64,000 nucleotides of DNA, from NCBI GenBank assembly GCA_951406725.2, contig OX597817.1, positions 22,010,001 to 22,074,000 of the forward strand, in the 5' to 3' direction. Shown here in pieces: positions 1-64,000 of the stretch. This DNA is from Octopus vulgaris. Its lineage: Eukaryota. Both the position numbers and the translations under genes were made by a program. The notes beneath the pieces were generated by a model. That model searched no databases. It worked only from the letters and a program-made list of their open reading frames with translations, and was not told the origin of the DNA. Numbering within the stretch: the first letter of the stretch is position 1; each line of letters opens with the position of its first letter.

Positions 1-653
1 TTTTCCTTCGGTAACATGATCATACTAAGCGGTTGCTTAACGCTTCGTTTTTTAGCTGATTGCATGCTATGTTGGTGGTGGGGATTTCCAAGGAAGAATA
101 TATTATTCAACTGCCTGACTGAGTAAATGCAGTGGTTTGTCGCATGCGATACTATATAGGGAGGACTAGGCATATTATACATAATCCACTGCTCGCTTAG
201 ACATACGTAGGCTGTACTTTTCCTGAAAGCCACAGCAATGACTGACAATTTACACTGCGTGAGTGGGAGGGTTGTCTATGTTCTTTCGGTTGTGGGTGGC
301 TAATGCATGAAGCCAAGAAAGTTATTGATTCTACTGCTGAAGAAACGAGCACTTATATTACTGCACCAATTGCGTTTTGAAGTACTGCAGATATGCCTAT
401 GTACATGGGAGTGATTTATCAAGTCATGATAAAGCTTGTGTGGGTTGGGGTATAGAAACAAAAACACTTAAAGACGATAAAAGTTTATGCGAGATCATGT
501 TTAAGGATTGCTGTGTAAACGGTTATGAAAATGGTATTTATCAATGAGTGTGTGTGGTGTGTATTTAAATGTATACTTGTGCATTTATTGCGCATACATT
601 TGTCTAGCTACAACTGCAGTTGCAAATACATACATGCATATATATATATATGT

Positions 654-654
<1 letters not shown>

Positions 655-748
<94 letters not shown>
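655..748. repeat. (AGAT)n microsatellite
   Basis: Perfect tetranucleotide run. Confidence 0.97.
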
Positions 749-904
749 TGAAGAACACGATTATAGAATGATATGTATTTATTTATATATGCATTATCCG
801 CAATGCCGGTGCCATGAGGCTATGGGATATTAATGTACAGTATATTATAATGATTAATCATAAATGCACAAGCCACGATATGCGGTTAAAAAAAATCAGC
901 ATTG

Positions 905-1130
905 AGCCAATGAGGAAGCTTCTATGCAGCTGCCCGACCTACTAGTAATGGCAAGCAATTCTATTTCAAATTACATACCATTTGCTTAAAATGTAAGGAC
1001 ATCTTGAACATTGTTGTTCTGATAATTAAGAAGACATTAGACAATAAATGCAATGTAGATATAAAAGCCGGATAGAAACGACTATTATGCTTTGATCATT
1101 GATCAGAGCGTACTTGTGAATAAACAAAAA
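905..1130 (+). repeat. Old, highly diverged interspersed repeat; related copies near 4480-4705(-), 7600-8055(+), 23900-24100(-), 29395-29620(-), 30090-30270(+), 31280-31440(+), 32450-32625(+), 49990-50150(-), 55200-55400(+)
   Basis: Recurring degenerate motifs CTAGAAATAGCAGCCAAATCT...GTCTTAAAA...GACACATTGGATAATG...CTTTGATCA...TAAACAAC across the window. Class not determined. Confidence 0.55.
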
Positions 1131-1983
1131 ACATTATAAAATTGATTGCAAGGGGTTTAGAGGGAAAATATATAGAGTCAGCACCTCGACGCTTCTGCAA
1201 CTCTTCTGTCTTCTTATATATCACAAGATCAAATATTTGTATAGTGTGATATGTGTATGGTGTGATGTGTGTGTGTTTAGAAAGCTAAATAAGAGACTGA
1301 TTGGTTAAGAATAGAAGATGGGGGAATATTTAGCTAAAGATGAAAGAGACAGAAAAGCACTCCATGACGTTATCTGATGAAAAGAGAACATAAAATATCA
1401 TGTGACCAGCAAGAAGTATTGTACTGGTGAGATATAAGTTATAAATTTCGATTTCTTGTTGATGTTCTTACAACATAAACAGCCTTTTAGAAAATCATTT
1501 ATTATTGGTGCATAGTTGATAAAGTTCATAATGACACTGCTACATATTTAGCATACATATGAAATTTTGGCTAATATACGTTAATTCTGACTTATAACAA
1601 CGTGATAGTAATTAATTAGTTCGAACTAATAACCAGAACTGAGTTAAAAAAAACCATAAAAGTACCTGATTTAAGAAGCTTCGTAGTGATAGTTGCTATT
1701 AATACAAGTTCACTGAGGGCATTAGAAAGTGAAGTAAACGGTTGTTGATGAGATTCTAATGGCGATTCAAACTATACTAGACAATACGCTGGTGTTTCTG
1801 TCAGCGGTGGAATTGCATAAACAAAAGCAGACGTCTATTATCGTTCAGCGTTCTTATTTAATTATAAAAAAGTATTCACACTCGATTCCGGTTCATATCT
1901 ATAAGTTTATTTTTGTATATGCTAACATAGAAGGAAAAAAAAACGGACAGTATCAATGCGTCAGTAATAATATGTGCGCATGA

Positions 1984-2192
1984 AAAGCGGTGAGCTGGCT
2001 GAATCGTTATCACATAGGACAAAATGATTAGTGGCAATTCGTCCGTTTTTTGCGCTCTGAGTTCAAATTCCGCCGAGGTCGACTTTGCCATTCATCCATT
2101 CGGTGTCAATAAAACGAGTATCATTCAAGCCCTGGAATCGATCTAATCGACTTACGCCTCCCCCAAAATTTGTGGCCTCGTACCAAAATTTA
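1984..2192 (+). mobile_element. tRNA-derived SINE, family A, older subfamily
   Basis: Head AAGCGGTGAGCTGGCTGAATCGTT, box B-like GAGTTCAAATTCC and central GTCGACTTTGCCATTCATCC; homologous to 31788-32020. Confidence 0.85.
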
Positions 2193-3153
2193 AAACCAAT
2201 ATATATCTCTGCATACGCACACACACAAAAGAGATGTATATATGTCTGTACACTCGTACATAATAACGGACAAGCACGTATCTACAAAAGTCCGTAATCA
2301 TGCTGAGGAATTATTTAGCAGCTTCCAAAACTGTATTACTTCAGAATGATTAAACTGAGACCGAACACAAATATCCAATATCCCATGATATCTACGCCAG
2401 GAATTACATTTATTTTTTGTCCATCTCTCTAAAGTCAATTCGTTTTATATTTTTAAATTTCTTTCCCCAATACAGTCACCCATATGTAATCAAGGTTGTT
2501 ATGTTATATTATTCCTGGCATCTTTTAGTTTGACATCATACAAGTAATTTTCCTCCTCAGCAACAGTTGTTAATCTCTTTGTGTACAAAACTGAGTCTCT
2601 CTGCCGGCCTATGTCATTATTTATGCATGCTTAGAGCATAGATGTTCCGATATTAGTTTGTGTATGAGTATATACATATGTGTGTGTGTCGTGTGCGAAT
2701 CTATGTAGATTTGTGAATGTCTGAGCGATGTGCGTATAGATGTAACTATCCCTATTTCGTGACTAAGTAGAACTAAATTAAACTATCTCGGATGTCAGAC
2801 TGTTTATTTTTGTATATATATTTTATTGAAATTGTCCAGTCTGAAGAGACAATGGTGTGCGCAGTTTTGTTAATTCATCGGAAAGTTTTCTTATTTTTCA
2901 GACATTTGCTTTTGATTTTTTATTTGAATTATATATTTCAGTAGCGTCATATATTATTACTGTATATAAATATATAAAAAACTAGCATTAAGAGGATAGA
3001 TATCAAATTTTCTTCTTCTTCTTTATTTTCATTTATTGCCTGAAATCTTATTTTATATCACAACTTGGAATAATATTTTGTTGGTTTGCTACAGGGGGGA
3101 TAATCACTGTTTCTAGCAGCTCGAGTGACTAGTGTGAAAGTAGTAACTGTACG

Positions 3154-3156
<3 letters not shown>

Positions 3157-3207
<51 letters not shown>

Positions 3208-3340
3208 TATATACATGTGAATATATATACATATATTATATGTTTGTATATATATACACACATATATATACATGCATACATATATATATGTGTATATGTA
3301 TATATATATATATATGTATATACATATATGTGTGTGTATG

Positions 3341-3387
<47 letters not shown>

Positions 3388-3515
3388 ATGTGTGTGTGTG
3401 TGTGTATGTGTGTATATACATGTAGCACGAGAGACAGACAGACAGGCAGAGACAAAACGGGAGAGATGCATGTATGTATGTATATATGTATGTATGTATG
3501 AGTATACATACATAC
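3157..3515. repeat. Compound (TA)n/(TG)n/(TATG)n microsatellite
   Basis: Direct reading; source of several spurious ORFs. Confidence 0.95.
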
Positions 3516-6500
3516 AGATGCGATGGTTGATAATGTCAACATTTATAAGATTCAATAATGCTAATGTCATGCATAAAGTTTACACTTTTCTGATGATTTG
3601 ACAATATAAGTCTTCTGTACTTTGCGTTATGTAACTAATCATCACCCTATGTTATTGAAAGCTGGTATAAACAATCTCTCGTGGTTTGTTTCATATCCCA
3701 TATATGTTCAACTCCTTGTTATACGACGAAGTTCCTTGACTACTGGAGATCCGTTATAACAATTACCGTACTGGTGATACCTATTGAGGCAGTAACAAAT
3801 GTTCACGACTGTTTTCTTTTATCCAGACAATGAGCCCGTCCTTTTCTTTAAAGACATGTCAACGTTTGAGAATTATTAACTTTCGGGTTTATCTTTCCTT
3901 TACATATATAGTTCGTCTTAATTGCCATTTGGTAATTATGTCATACTCTACTGAAGCAGAGATAACCTTGTTAAATCAACAATTTATGTTGTGTGGTATT
4001 TGCTATTCTTTGCATTTTTTTATATATGTATGTGTGAGAAAGTGAGAAAAAGAGAGCGAGAGAGAGAGAGAAAGTGACAGAGAGCAAATGAGAATGTTTC
4101 CCCTCCATTGTGCAACGCGTATTTGCATTAACATCCGGTGATATTGTACTCAATAAGTAATGAACAGCTCGAAGCTAAGGTGAAGACATTTGTCAAAAGT
4201 ACTGGGTTTTAAGGGTGAACCAGAATTGACATAGTGTAAAGAAAACTCTTTTATCATACATTCAGGCTCTTTCATGTTTTTTGTATCAAAGTATATTCCC
4301 GAATAATTGTAGTCGTGCAACTTCTGTACGAATTCAATTTAAATGGCGGATATTTTCAGCAAGCGTTTCTATTGGTTGGATATTTGAGCCACGACATCCC
4401 TTAGATTTGTTTTCCTATTCTTTTCGTCTTACTAAAATAAAGAGTTTATGACGTATATAGTAGAATTACAACTAGTGTAGTTATTTAGCATCGCATTAGC
4501 CCTGATCGAGTAGACCCCGGATTAAAGACATTAATCCTTGATCATTCCGTTCTTTAGATGTTGCTTGGATTTCGTTAATACACCTACCCTTTCTTTAAAA
4601 ATAAACAAGTAAACAAACAAAAACATAGCACTGTGAGATTCGATGGAAAATTTGCTGTTATTTGTACCATGTCAAGTAACATATAAAATCTCCGTCATTG
4701 ACTCGAGTAGTACAAAGTAGAAACATATTTTATCTCACTCTTTATTTAGAACGTTTCAAATATTAACAGTTTTGAAGTGGACAGAAAATCATGCGCCGGT
4801 GTCAATGCTTATTGAAATATTTTAAAAAGAGTTCTGTTCGAAGCGTCAGAATTTGCTTCATTTCGCACTACACGCATTTATGTCATTTGAAAAAATTTCA
4901 CTCTTTGCTTTGCTTCTTTTATTGAAATTCACTCTTTTATGTATGACACTGTACGAGGCTGATAGAAGTAACATCATGATATTTCTTTTAACTCTGATTT
5001 AATTCTATTTATTTATTTTTTTTCCTTTGTAGTATTTTATAGTTAGCTCTGTTATCGTGACACTTGAGCAATTGTTTTCAATACGTCCCCATTTATATTT
5101 GATCAGTGAAGAGGTAAAAAAAACAAACTGAACCTGTTTTTTAACCATTTATTACCGCCACCGAATCATGTGACACTTCACTAAATTAATGTTTAAACGT
5201 ATTGATTTTTGTCGTTCCCAAGAAGTGGATATTTTTGTGCATTTAAATCTAAGGGTTTGTTTTCTTTAATTTTGGAAGGTACAGCTGTCAAATAACAGGC
5301 AGTTTCCATGAGGACATCTATGAGGTAAATTAGCCTCAGATAAGATGCCTTATCGTCCAATAGTATCTGAGACTAACCAAGGCGGTTTTAGAGAGAGAAA
5401 TAAAATGTTGTTATTCATAAATACGTAAATGGAGTTGTAGACATAATTCGTCGCCTGGTTTAATACCACCTGTCCTAGTGTGCATTTTGTAGGATTCTTT
5501 CTGTTGGACACACTCTGTAAAGACAGCTTCCATTCTTCAAGCGAGCTATAATCCCCAGGAATATAATGAAGGGTACTGATTGCTATATAAGAGAAATATA
5601 AAGAAATGCGCCTGCTACAAAATCTCTCTAACAGCGATACATCGTTCGATGCTTCATAATATATCAATATAAATAGTGAATATATCAATATATTATATCA
5701 ATATAAATATTTATTTTATTTTTGATGAGGCACAGAAACGGTGTTTTTACGGAAAAACTTAAGAGTTGAATAATCTCATATATACGGCTTATTCATATAC
5801 GTTGCATGTGCGGTGTCGACCAAGTATCAAACTTTGGTCGAAGTTCGGCAAAACTTAACGAACGTTTTGCTTTCTTAATGTTCTCAAAACATCATCAGAT
5901 TTATATCGGTTAGGTCTTTATCTCTTTATCGGTACGAAGCATTACTGCTGAGATTTATACAACAGTAAAATGTGTATTACAACTATAGAATCTTCGTATT
6001 TAATTGATAAGAAACAACAATCAGTAGAAAAAAGATAGAAACTTAATGTGTCAGGTTTGTTTTTCTATTTTATTTTTTCTATTTTTCTTTATATAGGAAG
6101 GATTTGCGCTAACCAGACGACGATGTTCTGTTTGGCGTACGCTATTCTTACATTAATCTGTATCACTTACTCTTCTTCGGTATATCTCAATTCAAAATGG
6201 CGGAATTCATGCGCACTGGATATTGGTTAGATACACCAGGAAGCTCGATGTAAATACATGTGAAAGTGTTGGGTGTAGTACGATCGATGGAAGATGTTGG
6301 GGAAGTTGTTCGCTAGTTGGTTAGATTGTGAATTTATGGGTAATCTGTGCGTTAGACCATTAAGTTAATTGTTTGACCGTTGTCAGGCAAGAAGCATCCT
6401 GTATCAGATGGACCGTTTATAGTAAGTTGTGCAGTCAAGCTTTTAATAAAAGAAAGAAATTATACAAAAACGAATAAGAGGGTAGTAAAATGGAGTGGAA

Positions 6501-6987
6501 GGGGGGGGGGACAAAGAGGAAATGATGGAAGCTCTTTTAAACAGGAAAAGAATTGTAATATCTGATAGCAATTTGCTTCAATAGGAGCGCATCTGCTTTC
6601 ACCTTCTGAACGAATGACCACACATAAAGTGGTTGTCACGAAAATCGAACTATATCTATCTACAAATAACCCTCGAGATACAATTCTATATATACATGCA
6701 TAGTAACGTGCAAACGCTGATGCACTAAATACAAATTCGCATACACACATATATACACGCTCAAACATTTTATATTGAATATACATGTGCACAAAATTAC
6801 ATACATACATGCATACATATATATATATACATATATATATATATATGTTTGCGTGTGTATATGTATGTGTGTATGTATATATACATATATATATATAATA
6901 TACTTACACACGTGCGAATGTGTGAATGTATATACATATACAAATATATGCATGTTTGTATATATACATATACTAACATGTGTGAGT

Positions 6988-7073
6988 ATAGATAGATAGG
7001 TAGATAGATAGATAGATAGATAGTTAGATAGATAGATAGATAGATAGATATATAGATAGACAGACAGACAGAC

Positions 7074-7158
<85 letters not shown>
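6988..7158. repeat. (AGAT)n/(AGAC)n microsatellite
   Basis: Direct reading. Confidence 0.97.
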
Positions 7159-7732
7159 TGTAAATATATCAGGCTTTATTCTTGACAACTCACACCGTAT
7201 GAATGACTTGGATTCGATAATTCTAATATTCACATAGATATACGTTTGTGTGTGAGTGTACACATGCAAGCCAACTTATTGAAAAACAAAAGAAGACGTT
7301 GGAATAAATAAGACTGGAAAACGGTGATTCCTGTTCTTACTTGGATGATTTAGAATATGGCATGCTATAACTTATTCGCTGGAAACTGTTTTTGCTTTTC
7401 ATTGTTTGCTGTTACTTTTTTTTATATTAGTTTCATTTTTCTGCTTGCATAAATTTAGATGAACAGCTCACGTGAACTTTCATTAAATCATTTATTTTTA
7501 TATATATAGTCTGTAACATTTATAAAATGTGCTATAGCTTCTTCTACTGCTGCTACTGCATCTGGTTTTCAAATATGCCAGTGAAAGTCTGGAATACACA
7601 AAGACGGAGTCTCTATATGACACATGAACTGTTAGAGATAGCAACCAAATCGCTCAGAATTACATTCTCTTAAAAATTATCACATTGGATATTGTAGTCC
7701 AAGATATACATTTCTCAGAAAATAAACTAGGT

Positions 7733-7900
7733 AATCATGTACGTTATTTACATTACTTACAATTGACGGATATTTGTCCTCATCTTGTTTGTTGTTAACA
7801 CAACGTTTCGGCTGATATACCCTCCAGCCTTCATCAGGGGTCTTGGGGAAATTTCGAACCTGGCTCCTCATTCCTAAGGTATTTTTCGCTGTTGCTATTG

Positions 7901-7939
<39 letters not shown>

Positions 7940-8011
7940 CCACTGCCTGGAATCGAACTCGGAATCTTGGGGTTGGTATCCAGCGCACTTAACCACTACA
8001 CCATATGCCGG
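7733..8011 (-). mobile_element. Solo PLE terminal repeat: tRNA-like head + (AAT)n + hammerhead
   Basis: Matches the terminal repeats of the PLE at 19070-20333 and both arms of 55400-56114. Minus-strand box A TGGTGTAGTGG and box B GAGTTCGATTCC. Interrupts a copy of the old repeat. Confidence 0.85.
7797..7842 (-). ncRNA. Minimal type-I hammerhead ribozyme motif
   Basis: Minus strand GACCC-CUGAUGA-A-GGCUG-gaggguauau-CAGCC-GAAA-CG-UU-GUGUU: intact core, stem II, palindromic stem III and one mismatch in stem I. Confidence 0.75.
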
Positions 8012-8092
8012 TAGTCATGGTTAGAATGCATTTCATACAACTTAAGTCTAAACAACCACGTGTGCTGCTTGGGCTACTATTGATCTTACTCT

Positions 8093-8285
8093 AATTTAGG
8101 TACAAGGCCTAAAATTTTGGGGGAAGGCATAGTCGATTATATCGACACCAGTTCTTATCCGGTTATTTACTTCATCGACAGCATAGGCATGAAATTCGAA
8201 ATATTTCCTGGTCAGATCATAGAGAGCTGGAAAAAATAATACAATGAACTTTAGCGGATGCTCTAGAGCTTCTTCCAATCCTCTG
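8093..8285 (-). mobile_element. Degenerate family A SINE (old tail)
   Basis: GGTACAAGGCCTAAAATTTTGGGGG...AGTCGATTATATCGAC is the reverse complement of the old-subfamily tail. Confidence 0.6.
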
Positions 8286-8719
8286 CTCTTGGTATCTAAT
8301 AATATTGCTGCCACACAACTGTCCATCAATATAGGCATACTACCTATTCTTACACATGAATAAGCATCTTATACATATTTTATACATAGGTTTTCATCCG
8401 TCTCCATGTCTCGAAGCGTATTACTACATAGCGTTACCTCTTTACCTTATCCATATTATGGAATGTTAAGTTCTTGTCAGTTGAATTATGCAAGGTTATT
8501 TAGTTTACTTAGGGGATTCATGTTCTAGGGTAATGTAATTTTCTATTCTACAGTTTCTCTTGTATAGATCCTCCTCTCCCTAACCTATTTGTTTTCCATC
8601 TGCAGGACACGGTTCTAAAACACAAGCTTTCTGCATTTGGATAGACCGCTTAATAAATCTCCCTTCAACTGTATTATACGTTCTAAAAAGAACACATTAG
8701 ATAGTATATTACATGCATT

Positions 8720-9046
8720 ATGGCTCAGTGGTTAGAGCGTCGAGCTTACGATCGTGAGGTTGTGAGCTCGAATCCCGGACCGGGCTACGTGTTGTGTTCT
8801 TGAGCAAGGCACTTTATTTCACGTTCCTCCAGTTCACTCAGCTGTAGAAATGAGCTGCGACGTCACTGGTGCCAAGCTGTATCGACCTTTGTCTTTCCCT
8901 TGGATAACACTGGTGGCGTGGAGAGGGGAGGCTGGTATGCATGGGCGACTGCTGGTCTTCCATAAACAACCTCGCCCGACTTGTGTCTAGGAGGGTAACT
9001 TTCGAGGTGCAATCCCATGGTCTGTGTCGTGACCGAAGGGAGTCTC
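8720..9046 (+). mobile_element. tRNA-derived CORE-type SINE
   Basis: Box A TGGCTCAGTGG, box B-like GAGCTCGAATCC, CORE-like TTGAGCAAGGCACTTTATTTCAC...CTCAGCTGTAGAAATGAG, then a LINE-like tail. Confidence 0.85.
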
Positions 9047-9815
9047 CGAATAACTGAATAGTAAAATGGATGATCATGGATGGAGCGCCTTTGATCAGAA
9101 ACCAGTTCAATCGGTGCAGATCACCGACTAATCAACAACTGGCGCTTATTTTATTGATTCCAATAGAAACTGAAAATAACTATTCTAATTACCATATTTC
9201 ATGCATTCGCTCGCTCAGTTAAATCAACCATTTCACCTTCCCTTATTCAATTACTAACAATATTTTATATAAGCAATTTTGATGTCTAAACATATTCAAG
9301 AGGCTGGAAATTTTGAAGAGGAGACAATTGTGAGACATACATAGATTTCGTTAACGATAGAAGCAGTTGAATATTACGTGAATGATTATCAAGTGGAAAC
9401 TGAAACCACCCTGCAGGCTCCAGTTATTCATGAGTGAACCATTATAATGCTTAACTAAAAGACTGAGATTTTTGTAGGACGGCGTTCAGCTGTTTTAATG
9501 TTTTGTGTTTGCGCCAGTGAATACGCTTAATTGAATATGTATGTGTGCGAGTTTGTTCGTGCTTGTGTGTGTTTGTGTATGTGCGTGTGGCGAGATGTGA
9601 TTGTGCATGTGTTGGAGTGACTTTATGTATGTGTTTGTGTCTTTTCGTGGCAGAGTCTGCGCATAGGCGTGGGTATTTCAATAGACAATCAAATTGAAGC
9701 TTATTCAAAACAATATTTTGTTTATTTGTCCGTGAACGGCACTAAACAATGGAATCCTGAGTCTCAGCCTCAAAAGACTATTAATGTATGTGTGTGTGTA
9801 AGTGTGTCTATGTAG

Positions 9816-9999
<184 letters not shown>

Positions 10000-10680
10000 A
10001 GTATACATACACACATGCACACACACACACGTTACGCATATGTACGCATATGCGCACACATGCACATGAAAAGAGAGAGAGAGAGTAAGTGAGAAATACT
10101 CATGGTTTTGTAACTAAATTACCACTGCAAAGTGTATATTGTCTTGGGTTGGGCATTAATCAGCTATGCTATATGAATTTATTTCCTATATTCATAAAAT
10201 ACAATTGAAAAGTTTAGTAGAATTTATTTCGGTTTATGTGATTCTTTTGTGCAGTTCTGGGGAAACGTTTTGTTTTTAGAAGATGATTCAGTAAAGGATA
10301 TAGATAATGCAAAATAAGCATCTATGCCTATTGTACACACACTCACACAAGTGTGTGCATACGTACAAACACACACGCACATATGTATGTATGCAGGTGT
10401 GTGCATATATTTATATAGGTGTGAGTGTGTACGCGTATGTGTGTGTGTGTGCATATATGCATCTATGTCAAGTAAACGTATTTATATACGAATATATTTA
10501 CATATATATGCATATACATATGTATGTATATATATATATGTACATATTTTTGTGCATATGTGTAGTTTATATAAGTATATATATATAAATATATATATAC
10601 ATATATATATATATAAGTGTATCTCTGAATGTGAATGGTTTATATATATATATAAAGGTATATATATATACGTATGTATG

Positions 10681-10810
<130 letters not shown>

Positions 10811-11068
10811 AAGAAAGGATAAATGGACGTATGAATATTTTGAAAGGTGTAGGTAGATAGACAATTATGAACATACACAGAGTTTGATATATGTGAAGAG
10901 AAAGGGGGAAGAAATGAGAGAGAAAGAGATAAATATTACTTTACTTGAACACAATATGTGTGATGAGAAATTTATTCCTTAAATGTCTAATAAAATACCG
11001 GTACTAATTCAATACTCATAGGAAGCCAGAAAATCTACGATCTGGCAAGCGTGTTATGAGAGAAAGTG

Positions 11069-11139
<71 letters not shown>

Positions 11140-11588
11140 TGAACCTGTGTGTGTACGTGTATGTGTGCACACGAGTGCGTATGTATGTAATTGAAAACAA
11201 ATAAGACTTAAAGTAATATCAAGCCACGTGATTGATGGCAAGAATGGCTGTTTTTTATTGCTGTTTTCCATCAGTACCGTTTGCGTCGCCACCAACATGT
11301 CTACAAAATGCTGGCAAATATCAACCCAATCTATGTTATATTCTAAACGATTCTCTTTACCGATTTTGGCACTTATTCTTTCTCTTGTCTAACATTTCAT
11401 GCGTCGGCATTCGTTCGGCACACAGTCGCGTAAACGGGATACATATAAACGCACACAAAATCGCGCGCGGACAGTGTGGTGCGCGTACACACACTAGGGC
11501 GCATACAGGCACGTGTACACACACACACACACACACACACACGCATACGGGCACACACATGCACACAGACATACATTCACACTCTCTT

Positions 11589-11650
<62 letters not shown>

Positions 11651-11991
11651 GCACACAAAACACATGTGCGCACACACAGAATCGAGCAGAAGTAGATGCT
11701 GAAAGAAAAAGGAACAAAAAGAAAATGGATGACATGAACATTTCAGATATATTCACGGATATATGCTTATGGGCGAGCACGTTTGATTGCGTAAGAATGG
11801 CTGTTGTAGGAGTCAGTGTAACAAATCTGCATGCATTTTCAGTGCCTCATCATGGCTACTCCTGTTACATTCTACCATGTATGGAGCCTCCCAACAAGTT
11901 CCACGATCTCTATCCATTGATCCACACACCCGTTTCTCCCACTGTAATATATACATACACGTATGCAATCGCTCAAAATACTGGAGATTAC

Positions 11992-12040
<49 letters not shown>

Positions 12041-12099
12041 GATAGAGAGAGAGAGATAGACAGATATACGGATAGACAGACAGATAGATAGATAGACAG

Positions 12100-12154
<55 letters not shown>

Positions 12155-12183
12155 GATTGATAGATAGATACATACATACATGC

Positions 12184-12213
<30 letters not shown>

Positions 12214-12214
<1 letters not shown>

Positions 12215-12554
12215 TGTTTCTTTATTAGCTACACAGGGCTGCACACAGATAGAACAAATTACAAGGTAGAGCTTTTCTTTTGAAGGGTAAAAAAAAAAAA
12301 AAAAAAAAGAAAGGGGGGAGTTTCGATCAAAAGGGATCGTAAAAGGAGAGAAAGAGGACAAAAAAGGGGGGTTAAAAAAAAAGGGGGAGAGGAAAAAAAA
12401 AATTGATCAATAGGGATCGTTATCACAGAAATGTCAATATGAAGTGTAAAGGGGAGGACAGGTGAGGTTTACCCGTGGAAAGAAAAGCCTACGGAAAAGA
12501 CCACGGTAACCTCGGTCAATGAAGTCACATTTTATATTTCTTGTTTTTTTTGGC

Positions 12555-12557
<3 letters not shown>
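12214..12557 (-). mobile_element. 3' UTR fragment of a LINE, probably the L1/Tx1-like family, inserted in (AGAT)n
   Basis: Minus strand ends ...TGTGTGCAGCCCTGTGTAGCTAATAAAGAAACAT followed by (ATCT)n, with AGAT arrays on both sides. The tail resembles 12707-12750(+), the 53305 end and the family A SINE tail. Confidence 0.6.
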
Positions 12558-12616
<59 letters not shown>

Positions 12617-13387
12617 GGATGGATAGATAGATAGTGCTTGACTTGGACCCTCAACAATCAGAGGTTGGTATGTGTGCCGCTGTGCCATACAGCGCATCTA
12701 GGGGCAGTCCCCTCTGTGTTCATCCCTGTGTAGCCAATAAAGAAAATTATATATAGTGGAGGCCTTTCCCCACGCGCCGCATATATCCATATACGTGTAT
12801 GTATGTATGTATGTATGTATGTATGTATGTATGTATGTATGTATGTATGTATGTATGTATGTATGTATGTATGTATGTATATTGCCACTGATTTATGCAG
12901 AGTCAGTGACTTTCAGTAGACCTAGACAGTATCACTGATCCCAGTACATGACTGGTGCTTTCTTTTATTGATACTAATTGGTAGAAAAGCAAAGCTGACG
13001 TCGGTAGTATTCAAATCTAGAATATAATACGCTGAGAAAAAATCACTTCGGGAGCCATTTTGATCAATGCCTCTAACGATTAATGCTTCTGCCTCCCCCT
13101 CCCCGCCCTCGATTCTACCAATCCATTATAAACACACATAAGTATACACAGATCAGTGGCTAAATTCTACTTAGTACTACTACCTTTGAGATAGAAAGAA
13201 CATAGTCCAGATTATTTGCAGGGGAAAAATTAATTATGAGGAATTGTTTGGAGAGCTATGGGAGAGAACGGAGCCGCTAAGGATGAGTCATTCCAACAAT
13301 GTATACATACACACGCCAATCAGAACAATATCTTGTTATTTGATGTATCATCAAAATATATTTCTCACACAACCGCACAACTCTCTT

Positions 13388-13418
<31 letters not shown>

Positions 13419-13528
13419 CGCAGGCGCAATCCGTCTCTCTCACAACATATAAATATATCAGTGTGTGTGCGTGTGTATATGTAGATGCGTGTGGGTCAAT
13501 GAACAAATATATATGTGTGTACATATAT

Positions 13529-13564
<36 letters not shown>

Positions 13565-13715
13565 GTGTTTAAATACGTATATACACACACACACACATAA
13601 CATATCCATATATGTAAATATTGTAACTGTGTAGGTAAGAAAAAAATTGTGGTTGCTTAATATATGGTCAAATATATCTTTAGAACTATGCAATTCTGGA
13701 AACAAAAACAACAAA

Positions 13716-13777
<62 letters not shown>

Positions 13778-13914
13778 ATATATCAGTCGCATTTATTATT
13801 TCTTTGTTACTGTTTTTGTAATCATTCCATTAATATGAATCTCATAGATACACACAAATGCACGCACACACAATACACGCACATACATACGTATATACAT
13901 ACAAATATACATAC

Positions 13915-13948
<34 letters not shown>

Positions 13949-13965
13949 ATACATATATATGTATA

Positions 13966-14024
<59 letters not shown>

Positions 14025-14211
14025 TGTATAAATATATATATATATTGGAAGATTGATGGATATCAAATGGGAAGAATAGGGAATGAATTTAAGCGGCAAA
14101 GAACGATTCAGTAAAGAATGGATAATGACCAACGAAATTGATACTGGACGAATAGATGAGAAAGAGAGAAAACAAATAAAATGTGCTTGATACAAAGAAA
14201 GTTGCGAATAT

Positions 14212-14212
<1 letters not shown>

Positions 14213-14270
<58 letters not shown>

Positions 14271-14328
14271 TAATAATAATAATAATATGATGATGATGAT
14301 GATAATAATAATAATAATAATAATAGTA

Positions 14329-14387
<59 letters not shown>

Positions 14388-14424
14388 AATAGTAATAATA
14401 ATAATAAAAATAGTAATAATAATA

Positions 14425-14471
<47 letters not shown>

Positions 14472-14517
14472 AATACTAATAGTAATAATAATAATAAAAA
14501 TAGTAATAATAATAGTA

Positions 14518-14584
<67 letters not shown>

Positions 14585-14676
14585 TGATAATAATAACAAC
14601 AATAATGGAAAAGTATGTGAAAGAGCAATTAACACCGTTGCTGCTGATGCTGATGCAACTACTACAACTACTACTG

Positions 14677-14716
<40 letters not shown>

Positions 14717-14733
14717 CACCACCACTGCTGCTG

Positions 14734-14792
<59 letters not shown>

Positions 14793-14810
14793 GCTAATAA
14801 TAATAATAAT

Positions 14811-14843
<33 letters not shown>

Positions 14844-14852
14844 CATAATAAT
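14213..14852. repeat. Compound (AAT)n/(GAT)n/(CTA)n trinucleotide array
   Basis: Direct reading; explains the poly-I/L/S ORFs. Confidence 0.97.
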
Positions 14853-15042
14853 AAAGATTATAACTGCACAGCTAAAGGGAGCATATATGTGTGTATGTGC
14901 GTGCATGTCTGCTCATGTGTGTATAAGCATTTGTGTATCCGTGTTACTGTGTGCAATGCATGGAAATGTAGGTGCATGTACGCGTGTTTGATCGTATAAA
15001 ATTCATTCTCTTTTTATGCGTTTTCAAAACTCATACTAAATG

Positions 15043-15092
<50 letters not shown>

Positions 15093-16077
15093 CATACATG
15101 CATGTATACATATATACATACATAAGTATTTATACATGTATGTATTTATATATACTATATTTGTATGTGTACCTGTGTGTATATATATATGTATACACAG
15201 ACGTACATCCATATGTACTTATATTAATATATATTGGTACCGCATATCGTTCAACTAAGAGCGTATTTCCAGAGAATCTAACGCTGTTATAGCAAGATGA
15301 TTGCCTTGCTGCAGCTTATTTGGAGAGGTTAAAAGATAAATCTCTACTAGAGCGAATACACGAAAGATAGGCAGTGATATACATGTCGAATATCATGGGG
15401 AGTCTATCGCCTAACTTTGTGATTGAGCGCTGTACAACGTACCAGCCACGTCACTTACACAGTAGCAAAATCCCACCCTATCCATCTGGTGTACGAACCT
15501 ACTAAAAGAGCAGTTTAATGCTGATGAGTCCCCCAATTTGTCTACACTTTGTCTAAAATTATTAAGCCTGAATACAAAAAAATTTCGATTCGAGATTCCA
15601 GAGGAATCTACATCACGTAACATATTCATGCAATAGAAACAAACATGAGGATTATTTCGAAGAAGTGAATGAAACAAAATAGCCATAATAGAAATGTCAG
15701 TGCTCCAGATGAGTCACAGAGCCTTTCATTGAAATTAGTCGAATTGCATGTACACACAAACACACACACATGTACGTGTGTTTTTCAGTATGTTGTTTTC
15801 TTTTTGCCACACCACCACGTGCTAATCTCTGTTTGTTTGTTTAAACACCCATAATTTAGCTCTTTTGAAAAAAGAAACCGACAGTCTAAAAACCAGTTTT
15901 AAAAATAAGTATTAGTGGCGTTTCTCTCAATTAAACCCTTCAAGGTGGTGCCCCAGCAAGACCTCAGTTCAATGACTGAAGCTGAAAAGTTACACATACA
16001 CAAACATATACACAACATAAACGCAGCCATGTTTATATAGATACACACATGCATACATACATGCATACATACATATA

Positions 16078-16126
<49 letters not shown>

Positions 16127-16265
16127 CTAAATGAATGTATGTATATTTATATGTAGATACACATCGCTCTTTAAATATAGTATTGTGCATATATATTTAT
16201 ACATATTTGTATTCGTTATACATATGCAGGTGTATACGCACATACTTTGATACATGTATATATTA

Positions 16266-16306
<41 letters not shown>

Positions 16307-16328
16307 CACACAACACACACACACACAC

Positions 16329-16389
<61 letters not shown>

Positions 16390-16731
16390 TACAGAAAGTG
16401 AGAGAGAGAGAGTGAAAGTATGAGTGGAAGATAAAGAATGGGAAAATTTGTGTAACAATGTGGTAACATGACCCTGAGGTGGAGGGGATTTCGTTTCGGT
16501 GTGATTTATGCATGTTGGCACATTGCCAGGGTGTGAAGAAGCTAACATTAACATCGAAGTAGCAAATAAAATTTCTGAAGGATATACACATATATGAGGG
16601 CAATAAATGATTGAGTACGTATACAGTCTAACTGACAGATAGTCTGGTAATCTGACATGCATAAAGATACAACGATAGATACGATAGATAGATAGATAGA
16701 TAGATAAATACATAGATATATATATATATAT

Positions 16732-16803
<72 letters not shown>

Positions 16804-16824
16804 TCATATATAAAAAGATTACAT

Positions 16825-16958
16825 GTGCATATATATATATATTTTTTTTTCTCTCCTTGTTTCTCTCCGTGTTTCTTTTCTGTGTATCTTTCTGTTGAAG
16901 AGCGTAGGTTTGTATTCCACCTACCTTCGTCTTTTGTTTATTTTAATAAAGCTTCCCG

Positions 16959-16960
<2 letters not shown>
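16825..16960 (+). repeat. TA-embedded repeat, internally deleted copy of the 24588-24780 family
   Basis: TTTTCTCTCCTTG...CTTTCTGTTGAAGAGCGTAGG...CTTCGTCTTTTGTTTATTTT is the reverse complement of parts of 24588-24750. Confidence 0.75.
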
Positions 16961-17032
<72 letters not shown>

Positions 17033-17197
17033 CGGTTGGTAGAAAGGTAATCCGATACTGTGTGTAGAAGTTATTTAATAGAATACAGAAATCAATAGAT
17101 GTGACAAATATGTACAAACGTACACTAATAGTAATCATAATAGATAGATAGTAACATATTTGTAGGTTCAGAAAGAGGCAAATATTTAGAAGCAAGT

Positions 17198-17248
<51 letters not shown>

Positions 17249-18806
17249 GAAGGTAAACCAAGAGTGTCCAGTAGTGGAATTTCATAGTCGATACTTCTAA
17301 CGTATTTACGTGGTCAGTCTAGCCAGTGGAGTAGCATCATTTGAAAGCTATATCAATGCTTGGAAGCGCATTCTGATCAGCAGTGTACAACAACATCCCA
17401 TAGACCCATCGATACATTGATGTTATCTTTTCTACGTTATCCACAAGCTTAATTCATCAACGTACGCAACATTCTTATTTCATTCTTTCGAAGTGGACAA
17501 CTCCATAAAATCTTTTTTCAGTAGCCACTATTTGAGGTAGCTCTGAATGCTTAAAAAATTTTTACAAGTTTTGTAGTCCAGACGATTGCAAGTATTTGTG
17601 CAAGTTGTTGTTGCTGTTAATATTTTCCGTATTATTTTTATTTGGTGGGATAAGCATCTATCAATGACAAAAGCTCCGAACAACTTTGGCTGTTGCAAAA
17701 GAATCGGTAAGAATATTACACCGCCATATGTACGCTTAACAGCGAAAAAATATAACGGTGATTTACATGTTTATTCTTAATTCGTCCCGGCAGATTCGGG
17801 CGTGAATATGCTAATCGCTGTTGTATTGCCTCAATGCAGAAGGACTTCACTTTTAAGAAAAATATCTGTTTTTATTGCATGCAATTAATAGCTAGGGGGA
17901 CTTTGGGAAAACTGCGGTTTTGACATCATTGTGGCTTCTAAGCAAATGAATCTCACAAGAGGTTGTGACTGGTTTATAAATTCTGCGAGCTTATTTGCTA
18001 ACACTTTCTTTGTGTGTGTGTATGTGCATGTGTGTACCTGTGTGTGTAAGCACTGACACATGAAGAAATTCCATAAATCAATTAGCAAGTGTGAACAAAA
18101 TTTAAAGCTAATTTATCTTGCTGTAGCCCTGATCAGTTAAAGCTATGAGTTAAAGGAATTCCATACGTGATCGTTCAGTAGTTTTGTACGTCTAGTATTA
18201 TTTTGTTTAATATGACCTTTCTTTAGTTGCTTCTCTAGTACCTTGGATGTCTTTATCGTACTTTGCTGCTACTAACTTTTGAGTCAGCCCTGGGAATAAA
18301 TTCCAAGTTTCTCTCCATCAGAGTAAGAAACTCCGAAGAAGTAGACTCGACGCTGGTCGTTTTCCACTGAGCAAGCCACTACTACATAAATGTTGCAATA
18401 TGATTTATTGGACATTTATTAGTTATTTCTAACACGTCAATCAGTTCTGTTGTGCCACACTACGCCCGCAACAAAAATCCAAGTGCAAGAGGAATCACTG
18501 AGTTTTGATTATGTATTTGTTATTTGTTCTCAAATAACAAATATATAATTTGTTCTCAGATACAGCTGACGGTACCTATCATTCAATTAGGTTAATTCTT
18601 TGAATAAAAGTATTATATGGTGAACAGATCATTTTGTTGTATATACACATAATTTTCGAAGTATATTACATTGGGTCGTTCTAAAAGCATTTAAAAATTT
18701 CATGAAAGTATGGCTAAAAGCACAAGGAATCTACCTACGATTCTAGATTTAAACGATATGATTTTTCTTACATAAGAATGTAGCAATATAATACTTTCTA
18801 ATAGTA

Positions 18807-19037
18807 TATTTCTTTATTGCCCACAGGGGGTTAAACATAGAGGGGACAAACAAGGACAGACAAAGGGATTAAGTCGATTACATCGACCCCACTGCGTAAC
18901 TGGTACTTATTTAATCGACCCCGAAAGCATGAAAGGTAAAGTCGACCTCGGCGGAATTTGAACTCAGAACGTAACGGCAGACGAAAAAGAGCTACGCATT
19001 TCGCCCGGCGTGCTAACGATTCTGCCAGCTCGCCGCC
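18807..19037 (-). mobile_element. Full-length young family A SINE with TSD
   Basis: Near-identical to 31788-32020; flanking direct repeat TTTCTAATAGTA at 18795-18806 and 19038-19049. Confidence 0.93.
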
Positions 19038-19220
19038 TTTCTAATAGTAACAACTTAGTAACATTTATACAGTTCTATACTTAAGAGATGATAAATTATG
19101 TACGCTGTTTACATTATTTACATTTGACGGATATTTGTCCTCATCTTGCTTGTTGTTAACACAACGTTTCGGCTGATATACCCTCCAGCCTTCATGGGAT
19201 AAACACCACTATAACTGACC

Positions 19221-20095
19221 CTATGGCTGCGATATTTCAATGACACCTTTATACTCTAGCACCATCAGGATGATGTCCAAGTGCTGTTAGATCATGTGAA
19301 CTCAATAAAGCCATCCATACAATTCGCAATGGAAAAAGAAAAGATAATCAGCTAGCCTTCCTGGACGTGTTAACGTCACGCACCAAGTATCAATTCAGGA
19401 CATCCGTATACCGCAAGCAGACCTTCACTGGACGATACCTCAACTTCAATTCCCACTATCCATACAGTGCTAAAACATCGAGCAAAAAAGATAAGTAGCG
19501 ATCGTGATACACACCATGAAGAAATAATCAAGCTCAGAAACAATCTATTAAGCAACAACTACACCAAAAACATACTATCCACTCCAATTATGAAGAAAAG
19601 TGAGAATGAAATAAATAAACGGTCCACAGTCTGTCTACCCTATGTGAAAGGCCTCTCCGAAAAGACACAAAAGATATGCGGCTTATATGACATCAGGAGA
19701 GTACTCAAGAGTAACACTACACTTCGCAAATATCTCCTTCGAGTAAAACCACCAATATAATGGAATATGACCAAATATTTTGTGTACTCCAACCCATGCA
19801 GCTGCGGTAGGTTACACAAAGGCGAAACATGCCACCCCCTCAAAATAAGAGTCGAGGAACATTGCAAAGGAGATATTGATAAATCGGGTATAGCTGATCA
19901 TGTATAGAAAAATGGTGACCACCTCCCCCTGCAGGACGAAGTTAAAATAATAGACAGAGAACAGCACTGGAAAATGCGAAAACTAAAAGAAGCAGCACAT
20001 ATGCTAGGACACAACCTCGTAAGCAGACCGAGTGCAGATATGTACAGCATATGGGAACTGGTATTAAGGAAGAATAGGAAAATATTAGATTCATA
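19221..20095 (+). pseudogene. Decayed PLE ORF: RT C-terminal half/thumb + GIY-YIG endonuclease
   Basis: LWLRYFNDTFIL (YVDD-like), IQFAMEKEKDNQLAFLDV, VYRKQTFTGRYLNFNSH, CLPYVKGLSEK, VYSNPCSCGRLHKGET...RVEEH, KSGIADH, RKLKEAAH; contains stops and a frameshift. Confidence 0.9.
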
Positions 20096-20250
20096 AACCC
20101 TAAATTCACTCCATAAGTACCCACGGGCATATGGCGTGGTGGTTAAGATTCCGAGTTCGATTCCAGGCACGTAATAATACGAAGAAGAAGAAGTAGAATA
20201 ACCTCAAAAAATACCTTAAAAATGAGAAGCCAGGTTCGAAATTTCCCCAA

Positions 20251-20296
20251 GACACCTGATGAAGACTGGGAGTTATCTCAGCCGAAACTTTGTGTT
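20251..20296 (+). ncRNA. Hammerhead ribozyme motif in PLE 3' repeat (degenerate)
   Basis: GACAC-CUGAUGA-AGACUG...CAGCC-GAAA-CUUU-GUGUU; stems II and III are mutated relative to the other copies. Confidence 0.6.
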
Positions 20297-20925
20297 AACA
20301 ACAAACAAGATAAGGATAGATATCCGTCGTAATATTTGAGAAATCTTATCAATTTGGAAAATGATATCGCTAAAATAAAAGATTTTAGCAAACCAACGTT
20401 GATACGGTTTAATATATTACTTTTACTCGCTATTTCACTTGAACAAACATTTCCCATTCTTATATCCAGTTCCACCCAGGAATAACAACTTCAGTGACGG
20501 ACAATACTTAAACTTTCCTAATTTCATTCCCCATTCCCTCAGTATATGCTGAAATATGTGCGAGTATTTTATGTCAATTACATGTTTCGAATCATAAAGA
20601 ATATATTCATGAAGTTTATAGATGAATACAAGCGAAAATATACGTGTGTGCTCTGTATATATGAATATATATATATATATATATACAGGTATATATATAT
20701 GCGCGCGCACAAATGTATCTATATAATGTATTCATGTACATGTCTTAAGGTTGCGTATATATATGAAATATATATATATATATATTTATATATAAAGATA
20801 GATATATAATATAAATAGATATGTATACGCATAAATACACACACACACAAATATATAAACGTCTGCGCGTTTGTATATATATATATGTATATACATATAT
20901 ATGTGTGTATATATATATATATATA

Positions 20926-21090
20926 TAATACGTTCACTCATTGTTGAATATTTGGTCTATAAGTATGTAAGGAATATACATGAGGTGCGTGCGAATGCAT
21001 ATGCATCTATGTGCATATATATACATATATAGTTATATATATCCTTATGGGTGTATAAATGTGTGTTTATATATGAATACATACACACAC
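20926..21090 (+). repeat. Local ~160-bp duplication, copy 1 (copy 2 at 22078-22250)
   Basis: TAATACGTTCA(C/T)TCATTGTTGAATATTTGGTCTATAAGTA...GTATAAATGTGTGTTTATATA present twice. Confidence 0.9.
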
Positions 21091-21124
21091 ACAAACACAT
21101 ATATATATATATACTATATATATA

Positions 21125-21158
<34 letters not shown>

Positions 21159-22276
21159 ACATATACATATATATGTAGGTACAGACATGTCTATGCACAT
21201 GTATATGTACTTGTCTATATCTCTACATATATATATATATGCATGCATATATATATGTATATACATACATCTGTGTGCTCGCTCTTGTATATGTATATAA
21301 TGGGTACGTGCGTGAGTAAGCCTAAATGTAATTATCTATATCATATACACAGAAATTAATGAGATATCTAATACATGAGGTTTCGGAATGAGAGAGGAGC
21401 CTTATTTATGTCATTTGCTCCACTGGAGACTTTCCCTTCTCATTTCATTAATAAACACTCAAACTTCGGGACAATATGGTGAACGTAGTCCCGACTGAGA
21501 AAAACAATTGCAGTAATCTATTTTAACTTTCTTTATTACACAATCGATTTCAAATGACACAAGGGAGCACGCTTTTGCTATTTCGTTCAGTATATTTTCT
21601 CTACTTTGCATTTTAATTATATTGTTTTCGGTTAGTTATAGTTTTCTATCGTTTCCTTACTTCCCCGCGATTTCTTTACATTTCTTTCTATCTATCTCTT
21701 TCTCTCTCACCCTTTTTTTTTTACACTTTGCATATCTACCTTGCTCTCTGTACGTAACAATATGCTTATTCTTCCGACTAGGCTTATTAACTATTTTATT
21801 TCCCAGCTCTCTCCCATATTAGCAAACACAAGAAAAAGGCTATCAACAGATGAAGTCTTTTGCATTTAGATACATATCAACTTCTCACCAGCCACTAATA
21901 CTAGTTCGTTGGAATGTTATACACTAGAGATTTATCTTCCATCTTAGACAATCAATATTTTATGGCGTAGCTCACTGAAAAGAAAACACAAGATTTCAGT
22001 GTCAGCAACCTATCTGATACAGCCTAACACTGTAGTCATCTACTATTATCTACAAGACATTGACATCCTACCAAATCTAATACGTTCATTCATTGTTGAA
22101 TATTTGGTCTATAAGTAAGTAAGGAATATACATGAAGTGTGCGTGAATGCATAGGCATCTATGTGCACGTATGTACATATATAGTTATATATATATCCTT
22201 AGGTTTGTATAAATGTGTGTTTATATAAGAATACATATACACACACATATATATATGTATATATATATACATACTC

Positions 22277-22677
22277 TCTTTTACTCTTTTACATGTTTCA
22301 GTCATTTTCATTGTGGCCTTGCTGGAGCACCGCCTTTAGTCGAGCAAATCGACCCCAGGACTTATTCTTTGTACTTATTCTATCGATATATTTTTCCGAA
22401 CCGCAAATTTACGGGGACGTAAACACACCAGCATCTGTTGTCAAGCGATGTTGTGGGGACAAACACAGACACACAAACATATACGCACACATACATATGT
22501 ATATATATACATATATACGACGGGCTTCTTTCAGTTTCCGTCTGCCAAATACACTCATAAGGCTTTGGTTGACCCGAGGTTATAGTAGAAGACACCCTGC
22601 CCAAGGTGCCACGCAGCGGGACTGAACCAAGAACCATGTGGTTCGTTAGCAAGCTACTTACCACACAGCCATTCCTG
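22277..22677 (-). mobile_element. tRNA-derived SINE, family B, with internal (TA/TG) microsatellite and (AAAGAGT)-like tail
   Basis: Minus-strand head CAGGAATGGCTGTGTGGTAAG...GGTTCAGTCCC...GGCACCTTGGGCA; partial copies at 24835-24998(-) and 45170-45490(+). Confidence 0.85.
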
Positions 22678-24518
22678 TATATATATATATATATATACAT
22701 ACCCATAAACAAACACATATTTATGAATGTATACAAGATACCTATTCTTGAGTCTGTCTGTGGATAAAGTGGAACTCGCCGCCTTATATTGAGTTCCTTG
22801 TTTTCTCTTTCCCGTTCGCATCGCTGTTTGTGGTATCGCACACATTTGCACGCACTCATACGCACGTATGCAAAGACACTCATACAAGCACAGAATATGT
22901 AGGTGTGAGTATGTGTGTTCGCGTGTGTATTTATATGTGTGCGCATGTGTATGTATATATATATATATATATATATGTATATGCATACTTAAACATACAT
23001 ATATGTGTATTTATATATGTGTATACATGTGTGTGTTTGTGTGTATATATGTATGTACGTTTGTGTAAATATATATGCATGTGTTTGTGTTTTTGTGTGT
23101 GTTTATGTATGTATGAATGTATGTATGAATACCAACTGCGTAATATCGAAGCAATTTATATTCTGACAGGGATGCAATAAAAATATATGTCTGGATTATA
23201 GCAATATCGTGTTGGCACATTGCTCGAACCAAAACTAGAAATAAAAAATTAATGCTAAAACACTGTGCTAAGTTTTTATTTGTCACTCGGATCTATCACG
23301 TCATTCAACAATAAAGTGACTAATTTTTAGTTGGCCCACGTCCCTTTGGTTTAGTAATGCATTGTTCAGAAATATTTAACTCTCATAAATATTGGTGCCA
23401 TTTGGTTAAATAAAGTGAGTGTACTCTTCATATTGAACATATCAGCGCTTACTTTACTGAGCATAAACGATTACATTTAACATTGTGGAATAAAGTTGTG
23501 AACCTGGACAGAATTCGCAATTTCGAGATTACTAGAGGAAGATTCGAAGGTTTTGCAGTTTTTTCCCTGTAGTCTGTTGCGTCGATAGCAAAGCGATGTA
23601 TCTCTCAGAAGCTGTAATATAAAATATCAGTGGCAGTTACAGTCTATAAACAGTGAGTGTACTGCAAAATGCGCAAATGGTTATTTGATGTAGAAATACA
23701 AAATGCAAATTCTGCCCGAGTTATTTTTATTTTATTTTATTATTTTTTTTGCCTGAATTACTCTGAGTTTTGTTCAACACAGCTGGTTTCTGGAAGTAAT
23801 ATTGATTTATATCACCGACTGATCGTATACCATCCAAAGCACAATAATTAATTGTTTTTCTTTCTCTTTGCATTGTGTTTGCTATACATTGCTTTCGTTG
23901 TTTAACCATAGAGTGTTCTTGATCAAGTTGAGGCTTAACCAAAGATGTTTCTAACGTGACCGTCTCATCTTGAAAGCATACGCCTGGGACTGTATTGCTC
24001 AATTTATACTTTTCCCATTTCGTACAGTTGTGTGAAATTTGAGACAGATTGTGCAGCTATTTCTAGCAGGTTAAAGAAACAACAGAATTTCCCTCGTTAT
24101 TAGGCATTTCATCTACAGTATTCCATTGACAATCATACCAATGATGAAATTGCCAGCAGTCAGCAAGCTGCCTTGAAGTCGAGAGCGACAAGTTGTTAGC
24201 ATTTCCTAATCGAAGCTATTTCAGTTCTCTCCCAATGATACTGGTCCATGGGAAGAAATAAGCATCGCATTTTCATATTCACCAAAATAGGTCTCATTCT
24301 AATATCAATTGCGTCGAACTCAGTTACTAAAAGCTTTTTAAACTTTTACCAGCTTCATAAATGGCGAAATAAATTGATAATTATTATTGATATTTCGACC
24401 AGGAGACCATGGGTAGCTGTATTTCACAAGACTTTTTGTGGGTTTTATTATAATAATATCTTTTACGCCCTTAACAGATCAGTGCCGTACTGCTTGTTAA
24501 GAATCATATTAAACAGTA

Positions 24519-24587
<69 letters not shown>

Positions 24588-24592
<5 letters not shown>

Positions 24593-24780
24593 GAAAGTTT
24601 ACGAAAATAAACAAAAGACGAAGACAGGTGGTGTACAAAACAAACAGATGTATTAGTATAGCGCTCAGGAATAGAAAAAGTATTTTACGTTTCGAGCCTA
24701 CGCTCTTCTACAGAAAGGTACACAGAAAAAAACAAGGAGAGAAAAAAAATGTGTGTAGTGGCTAACGATCTATCATGGCA
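24588..24780 (-). repeat. TA-associated repeat carrying a hammerhead-like fold with variant core (24683-24717)
   Basis: Minus strand UUU-CUGUAGA-A-GAGC-guag-GCUC-GAAA-CG-UA-AAA; second, deleted copy at 16825-16960. Confidence 0.6.
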
Positions 24781-24800
24781 ACACTGATCTATTAAGAGTG

Positions 24801-24832
<32 letters not shown>

Positions 24833-24834
24833 TA

Positions 24835-24998
24835 TTACGGGGTTCTATACAACTTCCGTCTAAGCTTCTGTCCAACAAATTCCTTCACAAGGGATTAATC
24901 GGTCCGTGGCTATAGTAGAAGTTACTTAACCAAGTTGTCACGCAGTGGGACTGAACAAAATCCACGTAGTTGCGTCTTAATCACACAGCCATCCCTGA
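24835..24998 (-). mobile_element. Family B SINE, 5' part
   Basis: Homologous to 22520-22677. Confidence 0.7.
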
Positions 24999-26423
24999 GT
25001 CTATATTATCTGTTTTAAAGATATTCTTTCCAAGAAAAAATATAGGCTTCATAGAATGAGTTGAGCAAAATGACTACTGGCGTTCAATTAGGATCCCACC
25101 TTCTGAGTTATACTATCGCTAAGGCCGTCTTCGCTTTTTATCCTTACGTCATGGACTATTGATATTGCTCGGTATGAATGATATTGTTAGGTTTGCTCTT
25201 ACGGTAGTATATATTACAACAACTTTGGTTTGACAGGATAGGTTAAATGCAATACAAAATGGCTCACGGTATTTAGTTACGACCCTTAATGTTCGGAAAT
25301 TAAATTCCTCTCAGATTTTTTTCCCTTACATATTTGTGGCTAGCTCCCTCTAAATTCATGGCTTCGTCTTTAAACTAGAAATCAATAACACATAGAGTGG
25401 TAATAAACCAAATTATTGCTTTTTGTTTTTCTTTTCAGTAAATAATAATACCAGTTACTTCTATATGCAAGATACATTAAAATGTATTTCCATAATAAAT
25501 TTTTCTAGAAACATCTTTATATCCCCTGCCTTTCAAACAACAATTATATGCTAGGTTTCTTGGAGTTGGAGTTATATCTTACAGTGTGTAAAACGATATT
25601 GTGCCCACTCAGCCAAAATAAACAAGCATATTATGCAGTATCAGATATTATTATACATGGCTAATTATTTATCCCATGCACATGATTTTCTAAAAATTCG
25701 GAATATATATTTTCCAGTCAGATCTTTGCTGAAATAAGTTTCAAGCATAATTATTCTCATCAATTGTTTCAAAAAATTGAAACTGTTTTAGAAGTTTGCT
25801 TCAAATTCACGCGATATTATTTTCCACCTTAATGAATTTATGAATTTATTCATGGCTGCATTGTGTCTTTTATTCATTATTTACGGATTGAACATTCTAT
25901 ATATTTTAAGTAGGTTCAGATTTGTAGTATTGTTGCTCTTGTTGTTGTTGGCAAGATGGATAGGCAAAAGCGTTTGAGCGTTTTAATAAAATACATTACA
26001 TTATTTGTTCCGGATCTTTATCTGCGTTTCAAATCCTACCAAGATCAACTTTTTCGTCTTTTCGAGCTACAGAAAATATATTATTACTCAAGGAATGGGT
26101 TCTAGGTGATCGACTATCTCTATCTCACTCCACTCAAAACACTGCTGGCTTTGTAGTTCTAAATTAGAATTATAATCGTCAGAGCGTCTGAAATAGACTT
26201 TGTAGTAATTATTTCGGCTTTTTTACGCTTGAAGTTCGAATATTACCCGGATCAGCTTTTCTTTTTCATCCCTCGGGTGTCGATAAATTAAAGTGCCAGT
26301 CAACTACTGAGGTCAATGAGTTTAACTAGCCATCTCCGCTCAAAACTGCAGACCCTGCGCTAAATTTCGAAATGTTAGTAGTATTTGTAGTAGTTGTTGT
26401 TGTTATTATTACTATTATTATTA

Positions 26424-26502
<79 letters not shown>

Positions 26503-26523
26503 CATTATTATTATTATTATTAT

Positions 26524-26750
26524 GAAGGCGGCGAGCTTCCACAATCATTAGCAAACCGGACAAAATAGTTCGCAGCATTTCGTCTGTCTTTAAGTTCTGA
26601 GTTGTCCGCTCAGAAAATTCCGCCAAAGTCAACTTTGCTTGTCATCCTTTTGCTGGGCAATAAGATTAGTTTGAGTAGGGTACAATTGTTGCTGTAATCG
26701 AGTTGCTCACTCTCCCAATATTTCAGGCCTTGGGCTGCCTGTAGTAGAAA
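26524..26750 (+). mobile_element. Degenerate family A SINE; further decayed copies at 25955-26380
   Basis: AAGGCGGCGAGCT head, TTCTGAGTT...AAATTCCGCC, GTCAACTTTGC. Confidence 0.7.
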
Positions 26751-26948
26751 AGATTCTTATTATTATTATATATGAGTTCTCAGAATCGATATAGCATCAG
26801 ACAAAACATATTGTGGTCTTTTTTCCCGCTCTTTATATTTCAATTTTAATTCCAATCGAGTTAAACTTTGTATTTAATCCTTCCTGGGTCGATAAAACAA
26901 TTTACTGGTGAGATTTGAACTCAGTATACATACAACCGGAAATTTACC

Positions 26949-27180
26949 TATTTCTTTACTACCCACAAAGGACTAAGCACAGAGAAGATAAACAAGGACA
27001 GACAAACGGATTAAGTCGATTAGATCGACATCAGTGCGTTACTGGTAATTGTTTAATCCACCCCGAAAGGATGAAAGGCAAAGTCGACCTCGGCGGAATT
27101 TGAACTCAAAACGTAGCGGCAGACGAAATAACGCAAACCATTTCGCTCGGCGTGCTAACGATTCTGCCAGCTCACCACCT
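26949..27180 (-). mobile_element. Full-length young family A SINE, 18-bp TSD, nested in an old family A head
   Basis: TSD TACAACCGGAAATTTACC at 26931-26948 and 27181-27198; the flanks (ATTTGAACTCAG... and ...CTTGTCCAATGCACTAAAGATCTG) reassemble into a decayed SINE head. Confidence 0.92.
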
Positions 27181-28427
27181 TACAACCGGAAATTTACCAT
27201 AAGATATCTTGTCCAATGCACTAAAGATCTGACAATCTAAATAGGTTAAACTTGTTTTCGATAGTTCGCTGAACAATAGTACTACATTATAAAACAAAAC
27301 GGTTTTAAAATAGGTAACGAAATAATTCGATGAAATACGATATATTATAGTCACATCCTGTCACTGACCAGGCAACAACAGCTCATGATGTGCAATGGTA
27401 TAGGAATTCCTCCAGACACTAAGCACATTATATTTATCATTTTATTTATCATTTTATTATTTCGTTAATTTTTTTTTTAGCTAATGAATTCTTCGCTTTG
27501 ATATCGGCAGTGCAGTATTGGTGAAATGATATCCTAGCACGCAATTGCTTTGCAGTGTTGCATTAAAGCTACTTTTTCTCACACATCAGTAATTGATCAT
27601 AAAAAAATCCATTCATTTGAAGTGAAAGGACAGACAACCAAAATGTAAACCTTTGATGCTTTGTTGTCTATTTTTTTTTCTACTCAGTGACTTCGTTTGA
27701 TTAATTTATATTTCCTTTCCTACTTGATGTAAGTGCAGCTGACTTATGCCAAATATCTCTGAAAGCTCCCAAAATGTTTTACTTGACAGACATTCATTTA
27801 TATCTGCTATTCAGTGCTGAACGGCCATTTTTATTAATCTTTTAGTGACTTAACGTAGAAACCATTTTGAAACATTCTCTGGCTTTCATTCCAGGGAGCT
27901 ACACAAAAGTCTGGACAGGATCAGATCAATTTTAAAGCTCGTCTGTCTAATCAATGCTATTCGATGACTTTAAAGCAATTGCACCACCTAACATTCGGTT
28001 GCACTATAATATTATTACAGAAATTCACAATGTTATTACTTTCATGTGATCAATTTAGAAAATTGTACTGAGTTGCCTTCCTGCATAAACTATTATGTAT
28101 TATGGTCTGGTAATATAGCTGTTGAATAAATTCGAACCCCTTCTTTTTTTCCGTGAATTGTAGTTAACATATATATTCAGCAGTGAACAAAATGTGTGTA
28201 GAATAGATATGTTGCTTGCTTTCAATGATTCAAATGCTCCAGTCACTGTACGTCTGTCTGTATACATTTAATGACAACAAATTTTAAATCTCGATCAAAG
28301 ACGTGTATTGCACATGGTGTAATTTCTTTGGCTATATGTTTTTAAGAGCCATGTTTGAAATACAAGGTTTTTTAAAAATATACGCTAAAACATTGGAAAA
28401 TCTGCTAGCTAAAATCGAAATCCTACA

Positions 28428-28851
28428 TATTTCTTATTACTTTACTGCCTACAAGGGGCTAAACACAGAGGGGACAAACATGGACAGACAAATGGATTAA
28501 GTCGATTACATTGACCCCAGTACGTAACCGGTACTTATTTAATCGACCCCGAAAAGGATGAAAGGCAAAGTCGACCTCGGCGGAATTTGAACTCAGAATG
28601 TAGCGGCAGACGAAATACCTATTTCTTTACTACCCACAAGGGGCTAAACACAGAGAGGACAAACAAGGACAGACAAACGGATTAAGTCGATTACATCGAC
28701 CCCAGTGCGTAACTGGTACTTATTTAATCGATCCCGAAAGGATGAAAGGCAAAGTCGACCTCGGCGGAATTTGAACTCAAAATGCAGCGGCGGACGAAAT
28801 ACCACAAAGCATTTCGTCCGGCGTGCTAACGTTTCTGCCAGCTCGCCGCCT
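28428..28851 (-). mobile_element. Head-to-tail dimer of young family A SINE
   Basis: Two units joined at CGAAATACC|TATTTC (28619/28620); outer direct repeat AAATCC(T/C)ACATATTTCT at 28418-28434 and 28856-28872. Confidence 0.92.
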
Positions 28852-31787
28852 TTTTAAATCCCACATATTTCTGTCTCCTTCAAAGAATAAAATGAATTTA
28901 GGAAATATGAATTCACCAATGTTTTAGCATCAGCTTGTAAGTTCTACACATTGGCCGCTGCATTTTAATTTCAAGCAGCGCTTAACTTTGATTTATATAC
29001 ATCCTGGGCGAATATGATTAGATAAAATTAACGTTAGTTCAACGAATTCACATGACTGATTAATCTCCTCTAAATATTGTGTTTGCAAATAAGAATTCAC
29101 ACATACTACAACACTTAAGGAATGAACAATAGAGTAAAAGGCTGCCAGCGGGAGGAAACTGAGAACTGCTTTGATATTTGGAAACTAATTAATTACTCTT
29201 AAATCCTTATTTTTATGTCTCTTTTACTTTCAAGTTTACACATAGACCATCAAAATAAACCAATGTCAAACCTTTCTTCAAAAGCATATATGTTTCGCAA
29301 GTTCTTTTGATAGAACTAGAAATATCCCGATTTTCAAACACTGCCAATTTGGTAATTATCTTATTATATTTATTAGGATGTTATACTATAAAGTATTGTT
29401 GTTGATGGACAACCCTGATTGAGCATATTTTTGACCATAAGCATTTCAGCAGTGACCATATTATATTTCTTTTTTCAAGACATAGTATATCTAGAACTAT
29501 ATTACCTATTTCAAGACATAGTATATCTAGAACTATATTACCTTCTTTAAAGACAGTAACGTGTGGCTTCAAGAAAATCTGTTGTCTATTTCTAACTGGT
29601 CGAATAACTCCAGCTGTTTCATATACATATAGCTCGTATGTGCATAACAGAGTAAAGGAATGCATTTTGATGCAACAGGCATACAAATACAGATTGTCAA
29701 TTCCACCAAAATAAACTGATCTTCACTAATGCATTGACTACCTAATTGCTAGAAGTATCCATAGCAAAATCAAACTTTAAGTCTCAATACCAACGCGGGA
29801 AAATTCTTATCAGGAGCACCAATATATCAACAAAACGTTGCGCGATTTGGGGATTTACAAAATCCCAACGCTAAAACAAATGACTAAAACAGATGGATAT
29901 TTAAGATCCGGTATTTTAGCCTATTTGCTGCTCTACAACCTGGTACATAAGGAACGATACAGAAAACACTAACTCAACTGGCAGCACTACACCAATATTG
30001 TGATTTTAAAAAATATCTGCATTATTAAAGCCACATCAACTACCTTATCACAAACATTACCTGTCCCCAAAACATTCATCCGTTTAAAAACATCCGAGAC
30101 GCCTAAACGAGTTGTGTTGCTTTATACACTAGAAATAGCAGTCAAATCTCTCTTTGAAAACACTATACCGTCTTGAAAAAAGATAAAGCACATTAAATAA
30201 TGTGTTGGGGCAATCAGAGATTGCCCTAACACACAAGTTAGTTTTGTTTGGAGCGCTTTTGATCGATCAATGCCGCATTATTAAAACCACATCATCTAAT
30301 TTATCACAAACATTACCTGTCCCCAAAACATGGTGGAGAGGTAAACAACAATAAGAAGAGCTACAATTAAGCTGCGATTTCTTTTGTTGTTTGTTCCTTC
30401 TTGAGCCATGCCTGTCTCATAAGGGCCGGTTTCCCGGTTTCATTGGCGTATAAGTTCTCAATTGATGTTCATATCTGCAATACATTTGTTGTAAGGTTTG
30501 ACAATCTTTTATACAATTTCTAATAATATCTATTTATAAAACTATGATTTTGTTAAACATCGAATGTCTAGGAGGGTCTAAGGAAATAAAATAGGAGTCA
30601 AAGAGTCCATATGGGTCCATGGTTGAGAAATACAGCTCTGCTATCTTGAATATGTAGAGTATATTTTAAACCAATGTGGTTACAGATATCACCACCAAAA
30701 AGTTTGGTATTTTACGCCAGAAATGTTTTAATCACGAGTCATACTCTATTACAGTTTACCTTGGTCTTAACAATAACAACATGCCAATCAAAAGTGCTAC
30801 CAATACTTATCACAACTAGTAAAATAGTAACATAACTAGCAAACCTAAAATTAACAACAATACCTTTAGCACTAATAAACAACGTCTATGCCACTACCAG
30901 GAGTGTTGCGTCCAATGTTTTTCGTAACACTTTTGCCATTTACATAACAATACTATTATCAGCACTGCTGCACCATACCTATCGATGCCAATAAGATCAC
31001 TGTATTATCAATAAAATAATCAATGCATTTAATTATTATGTAAGTGGCTTGGTATTTTTCAAAATCGTTTACCTATAACCTATTCCTCAAGCCAAGCAGT
31101 GAGACACAGTATGTGATTTTCTCAACCTATCAATTATGTTTCAAGTCCGACCGACAGACGTCCACGCATTTTCAGTTTTAGGATTTGGACGATATGGAGC
31201 TATGGTAGGACTCACTGGGTCCAAAGCGCTGTGAAAGGACCGGACTCAAGACCTTATGAAAGAGTAGCAAACTTGTTAATGAGTTTCTAGAAATAGCAGC
31301 CAAAACTCGCTCAGATAACGCGTATTGTCTTAAAAAGGCAGGAGACAACGAACATCAAATTCCTCGAAATTAAAAAGCTACCGTAGCTATGTTATCTTTA
31401 AGCAAAGATCTACCCGATCAGAACTAAAAAAACAACAATTACACCAGCATGAGCAATACTACAGTACTAATTAATCTGCATTAAATCATTACCATAACTA
31501 CCACGGTATTACCATTACCATCACAATTAGTATTACCTCCGATACCACCATGTCTACCTTTACTATTACCATTATCATCAGGATTACCTCCACCTATAAT
31601 TTCATCACTACCAGCCAGCAATGAAGCTTCTACGTTAAAACTTGACTTGCTAGTAATAGTAATGAAAATCGCACTCGAATCACACATTTCCTACAAAACT
31701 AATAACGCATTCAACAAAGTAATTCTAGATTTACAAAAATGGGTTGGTCACGTTTTGAATATCTTTGATGGTAGGTATTCTCAGTTA

Positions 31788-32020
31788 AAGGCGGCGAGCT
31801 GGCAGAAACGTTAGCACGCCGGGCGAAATGCGTAACCGTATTTCGTCTGCCGTTACGTTCTGAGTTCAAATTCCGCCGAGGTCGACTTTGCCTTTCATCC
31901 TTTCGGGGTCGATAAATTAAGTATCAGTTACGCACTGGGGTCGATATAATCGACTTAATCCGTTTGTCTGTCCTTGTTTGTCCTCTCTGTGTTTAGCCCC
32001 TTGTGGATAGTAAAGAAATA
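31788..32020 (+). mobile_element. Full-length young family A SINE with TSD
   Basis: Head AAGGCGGCGAGCTGGCAGAAACG, box B GAGTTCAAATTCC, tail ...TAAAGAAATA; TSD GGTATTCTCAGTTA at 31774-31787 and 32021-32034. Confidence 0.95.
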
Positions 32021-32965
32021 GGTATTCTCAGTTAGGTGCTTATCTGATATAGACAACAGTAAACTCATGATTACTCAGGCAAAAAGAATAGCAGCAGACC
32101 GAAGTACAGCCAGCCTTCATTCGCGATCAAGTAGAGCTTTCCAACATGTGCCATGCTTTCTCTGAAACCTTTAAGTACCTGTGTTGTCGCAGACACTTTC
32201 TAACCTCACGCCCAAATCTTTTACGCCAGCAGAATATCCAGGATGAAGCAGGCGGGGTAAAAGAGGGCTGCGCCACACATAGCTTGTACTCAACAAATCT
32301 AACAAAACTGTTGTAAGCCATATGAAATGAAGGATGAGTTATGTTACCCGGTCCATGAACTGAAACCACGGCCTTATGATCATGAGTCAAACACCTTAAC
32401 CACTACACTATACAAACTAGCAAACTAACATTCAATCAGACTAACAATGGGGATCTATGTATTTAGTCGACTAGTAAGAAATTGCAGCCTAATTTCCCAA
32501 TCACACAGTATTTTCTTAAAAGAAGACACATTGGATAATATAGTTCACTATGCTTTGGTAGAAAAACATGAGACGGCCATTGCCAGAGGCTGGACACCTT
32601 TTGACCTAGGGCTAATCAACAACGTTGTCACGTTGACTACTAACACCATCAAGACCAGTGCGAGGCTTCTATGTGGTTGCTCGTTACTGATTAATGATAT
32701 TGGATTCTTCTTCTTCCCCCACATCATCACATAGGAAATAACATATTAGATAAAGTGGGCTTTAGAAGACACTGCCAGACACGAGCGGTTGTTACGGTTT
32801 GAACGCCATTGATCATGTATCTGGTCAATCAGGATTGACCTGAGATTGAACGACAAAAACACTACTAATCACGTTACACTAATACAACCATCAGCGCCAA
32901 AACCACCATCACTAACACCACTGTTGCTACTGCTGCAGGTGCTGCTACTAATGCTGCGGCTGCTA

Positions 32966-33340
<375 letters not shown>

Positions 33341-34287
33341 TAATCACCACCACTAAGTAACAGCAAAGAGATATTATTACCGCCACACGGTCACATCACA
33401 ACCGACTAGCCTGCTGTTCACGATAGACGAATGTTTTCTTCAAACGCCATCGTATTACTAATGATTGCAATAGATCTTGCCGACGGGGAGAAAGATTTAT
33501 TTCCACTTGTCTTCACATGAACAGACAGCAGTTGCAATCCGATATAGGAAGTGTATCAGATCGGCAAATATGTACTTCGATTTTACAACTATTTATCGGC
33601 TGTGGATTCTCGTTATTGGATCTACACCGAAGAGACAAGAAACGATCACATGCTTACTGCCCAATTATGCACACACGAATACACACATATATATACGTAA
33701 AACACACACACACAAAAAAAAGACTCACACACACACATAAAAACAGACACACAAACACATTCGCCTGAAAACGTGTATGTTTCTAAATGTGTTTTTTTTT
33801 TTAGTGTTGCTGTGTGTAAAATTTGGTTTATGTAAAATGGCGAAAGAGACATATCATCTAATCTTCGCTTTAATCTGTATGTATGTGTATGTATGCGAGT
33901 GGTGTGCCTGCGGTTGCGCAAGTGTATGTGTGTGTGTGTGAATACGTGTTTGTTTGTATCTGTGAATGTTTAGCGTGTAAAGGGGGGGGGTGCACACAAA
34001 TATATAAATGCAGTCACATCACGTTTATAAGCAATCAGCTGAATAGGCACAAAATAACTCAAAAACAAGTACACGCAAGCACATAGACGCACTAGTGTGT
34101 AGGTACATTTTTGTGCATACATAAATCTGTGTGTGTAAGTGAGTGTATAAAGTATATATATATATATACACATGTATTTGTCTCTGTGTGCGTGTGTGTG
34201 TGTGTGCATGTATGTTTGTATGAATGTATGTATATTCATATATATATATGAATGTATGCATATGCATATATGAATGTATGTATATGA

Positions 34288-34361
<74 letters not shown>

Positions 34362-34429
34362 ATATACACATAAATATACATATATACAGATATATATGGA
34401 TATGTATATAGCTATTTATACATAAATAA

Positions 34430-34530
<101 letters not shown>

Positions 34531-36590
34531 GCACGCATAAGAATCTGAAAGTATATACCTTTACGTACATACGTGTTGATAACTGTATTCACGTGAGTGT
34601 TTAAATGTGATAAACGATTTAACTGAAAAATACATCAATCATTCAACATGCAACCCTAATCCCTTATCACCAGCACAATAACAACTTAAGTGTAGGGCAG
34701 TGACTACAAAGGAGAATTGAAACCAGGTTGCTGATACAGCTCCCTGGCAGATTATTTTTTATTCTTCAGATGCTAACTTTAAATCAGTTTATCGTTTCAC
34801 GAGTCAAAAACCTCAATAGATAGGATCTCCAGTGCATTGAATGCGAAATTTAGCTTTCAACCGATGAGTCGCATTTGAATTGCAGGAGAGGTTGCCTAAG
34901 TTACTCGTGATAGCTAGATTAACACATCACACTATATTAAAAACAAATCATTTATAATGGACATGTTTACATTATGGAAGAAACTGGCAAAGTAAGGTCC
35001 GAATCTGTAGATCTATTACTTCCTAATTTCTACTATATAGAGGTATTTGATTAAATGGTTGGTTCCACTGTGATGTATGAGTATCACTGAAAAATATACA
35101 AACACATCCATGCTTATACGAATACACCTATATATACATAGATACACACATCTACTCACCCTCGGGAATAAATAAATGCCCAGACCTGCTTAGATTCAAA
35201 CATGGAAGCTTTGTCGCTTTGGTTAGCAATGGTTGTTAATATGTAGTACAGTATTTGCAAGGTACTAACTTAAATATGTACGTTGTTCACTTACCTTTAT
35301 CAAAAATAGCCAAGCCGCAGAATTGGCTTCTATGTCTTATCAATACTAGTCAGTTGGGCCAGGAGAGGTGCCTGGTGAGGCCTACCTGAGCAAAACATCC
35401 TATCCCGTGTATAAGGTACTACAGGCATGTGCGGCACTGCTGCACAGGTACCTCAAGCTTTTGGGATTATCCTCTGTATCAGGTCTTTTGCTTTCATATA
35501 TATTAGCAAAGTAAGAATCAACTTGTGCAAGCAACTCCTTGGAATCAATCACAGTTATTTAAAAATATGTTAGAGACGCCTTTATTCACTTCTTGAAGCC
35601 ATTCTTTCGCTCTCATCAACAGCGCTCTTGTCTTAGAAGGACTTGTCATACAGTTGCTTCTTTGGTATACCGTAGATCGTAATGCTACTGATATACTCAA
35701 CGGAAAACTCATAGGCAATCAACGGTGCAGAGATTAAATTATAAACCCATCGGCAGAGAAATGGGGAGAGTTAAGGAAACGAGAGAAAGAGAAAGAGAAA
35801 CTATGTCATTAATTCTTAATCGTGTTTATATTTTTTGTTTTTCGAAGCACAAAAACTCATCTCTACTCTCGTCTCAAAAAGAACTCATACCTAAGTTTAG
35901 GATTTTTAAGAAACTGTTCATGTTTCTTAATTAGATCGATGTGGACTCTGTTGTCGCTTGTTCTATTATATAATTCAAAAGCCAATTAATATGATGACGC
36001 TTAAATCCGTATAACAGTGGTTACTACTCGGAGTGTCTAGGCGCTCTAAAAGTTATAGATAGTAATTAGGAATGTCGTGAGATTTCCTTTGAGGTTAAAA
36101 TTTTTGCTAATGGCGTAAAACAACAGTTTTGCATAACTTAGGGTTAGGTAGATAGGCTGAAGGTATCACAGGAACTTTGGAGACCAGTAATCTATAACGT
36201 TCTCATTATGTAACAGGACTATATGATTTTGTAGTATCTTTACTGTTCCGAGAGTAATAAGGACATAAAGCCACTATCGAAATCATTTACACTCCGATTC
36301 ACTAACAATGAGGCAAAACATAGAAAGTGTGTAACAATTTGAGCAGTGAGATCGGAACATATATTCTGTTGAATTAAACTAATGGTTCTTTGGTCTGTTT
36401 ACTTGTAAGAGCGTGCAGTGTGGGGAGTGTTGAAAACATTTGTAGGACTGGTGCAGTTAGTTCTGATTGATGCTCAACAGATATTTATCCACAGATGTGA
36501 GAAAAAACATGCTAAGTGGGCGTCCTAGAATGATGCAGCTTTGAAGATAAAAAGGTGTTTGTATACATAGGTATGTGTATATATATATAA

Positions 36591-36621
<31 letters not shown>

Positions 36622-37311
36622 AGTATTTGTGTGCGTACAAATTAGATCTCCCTCTCTTAGAGATTACATATGCTAATCGTTTGACACTATACTCACAAAA
36701 TAACCCCACAACCATCTGGTTCTTCGGTGCATCTCTAGCTATTTCGAAACTGTCGCGAACATTCTTGCTCAGTTTCGGGTGTAAAGGTGTCTTACACCCT
36801 TTCTCCCGCCAAACCCCGAAAACGGGAAATGTCCGTCTTTCTCTGAATTGGCGACATAAAATGAATAAAAACCTAAAATTCCTCTTCTTGCGTAGACTTT
36901 GAAATGAGTCCTTCCCTTGTAATCTAAATTCAATGTAAAACATCGAAGCAGCTTATCATCTCATTCCGTTGCAGACATCTAGGAGCCATGTACAAAACTT
37001 ATCTTCTCTTGTTCCTATCTTTATTTCAGCAAGATTACCGTATTGCATCTTCAGAGTGATACCGAAGTGTCTTTTATTACACACATCATTTCTACCATCA
37101 CCATCACCACCATCACCACCACCACGCGACAACCACTGCACACGCACACAAGGTTATGCAGTGTCTTTCACACAAACACAGAAAAGCACACATATATACA
37201 TTCATACCCATATTTGTATGAGGGTGTGCATGTTTGTGTGCGTGAGTGTGTGAAGTAGTGATTTTTGTATGTGACTTCGCTGCGATTCTAATTCTACTTC
37301 AGAATGCGTTA

Positions 37312-37454
<143 letters not shown>

Positions 37455-37665
37455 GGTTGAAGAATCGTTAGCACGTCGGATAATAATGCTTATCAGGCTT
37501 TTCTGTCAGCTCCTTACGTTCCTGAGTTCAAATTGCACGGACTCCAACTTTGCCTTTCATTGTTTCTGGGTCAATAAAATAAGTACAAGCTGAGTAATGG
37601 GTTCAATGTAATAGACTCCCCACCTTCTCTCAAGATCACTACCTTTGTGCCAGCAATTTAGAAAC
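37455..37665 (+). mobile_element. Degenerate family A SINE
   Basis: AGAATCGTTAGCACG...GAGTTCAAATT...CTTTGCCTTTCAT...AATAAGTAC. Confidence 0.75.
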
Positions 37666-37666
37666 A

Positions 37667-37724
<58 letters not shown>

Positions 37725-37830
37725 GAATAAGAAGAAGAAGAAGAAGAAGAACAACAACAACAACAACAACAACAAAAATAACAACAACAACAACAACAAC
37801 AACAATAATAATAATAATAGTAATAATAAG

Positions 37831-38110
37831 GTAGAGATAATAAAAAAGGGATGTAAGAAACACCTCGATAAGATCCCAGGAGATCCATGTCTCAGAGAAA
37901 TCCAAAAGATTGTACTGACAAGTGCTGCCGGTATCCTTAGAAAAACCCTATCCATTTAAATGTCTATTGTATTACATGAAGATATTTCGCTACTTCCTCT
38001 CCCCAAGCTTTCAATCATGCTCTAACATGTCTTATCCTTCACTCGCCCCAAGACACTAGGTGTGTCTCGGCAAGTGAGTGTAAAATGCATGCAAATACAA
38101 AGTAAATAGC
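37831..38110 (+). mobile_element. 3' end of a Dong/R4-like (REL endonuclease) non-LTR retrotransposon in a (TAA)n array
   Basis: Encodes IIKKGCKKHLDKIPGDPCLREIQKIVLTSAAGILRKTLSI*, matching the QK..L...A.ILRK.L C-terminus of REL-type LINEs; short 3' UTR; (AAT)n on both sides. Confidence 0.75.
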
Positions 38111-38119
38111 AATACTACT

Positions 38120-38162
38120 ACTAATAATAATAATAATAATAATAAAAATATTAATAATAATG

Positions 38163-38236
<74 letters not shown>

Positions 38237-38328
38237 AAGAAGAAGAAGAAGAAGAAGAAGAAGAAGAAGAAGAAGAAGAAGAAGAAGAAGAAGAAGAAGA
38301 AGAAGAAGAAGAAGAAGGAGAAGAAGAA
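38120..38328. repeat. (AAT)n followed by (AAG)n
   Basis: Direct reading. Confidence 0.95.
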
Positions 38329-38680
38329 TGGTCACAGGGGTATAAGTGAATGATAAATCTGCAAAATTATAGTTATAACATACAGAGAAGGAATCAGTTC
38401 CATACAAGTTGAGAAAAACCGAGACAATCATTAGAAAACGATTGAAAGTAATGTGTTACGGCGTATCGCATTTGCCCCTGGGGGCCTCAAAGCGTCACAT
38501 ACTCTTTACGAGTCTTACGGCTTTGTGAAAGACCGACATGAAAGTCGTAGAAGAAGCCGCTCAGGGACTAAAAAATCCTTTAGTTCATTGGCGCTAAGCT
38601 TCTTTCTTTGTGAGCAAAAGGTTGCCACGGCATGGGAGATATATTTATATATTTACATACATACATGCAAGAATGCACAC

Positions 38681-38748
<68 letters not shown>

Positions 38749-38989
38749 TTATCTATCCATCTGTCTGTCTGTCTATCTGTCTGTCTATCTATTTGTCTAT
38801 CTATCTATCTATCTATATTTCTCTCTCTCTTCCTCTCGCTCTCCCTCTCTCTCTCTCTCTCTCTTATATATATATAAAAGAATATTATTATTCCTAAAAG
38901 AATAACGGTAGTGCCCGAGAGCGTAAAAACCGCATAGGTAAAATTATAAGCGTATACGGCTTATATATATATATATGTGTATGTGTATG

Positions 38990-39075
<86 letters not shown>

Positions 39076-39380
39076 TAAGGAATAATTAAGATTCAGTTAA
39101 ATTAGGTACTTAAGTTGAGACACCATATTATAGTTGGGGTATTTTCTCTCTACGTTCATTCTGCTACAATAATAGCAGCATGTAATACTTTATTCTCTAG
39201 TTTTGATGAAATATTAGCTAAAAATTATAATGGAGTATCCTATATGTTGAAAACCTATATTATGCATCCGAAAATAGTGGTGTATTTCAAACTTAAGTAA
39301 TGATTCCATTATTCAATTAAATAGGGCCGCCTGAAACGGCCGTAATGCACTAATACTTTGGCATCCTTGTTACTTATTTG

Positions 39381-39431
<51 letters not shown>

Positions 39432-39519
39432 TAAAAATATGCATACATGCACATATATATATATTTGTATATATATATAAAATTTATAAGTTTAAATTAT
39501 TTAAATAATTTATTATTTT

Positions 39520-39701
39520 TAACTTTTATATTTTTAAATTAATTTTATTTATTGGCTTATGTTTTTCACTGTTCGATTTGCCTAATAGTGGTTTTATCTC
39601 TAATTTAATATAATATAATATAATATATTTATACTAGAAAATTGGATTTAATCCTAAATCTCATTTTCCCCTGTAAGTTTGGATTTATTCCCTAATATTA
39701 T

Positions 39702-39710
<9 letters not shown>
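39520..39710 (+). repeat. AT-rich repeat, same family as 59810-59905 and 60545-60730 (putative PLE terminal repeat)
   Basis: TATTGGCTTATGTTTTTCACTGTT(C/T)GATTTGCCTAATAGTGGTTTTATCTCTAATT...AATCCTAAATCT...CCCTGTAA...TTTGGATTTATTCCCTAATATT shared. Confidence 0.8.
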
Positions 39711-39750
<40 letters not shown>

Positions 39751-40719
39751 AAAACAATTGCAGCGTGGAAGGTGTTTATAAGCCATTTAAAAACACAAAC
39801 ATTCACTTCAACATTTGAATTTAATTTGTGTCAAAATATTTTCGTCGCTTTCAAACTACGACCTGTTTACTGACAAAACTTAATTGTTTATTCAGTTTAC
39901 TGCGGCCATGCTGGAGCACTGCAGGCAAGAAATTTAATTTCGTTGTTGCCTCGTGGCAACTGTTTTTCGTTTCATACGAGTAAACACTCAATCTTGTTCT
40001 GTTGTTGTTACTGCTTTATTGCGCTCGAAATTTACTTTCTCACCAGCAAAATGCCAAACACATTCGACACTTGCAAAATTTGTTTATAAAACTAGTGTCA
40101 CACACACGCACACATATTTTATCCTGTCCGATAGTATGAATAAGCATCGCAGGAAAGTGTGTGCGCGCGCTTGTGTACATATGCATACATACATATACAC
40201 ACATGTAAATGAATTTTCATTACCACTATTTTGTCATCGGAATTAATATAGCTACCATCTACATACAAACGAGTACCCTCACGCCCTTAGCAACTCACCA
40301 ATTCGTACATGACAACAACAACAGCAACAATAGCATAAACAAGATAAGCGACTTTATTGAAGATAAGAAATAATGACATGAGAAATATGTGGGACCCGAG
40401 AGTATTTTAAAAGATGAATGAAATGTCTTTGATCTTAGGTTAATGAGGATTAACTGAGATTAAACAGTAACATCAATACTGTTAATAAGATCAATATGAC
40501 TACGGCTGCTATCATTTACACACTCTACCATCACTTTATGTATTGAATTCAAACCCTGCTGAGGTCAGCTTCTTACTGCATCATTTCGGTAGCAATGACA
40601 TAAAGCACCAGTTACGTACGAGAGGCAACAGTATCCACTGAACTTTCTCCTTCAAAATTACTGGCTTGGTGCCTAAATCAGAAACCCATTAGCAAGAATT
40701 TACGAATCATGAGCCATTA

Positions 40720-41500
40720 CGCTTATCTTCAGTGGACAGACTGTGTGTGCTTCTGAAATTTGACCGGGATTGGAGGTGGCGTGTGGGTCTTACCACACGG
40801 ACTATATTCATGGACACAGAAATTAAGTTCATAGCTCTAGGCATGAGCAGCAGGGAAAGCGAGTGCATTCAGAGTAGTAGCTGCCTACACCTCAGACACA
40901 TGAGTTCCTCATGTGTCGTGCAACCAGGGAAGAGACGACCAAATTTCTTGATGTAATCTTAAACCTATCCCTAACCATTTTTTACTGTTTTCCTCGTAAA
41001 GTTCTGCTGTTTAGTGTTACTTGGCGATTGGAAAACGATCTTCGATGCACGTTTAAATTGTAAGGGCTGTCTTCATCGTTCTGATGATTTTGGCAAAATA
41101 GTCTGTGTGGTGGACTAAACTGAAAGGACTGAAAACAGACATAGTCCTCTTTAACCAAGTCTTTAAAAAAGTTTTCAAGTTCCACTTCAAAAGGAAAGTT
41201 GATGCAGAGCGGGAGGTGCTGCATTCCAGCAAATTTGTTAAAAGATAGGTGAATGTGGTACGTATTTTCCTAATGAATGCACCTGCGCTAAGTATGCAAA
41301 TGCAAAGTGAGACAGGGGGATGAAGAAAGTGCAGTTGCCCTTATGGTCATGGAAACTATGGCTTTGTGCGATTTCCACAAGCATCCCTCTGATGTATCCC
41401 CACCTTTGGGGATTTTTTCTTGCTTGATATTTTGCGTTTCGTAGATTTTATTGGGTTTTTTTGGTACAGACGCTTTCATGTAACACTTCATCACATTATA
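40720..41500 (+). mobile_element. Decayed 3' portion of an L1/Tx1-like LINE ORF2 + UTR
   Basis: Broken frame KAVFIVLMILAK*SVWWTKLKGLKTD...KFFKFHFKRKVDAEREVLHSSKFVKR*VNV; homologous to the minus-strand remnant at 53305-53960. Clade assignment from recall. Confidence 0.65.
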
Positions 41501-41507
41501 CTTTATT

Positions 41508-41574
<67 letters not shown>

Positions 41575-42335
41575 ATAAAGCGGTGAGCTGACAGAATCAT
41601 TAGCACGACGGATGGAATTCTTACAGGCATTTCATCTGTCTTTATGTTCTGAGTTCACATACCATGCAGATGAAGTTTACCTTTTGGGGTCGATAAAATA
41701 AGTACCGAACTTACTGGCCTTCTACTAAAATTTGAAATCGTTATTAGTATTATTATTGAGATTAATATTCCTACTACTTTTTATGATAAGGCTTTTGAAA
41801 TGTTCCTCTGAGTTTCGGGTTGCTAAATATTCAAACGTCTGATGCATGTGTTTTAAATTTTACCATTTCGTCGATGAGAGAGTTCCGTGCCCTTGTCTGT
41901 TTAGTCATTCAAAGCATCTGAGATTGGTGAAAAAAAATAGAGGAAGATATCCTAAAATCGGTGATCTGACCAGAATGCTTGCAAGTGAGGGAACACTACT
42001 AAAAATACCAAAGAATCAGGTGGCGCTGTTAAACCTTTTGACGGATTAACTTAGAATGACAAGAATAGGACCAAGTACTACAAGGCGTTTTGCCCGAACC
42101 TCTCACGATCCCTCCTGTCCAGTACACTGAAGCGGTACTCTATTTTGCCAACCCCCGAAATATCGAAAGGTAAAGTTGACTGCGGCAGGATTTGAACTCG
42201 GTGCACAAGGATTCGAAATATAAACACTAAAAAGTATTTTGTTCAATTCCCTGCCTGTTGTATATGTGTAGATGCAGACACTCAAATAATTTTATTTTCC
42301 GACCGACACCATCATCCAACTGTCGCGTGTGTGCG

Positions 42336-42402
<67 letters not shown>

Positions 42403-42455
42403 TTATCTATCTATATATCTATCTATCTATCTATCTATTTATCTATCTCTCTCTC

Positions 42456-42539
<84 letters not shown>

Positions 42540-42951
42540 ACATATATATATATATATATATATATATCATATACACATGTAAATACATACATACACATAT
42601 GCGTGTATGTATATATGTATATATATAATATACACATGTAAATACATACATACACATATGCGTGTATGTATATATGTATATATATATATATATAATATAC
42701 ACATGTAAATACATACATACACATATACGTGTATGTATATATGTATGCATGTATGTATGTATGTATATATTAAAATTCACCCGCAGGCGCATGCCATCAC
42801 ATACACGCACACCAGTACATTCGTAAACGCATACACACATATTTTAATCTATAAACACACCTACAGTCATACGAGCACACATACGTACACCCCACCGCAT
42901 GATCACACCCAAATACACTTCCATACACTCACACACCAACACTTGCATTGC

Positions 42952-43238
42952 ACATACATACGTACATACGTACATACATACATACATACATACATACGTT
43001 CGTACGTACATACATACATACATACATACATACGTACGTACATACATACATACATACGTACATACATACATACATACATACCTACATACATACATACATA
43101 CGTACATACATACATACATACATACATACGTACGTACATACATACATACATACATACATACATACATACGTACGTACATACATACATACATACGTACGTA
43201 CGTACGTACATACGTACATACATACGTACGTACATACA

Positions 43239-43300
<62 letters not shown>

Positions 43301-43602
43301 CATACATACATGCATACATACATGCATACATGCATACATACATACATACGTACATACATACATACATACATACATACATACATACATGCATACATACATA
43401 CATACATACGTACATACATACATACATACATACCTACATACATACATACATACGTACATACATACATACATACATACATACATACATACATACATACATA
43501 CGTACGTACATACATACATACATACGTACGTACGTACGTACATACGTACATACATACGTACGTACATACATATATACATACATACATACATATATACATA
43601 CA

Positions 43603-43636
<34 letters not shown>

Positions 43637-44040
43637 CATACATACATGCATACATACATGCATACATACATACATACATACGTACATACATACATACATA
43701 CATACATACATACATACATGCATACATACATGCATACATACATACATACATACGTACATACATACATACATACATACATACATACATACATGCATACATA
43801 CATACATACGTACATACATACATACATACATACATACATACATACATACATACATACATACATACATACATACATACATACATACATACGTACGTACGTA
43901 CGTACATACATACATACATACATACGTACGTACGTACATACCTACATACATACATACATACATACATACATACATACATACATACATACATACATACATA
44001 CGTACGTACATACATACATACATACATACATACATACATA
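42952..44040. repeat. ~1.1-kb (TACA)n array with TACG/TGCA/TATA/TACC variants
   Basis: Direct reading; explains the 170-445 aa HTYI/MYVC ORFs. Confidence 0.98.
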
Positions 44041-44396
44041 GAGATACATACACGTAGACAGACATATTAAAACGTTTCTATTTCTAACTATGTGAAATGA
44101 AAATCAATAATGCTTGGATTTTAGGGAAGTGAACTGCACATATCATTAAAAGACGACTCTGCTAGAACGCTGCAAGGAGACAATTTTCTTCAGTCTAGCG
44201 CTTTCGGCAGTTTATTGGGTAGAATATTAGCGATTACTACGTCGCCTAGATATGACAGTCGAGTTATAAAATGCCTCAAAAATTTTTTTTAAAACACATA
44301 AAGGTAATAGCTAAGGAAATGATGATAATGTCGATGATAATGGTCGTGTTCGTGAAGGTACATGCGGTAGTGTTAATGATGATTATGATCATGATG

Positions 44397-44478
<82 letters not shown>

Positions 44479-44487
44479 CAACATCAA

Positions 44488-44569
<82 letters not shown>

Positions 44570-44765
44570 AATAGTAGTAGCAAGGAATGCTAATTTCATC
44601 TATTGCCACAAGGACGATGGATGGAGGACGTAGCAAAGAAAATTAGAAAAGCTAGAAAATATTGAATTTTATAGACGTTACGATTGAAAACAATGAAGCA
44701 AATTACGAAATAATATTAAACTGATATGGAAAAAATATATCTGTGCATGTACGTATATATTTATA

Positions 44766-44850
<85 letters not shown>

Positions 44851-44855
44851 GTATG

Positions 44856-44898
<43 letters not shown>

Positions 44899-45105
44899 GT
44901 ATATATATATGTATGTATATATATGTATATATATATATATATATGTATATATATGTATACATATATCACCCATCTCTTTTTGCCTGTCCTAATTGTCGTT
45001 TCTCCTGTCCGCCTTTGTATCGTCTATCTGTTCGAATGCTTTCTTGTCCTCTATTGCGTTTTTGTTCCACTATATATATGTATATATGTATGTGTTTGTG
45101 TGTGT

Positions 45106-45142
<37 letters not shown>

Positions 45143-45169
45143 TGCGTACGCGTGAAATTTTCTATGTAC

Positions 45170-45490
45170 CTGGGTTCATTCTTAGTACGTGGTACCTTGG
45201 GCAAATGTCTTCTATAAATAGCCTCGGGCGGACAAATACCTTGTGAATGGATTTGTTAGACAGAAGCTGAAAGAAATTTACCATGTGTAAGTGTGCGATG
45301 GCGAGTGTTTATGTCTTTGTCCCCGCCCGCCATCGCTTGACAATCGATACTGTTTTTTTTTTTTTACTTTCCCGTAAGATAGCGGTTCGGCGAAATTGAC
45401 CGATGGAATAAGTACCAGGCTTTCAAAAAGAAATTAACAACTGGGGGCGATTATTTAGACTTACCTTCTTTGCGGTGCTGCCCCAGCAGG
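45170..45490 (+). mobile_element. Family B SINE, degenerate
   Basis: GGTACCTTGGGCAAATGTCTTCTA...GAATGGATTTG...CATCGCTTGACAA...GCGGTTCGGC...AATAAGTACC. Confidence 0.75.
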
Positions 45491-45584
45491 GCTAAGTCCT
45501 TCGGTAGCATTATCTTTCTTAGTTTTCTGTAAAGTGGACATCATTCCAGAAGTCAGATGCTAGATATCTGAATATTCTTTTCTC

Positions 45585-45970
45585 CTCTAAGCACAAGACC
45601 TGAAATTTTGGCTGATGGGGCCCAGTCGATTAGCTCGACCCTAGTACGCAACTGATACTAAATTTATCGATCCCGAAAGGATGAAAAGCAAACTGACCTC
45701 GGCGGAATTTGAACTCAGAACGCAAAGACAAACGAAATACCTATTTCTTTACTACCCACAAGGGCCTAAACACAGAGGGAACAAACAAGGACAGACAAAC
45801 GGATTAAGTCGATTACATCGACCCCAGTGCGTAACTGATAATTATTTAATCAACCCCGAAAGGATGAAAGGCAAAGTCGACCTCGGTGGAATTTGAACTC
45901 AGAACGTAAAGATAGACGAAATACTGCTAAGCGTTTCGCCTGGCGTGCTAACCTTTCTGCCACCCTACCC
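45585..45970 (-). mobile_element. Chimeric family A dimer: young-tailed unit joined to an old-tailed unit
   Basis: Junction ACGAAATACC|TATTTC at 45741/45742; the left unit has the old tail (GCACAAGACCTGAAATTTTGG) and the right unit the young tail. Confidence 0.88.
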
Positions 45971-46713
45971 TGATAAAATATAACCATACTTGAATACTGT
46001 GTCCTTAATTCTACTATTGTTGCTGCCTTAGTGTATACTGAGATCACATTAGCCACAGTATCGTAATCTTTGCAACTAAACGTTTTAGCAGTATACAGAA
46101 CTTATGACTAGCTACCTTCACCCTATTACAAGAGACGAAGTATGGCCAGATGAAGGTATCAGTGCAAAGCACTATAGATAGAAGTTTTCTGGGTTTTTTT
46201 AAAAGTAATCTGTGTAACAAATACGTCTGATTTCGAACGAAACTAGAATCAATAAAAACTATTGTACCCTTCCCCAAGTTTTTAATATTCTTGCCAGTGA
46301 TAAATCATTATGATTTAAAGAAGGTAGAGGAGAACGGGTTGTTTGTTCGTGAAGAGCACGAGTGAATCTTTTCTGAAATATGAAAAAAATATTCCTTCGT
46401 AATAAATTATATGACTCATATAACAGTCAGAATACGAGGGAAAAGAATCATAAAGATTGAGTGAGAAATGATTATGTGGAAGAAAACTCAGAAAGACGTG
46501 AGGGAGGGAGGGAGGGAGAGATGGAGGGAGTGGTTGACGGAGGAAAGGAAGGAGGGAGGTAGGGATGAGGAAGTGAGGAAGATAGAGAGAGACAGAGAAA
46601 AGGGAATATATAAAGAATTAAGAAAATATCGAAAGTTAAAGAACTTTTGAAAGGGAAACAGATCGAAGAATAATATAGATATCTACGCTTATATGTGCGT
46701 GTGTATGTGTGCG

Positions 46714-46767
<54 letters not shown>

Positions 46768-47344
46768 TGTGTATGTGTGTGTGTGTATGTGAATGTGTGT
46801 GTGTGTGTGTGCTTATGTGTGTATGCTCTTATCAAATATAACGTAAACAGGATTACATATCAGCAGATTGAAAAGCTTCCCAATCCGTTGATGATTAGAG
46901 TCAATCATAAGGTCGATTGCACGAAATATTTAGGTCCGGAAATATAATCTTGTTTATTTTACATTTGACAAACATACATCACATCCTATATACTCCTCTT
47001 AACTTAACAGTACATTGATTATATTTTTGGTTGCAAAAAAAAACAATATTTAAAAGAAGAAAAAAAAATACGCACATGCAGACATACGCAAACATACACA
47101 ATCATACACATATACAAACACCACATATACATACACAACAAGGAGGGAGAGAAAGTAGTAAGAGTTTACATGAGAGAGAGAGAAAGAGAAAGAGAGAGTG
47201 ATAGCGTGTGTAAATTATCAGCAATTCCTCCATAAATATAAATTCTGCAAAATGTTTTGCGTACGTTCCACAAAATTTCTCTTTTCATTGATTTCCCTAC
47301 CAAAAGCGTATATAATAATAATAATAACAATAATAATAATAATG

Positions 47345-47396
<52 letters not shown>

Positions 47397-47425
47397 TAAT
47401 AATGATAATAATAATAATAATAATA

Positions 47426-47478
<53 letters not shown>

Positions 47479-47627
47479 CAATTGTATATAAAAGAAAAAG
47501 AGAGAAAAAGAAAATATATATATATATTATATTATAATGATATATATATATATGTATTCATACATATATATATGAACGAACGTTTGTATGTGTGTATGTA
47601 CATGTGTAAGTACACACACACACATAC

Positions 47628-47691
<64 letters not shown>

Positions 47692-49264
47692 AAGCTAAAT
47701 TTCCACTGCGTTGTTACACAATGATTCTTATGATTCTTGTTCAGATTTTGAGGTGGCTGGCATGGTAAATTAGGAAACTCTCTTTTTATCAACATCATAC
47801 ATAAATTGGCTGTTATCAATCGATGCTAAAAATAACTTTTGACAAGCTTTACTAGTTGCATGTTTTGGGTGAAAAATAGAGAAAAGACTTTAGACATTTA
47901 AAAAAATATTATAGACAGATTCCTTGTTGATATCGGAATGAAACAACCATTTTGTCTCCGCGTTCCTCCGTCTATACATGCGTACACACACACTCACACA
48001 TACACACACACACACATGCATATGTATATTTTAATATCTTCAGTTTCATTCTTTTACGAAGAGACTAAGATGGTGTGCTAGGTGTACTACGATAAAATTA
48101 TTGCACCCATTACGCACATAAGAGCTCAGCGAGAACTTCTTCAATCAGATACAGTGAACATGATTGCTAGTACCGGTTTTGTTCACTAAATCGTTCATAT
48201 CTATTAATTTTTATCTATATAACAAAATATTATAAATTAAATGTGATTATAAAGTAACTATATATGTCTTAATGTTTTTGTAACTCCAATTTAATGTATT
48301 TCTTACACACACAAGCTCACACACAGACAGACACACGCCCTCACATATAACTATTGTTATTCATTTAGAAGTGGACATACGTATGCACACACGTATGTAC
48401 ACATATGCAGACTGACAGATAGAAAGATAGGTAGGCAATCACGAAGACATATACATGAAGTGTGCGTACATATATCTATATTTGTGTATGTATGAAAGAG
48501 TGAGAGTGTATGTATGCATATATAACATACAAGAAATGAAAGTAAATAAGGAGAGGAAAATAATTGCCGAAGGGAAAGGTAACAGAATAGGGAAGAGTGG
48601 GAGTGAGTGTTTTTGATGGTGGGAGTAAGAGATAAGGAAATAAGATGGAAGCAAGGAAAATTTTATATATAAATTTTTAAAAATAGCTGAAATGCTACGG
48701 CATAGAAAGCTGTTTGAACAGAACTGAGAGGCAGGACGAGAAATAGAGAGGAGAGAAATAGTTGGTGGTAGAGAGGAAGGGGACAATGAAATGAATTATT
48801 ATGCAAAGTAAATGTAAGGGAGAAAGCAGAGGAAGTAACCAAGGAAGCAGGAAAGGAAGCAACAAAGGAAGCAAAAAGACAGCAAAAATGGATAGAATAG
48901 GGGTGGGGGGATGAATAAGAATAAAAAGACAGAATGAAGGAAGGAAATGAAGGCAAAAGAAGAGTTGAATAGATAGATGCGTAGAGAAGGATGATGGGAT
49001 AGAGAAAGCTGAAAGATGGTAGTAAGTAAAAAAGGAATGACAGAATAATCGGTTGACAGAAACACTGCGGTGTTTGTAGTTCATAAGCGATGTGTGCTAT
49101 TTTGGTTTCAAATCTTATGTAGGTCAATTATGACCTCTATGCTTTAACATAGTGTTTGACATTAAATGAGTAGCTGTACCGAGCTAAAAACATACTCCTC
49201 CGCTATTTTAAATGGTGTTGCCTGGTGACAATACATAAACCCGTTAATAAATATATTTTTTTTA

Positions 49265-49619
49265 GGTGGAGGCGCAATGGCCCAGTGGTTAGGGCAGCGG
49301 ACTCGCGTTTGTAGGATCGCGGTTTCGATTCCCAGACCGGACGTTGCGAGTGTTTATTGAGCGAAAACACCTAAAGCTCCACGATGCTCCGGCAGGAGAT
49401 GGTGGTGATCCCTGCTGTACTCTTTCACCACAACTTTCTCTCACTGTATTTCAAAGGGCCGGCCTTGTCACTCTCTGTGTCACGCTGAATATCCCCGAGC
49501 ACTACGTTAAGGGTACACGTGTCTGTGGAGTGCTCAGCCACTTACACGTTAATTTCACGAGCAGGCTGTTCCGTTGATTCGGATCAACCGGAACCCTAGT
49601 AACCGACGGAGTGCTTCCA
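49265..49619 (+). mobile_element. tRNA-derived SINE, family C (resembles octopus tRNA-Arg-related SINEs, from recall)
   Basis: Box A TGGCCCAGTGG, box B GGTTTCGATTCC, ~350 bp GC-rich body; near-identical inverted copy at 51109-51484. Confidence 0.9.
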
Positions 49620-51108
49620 TATTTTTAAAGGAAGGGGCTAGCAAATTGTTATTGATGTTATTTGGCAGCATCGTTAGAGCACTGGATAAAATGCCTTGCG
49701 AGATTTCCGGCCGAAGCCAAAATTTACCCTTTAGCCTTCTAGGCCATAAAATAAAATAAGAGCCAATACTGGGTTCGATGTAATCGACAAATCCCCTTCT
49801 CTCAAAACTGCTGTGAATTGGTAGAATGGTTAGTGTCAAAGAAAATGCATTGCTATATTTATTGTGATGTTTTAGGACTGTGTTTAAATCCCGCCGAAGT
49901 CAAGTTTACATTTATCCCTCCGATCCGATTTAATCGACTGACTCCGCAACCGCCCATATTTCAGGCCTTGAACCTATGTTGCTTATCCTCATTTTGGTTC
50001 TAATCAAACAGACCTATGATCAATGGCAAACCAAACGTGAGCTTCTCTTCTGTTTTAGGGATGTCTGTAACTACAGTATTATAAGTGTTCTATTTTGTTT
50101 AATCCAACACAGTGGAATGTCATCTAAAAGATATTTGACTGCTATTTTACAAGTCCAGTTGAATATTTATTCCCCTTCGTTTATTCAAAGAAGACGGGAT
50201 AAGAGGACATCTAAAGTTGAAGAGTGCTGCTATTTGGTGTCTATCCTTTTTATATTCTGAATTCAAATCACGCTGATGCTCACTATAACTTTTAGCTTAT
50301 CCGTATATTAGTCATGTTTTAGAATAGACATGATCGAGTTCAACCTGTATAACAAATGTGTGGCTTTGTGCTCATTATAAAGATTCATTATTACAATTTT
50401 TCTAAGGGAGAAAAACCGACTGAAACCCTAGCGTGCAAACAGTACTTAGTTAAGGCTTTTTACTTTCTTCTAAGATAAAATGGTAGTTAGAAAGGAAGCA
50501 AAAACGCATTAAAGCTGGAGAGATTAAATAGGAAAAGGAAAGACGGAATAAATTAATGAAATACAGAAAGAAAGACAAGGAACGCAGAAAGCAAGCAAAA
50601 AAATAGACATGAGGGAAGATGATTGGTTAACAGACACTTGTGATAGTCGACATGGGATTGAGAAGAAGTGATGGAGTGAAAGAAAGCTGAAAAATAAGTA
50701 TTATCAAATGCAAAATGACAATGACAAAGGAGTCAGGTGACAGAAACACTAAATAACGTGTAATTTCGGTTTCAAATCCTGTACAGATCGATTATACCCT
50801 CCATCCTTCCCTGGGTAGCAATCAAAAAGATAAGTAGCATTACGGGGCTCATAATTTACTGTATAGCTATCGTATATCGTGAAGCTTTGTGACAGCATTA
50901 AAGTTGATTTAATGCAATTATTTTTTTTTTAATGAGGACAAAATGTTACCCTCGTTAATCGTTAGAGCGACGGGCAAAATTAATCTTATGGTATTTGTTC
51001 CAGTATCGGTTTGGCTGTTAATCATTTTCAGAGGTCGATAAAATAATGGGAAATGCTGAAGGTGGATTGGTTGCTATTACTTCAGGCATTTCAAACACAT
51101 ACACATAT

Positions 51109-51484
51109 GGAAGCGCTCCGTCGGTTACGACGACGAGGGTTCCGGTTGATCCGATCAACGGAACAGCCCGCTCGTGATATTAACGTGTAAGTGGCTGAGC
51201 ACTCCACAGACACGTGTACCCTTAACGTAGTTCTCGGGGATATTCAGCGTGACACTGAGAGTGACGTGGCCGGCCCTTTGAAATACAGGTACAAGAGAAA
51301 CAGGAAGTAAGAGAAAGTTATGGTGGAAGAGTACAGCAGGGATCACCACCATCCCCTGCCGGAGCCTCGTGGAGCTTTAGGTGTTTTCGCTCAATAAACA
51401 CTCACAACGCCCGGTCTGGGAATCGAAACCGCGATCCTACAAACGCCAGTCCGCTGCCCTAACCACTGGGCCATTGCGCCTCCA
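51109..51484 (-). mobile_element. Family C SINE with TSD
   Basis: Reverse complement of 49265-49619; direct repeat CACATACACATAT at 51096-51108 and 51483-51495. Confidence 0.92.
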
Positions 51485-52194
51485 CATACACATATACGCG
51501 CGCGTGTATATACAAACAAAGAAACACATGGTCACGTTTAGCTTTTCACGTCTGTATGTCAATTGGCTGACCTCCAGACGATACACTTTTTTTTCTTATA
51601 TGCTTCCAGTTGCGCACTGTCTATTGAAACGATTTATTTCTTCAATCAGGAATTTAACATCTGTTAAGAGAACGAATGTTCCTAATTAGATGCTTGTTTA
51701 AGGACTTATACATACGCCGTGAGGTGACCAAAATTTCGAACAGTATTTGTGAGCTTTGAAATCGTTAGCTTTTGTTGATATTGTATTCACATTTAATGTT
51801 GATAGGAAATGTTTGGAGGCTTTGTGTAGACTTGCAGTACTAAATCCTTAAGGGACGAGTCATTGATTCCTTCTATTTTACATAACCTGCAGACATAAGC
51901 TCGCAGAACTTCAAAACTTGTAAGTCTATACGTCATGTCCAATAGTAGAATACCTTTGTGACTTTCTCACACTTTATATGGCTATTATGTGAGTGGAAAT
52001 CGTAAATCATCCATATTTCTCAATAAGTAATTTATTCAATACTTTTTTCTTGATATTTTTGTCGCTATCATTATGTCACACATTAAATATTTCTTATGAT
52101 ACCCATTAAAAGTGTCGGCTTGTAATATCGCAGTGAAGTCAAATAGTTTGTCTATTTTGTTCTGTATGATATTTTTACTTCATTTTTTTTCTCT

Positions 52195-52614
52195 TTATCC
52201 TCCAAGAATCTTGACATGCATTTGCCACGAGTTTGATAAACTTAATCTCCTACACCTCTTGATATCCTTGAGAACACAGTAAAGTTGACTGAGCATGTTG
52301 TTGTCATTGTTATTGATCCTCGCATTTCCATTGTTTCCGATCTCACTGCTTCAATTTCCATAATCCCCATGCCATGTGGATATTTCGTTTTGATGTTGTT
52401 GATGCTGCTGCTGTTGCATCTCTGATTGTTGTCAGTCTCCTTTGTTGCCATTCTTTGTAAAATTATAGCCATCAGCAAAGTTACCTCTTCTCCTGATATG
52501 GATCATACCATTGGTGACCTTGCTTCTCTCGCTGCTGGCACCAAATCCAATATTTCAGCAGCTGCCAAATGAATTGTTGCAGCAATCAAAGTTCACTTCC
52601 GGCTTCATTTCATG
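52195..52614 (-). pseudogene. Possible pseudo-exon or decayed coding fragment of unknown origin
   Basis: Acceptor-like TTTTGGCTCTAG, then a 140-codon frame with three internal TGA and a terminal TAA; N/G/Q-rich; no family recognised. Confidence 0.25.
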
Positions 52615-52859
52615 CTAGAGCCAAAATAATCCATTCTTGTTTGTTCACTAAATATTTGTATTTGTTCTTTGGCTGACAAACTAATAATATAAATTACAGT
52701 CTAAGGGAAAGTGCCCGCTCGAAATACGCTTGTTTTTCTCTCGAAATTTTTAACTCGTAAAAGAAAGAAAATATTACTTTACTCTGTCAAAGAAACAAAA
52801 TCCATACTGCATATGAAATATACTTTCATCCCAAATAGTTAATAATTCTATCATTTGTT

Positions 52860-53060
52860 TCTAACATAGGCACAAAGCCAGAAATATGAGCGGTGTGTTA
52901 GTCGACACAATCGACCCCAATGCTTGGCTGCTAATCTATTTTCTCAATTCCGGAAGAATGAAAACAAAGTTGACAGTGCAGGGATTTCTTCTCAGAAAGT
53001 AAAGTGTCGGAACAAATACCGCAAGGCATTTTATCTTACGCTCTAACGATTCCACCATCT
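52860..53060 (-). mobile_element. Degenerate family A SINE (old tail)
   Basis: GGCACAAAGCCAGAAAT...GTCGAC...AAATACCGCAAGGCATTTT...CTAACGATTC. Confidence 0.7.
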
Positions 53061-53304
53061 CATTATCTGCGTATGATTGTGCGTGTGTGCGTGATGGGAG
53101 GACTAGATATAGCAAGATGCTCTGGGCAGCGAAAAGTGAATTATCATATTCATACGGATTAACTCTATGATCATGATGATGATCATGATTAACTCTATGA
53201 TCATGATAATGATCGTGATAATGATGATGTGGATGATGATGACGACGAAAAAGACGACGACGACGATGATGATGGTGATGATAATAACAATAACAATAAT
53301 AATA

Positions 53305-53960
53305 AGGTTTCTTTATAACCGACGAAAGGTTTACAAAACTGATAGAAGACGAACATGAATTTAAAATACAGGATTACTTAAAAAAATAGTAAAATAACAG
53401 TAAAAATACAACGAATAATTCCCCCTAAACCGCAACTAATCCGACCACAAGAACAAGTACTCTCGCTTTATTCTCCTCCTTGAATGCACATGTGCAAAAC
53501 CATTAACTAGGATCTTCCCAGCCACTCACATCCGTTTTTAAACAAATTTGCTGCGTGGAAGCTCGTCCCTCTCCATCCTCACTTTCCTTTTCAGGTAAAT
53601 CTGGAGAAATTTAATAAGGGCTTGGCCAAAGAAGAAAGTATCTACCTTCAGTCTTTTCATTTATGTCTACTACACAGCCTATTCCGCCAAAACCACCAGA
53701 CAGATCAAGACTTCCTGTCATTGACGGCTAAAGGAAGGCGGCAAGTTATCAATGCTCAAGCAATCATTGTGCAAACTGGTGATATCAATCGGAGTGATCA
53801 TTCTTCATTTAGTGGGGCAAAGTTAATTGTCGTATGGTGTAGTACTACGATTTGGCCCTTGGCCGTCTTAGTGGTGTGTTCTCTGTTGTGAACATTTAAG
53901 TTTTGCCACATGTTTGATGATAACTTCTCTTTCATCCAGTCTGAGAGACCTTGACTGCCT
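53305..53960 (-). mobile_element. Decayed 3' portion of an L1/Tx1-like LINE
   Basis: Minus-strand LICLVVLAE*AV...MKRLKVDTFFFGQALIKFLQIYLKRKVRMERDELPRSKFV aligns with 41020-41260; ends in ...TATAAAGAAAC. Confidence 0.65.
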
Positions 53961-54014
53961 CTGCTCTCTTCCAAACTAAGCCATAAAATGTCGGATCTAG
54001 GATTTGAGTGATGA

Positions 54015-54421
54015 TCTATTATATAAAATCCGTTCTGTCTGTCTGTGTGTGTGTCTTTTAGGGTCTCGGGCATCCTCCATCCGATTGCGCTCAAATTTGA
54101 TATGTAGATACCGACAGTATCAGGACATGTATAAGTCTTGACAAAATTAGAAAAATCGATTCCCTGTGAGAATGCGATCGATAAAGCAGTGGGAATGTGC
54201 ATTTGTACGCGCAAGTATATCAGCTGTTTCAATCTATACTACGCGTACGCAAGCAAAAGTCTATCTTTATTTCTTCCTTTGCTGGTGTCTCAAATTTAGG
54301 TTAAATCTGTGTTTCTCAAAAGGGAGGCCTATGGGACGGTCGGACCAGATGCTTTGAGAAAATTTGATTTAAATGTTTGACAACTCATCACCGTCCACTG
54401 GACGAGGGGGCGTTTTGCTCG
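54015..54421 (+). mobile_element. Non-autonomous Helitron
   Basis: 5' A|TCTATTATATAAAA, (CTGT)/(GT) microsatellite, CCGATT...AAATTTG motif, subterminal hairpin CGTCC-act-GGACG (54392-54404), 3' CTCG|T (CTAG-like); no TSD. Confidence 0.75.
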
Positions 54422-54499
54422 TAATTTTATAAAAGGTAAACTATAGAGGAATTTGAACATATTTTTGTGGCAGGTAAATAAGTTACTTAAAACATTTAA

Positions 54500-54671
54500 C
54501 TAGAACTTTCCAACCTGAGTTCCGTGGACCCCTGGTGGTCCGCAAAGGTAGTACTGGGGTTCCGTGAATTAAATTCAAAATTTCATACAGATATGATATA
54601 TACATAAAAATGAGCATATTAAAAGTGGTCCCTGGGAAAACTCATTTAAATAAAAGGGTTGTGAACCACTG
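54500..54671. mobile_element. Degenerate hAT-like MITE
   Basis: Left end TTCCAACCTG...GTGGACCCCTG...GGTCCGC and right end AAAGGGTTGTGAACCACTG; related fragment near 30570-30640. Confidence 0.55.
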
Positions 54672-55463
54672 TTAGGAAACACTGTGAAAAGGTTGGGAAC
54701 ACTACTATAGATGTTAGGCTATATAACGATATTGATATCAGAAAGTTCTTAAAAGGACGGTGAATTAAAGCTTGGTGCTGATAATAATCCAATGTAAGGT
54801 AAATGCACACACACACACACACAATCTCTCTCCCTCTCTCTTTTTCTCTCTCCTCTCTCTTTCTCTTCATCTCTCTTTCCTTCGCTGTCTCCCTCTATCA
54901 CTCTCTCCCTCGCTTTCTCTTCCTTTCTCTCCATCGTTCTTTCTCTCTCTCTCTCTCTCTCTCTCACACCATACACGCTCACACATACATAAACACAACT
55001 GCGCAAACAGACGCACAATTCAAACACACATTACACACACACACACACACACACACACAATACACACATACACAAACAAACAAACAAATAAACAAACAAA
55101 CAAAACAACCAACACTCATACCCATAAACATACACAAATAATTATTGACCGCTGTACACAAAGAAAATTATTAAAATGTTGCCAACAAGGAATTACTTTC
55201 TGGTTGCGCAATTTACTTGAAATAGTAACAAAATTTCCATCTTATCATACACTGGCATCTTAAAAAAAAGAAAAGGGTATATTTGGTTAATGTAATCCTA
55301 GATATCCTTAGAAATATGGGGTGGTCACTGCTGAACTGTCTTTACTGACAGACTTGGTTTACCAGGATTTCCATTAGAAAAATAAACAATAAAAACAACA
55401 TTATTTACACTATTTACATTATTTACATTCGGCGGATATTTTGTCCTCATCTTGTTTGTTGTT

Positions 55464-55509
55464 AACACAACGTTTCGGCTGATACACCCATCAGCCTTCT
55501 TCAAGTGTC
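55464..55509 (-). ncRNA. Hammerhead motif with mutated core (UUGAAGA)
   Basis: Minus strand GACAC-UUGAAGA-A-GGCUGAU...AUCAGCC-GAAA-CG-UU-GUGUU. Confidence 0.55.
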
Positions 55510-55777
55510 TTGGGGAAATTTCGAACCTGGGTTCTCATTCCTAAGGTATTTTTCTATGTCATTATTATTATTATTGTTCAGGTCACTGCTTGGAATTGAA
55601 CTCGGAATTTTGGGGTTAGTAGCCCGCGCTCTTAACCACTACGCCCACGGGCATATGGAGTAGTGGTAAAGAGCGCGGGCTACTAATCCCAATATTCTGA
55701 GTTCTGTTCCAAGCAGTGACCTGAACAATAAAAATAACAACAACAACAGCAGCACAGTCAACAATAATAGCATAATC

Positions 55778-55848
<71 letters not shown>

Positions 55849-55856
55849 TGATGATA

Positions 55857-55923
<67 letters not shown>

Positions 55924-55970
55924 TCGAAAAATAACTTAGGAATGAGAACCCAGGTTCGAAATTTCCCCAG

Positions 55971-56016
55971 GACACCTGAGGAAGGCTGGTGGGTATATCG
56001 GCCGAAACGTTGTGTT
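55971..56016 (+). ncRNA. Minimal type-I hammerhead ribozyme, best-preserved copy
   Basis: GACAC-CUGAGGA-A-GGCUGGU-ggguau-AUCGGCC-GAAA-CG-UU-GUGUU: all stems pair, core CUGANGA/GAAA/UH intact. Confidence 0.8.
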
Positions 56017-56978
56017 AACAACAAACCAGATGAGGTCAAAATATCCGTCGAATGTAAATAATGTAAATAGTGTAAATAATGTACATAATTCCTCATCTCT
56101 TAAATATAGAACTGGATAAAAACAACAACAATAGGTATAAAGTAAACAAATAAATTACCAACCAGCTTCTTGCACGGACAGCCACTCGGGATGCATTTAG
56201 GATACAGAGAAAGAGCGCACAGCCGTTTGTTTCCTCTTCAGAATAGAAACGGTGGGTTGAACCATTCTCCCAGGACAAACTAGTAAGTTTTACTCATAAT
56301 TTCGTAAAATATATTCGAGGCCAGGATATTGCTTTCCAGTAGTCACCTTCTACTTTGCGCTGGAGAGAAAACAAAACAAAACTCTGACCTCGGCCCTTTA
56401 CAAATAATTAATAACGATAGCTATTATTATCTAAGAGACAACAGTGTAAAATAAACATATATCAACGACCAACAAACAGAAAAAAAAACATTAATAATAA
56501 TGACGCTAAGAATAAGAATAATCGTTGTGATGATAATAATAGTAATAATAACAAACTTCACAAATAATAGTGCGAAATGCTGATGATGATGATGTGGAGG
56601 ATGAGGATGATGATGATGATGATGATGATGGCTGTAGCAGTATCAATACTAATAAGAAAATAAGCAAAACGAAATGAGTGGAGAAATGAAATTAAGATTT
56701 AGCGTCATATTAAAGTCACGTAGTTTCGTCTATTTGCAAACGAAGAATATATAATATTCTGTTTGCAACGAGAATAAATGACTTATAGGTTTTAACTTCA
56801 ACTGATTAACTATATTTCTGGATAATTCAATTTTGAAGAAGGAAAATTTAGCTATCCAATGACCCCAATAGAGAAATCGATATGAGAGATGCGAGTTAAA
56901 TTTGCAGCATTGCTGAAACTTGAATTGGAGAAATGAATTTCAGCGTGTAATTTCTGCCGGGCAAAATGGATATTACTA

Positions 56979-57070
<92 letters not shown>

Positions 57071-57432
57071 CGGTAGATAATTATGATATCGTTATTGGTG
57101 GTGTTGGTGGTGCAAGATTACAATAGCAAATGATGACAGCATTGGTGATAATGATGGTAGTGGTGATGGTGATGGTGGTGGTGAATGTAACTTCGCATAT
57201 GTACAAATGAGATGAAAGTTAGTGGCCTCCATACCTTTCCATGTGAATTAGCAGCATAGGAAACGTAGCTGCACCTGAAAATTAAAATATTCAATCTTCC
57301 TAAACGACAATAATTCTCCAACAGAAAATAAGATTTTGAAGCACAAAGTTAAATTGTATGTTACACGTTACATTCTAACAAGTCTCCACATGAAGCATTG
57401 GCCGCTGATTTACTTTTACTTTCACTTTCACT

Positions 57433-57485
<53 letters not shown>

Positions 57486-58099
57486 ATCAAATAAACAACT
57501 AGTGTCTTCGATTCATGGGACATTATTTCAGCTCCCACCAATGAATTTCATCCAATAGCAAAGTTGAAAAGGAATCGTTAATTTCACGATGGAATGGAGT
57601 CAATGTACGAGAAGATGTTTACCTGGCGGTCAATGACTGACTGGCTATTTACAGCTTTTGCCAATGGCTTAATGCGTCGACGAAAATACTCATGACACGA
57701 AATGACTCACATTATGTCAATGTTTATACCATCCGTCAGTTGTATATAATCCATTACACTTATTTATTTCTAACTCTCTATGTCGGTTCTTCACCGGATT
57801 ACACATTCAGTAAAAAGAAAGGTTTAACGAAAAATTTGTTATGGATGTAATTATTTCATAGATTTCTTACCTGTCTTGTGAATAAACTTCAGCAAAGAAA
57901 TTTAGGCAATGAAACATAAAAATTACGGAATTCATTTTGTAATATAATGAATAACTTCCAACAGCTTTCTATTTGTCCTAAAACAATATTATTTTCTTTG
58001 AGAGAACATACAAATCTAGAAGCTGATATCTCGTAATTTCAGCCTCGTTAAATTTCGTCATCAGCTTTATCTAAATAAAATATTCTCAATGCAGATTAG

Positions 58100-58315
58100 C
58101 TTCCAATTTTTGGCACAAGACCAGTAATTTTGTGACAGGAGATAAATCGATTACATTGATGCCAGTGCTCAGCTGCTCCTTATTTTATCTAACCCGAAAT
58201 GATGAAAGGCAAAGTCGACCACGGACGAGATTTGGACTCCGAACGTAAAGACAGAGACGAAATGCCGTTACGTACTTTCGCAGTCGTCCCAATCATTCTC
58301 CCAGCTCGGTGCCTT
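58100..58315 (-). mobile_element. Degenerate family A SINE (old tail)
   Basis: GGCACAAGACCAG...GATGAAAGGCAAAGTCGACC...CCAGCTCG. Confidence 0.78.
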
Positions 58316-58563
58316 ATTCTCGACACATATTCAGACCTCTTTCTTTATTGCATTTAAACACAGCTGAATACATACATACATACATATATACATGCATAAT
58401 ACATACATGCATGCATAATACATACATGCATATATATATATATACAAAACGGATTTACAACTTCAATGCCCATATATGTCTTGCATCTATTTTCTTTCCT
58501 CCACCTCACTCTCTATTTTGTATCACATCTAAGCTAACTATGACTCAACTTTCCTCTCACACC

Positions 58564-58615
58564 GTCTCCGATGAAGGGATATTATTAATAAATATCCTAG
58601 AAACAGCTGTAAGAT
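58564..58615 (+). ncRNA. Hammerhead motif, second family, copy 1 (core CCGAUGA)
   Basis: UCU-CCGAUGA-A-GGGAUAUU...AAUAUCCU-A-GAAA-CAGCUG-UA-AGA. Confidence 0.55.
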
Positions 58616-58710
58616 CTTCTAACTCTAAATGATCTATTACCTATACAGCCTTTGTTTCTTTTTTTCTTATTACGCAAACTATTCTAATATATATATATAT
58701 GTGTGTGTGT

Positions 58711-58766
<56 letters not shown>

Positions 58767-59153
58767 GACAATAGAGATTACAAAGCTTGTCATTTTGATT
58801 TATCTTCTCATTCTAACCATACCCCCTATCATCTATCCACAAATACTAGCAATACATTCTCAAATTTTCATTCACCACAAAACATCTTCGAATGAGCAAT
58901 ACAGAATCCACGGCTCCATACTTTGAAATGACTAAACATGAACTACTATTGGATCTTACATACCATGTGCAGGAAACTTTTTTACCACTTCTATACACGA
59001 CTTTACTCGAATAATGGAGCTGCATCTAAAATGTTTTATATTTCATTTCTACCTTCATTCTCTTACTTCCCTCTATATTCCCTATCTCTCCTGTTCCACA
59101 ATAATTCCTTATTTCGAATTCAAACATTTACCTGTATTTAACCATCTCACATC

Positions 59154-59201
59154 GTCTCTGATGAAGGGATATCCATAATATCCCAGAAACAGCTGTAAAA
59201 C
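59154..59201 (+). ncRNA. Hammerhead motif, second family, copy 2 (intact core)
   Basis: GUCU-CUGAUGA-A-GGGAUAU-ccaua-AUAUCCC-A-GAAA-CAGCUG-UA-AAAC; palindromic stem III ACAGCUGU. Confidence 0.7.
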
Positions 59202-59273
59202 TATATCTATATATCTTTCCTTATAAATGTTTTGAATACTCCTCACAGCCTCAGCTTTTTTTATCTCATTTGT

Positions 59274-59325
<52 letters not shown>

Positions 59326-59510
59326 TGCTAATACAAAACCCACATTAAACTCCCCACTCGTATCACTATCGAACCAACAGTTTAACTATGGTCTGACCAT
59401 AGCTCTTACTTAGCGTTACATGCACTCTTTGGATCAACTAGATACCAATAACTTATATATATATATATATGTATATATGTACATAAATATATATATATAT
59501 ATGTACATAA

Positions 59511-59571
<61 letters not shown>

Positions 59572-59905
59572 TAAATATATATATATATACATATATATAT
59601 ATGTATGTACATGTCGAATTTATCATTTTTCAGAACTGGGGAACTTCAAAATTTTCGCGCGTTATATATATATATATATATATGTACGTTTATATAGATA
59701 TATATATATATATATTATATATAATAATATATATATATATATATATTATGTATATATATATAAATATATATATGTATGTATATATATATGTATGTACATG
59801 CATATATAATTTTTAACTTTTATATTTTTAAATTAATTTATGTATTGGCTTATGTTTTTCACTGTTTGATTTGCCTAATAGTGGTTTTATCTCTAATTTA
59901 ATATA

Positions 59906-59966
<61 letters not shown>

Positions 59967-60113
59967 GGGAGGGGAGAAACAGACAGACAGGAAGAGACAG
60001 ATAGAGATAAAGAGATGTTTATGTATGTGTATAGAATTATGTTTGTGGATTAATACATATATATGTATATATGTAAACAGGCGTTATCCCCTCTCTTCTT
60101 TTCTTTTTCTTTG

Positions 60114-60156
<43 letters not shown>

Positions 60157-60496
60157 CTTTCTGTCTCTCTCTTTCTCTCTCCTTGATGACGAATCTTGCA
60201 GACAGATGTGAGATTACTGAGAAGGCTGAGAAACATAGGCCTTTTATTTGACTCAGCTTGTTGCACAAGCTTTATAGAAGCTGTTTCAACCAATTCCGCC
60301 TACATCATTTTCCGACAGCATAGAGACTGATGAGTTGGTAGGAAGAAAGTGGCACTCAAAAGGCTTGTAGGTGTTGCATAAAATTTTAATAAATCATATG
60401 GAACGGAGACAAACGGATATATATAAATGCGTATGTATATATCAGTTTGTATATATATATACTTCATAACTTAAAATTGAATAGAAGATCTGAAAA

Positions 60497-60542
60497 CCAC
60501 CTGATGAATGTCCTTAGAAGAGACACGAAACAATAGTAGTGG
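60497..60542 (+). ncRNA. Hammerhead motif, third family
   Basis: CCAC-CUGAUGA-A-UGUC-cuuagaaga-GACA-C-GAAA-C-aaua-G-UA-GUGG; heads the AT-rich repeat also found at 39520 and 59810. Confidence 0.72.
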
Positions 60543-60728
60543 CTAATTTAATTTTATTTAATTTATATAAAAATTTTTATGTATTGGATTAAGTGTTTCT
60601 TTGTTTGATTTGCATAATAGTGGTTTTGTCTCTAATTAATATTATATAATATTTTACTATAAAATTGTATTCAATCCTAAATCTGATTTTTCCCTGTAAA
60701 TTTGGATTTATTCCCTAATATTTATTAT

Positions 60729-60813
<85 letters not shown>

Positions 60814-60818
<5 letters not shown>

Positions 60819-61138
60819 GTGTACATACCATTACGTATTTATACACGAAAGAGGTGACCTTTGACAGGACACCTTACATGCTAGAAAGGGCAGTCAAAAT
60901 CCAAACCACGAATAAAAGCAATTTCAAAGGGAATGAAAGTAAACAAAAACTATTAATTTATTTGCTCATTAATACAGAAAGTCGAGTTTGAGGTGAACTA
61001 TAAAAATATTTTTATTTTCATTCCTTTCAAATTGCTTTTATTAGTGGTCTGAATTTTGACTGCTCTTTCTAGCATGTAAGGTGTCCTGTCAAAGGTCACC
61101 TAGTTCGTGTATAAATAGTTAATGGTTTGTATACTATT
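60814..61138. mobile_element. MITE/foldback element with ~125-bp terminal inverted repeats at a TA run
   Basis: AATAGTGTACA...AGGTGACCTTTGACAGGACACCTTACATGCTAGAAAG...GAATGAAA mirrored by TTTCATTC...CTTTCTAGCATGTAAGGTGTCCTGTCAAAGGTCACCT...TGTATACTATT. Confidence 0.88.
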
Positions 61139-61529
61139 ATATATGAAAATATGTTGTCTATTGACTTTATTACGCATGCTAGTCACCGGTATGATTCCAT
61201 TAGGACAGAATGCCATGCTTTTGCTGGCCAATGCTTTGTAGAGCCTTCAGCATGATGGCAGTTTTGCATAGGGACAAGTTCTGCAAACGGGTTCTTCAAT
61301 ACGGTTGGTTTTGAATAGGTGTGGTAGAACATAGTGTAGTGCTAACTGCATGCAAGCTGGGAGTTAATCATAGGCGGTGTCATTTGGGTGAGGATAACTA
61401 ATTGCTGAATGATCCTAAACTCCCAGTGACCTTCGAGAACATCAGTGACGACGTATAAAATATCTTGAGTGTCTCTATATGAGAGTATATGTGTTCGTAA
61501 ACTATATTTATAATTATGTATATACAAAC

Positions 61530-61784
61530 GTGGAGGCGCGTGGCCTAGTGGTTCGAGTGTCAGCGTGATGGTCGTAAGATTGTGGTTTCGATTCCTGGAC
61601 CGGGCGAGGCGTTGTATTCTTGAACAAAACACTTCACTTCACGTTGCTCCAGTCTACTCAGCTGGCAAAAATGAGTAACGCTGCGATGGACTGGCGCCCT
61701 GTCCAGTTGGGGAACACATACACCATAGAAACTGGGAAACCGGGCACATGAGCCTGGCTAGGCTTTAAAAGAGCGCATTTATTT
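61530..61784 (+). mobile_element. tRNA-derived CORE-type SINE with a different tail from 8720-9046
   Basis: Box A TGGCCTAGTGG, box B GGTTTCGATTCC, CORE-like TTGAACAAAACACTTCACTTCACGTTGCTCCAGTCTACTCAGCTG, then GCGATGGACTGGCG; tail fragment also at 30395-30450(-). Confidence 0.85.
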
Positions 61785-62348
61785 CTTTATTATACACACA
61801 CACACACACACACACTCGCACGCACACACATAAAACAAATTTCTAGAATGTCTTTAGAGGGATATATAATCCTAGTGTTACCGTGCTCGCTCTTATTGGT
61901 TGACAGTATTAACTAACCTCAGTAAATGTAGATGAACTCCAATTAGTTGAATTTACTACAATAGGTAAATCCAAATGTCTTTATAAGGACATAGTGTCTA
62001 CCGACATATTTATATATGTTTGTGTATGCATATTTTTATATATATTTGAGTGCGTGGGTGCTGTTTTGTGTATACACACACACACAATCACATATATATA
62101 TATATGCCAAGGTATGTATACAAGGACGTTAACGTATGTATTTGCATGCATGTATATGTTTACATATATATGAGTATGTACATTGAATGTATGTGTGTGT
62201 GTTTGTTTATGTGAGTGTGTGTCTGTGTATAAGTATATATATATATATACCCTAACACAGACACACTCAGGCACACAGACACACACGCACACACACATGC
62301 AATTTATATACTCATATATATGCAAACATATATATGAGTATATATGTG

Positions 62349-62422
<74 letters not shown>

Positions 62423-62437
62423 TATATATATATATAT

Positions 62438-63823
62438 GGAAACAAGTCCCTTGCAGTGAATTACCGTCCGATCTCACTCACCTCTCATATCATCAAGGTA
62501 TTTGAGAGGGTGGTGAGATCTCGAATAACCCAATTTCTGGAAAGCAACAGACGGCTGATCTCCAACCAACATGGGTTCCGTAATGGAAGGGACTGCCTAA
62601 CGCAGCTCCTGCATCACTTTGAGGACATTTTGAGAGCTTTGGGAGAGGGCTCCAACACCGATGTCATCTACCTTGATTTCAGTAAGGCCTTCGACAGAGT
62701 CGATCACAAGATCCTATTGAAAAAACTATCCAACATTGGTGTCTCTGGAAAGTTACTGAAATGGATTAAGTGTTTCCTGACAGACAGATCTCAACATGTT
62801 GTAGTTGAAGGGGTAAAATCAAGCCCAGCCAAAGTCAGTAGTGGCGTTCCGCAAGGCACTGTGCTGGGCCCACTTCTTTTCATCATTTACATTAATGACA
62901 TTAATGACATCATCAAGCACAGCAACATAAAAATCTTTGCAGATGACTCCAAGCTACAGAAGGTCATAAATGAGGCGAGTGACCGGACATGCCTTCAGTC
63001 AGATCTACTGGCTGTTATCCAATGGGCAGAAAAAAACAATATGCTGCTGAACGAGGATAAATTTGAGCTAATCCACTTTGGAAAAGAGGATGCCCTGAAA
63101 CTCCCATACTTCCTTCCTTCAGGTGAAACTCTCGCGGCGTCCAACAACATCAGAGACTTGGGAGTAATTGTGGACAACAACGTAAGCTGGGCCACTCATA
63201 TAAACACCAAAGTTGACATGGCCCGCAGAATGTGTTCCTGGATTCTCAGAACTTTCCAGTCGAGAGATATCCACACCATTATCCTTCTCTTCTCCACTTT
63301 TGCCCGACCCCACCTTGAATACTGTTGTCCACTGTGGTCTCCCCACACAATACAAGGTATCATAAAAGTTGAAGCACCTCAAAGGGCAATCACAAAAAAG
63401 ATAGATGGCATGACAGGCCTCGACTATTGGGGTCGGCTAGAAAAGCTAAAACTCTATTCTCTCCAACGTCGTCGTGAGCGCTACATCATCTGCATGATGT
63501 GGAAAATATTCCATCAGCATTGCCCAAATGATGTTGGCATCACCTTTAAGGTACATCTAAGGCTTGGGCCCCGTGCCATCCGCCCAAAACAAAAATCGCA
63601 CTCTCATCTCATAACAACAATACGGCACAATTATTTCACCTCAATTGGCCCCGCTCTCTTTAACATTACACCAAAACACATTAAAACAGAAACTGACCCT
63701 ATAGGGTTCAAGAAGTCTTTGGACAGATTCCTTCAAGAAATCCCGGATAAACCCCCTACACCTGGATATGTCTCTGTAAACAATAACTCTCTACTTGAGT
63801 GGGCCATAGTGCCCAAATTCTGA
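62438..63823 (+). CDS. Non-LTR reverse transcriptase + C-terminal domain (ORF2, lacking endonuclease and true start)
   Basis: [66 protein letters not shown]; 461 sense codons with no stop or frameshift. Confidence 0.95.
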
Positions 63824-63907
63824 CTTGAAAGACTTCACCAGGTGGTGCTATTAAGTTAGACATGGCCTGGGCCAATAATGGCCGAAACTATCAAAGTATC
63901 AAAGTAT
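62438..63907 (+). mobile_element. 5'-truncated CR1-group LINE inserted in (TA)n
   Basis: Abrupt shift to higher GC at the TA tract, RT ORF, short 3' UTR with hairpin GGCCA-ataa-TGGCC (63870-63883) and (ATCAAAGT)x2 tail. Confidence 0.92.
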
Positions 63908-63918
63908 ATGTATACATG

Positions 63919-64000
<82 letters not shown>

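What the first reader, a model, noticed from the sequence alone, without database searches (positions are those of the whole stretch)
7733..8011. tRNA-promoter + hammerhead cassette travelling without its Penelope ORF
Seen: on one strand a tRNA-like box A/box B head is followed by an (AAT)n spacer and, ~170 nt from the head, a minimal type-I hammerhead. The same unit is the terminal repeat of the PLE at 19070-20333, but here it stands alone inside an older repeat. Known: PLE terminal repeats carry minimal hammerheads, and SINE heads are Pol III promoters. Inference: this family has fused the two, giving a SINE-like, self-cleaving non-autonomous element (SINE/retrozyme hybrid) that PLE RT could mobilise. 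I do not know of a description of this combination.
Basis: partly seen in the sequence, partly recalled or inferred. Interest (0 to 1): 0.75.

Follow-up and report, generated by a model that had tools for sequence, protein, structure and literature searches.

The report
Penelope retrotransposon with tRNA-type promoter
This short insert is the front end of a common protein-coding jumping gene rather than a separate mini-element, and the unusual part is that the whole gene likely uses a borrowed tRNA-type promoter and RNA polymerase III, an enzyme that normally makes only short non-coding RNAs.

Summary
The anatomy is real: window 8009-7740 (minus strand) holds a tRNA-like box A/B head, an (AAT)n spacer and a minimal type-I hammerhead. 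It sits in an older repeat with a 10-bp target duplication. It is not a retrozyme, and I found no sign of an independent SINE lineage. It is a solo terminal repeat of a Penelope/Poseidon-type element: the 5' UTR plus the first 44 codons of an 835-codon RT-endonuclease ORF. The head follows the ORF in 28 of 30 ORF-bearing loci. Two results point to Pol III transcription of the coding element itself. First, 27 of 41 copies reaching the head's start stop there (about 4% expected). Second, the family's 2.5-kb ORF has no TTTT terminator, whereas none of 35 related PLE ORFs is TTTT-free. Solos are best explained as run-off cDNAs from head-initiated RNA. Pol III use and cleavage are untested; this copy's hammerhead has a broken stem I. 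A tRNA head plus hammerhead is already known (schistosome Sm-alpha); I found no paper on a tRNA-promoter PLE. This scan noted the same family before on other DNA of this genome (e1-8669850).

The parts
7740..8009 (-). Solo pseudo-LTR (5' UTR plus ORF start) of a Penelope/Poseidon-type element; lacks the optional tail; no T4 run
7936..8009 (-). tRNA-derived head (closest to tRNA-Arg among the genomic tRNAs sampled), starting at family position +2
   Evidence: not called by ARAGORN or Rfam
7993..8003 (-). Box A
   Evidence: sequence; box consensus recalled
7949..7958 (-). Box B
   Evidence: sequence; box consensus recalled
7891..7935 (-). (AAT)n/(AAC)n spacer in the 5' UTR; variable length across copies
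7740..7871 (-). First 44 codons of the PLE ORF (ATG at 7871), still open, in the frame that continues into RT-GIY-YIG in full-length copies
7797..7842 (-). Minimal type-I hammerhead, palindromic zero-loop stem III, predicted GUU cut at 7802/7801; stem I second pair broken in this copy
   Evidence: matches min-HHR features in PMC4209133
7730..7739 (.). Target-site duplication, copy at the element's 3' side
8010..8019 (.). Target-site duplication, copy at the element's 5' side (1 mismatch)
7600..8075 (.). Older dispersed repeat interrupted by the insertion (approximate bounds)
19067..20328 (+). 5'-truncated PLE of the same family: inverted partial pLTR (19067-19195), decayed ORF 3' part (19197 to about 20100), 3' pLTR with internally deleted head (20125-20328)
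55400..56114 (.). Head-to-head fold-back pair of the same unit, centred on the short palindrome just upstream of the head (55643-55652)

Best explanation
[quoted passage not shown] Steps. (1) SHOWN: the repeat is head + (AAT)n + ORF start with a minimal hammerhead, and it flanks an 835-codon RT/GIY-YIG ORF. (2) INFERRED: Pol III starts about 6 nt before to 2 nt after head +1 and can cross the 2.8-kb unit because terminators were purged. (3) SHOWN as ends, INFERRED as mechanism: cDNA starts inside the ORF's 5' part at two zones (ORF nt 120-129 and 150-164), as measured in vitro for anole Poseidon. (4) INFERRED: priming at the first pLTR-ORF junction copies only back to the start site and gives solos; two such cDNAs joined head to head give fold-backs; priming at a later junction gives ORF-bearing copies. 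(5) INFERRED by analogy: solos lack the downstream ORF sequence that Poseidon protein needs, so most are dead ends rather than a self-propagating SINE. The hammerhead would cut only as a dimer or with protein help, and it does not set the copied ends.
For: Head fixed after the ORF: 28 of 30 loci (4 of the 30 are duplicates of one insertion, 1 is the window's own). ORF-head junction bridged in contigs of 4 of 4 runs bearing four different organism codes. 5' ends: of 92 hammerhead-anchored arms, 35 had no head within 1,400 nt, 16 end inside the head, 27 end in a 15-nt window at head +1, 14 run into the ORF; 27 of 41 against 4-7% expected, P<1e-21. Head-anchored set: 6 of 30 run into the ORF. 3' ends bimodal: 40 of 92 at ORF nt 120-129, 36 of 92 at 150-164, none past 169, as in PMC11167929. 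T4 runs: 0 in 2,537 nt of the column majority (P 0.029, 0.0095, 0.028 under three shuffles; 0.001 under a fourth); 22 seen vs 87.8 expected in 56 single-copy frames. Controls: 0 of 35 related PLE ORFs are T4-free (337 seen, 212 expected), TTT O/E 0.73-1.84 vs 0.50 here; 12 LINE-like frames of this genome 20 vs 23.3. Relatives' pLTRs inspected are T-rich and headless. No class-specific majority base between 36 ORF-linked and 69 short copies.
Against: No direct transcription evidence: RNA-seq of three raw runs was unstranded, showed no start or end pile-up, and about 80% of reads ran on into unlike flanks. No full-length copy was seen to start at the head: the three copies that pass the 5' pLTR (L209, L184, L200) continue into a previous unit's ORF end, which needs multi-unit or read-through RNA. 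How an uncapped Pol III RNA would be translated is unexplained; protein could come from Pol II read-through. The 27 include 7 fold-back centres reassigned by eye and 4 heads at least 488 nt from their anchor (23 of 37 without those 4), and arms of one fold-back are not independent. The palindrome at the head start could itself favour fold-back. The T4 P-values are moderate for the majority sequence, copies are not independent, and the 35 controls are distant (27-50% identity to the query) and not de-duplicated. Phe content is only slightly low (2.4% vs median 2.9%; 7 of 73 relatives as low). One haplotype is borderline enriched in short copies (p=0.05). The 44 codons show no significant match to a relative's N-terminus (E 4.4).
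Confidence: 0.55

Rival explanations
1. One reading: solo units are transcribed by Pol III from their own head and recopied in trans by PLE RT, i.e. a true SINE-like non-autonomous lineage, while the ORF RNA comes from Pol II.
For: Sharp 5' ends at the head; short copies outnumber ORF-linked ones; the unit has no T4 run; haplotype skew 14/69 vs 2/36; precedent in Sm-alpha and TRIMp3.
Against: No diagnostic majority differences and similar divergence (0.054-0.065) across classes. It does not explain the loss of terminators over the 2.5-kb ORF. Poseidon needs ORF sequence to +172, beyond the RT start sites, which solos lack.
Confidence: 0.22
2. Ordinary PLE 5' truncation: the element is Pol II-transcribed, the head is a passive captured tRNA/SINE piece, and RT stalls or folds back at the palindrome just before the head.
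For: Truncated, inverted and solo pLTRs are the norm for PLEs (PMC8557442, PMC4209133). Many fold-backs centre on the palindrome. Multi-unit templates exist.
Against: Solos with unique flanks and arms joined to variously truncated inverted partners also end at -4 to +2. 0 of 3 copies stop at the second head position (two of these lack the head). Boxes A and B are intact while stems decayed. The T4 loss is unexplained.
Confidence: 0.15
3. The RNA's 5' end is made by processing (RNase P-type cut at the tRNA-like head of a longer transcript), not by transcription start.
For: Ends cluster at the mature tRNA +1 position.
Against: Acceptor and T stems are broken (no ARAGORN or Rfam call). Many ends keep 2-6 nt upstream of +1. 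The T4 loss is unexplained.
Confidence: 0.05
4. Retrozyme-like cycle: hammerhead cuts release unit-length, circularising RNAs that are reinserted.
For: Hammerhead core is family-wide; non-LTR retrozymes derive from pLTRs (bioRxiv 10.64898/2026.07.22.740005). One short tandem was seen (L146).
Against: Copies are not tandem arrays and no ends map at the cut site. Poseidon uses uncleaved RNA.
Confidence: 0.03

Closest known systems
Penelope/Poseidon PLEs, e.g. Poseidon_Ac (PAc) of Anolis (PMC11167929; parts 1-2 of 4 read)
   Same: One RT + C-terminal GIY-YIG ORF beginning at the hammerhead in the pLTR; two internal RT start zones giving an optional ~30-nt tail; AT-rich targets; uncleaved RNA copied.
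   Different: tRNA-derived A/B-box head at the pLTR start, (AAT)n leader, T4-free ORF, 5' ends piled at the head; ATG lies about 30 nt before the hammerhead core rather than in it.
Minimal type-I hammerheads of metazoan pLTRs (PMC4209133; parts 1-2 of 4 read)
   Same: Short stem I, long stem II with a 5' unpaired base, palindromic zero-loop stem III, mostly solo copies from truncated PLEs.
   Different: No tRNA head in the parts read; this copy's stem I is mutated.
Sm-alpha / Sj-alpha SINE-like elements of Schistosoma (passages of PMC2770079 and PMC8490949; the 1998 original was not held)
   Same: tRNA-derived SINE-like sequence together with a type-I hammerhead.
   Different: Those carry an active hammerhead and are described as non-coding repeats; here the cassette is the terminal repeat and ORF start of an autonomous PLE.
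TRIMp3: Cassandra, Helenus, Ajax (PMC10886601; passages)
   Same: Small-RNA-derived Pol III promoter inside a terminal repeat.
   Different: Those are non-coding LTR elements of 0.3-1.3 kb, and the paper argues their autonomous partners must use Pol II; here the coding element itself bears the head.
Metazoan non-LTR retrozymes (PMC7229834, passages; bioRxiv 10.64898/2026.07.22.740005, parts 1-3 of 5)
   Same: Short, type-I hammerhead, pLTR-related, PLE-dependent.
   Different: Tandem arrays with cut-defined circular RNA; not seen here.

Membership tests
Penelope/Poseidon PLE | Single ORF with RT followed by C-terminal GIY-YIG endonuclease | tested here: met
   835 open codons in the column majority; RVT_1 hit; homologues carry PF26215, some PF01541; GIY-YIG-like motif read by eye, no Pfam hit on that piece
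Penelope/Poseidon PLE | pLTRs, partial tandems, 5' inversions, optional tail | tested here: met
Penelope/Poseidon PLE | Minimal hammerhead in the pLTR | tested here: met
   5,517 exact matches of a 23-mer spanning the core
Penelope/Poseidon PLE | No extra Zn-finger-like linker between RT and EN (unlike Neptune/Nematis) | tested here: met
   No close cysteine pair between RT and EN; criterion from PMC8557442
Penelope/Poseidon PLE | RT phylogeny with reference clade members | not tested
   No tree built; no labelled reference set at hand
tRNA-derived SINE | tRNA-related head with boxes A and B | tested here: met
tRNA-derived SINE | Own lineage, independent of the partner's coding copies | tested here: not met
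   No class-specific majority base in 105 copies; one borderline skew
tRNA-derived SINE | Pol III transcription | not testable with these tools
   Indirect signs only; RNA-seq uninformative
tRNA-derived SINE | 3' tail (A-rich or simple repeat) from end-primed TPRT | tested here: not met
   3' ends lie inside the ORF start at two zones
Non-LTR retrozyme | Head-to-tail tandem units, each with a hammerhead | tested here: not met
   Solo, fold-back or ORF-linked; one short tandem (L146)
Non-LTR retrozyme | Self-cleavage and circular RNA | not testable with these tools
   No ends at the cut site in DNA copies; no suitable RNA library

The most novel reading that the evidence does not exclude
An autonomous, protein-coding retrotransposon transcribed end to end (2.8 kb or more) by RNA polymerase III from a captured tRNA promoter, with its ORF purged of terminators and translated from uncapped RNA; its thousands of SINE-like solo copies are by-products of internal RT priming and a ready precursor of a PLE-mobilised SINE.
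Probability: 0.4. Interest if true: 0.85.

Novelty: new variant of a known kind. Interest (0 to 1): 0.6.

Why it matters
Pol III is taken to drive only short non-coding retroelements, with autonomous partners needing Pol II (stated in PMC10886601). A natural 835-codon ORF under a tRNA promoter would break that rule and make translation of long uncapped Pol III RNA testable. It also gives a defined start site for working out how PLE pLTRs, solos and inversions arise, and shows a route by which SINE-like elements could emerge from a PLE. Automated annotation would likely mislabel the solos as SINEs.

Tried and rejected
Rfam on the whole window: the 150 listed of 318 matches were microsatellite-driven miRNA hits. 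Rfam on the unit and on a better head copy and ARAGORN gave no tRNA or hammerhead call. No RNA holder listed by the run search; three raw RNA runs were unstranded with no start/end pile-up, so they say nothing on promoter or cleavage. Viral contigs gave no relative. Two protein searches meant to find other PLE families in this genome returned only this family. A second hammerhead family (window 58600-59250) was tried as a control but is pyrimidine-rich and unmatched, so it was not used. A GT...AG stretch in the tail looked like a small intron, but the frame is open unspliced and no such skip is among the 15 joints shown of 84. MFE folding did not produce the catalytic dimer for either copy tried, so dimer cleavage rests on literature. 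A target duplication was found for 4 of 17 solo copies, directly abutting the head only in this one. N-terminal comparison with P0008 was not significant. Ferbeyre 1998 was not held. Literature searches (listings only); none listed a tRNA-promoter PLE. Repbase/Dfam and subscription papers could not be searched and no supplements were read, so a curated consensus may already show the head.

Full report
Observation. On the minus strand, 8009-7740 reads as a tRNA-like head with box A (8003-7993) and box B (7958-7949), an (AAT)n/(AAC)n spacer, and a minimal type-I hammerhead. The hammerhead has a palindromic zero-loop stem III and a predicted GUU cut at 7802/7801. The head resembles a genomic tRNA-Arg far beyond shuffles (0 of 300; only the tRNA types sampled were compared) but fails ARAGORN and Rfam. 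The insertion has a 10-bp target duplication with one mismatch and splits an older repeat; 4 of 7 empty homologues join the two flanks. Stem I has a private mismatch at its second pair, so this copy's ribozyme is probably dead (inference). The genome looks like an octopus by repeat families I recall; no call establishes this.

The family. Exact 23-mers occur 5,517 times (hammerhead region) and 1,585 times (head), with 0 control matches. At about 6% divergence that suggests some 20,000 hammerhead arms (rough extrapolation). The head follows the ORF end in 28 of 30 ORF-bearing loci, and 25 of 30 head-anchored loci have the body downstream; the other 5 share no alternative tail. Contigs from 4 of 4 runs with four different organism codes bridge the ORF-head junction. 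[quoted passage not shown] The 'solo cassette' is therefore the 5' UTR plus the first 44 codons of a Penelope/Poseidon-type ORF. No tree was built, so the clade rests on domain order and the absent linker finger.

Ends. I took the first 90 of the 100 listed pattern matches (all on one chromosome), giving 92 distinct arms. 3' ends are bimodal: 40 at ORF nt 120-129, 36 at 150-164, none beyond 169. This mirrors the two internal RT start sites and optional tail of anole Poseidon, where uncleaved RNA is the template and sequence to ORF +172 is required (PMC11167929). 5' ends: 35 arms had no head within 1,400 nt, 16 end inside the head, 27 end within 15 nt around head +1 (7 are fold-back centres reassigned by eye, 4 lie at least 488 nt from their anchor), and 14 run into the ORF. 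The expected share for that window is 4-7%, the observed 27 of 41. No ends map at the hammerhead cut site, which rules against a retrozyme cycle.

Are solos their own lineage? Among 36 ORF-linked, 52 fold-back and 17 solo copies no column has a class-specific majority base. Polymorphic columns are shared and divergence is similar, 0.054-0.065 (the columns flagged there partly overlap the search patterns). One haplotype is borderline enriched in short copies (14/69 vs 2/36, p=0.05), so a minor non-autonomous sub-lineage is not excluded.

Pol III signature on the coding element. If the head were only a SINE promoter, the ORF would have no reason to avoid T runs. The majority ORF has 0 runs of four or more T in 2,537 nt, against 30 A runs (P 0.029, 0.0095, 0.028; 0.001). 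Single decayed copies show 22 against 87.8 expected. Of 80 related loci from metagenome contigs, 35 had a stop-free frame of at least 330 codons. None is T4-free (337 seen, 212 expected) and TTT O/E is 0.73-1.84 against 0.50 here. One of the 35 showed a box A/B pair nearby (L355), about 480 nt upstream and apparently outside the element; the 12 inspected by eye include T-rich, headless pLTRs. Twelve LINE-like frames from this genome, picked by eye from 31 other frames, give 20 against 23.3.

Against. There is no direct RNA evidence. The three copies that pass the 5' pLTR continue into a previous unit, and none was seen starting at the head, so multi-unit or read-through RNA is also used. Translation of an uncapped RNA is unexplained. 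The controls are distant, and the palindrome at the head start may add to the pile-up.

Mechanism (0.55). Pol III starts at the head of an ORF-bearing copy or tandem and reads through a terminator-free unit. The PLE protein nicks AT-rich DNA and primes inside the ORF start. Priming at the first junction runs off at the start site and gives solos like this one, or head-to-head pairs; priming at later junctions gives ORF-bearing copies. Structure and ends are shown; polymerase identity, template choice and the dead-end status of solos are inferred. Rivals: true SINE-like propagation (0.22), passive head with structural truncation (0.15), RNase P-type processing (0.05), retrozyme (0.03).

Known versus new. 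Minimal hammerheads in solo and inverted pLTRs are standard (PMC4209133; PMC8557442 passages). tRNA-derived SINE-like elements with hammerheads exist in schistosomes (passages). Pol III promoters in terminal repeats are known for non-coding TRIMs, whose autonomous partners are argued to need Pol II (PMC10886601 passages). pLTR-derived retrozymes are tandem. Ten searches (listings only) and passages of an octopus repeat annotation (PMC13282606) showed no tRNA-promoter PLE; Repbase and supplements were not seen. Earlier notes of this scan reached a similar reading on other DNA of this genome; my reading was fixed before I saw them, and they are not independent support. Verdict: new variant of a known kind, interest 0.6.

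Noticed in passing
window 58600-59250: A second, unrelated hammerhead-bearing repeat family (core at 59158, a further partial copy ending near 58610); pyrimidine-rich, 16.8 T4 runs per kb, no tRNA head or ORF seen in 30 loci.
   Followed up: partly
window 60490-60550: Another hammerhead-like core (CTGATGA...GAAAC) of a third sequence type.
   Followed up: no
window 62174-63823: Long open LINE-type RT frame, Pfam RVT_1 E 7e-31; used only as a T-run control.
   Followed up: partly
window 7852-7860: A second box-B-like motif inside the first codons of the ORF, family-wide; role unknown.
   Followed up: no
L032, L034, L124/L164, L160, L163, L165: The (AAT)n spacer is often split by later insertions of other repeats, which separates head from body.
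   Followed up: partly
L046, L048, L049, L056: One PLE insertion present four times with 97-98% identical flanks on one chromosome: a recent segmental duplication.
   Followed up: no
L146: Short head-to-tail repeat of the hammerhead body, the only retrozyme-like arrangement noticed.
   Followed up: no
window 8720-8800: A different tRNA-like SINE head on the plus strand.
   Followed up: no
L355 3010-3084: tRNA-like sequence about 480 nt upstream of a related PLE frame in a metagenome contig; appears to be a separate flank element.
   Followed up: partly

Follow-up and report, generated by a model that had tools for sequence, protein, structure and literature searches.

A decayed head-to-head insertion of an abundant Penelope-like element in Octopus vulgaris and a candidate snap-back route to its inverted ends

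Head-to-head pseudo-LTRs (pLTRs), palindromes at their junctions and self-priming have already been described for Penelope-like elements (PLEs) (PMC3846280), as have PLE tails, copies in inverted orientation and dimeric hammerheads of weak activity (PMC8557442, PMC4209133), and the formation of head-to-head ends is treated as an open question in PMC8557442 and PMC11167929. Pen2a and Pen3a of Adineta (PMC3846280; overview in PMC8557442) resemble the octopus family analyzed here in having an inverted pLTR placed head-to-head, a junction palindrome, a target site duplication (TSD), an optional 30-40 bp tail at one end, and an ORF start within the pLTR. Their pLTRs are described with TATA/Inr-like motifs, whereas the octopus family has a tRNA-like head with A and B boxes; PMC3846280 infers an antisense template, whereas the octopus polarity data point to first-strand cDNA; and thousands of octopus copies fix the end to -6/-7 (unit numbering, with the tRNA-equivalent G as +1). 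Poseidon of Anolis (PAc; PMC11167929) is likewise similar, with a hammerhead over its ORF start, a tail between two reverse transcriptase (RT) start sites, both target strands cut and extended, and uncut RNA as the main template. It differs in that the accessible portion of its account describes no tRNA head and leaves the 5' end of insertions unexplained (PMC11167929).

Other systems share single parts of this architecture. The schistosome SINE-like repeats Sm-alpha and Sj-alpha (PMC6765202) have a Pol III-type promoter followed by a hammerhead, but they are tandem, head-to-tail and non-coding, whereas in octopus the promoter and hammerhead together make up the terminal repeat of a protein-coding PLE, with dimers placed head-to-head. 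The TRIMp3 elements Cassandra, Helenus and Ajax carry a small-RNA-derived Pol III promoter within the terminal repeat, but they are non-autonomous LTR elements with PBS and PPT whose autonomous partners are expected to use Pol II, whereas the octopus head sits on an autonomous element (PMC10886601). Non-LTR retrozymes (PMC7229834; bioRxiv 10.64898/2026.07.22.740005) are ORF-less, PLE-derived and equipped with a type I hammerhead, as is the octopus foldback, but they form tandem arrays and make circles by double cleavage, whereas the locus has one sense ribozyme per strand. A retrozyme requires tandem head-to-tail hammerhead units and the locus is an inverted pair, so we rejected this assignment.

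Set against these systems, the architecture is known and the new points lie at the level of the family: a fixed end, a readable loop polarity, and a tRNA-type promoter in a coding PLE. Octopus tRNA-derived SINEs with tRNA-derived heads, named OK, OR1 and OR2, were reportedly described by Ohshima and Okada in 1994, and an entry for this head, or for the short unit, may already exist under such a name or in Repbase or Dfam. A literature search that had most subscription papers and Repbase outside its scope did not turn up any autonomous PLE described as having a promoter derived from a tRNA, and the word 'hammerhead' is absent from the main text of an octopus repeat paper (PMC13282606).

The foldback and its two arms

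In the window, the whole 64,000-nt stretch of Octopus vulgaris DNA that was analyzed, a preliminary description had noted two terminal-repeat units joined head-to-head with no ORF between them, each reading outward as a tRNA-like head, (AAT)n and a minimal hammerhead. The pairing stands: inverted arms at 55398-55578 and 55902-56082 are 93% complementary, with identical alignment columns at 64/73 positions in the heads and 150/161 in the 3' parts, and the insertion spans 55401-56115 with a 12-bp target duplication at 55389 and 56116 on either side. Because one 12-bp direct repeat flanks both arms, this is a single insertion. The outward order of each arm was also borne out by motif matches and alignments; ARAGORN and Rfam returned no tRNA and no hammerhead at the locus, and both assignments are motif matches and alignments of our own. 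The consensus of the B box is GTTCRANNC. The features of the locus and of two related copies in the window are as follows.

7725..8012, minus strand: single pLTR copy of the foldback's family
19064..20329, plus strand: body-linked copy with an inverted 5' arm, a truncated RT/GIY-YIG body, and a 3' pLTR from ~20120
55389..55400, plus strand: left TSD copy ATAAAAACAACA, 12-bp direct repeat
55401..55645, minus strand: left arm (locus L305), a tailless pLTR copy ending at the short RT start site and lacking unit positions +1 to +8, which makes the join asymmetric
55401..55538, minus strand: broken PLE ORF start, ATG at 55538, one stop and one frameshift
55464..55509, minus strand: left minimal type I hammerhead, whose core (TTGAAGA) has C3U and is predicted to be impaired
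55592..55603, minus strand: left B box, matching the consensus
55636..55646, minus strand: left A box, first T changed to G through the junction
55643..55652, no strand: quasi-palindrome GCCC-AC-GGGC, presumed site of the RNA 5' end (-6) and of snap-back, where the 39-nt class has its junction
55643..56114, plus strand: right arm, a complete pLTR copy plus tail
55656..55666, plus strand: right A box, C11 changed to A
55699..55710, plus strand: right B box, broken (GTTCTG, not GTTCGA)
55728..55921, plus strand: expanded (AAT/AAC)n leader of 194 nt, versus five AAT units in the left arm
55942..56114, plus strand: broken PLE ORF start, with a +A frameshift common to the left arm
55971..56016, plus strand: right minimal type I hammerhead, intact core, predicted cut after 56011
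56084..56114, plus strand: PLE 'tail', the stretch between the two RT start sites as described in PMC11167929, in the right arm only
56116..56127, plus strand: right TSD copy, 12-bp direct repeat

Three details of the preliminary description needed correction. One is the symmetry of the join, as the left arm starts only after unit position +8. Its junction site, GCCCACGGGC, is present at 55643, but the copy at ~20120, which it held to begin with the same site, reads TACCCACGGGC, and the family majority is ATTGCCCACGGGC. The absence of an ORF holds only in part, since each arm retains, in broken form, the initial ~54 codons of the PLE reading frame, with ATGs at 55942 (+) and 55538 (-). Common to both arms are 164T, an extra frame-shifting A and a variant repeat unit; because the ORF-start frameshift is common to both, the locus may derive from a copy that no longer coded for protein, unless later conversion made its arms alike.

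Judged by conserved core, stems I and II and a palindromic stem III remnant, the putative right-arm ribozyme has all the parts of a minimal type I hammerhead, in agreement with its first description as intact, whereas the left arm fails at C3, a residue whose requirement has been demonstrated for C3G, not C3U (PMC11167929). Neither arm retains promoter and ribozyme together, the right having an intact core but a broken B box and the left the opposite. Read-through RNA is predicted to fold into the long hairpin that had been proposed (-396 kcal/mol, z -33), in which each ribozyme would pair with its own antisense and be buried in dsRNA. Rfam miRNA matches at the locus were set aside as generic hairpin resemblance, and as for a host exon, 0 of 120 non-repetitive frames of at least 65 aa passed the Pfam cut-off. 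The locus is a decayed copy that we read as dead, with no sign of special function.

The window holds several further repeats. A 549-aa open frame at 62174-63823 (+) has an RVT_1 domain (E 7e-31) and is likely a young LINE running past the window edge. A second SINE-like family of ~240 bp, with 85-93% identity and tandem partial copies, lies at 18807-19044, 26913-27181, 28435-28857, 31787-32026 and 45624-45962, one copy standing directly left of the PLE at 19064. Two more inverted pairs, of 89% and 80-86%, occur at 49263-49622 / 51105-51488 and at 60801-61152, and hammerhead-like cores with other stems at 59145-59200, 60183-60250 and 60490-60545 probably belong to other PLE families.

The Penelope-like family and its tRNA-like head

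The unit of the family consists, in order, of a tRNA-like head with A and B boxes, (AAT)n, an ATG at +116, and ~54 codons overlapping the hammerhead. It adjoins a PLE body at 19064-20329 in the window and, in the majority of 30 loci found by a body match, lies downstream of that body; near-full copies extend from the tail into the ORF, and the family's ORF-start peptide matches the N-terminus of the full-length PLE protein P0003 (E 5e-10). The majority sequence of 24 long copies contains a 794-aa open frame with YVDD at 495 and a GIY-YIG-type motif at 687. The search for homologues yielded 51, and Pfam gave no match for the 321-aa piece. Judged by domain order, the family fits an EN+ PLE, with a single putative ORF encoding RT and then a C-terminal GIY-YIG endonuclease. 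The pLTR of such an element contains a hammerhead and the ORF start, both found here, and an inverted 5' copy, a tail at one end and a TSD were found as well: tails occur on both arms in only 1/60 loci, and 9/15 scorable head-to-head insertions have a TSD of at least 6 bp, versus 3.5% of shuffled pairs. Nine distant metagenome loci are related, and 0 of these have the tRNA-like head.

The family is very abundant. In the searched genome (2.8 Gb, 227 contigs), an evenly spaced 800-kb sample contained 12 insertions, corresponding to ~40,000 genome-wide, and exact matches to the tail motif total 4,937. There are 796 exact foldbacks with two heads (versus 1 in the control), with 440 exact matches to the symmetric centre, 79 to the 39-nt centre found at this locus, and 430 to the native read-through junction; these counts are lower bounds, given that outside CpG sites copies differ from the majority by ~4-5%, and 40 initially scored, query-biased loci were excluded from the centre frequencies. 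The inversion centre is thus shared by hundreds of exact foldbacks, and the random scatter of centres that had been named beforehand as the refuting outcome did not appear. The locus thus represents a single decayed example among very common head-to-head PLE insertions.

Two observations concern body-linked copies. The body-to-head junction (window 20100-20135, and the family majority) is a decayed inverted copy of the head 5' end, as if the head had entered the element as an old fold-back insertion. Three body-linked loci on C17 (L046, L049 and L050), two tailed and one tailless, have private variants in common and are either a local source lineage or a segmental duplication.

Among 9 host tRNA genes the head best matches tRNA-Arg (score 61 versus 25.6 +/- 4.7 for shuffles), with identity to the best tRNA at 51/74 positions; this assignment of a source tRNA is tentative because the 20/34 tRNA matches retrieved cover just six amino acids. 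The A and B boxes are canonical at the family level, so that the family has the tRNA-related head of a SINE, and are damaged at the locus. The head suggests that the element may be transcribed by Pol III. In the sense strand we found 0 T4 runs in the unit and 0 in the majority sequence of 24 long copies (2,699 nt), also with deeper 5' coverage, where 4.9 are expected from a base shuffle (P 0.004), 2.7 from a synonymous ORF shuffle (P 0.037), 3.3 from third-position resampling (P 0.017), and 1.6 under an order-2 Markov null (P 0.23). The deficit is modest and gone under the Markov null; G4 runs are likewise absent from the PLE majority, and natural family copies have 0.46 T4 runs per kb. Seven control ORFs from two other PLE families (L393, not a PLE, being excluded) have 2-7 T4 runs per kb, all at expectation. 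These two families (L388-L392, L394, L395) have long open frames, and one of them is young because its copies have 95-99% protein identity; an A/B-box pattern was not found on their sense strand within the stretches examined.

Among 30 copies with the ORF start, 2 begin at the head without upstream body and 2 more have a full inverted head, and several are partial tandems, from which read-through clearly occurs (L416 and others). Three raw RNA runs (another species label, ~6% read, apparently unstranded) each contain 7,000-10,000 family reads, equally from both strands and including fold-back junctions. Their depth tracks copy number, and across these three unstranded runs the family reads have no start or end piles and yield no Pol III transcript or 5' end. 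This pattern fits passive transcription of many copies and speaks neither for nor against a short Pol III RNA. Run X21 gave 0 reads on unique flank, but its species label differs from that of the best-matching runs, and a sequencing-run search returned no RNA run among the matches listed. A fuller account, which we consider possible though rather doubtful, is that an autonomous coding PLE captured a tRNA promoter, that Pol III makes the template, possibly the whole 2.7 kb with T4 runs purged, and that the ORF-less dimers are snap-back-joined strong-stop products.

Fixed ends, loop polarity and the source of the arms

The foldback is one decayed insertion of this abundant PLE, probably formed when RT copied the element RNA as far as a fixed 5' end, directly upstream of the tRNA-like and probably Pol III promoter, and the new DNA end snapped back on a small palindrome. 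In the data, the unit is a pLTR plus ORF start, copies stop at -6/-7, the arms of an insertion have one source, the tail is on one arm, and one TSD encloses the pair. We surveyed the ends of 90 tail matches, the first in a list of 100, which all lie on C1, were taken whatever their 5' end and were classed automatically. An inverted arm is present in 62/90; 33 copies stop at -7..+10, 12 run into the body, 12 end within the head, 32 end 3' of the head and 1 elsewhere (the class of L199 is ambiguous). Among head-reaching copies, 33/45 stop at -7..+10, versus 3.5% per 17 nt predicted from the body stop rate. Fold-back follows an end at -6/-7 in 614 matches (some loci counted twice) and an end at -14, where a longer hairpin is available, in 1; a real template end is favored over stalling because of this difference, with 3'-flap trimming as a caveat. 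The fixed end lies 13-14 nt upstream of the A box, which is the usual Pol III spacing.

The fixed end could instead mark where the RNA is processed or where Pol II initiates. Hammerhead-cut RNA as template was considered and rejected as weak: 10/47 ends in unit 96-242 fall at 183-197 by hand count, with ~5 expected, but only 1 is at 186, and the interval was chosen post hoc and overlaps the palindrome TGTTAACA.

In the strongest of the rival explanations, the tRNA-like head would be a passive relic: RT on a long Pol II RNA would stall at the hairpin around GCCCACGGGC, or the end would mark a Pol II start or processing site, with joining by cDNA snap-back or host microhomology repair. The native junction is indeed an imperfect hairpin, RNA depth follows copy number without piles, both subfamilies yield long and short forms, and the Penelope promoter of D. 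virilis is described as internal, TATA-less and LINE-like (PMC2377424). However, stalling on long RNA should often use the -14 hairpin, which gave the single match above (flap trimming could mask others), the A and B boxes have stayed canonical although the remaining head is just 51/74 identical to the best tRNA, T4 runs are absent, and the end lies at its particular distance before the A box. We therefore consider a relic head unlikely.

The snap-back reading makes a prediction about polarity: after first-cDNA fold-back, the arm reading AC through the loop would be the original. In the first 30 symmetric-centre loci, a full AC arm with 9-22 nt of fold-back before a jump occurs in 22 and the reverse in 5 (P=0.0015), with both full in 1 and neither in 2, which fits the suggestion that the palindromic head primes its own copying. 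Double fold-backs at the head, as from two snap-backs in succession, were seen at L149, L268 (one of the 22 AC-polarity loci, with a second fold), L300 and L308. Jumps into the second cDNA have a 1-5 nt overlap in 11/15. The tail is on the fold-back side in 29/39 loci and on the AC arm in 10/39, including this locus; because of the 29, the far part of the fold-back arm must stem from a second priming event, which would fit the two start sites and two-strand cutting known for PAc (PMC11167929). Most fold-back arms of the 39-nt class have the long head, and this locus, with its tail on the AC arm, is of minority polarity. A GT version of the 39-nt centre occurs at 13 loci, and we rejected it as proof that fold-back arms seed new copies because the same loci also read as the symmetric class plus a 7-nt slip.

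By this snap-back reading, the A/B boxes would start an RNA at G(-6), and the protein would nick both target strands and prime two cDNAs, one at each RT start site (unit ~238-250 and 278). If priming took place in the pLTR closest to the RNA 5' end, the cDNAs would be ~280 nt long and strong-stop-like. The first cDNA 3' end (...GCCC GT GGGC) would then fold back and extend into sense sequence, which would anneal to the second cDNA and so join the two arms; second-register priming (GCC at +9..+11) or a 7-nt slip would yield the 39-nt junction of the locus. The copy here would have decayed after insertion, with no function of its own.

The two arms of an insertion come from one source. They agree at subfamily sites +64, +154 and +223 (P 3e-9, 4.5e-6 and 1e-9; 111/175 loci with enough overlap, including one duplicate pair, L028/L202), and rare variants common to both arms exceed expectation (17 versus 5.1 and 36 versus 9.9), at 3-4x the level of shuffled pairs; post-insertion gene conversion could also explain the agreement. 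Inter-locus distances are 0.084 for AC-AC, 0.095 for FB-FB and 0.089 for AC-FB, with 0.079 within loci, and an arm-specific lineage is absent because the three are alike.

A second rival takes the short head-to-tail unit as an independent tRNA-derived SINE family that the PLE mobilizes in trans. Copies starting at the head are more frequent than those reading through (33 versus 12), both locus arms have the same ORF-start frameshift, as if from a non-coding source, and allele 64A is slightly commoner in foldbacks (99/197) than in native junctions (83/210, P=0.036). Against it, the autonomous element itself bears the head, the ORF stays in frame in the subfamily variants, and a separate SINE lineage is not seen at this one marker because both subfamilies give both the long and the short form. 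On this sequence evidence we rejected a lineage apart from its PLE partner, and we hold independence of the short unit to be very unlikely.

Ambisense function and the meaning of the family

The preliminary description went further and proposed a minimal ambisense-ribozyme unit, transcribed in both directions and functioning or propagating in that form, an idea we now find highly improbable. Outward-facing heads on both strands, both hammerhead cores intact in 21/55 loci with both aligned, and foldback junctions among the family RNA reads speak for it. However, the locus has one ribozyme duplicated by inversion, with the left core C3U and the right B box broken, and read-through RNA would be expected to pair each ribozyme with its antisense; minimal PLE hammerheads need dimers and cleave weakly (PMC4209133). 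As a replicating entity it fares no better: dimers arise anew with each insertion, no arm-specific lineage exists, copy ends do not pile up at the cut site, and no discrete transcript ends were seen in the RNA runs. A viroid-like ambisense-ribozyme replicon was rejected for the single inverted ribozyme, its left C3U, and the burial of both copies in the hairpin. The joints listed for the three raw RNA runs, from a library unsuited to circles, include no back-joint of a circular RNA. An assembly or long-read fold-back artefact has a negligible chance: although the foldback is nowhere covered end to end by a short-read contig, its arms are 7-12% divergent and have microsatellites of unequal length, the insertion has a TSD, contigs from two further runs, X1 and X15, contain the left junction, and the same centres recur at hundreds of loci.

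The preferred reading, a decayed PLE insertion closed by snap-back, draws its interest from the family, whose natural reaction products run into the thousands, share a single fixed end and have a loop polarity that can be read. The snap-back model is therefore directly testable in the existing in vitro system. The thousands of inverted pairs of ~250 bp are likely a source of dsRNA for editing or silencing. If snap-back-joined strong-stop dimers are confirmed, they would provide a general mechanism for inverted PLE ends; a coding retrotransposon driven by a tRNA promoter, if true, would blur the split between LINEs and SINEs, and would offer one route to promoter-plus-hammerhead repeats such as Sm-alpha.
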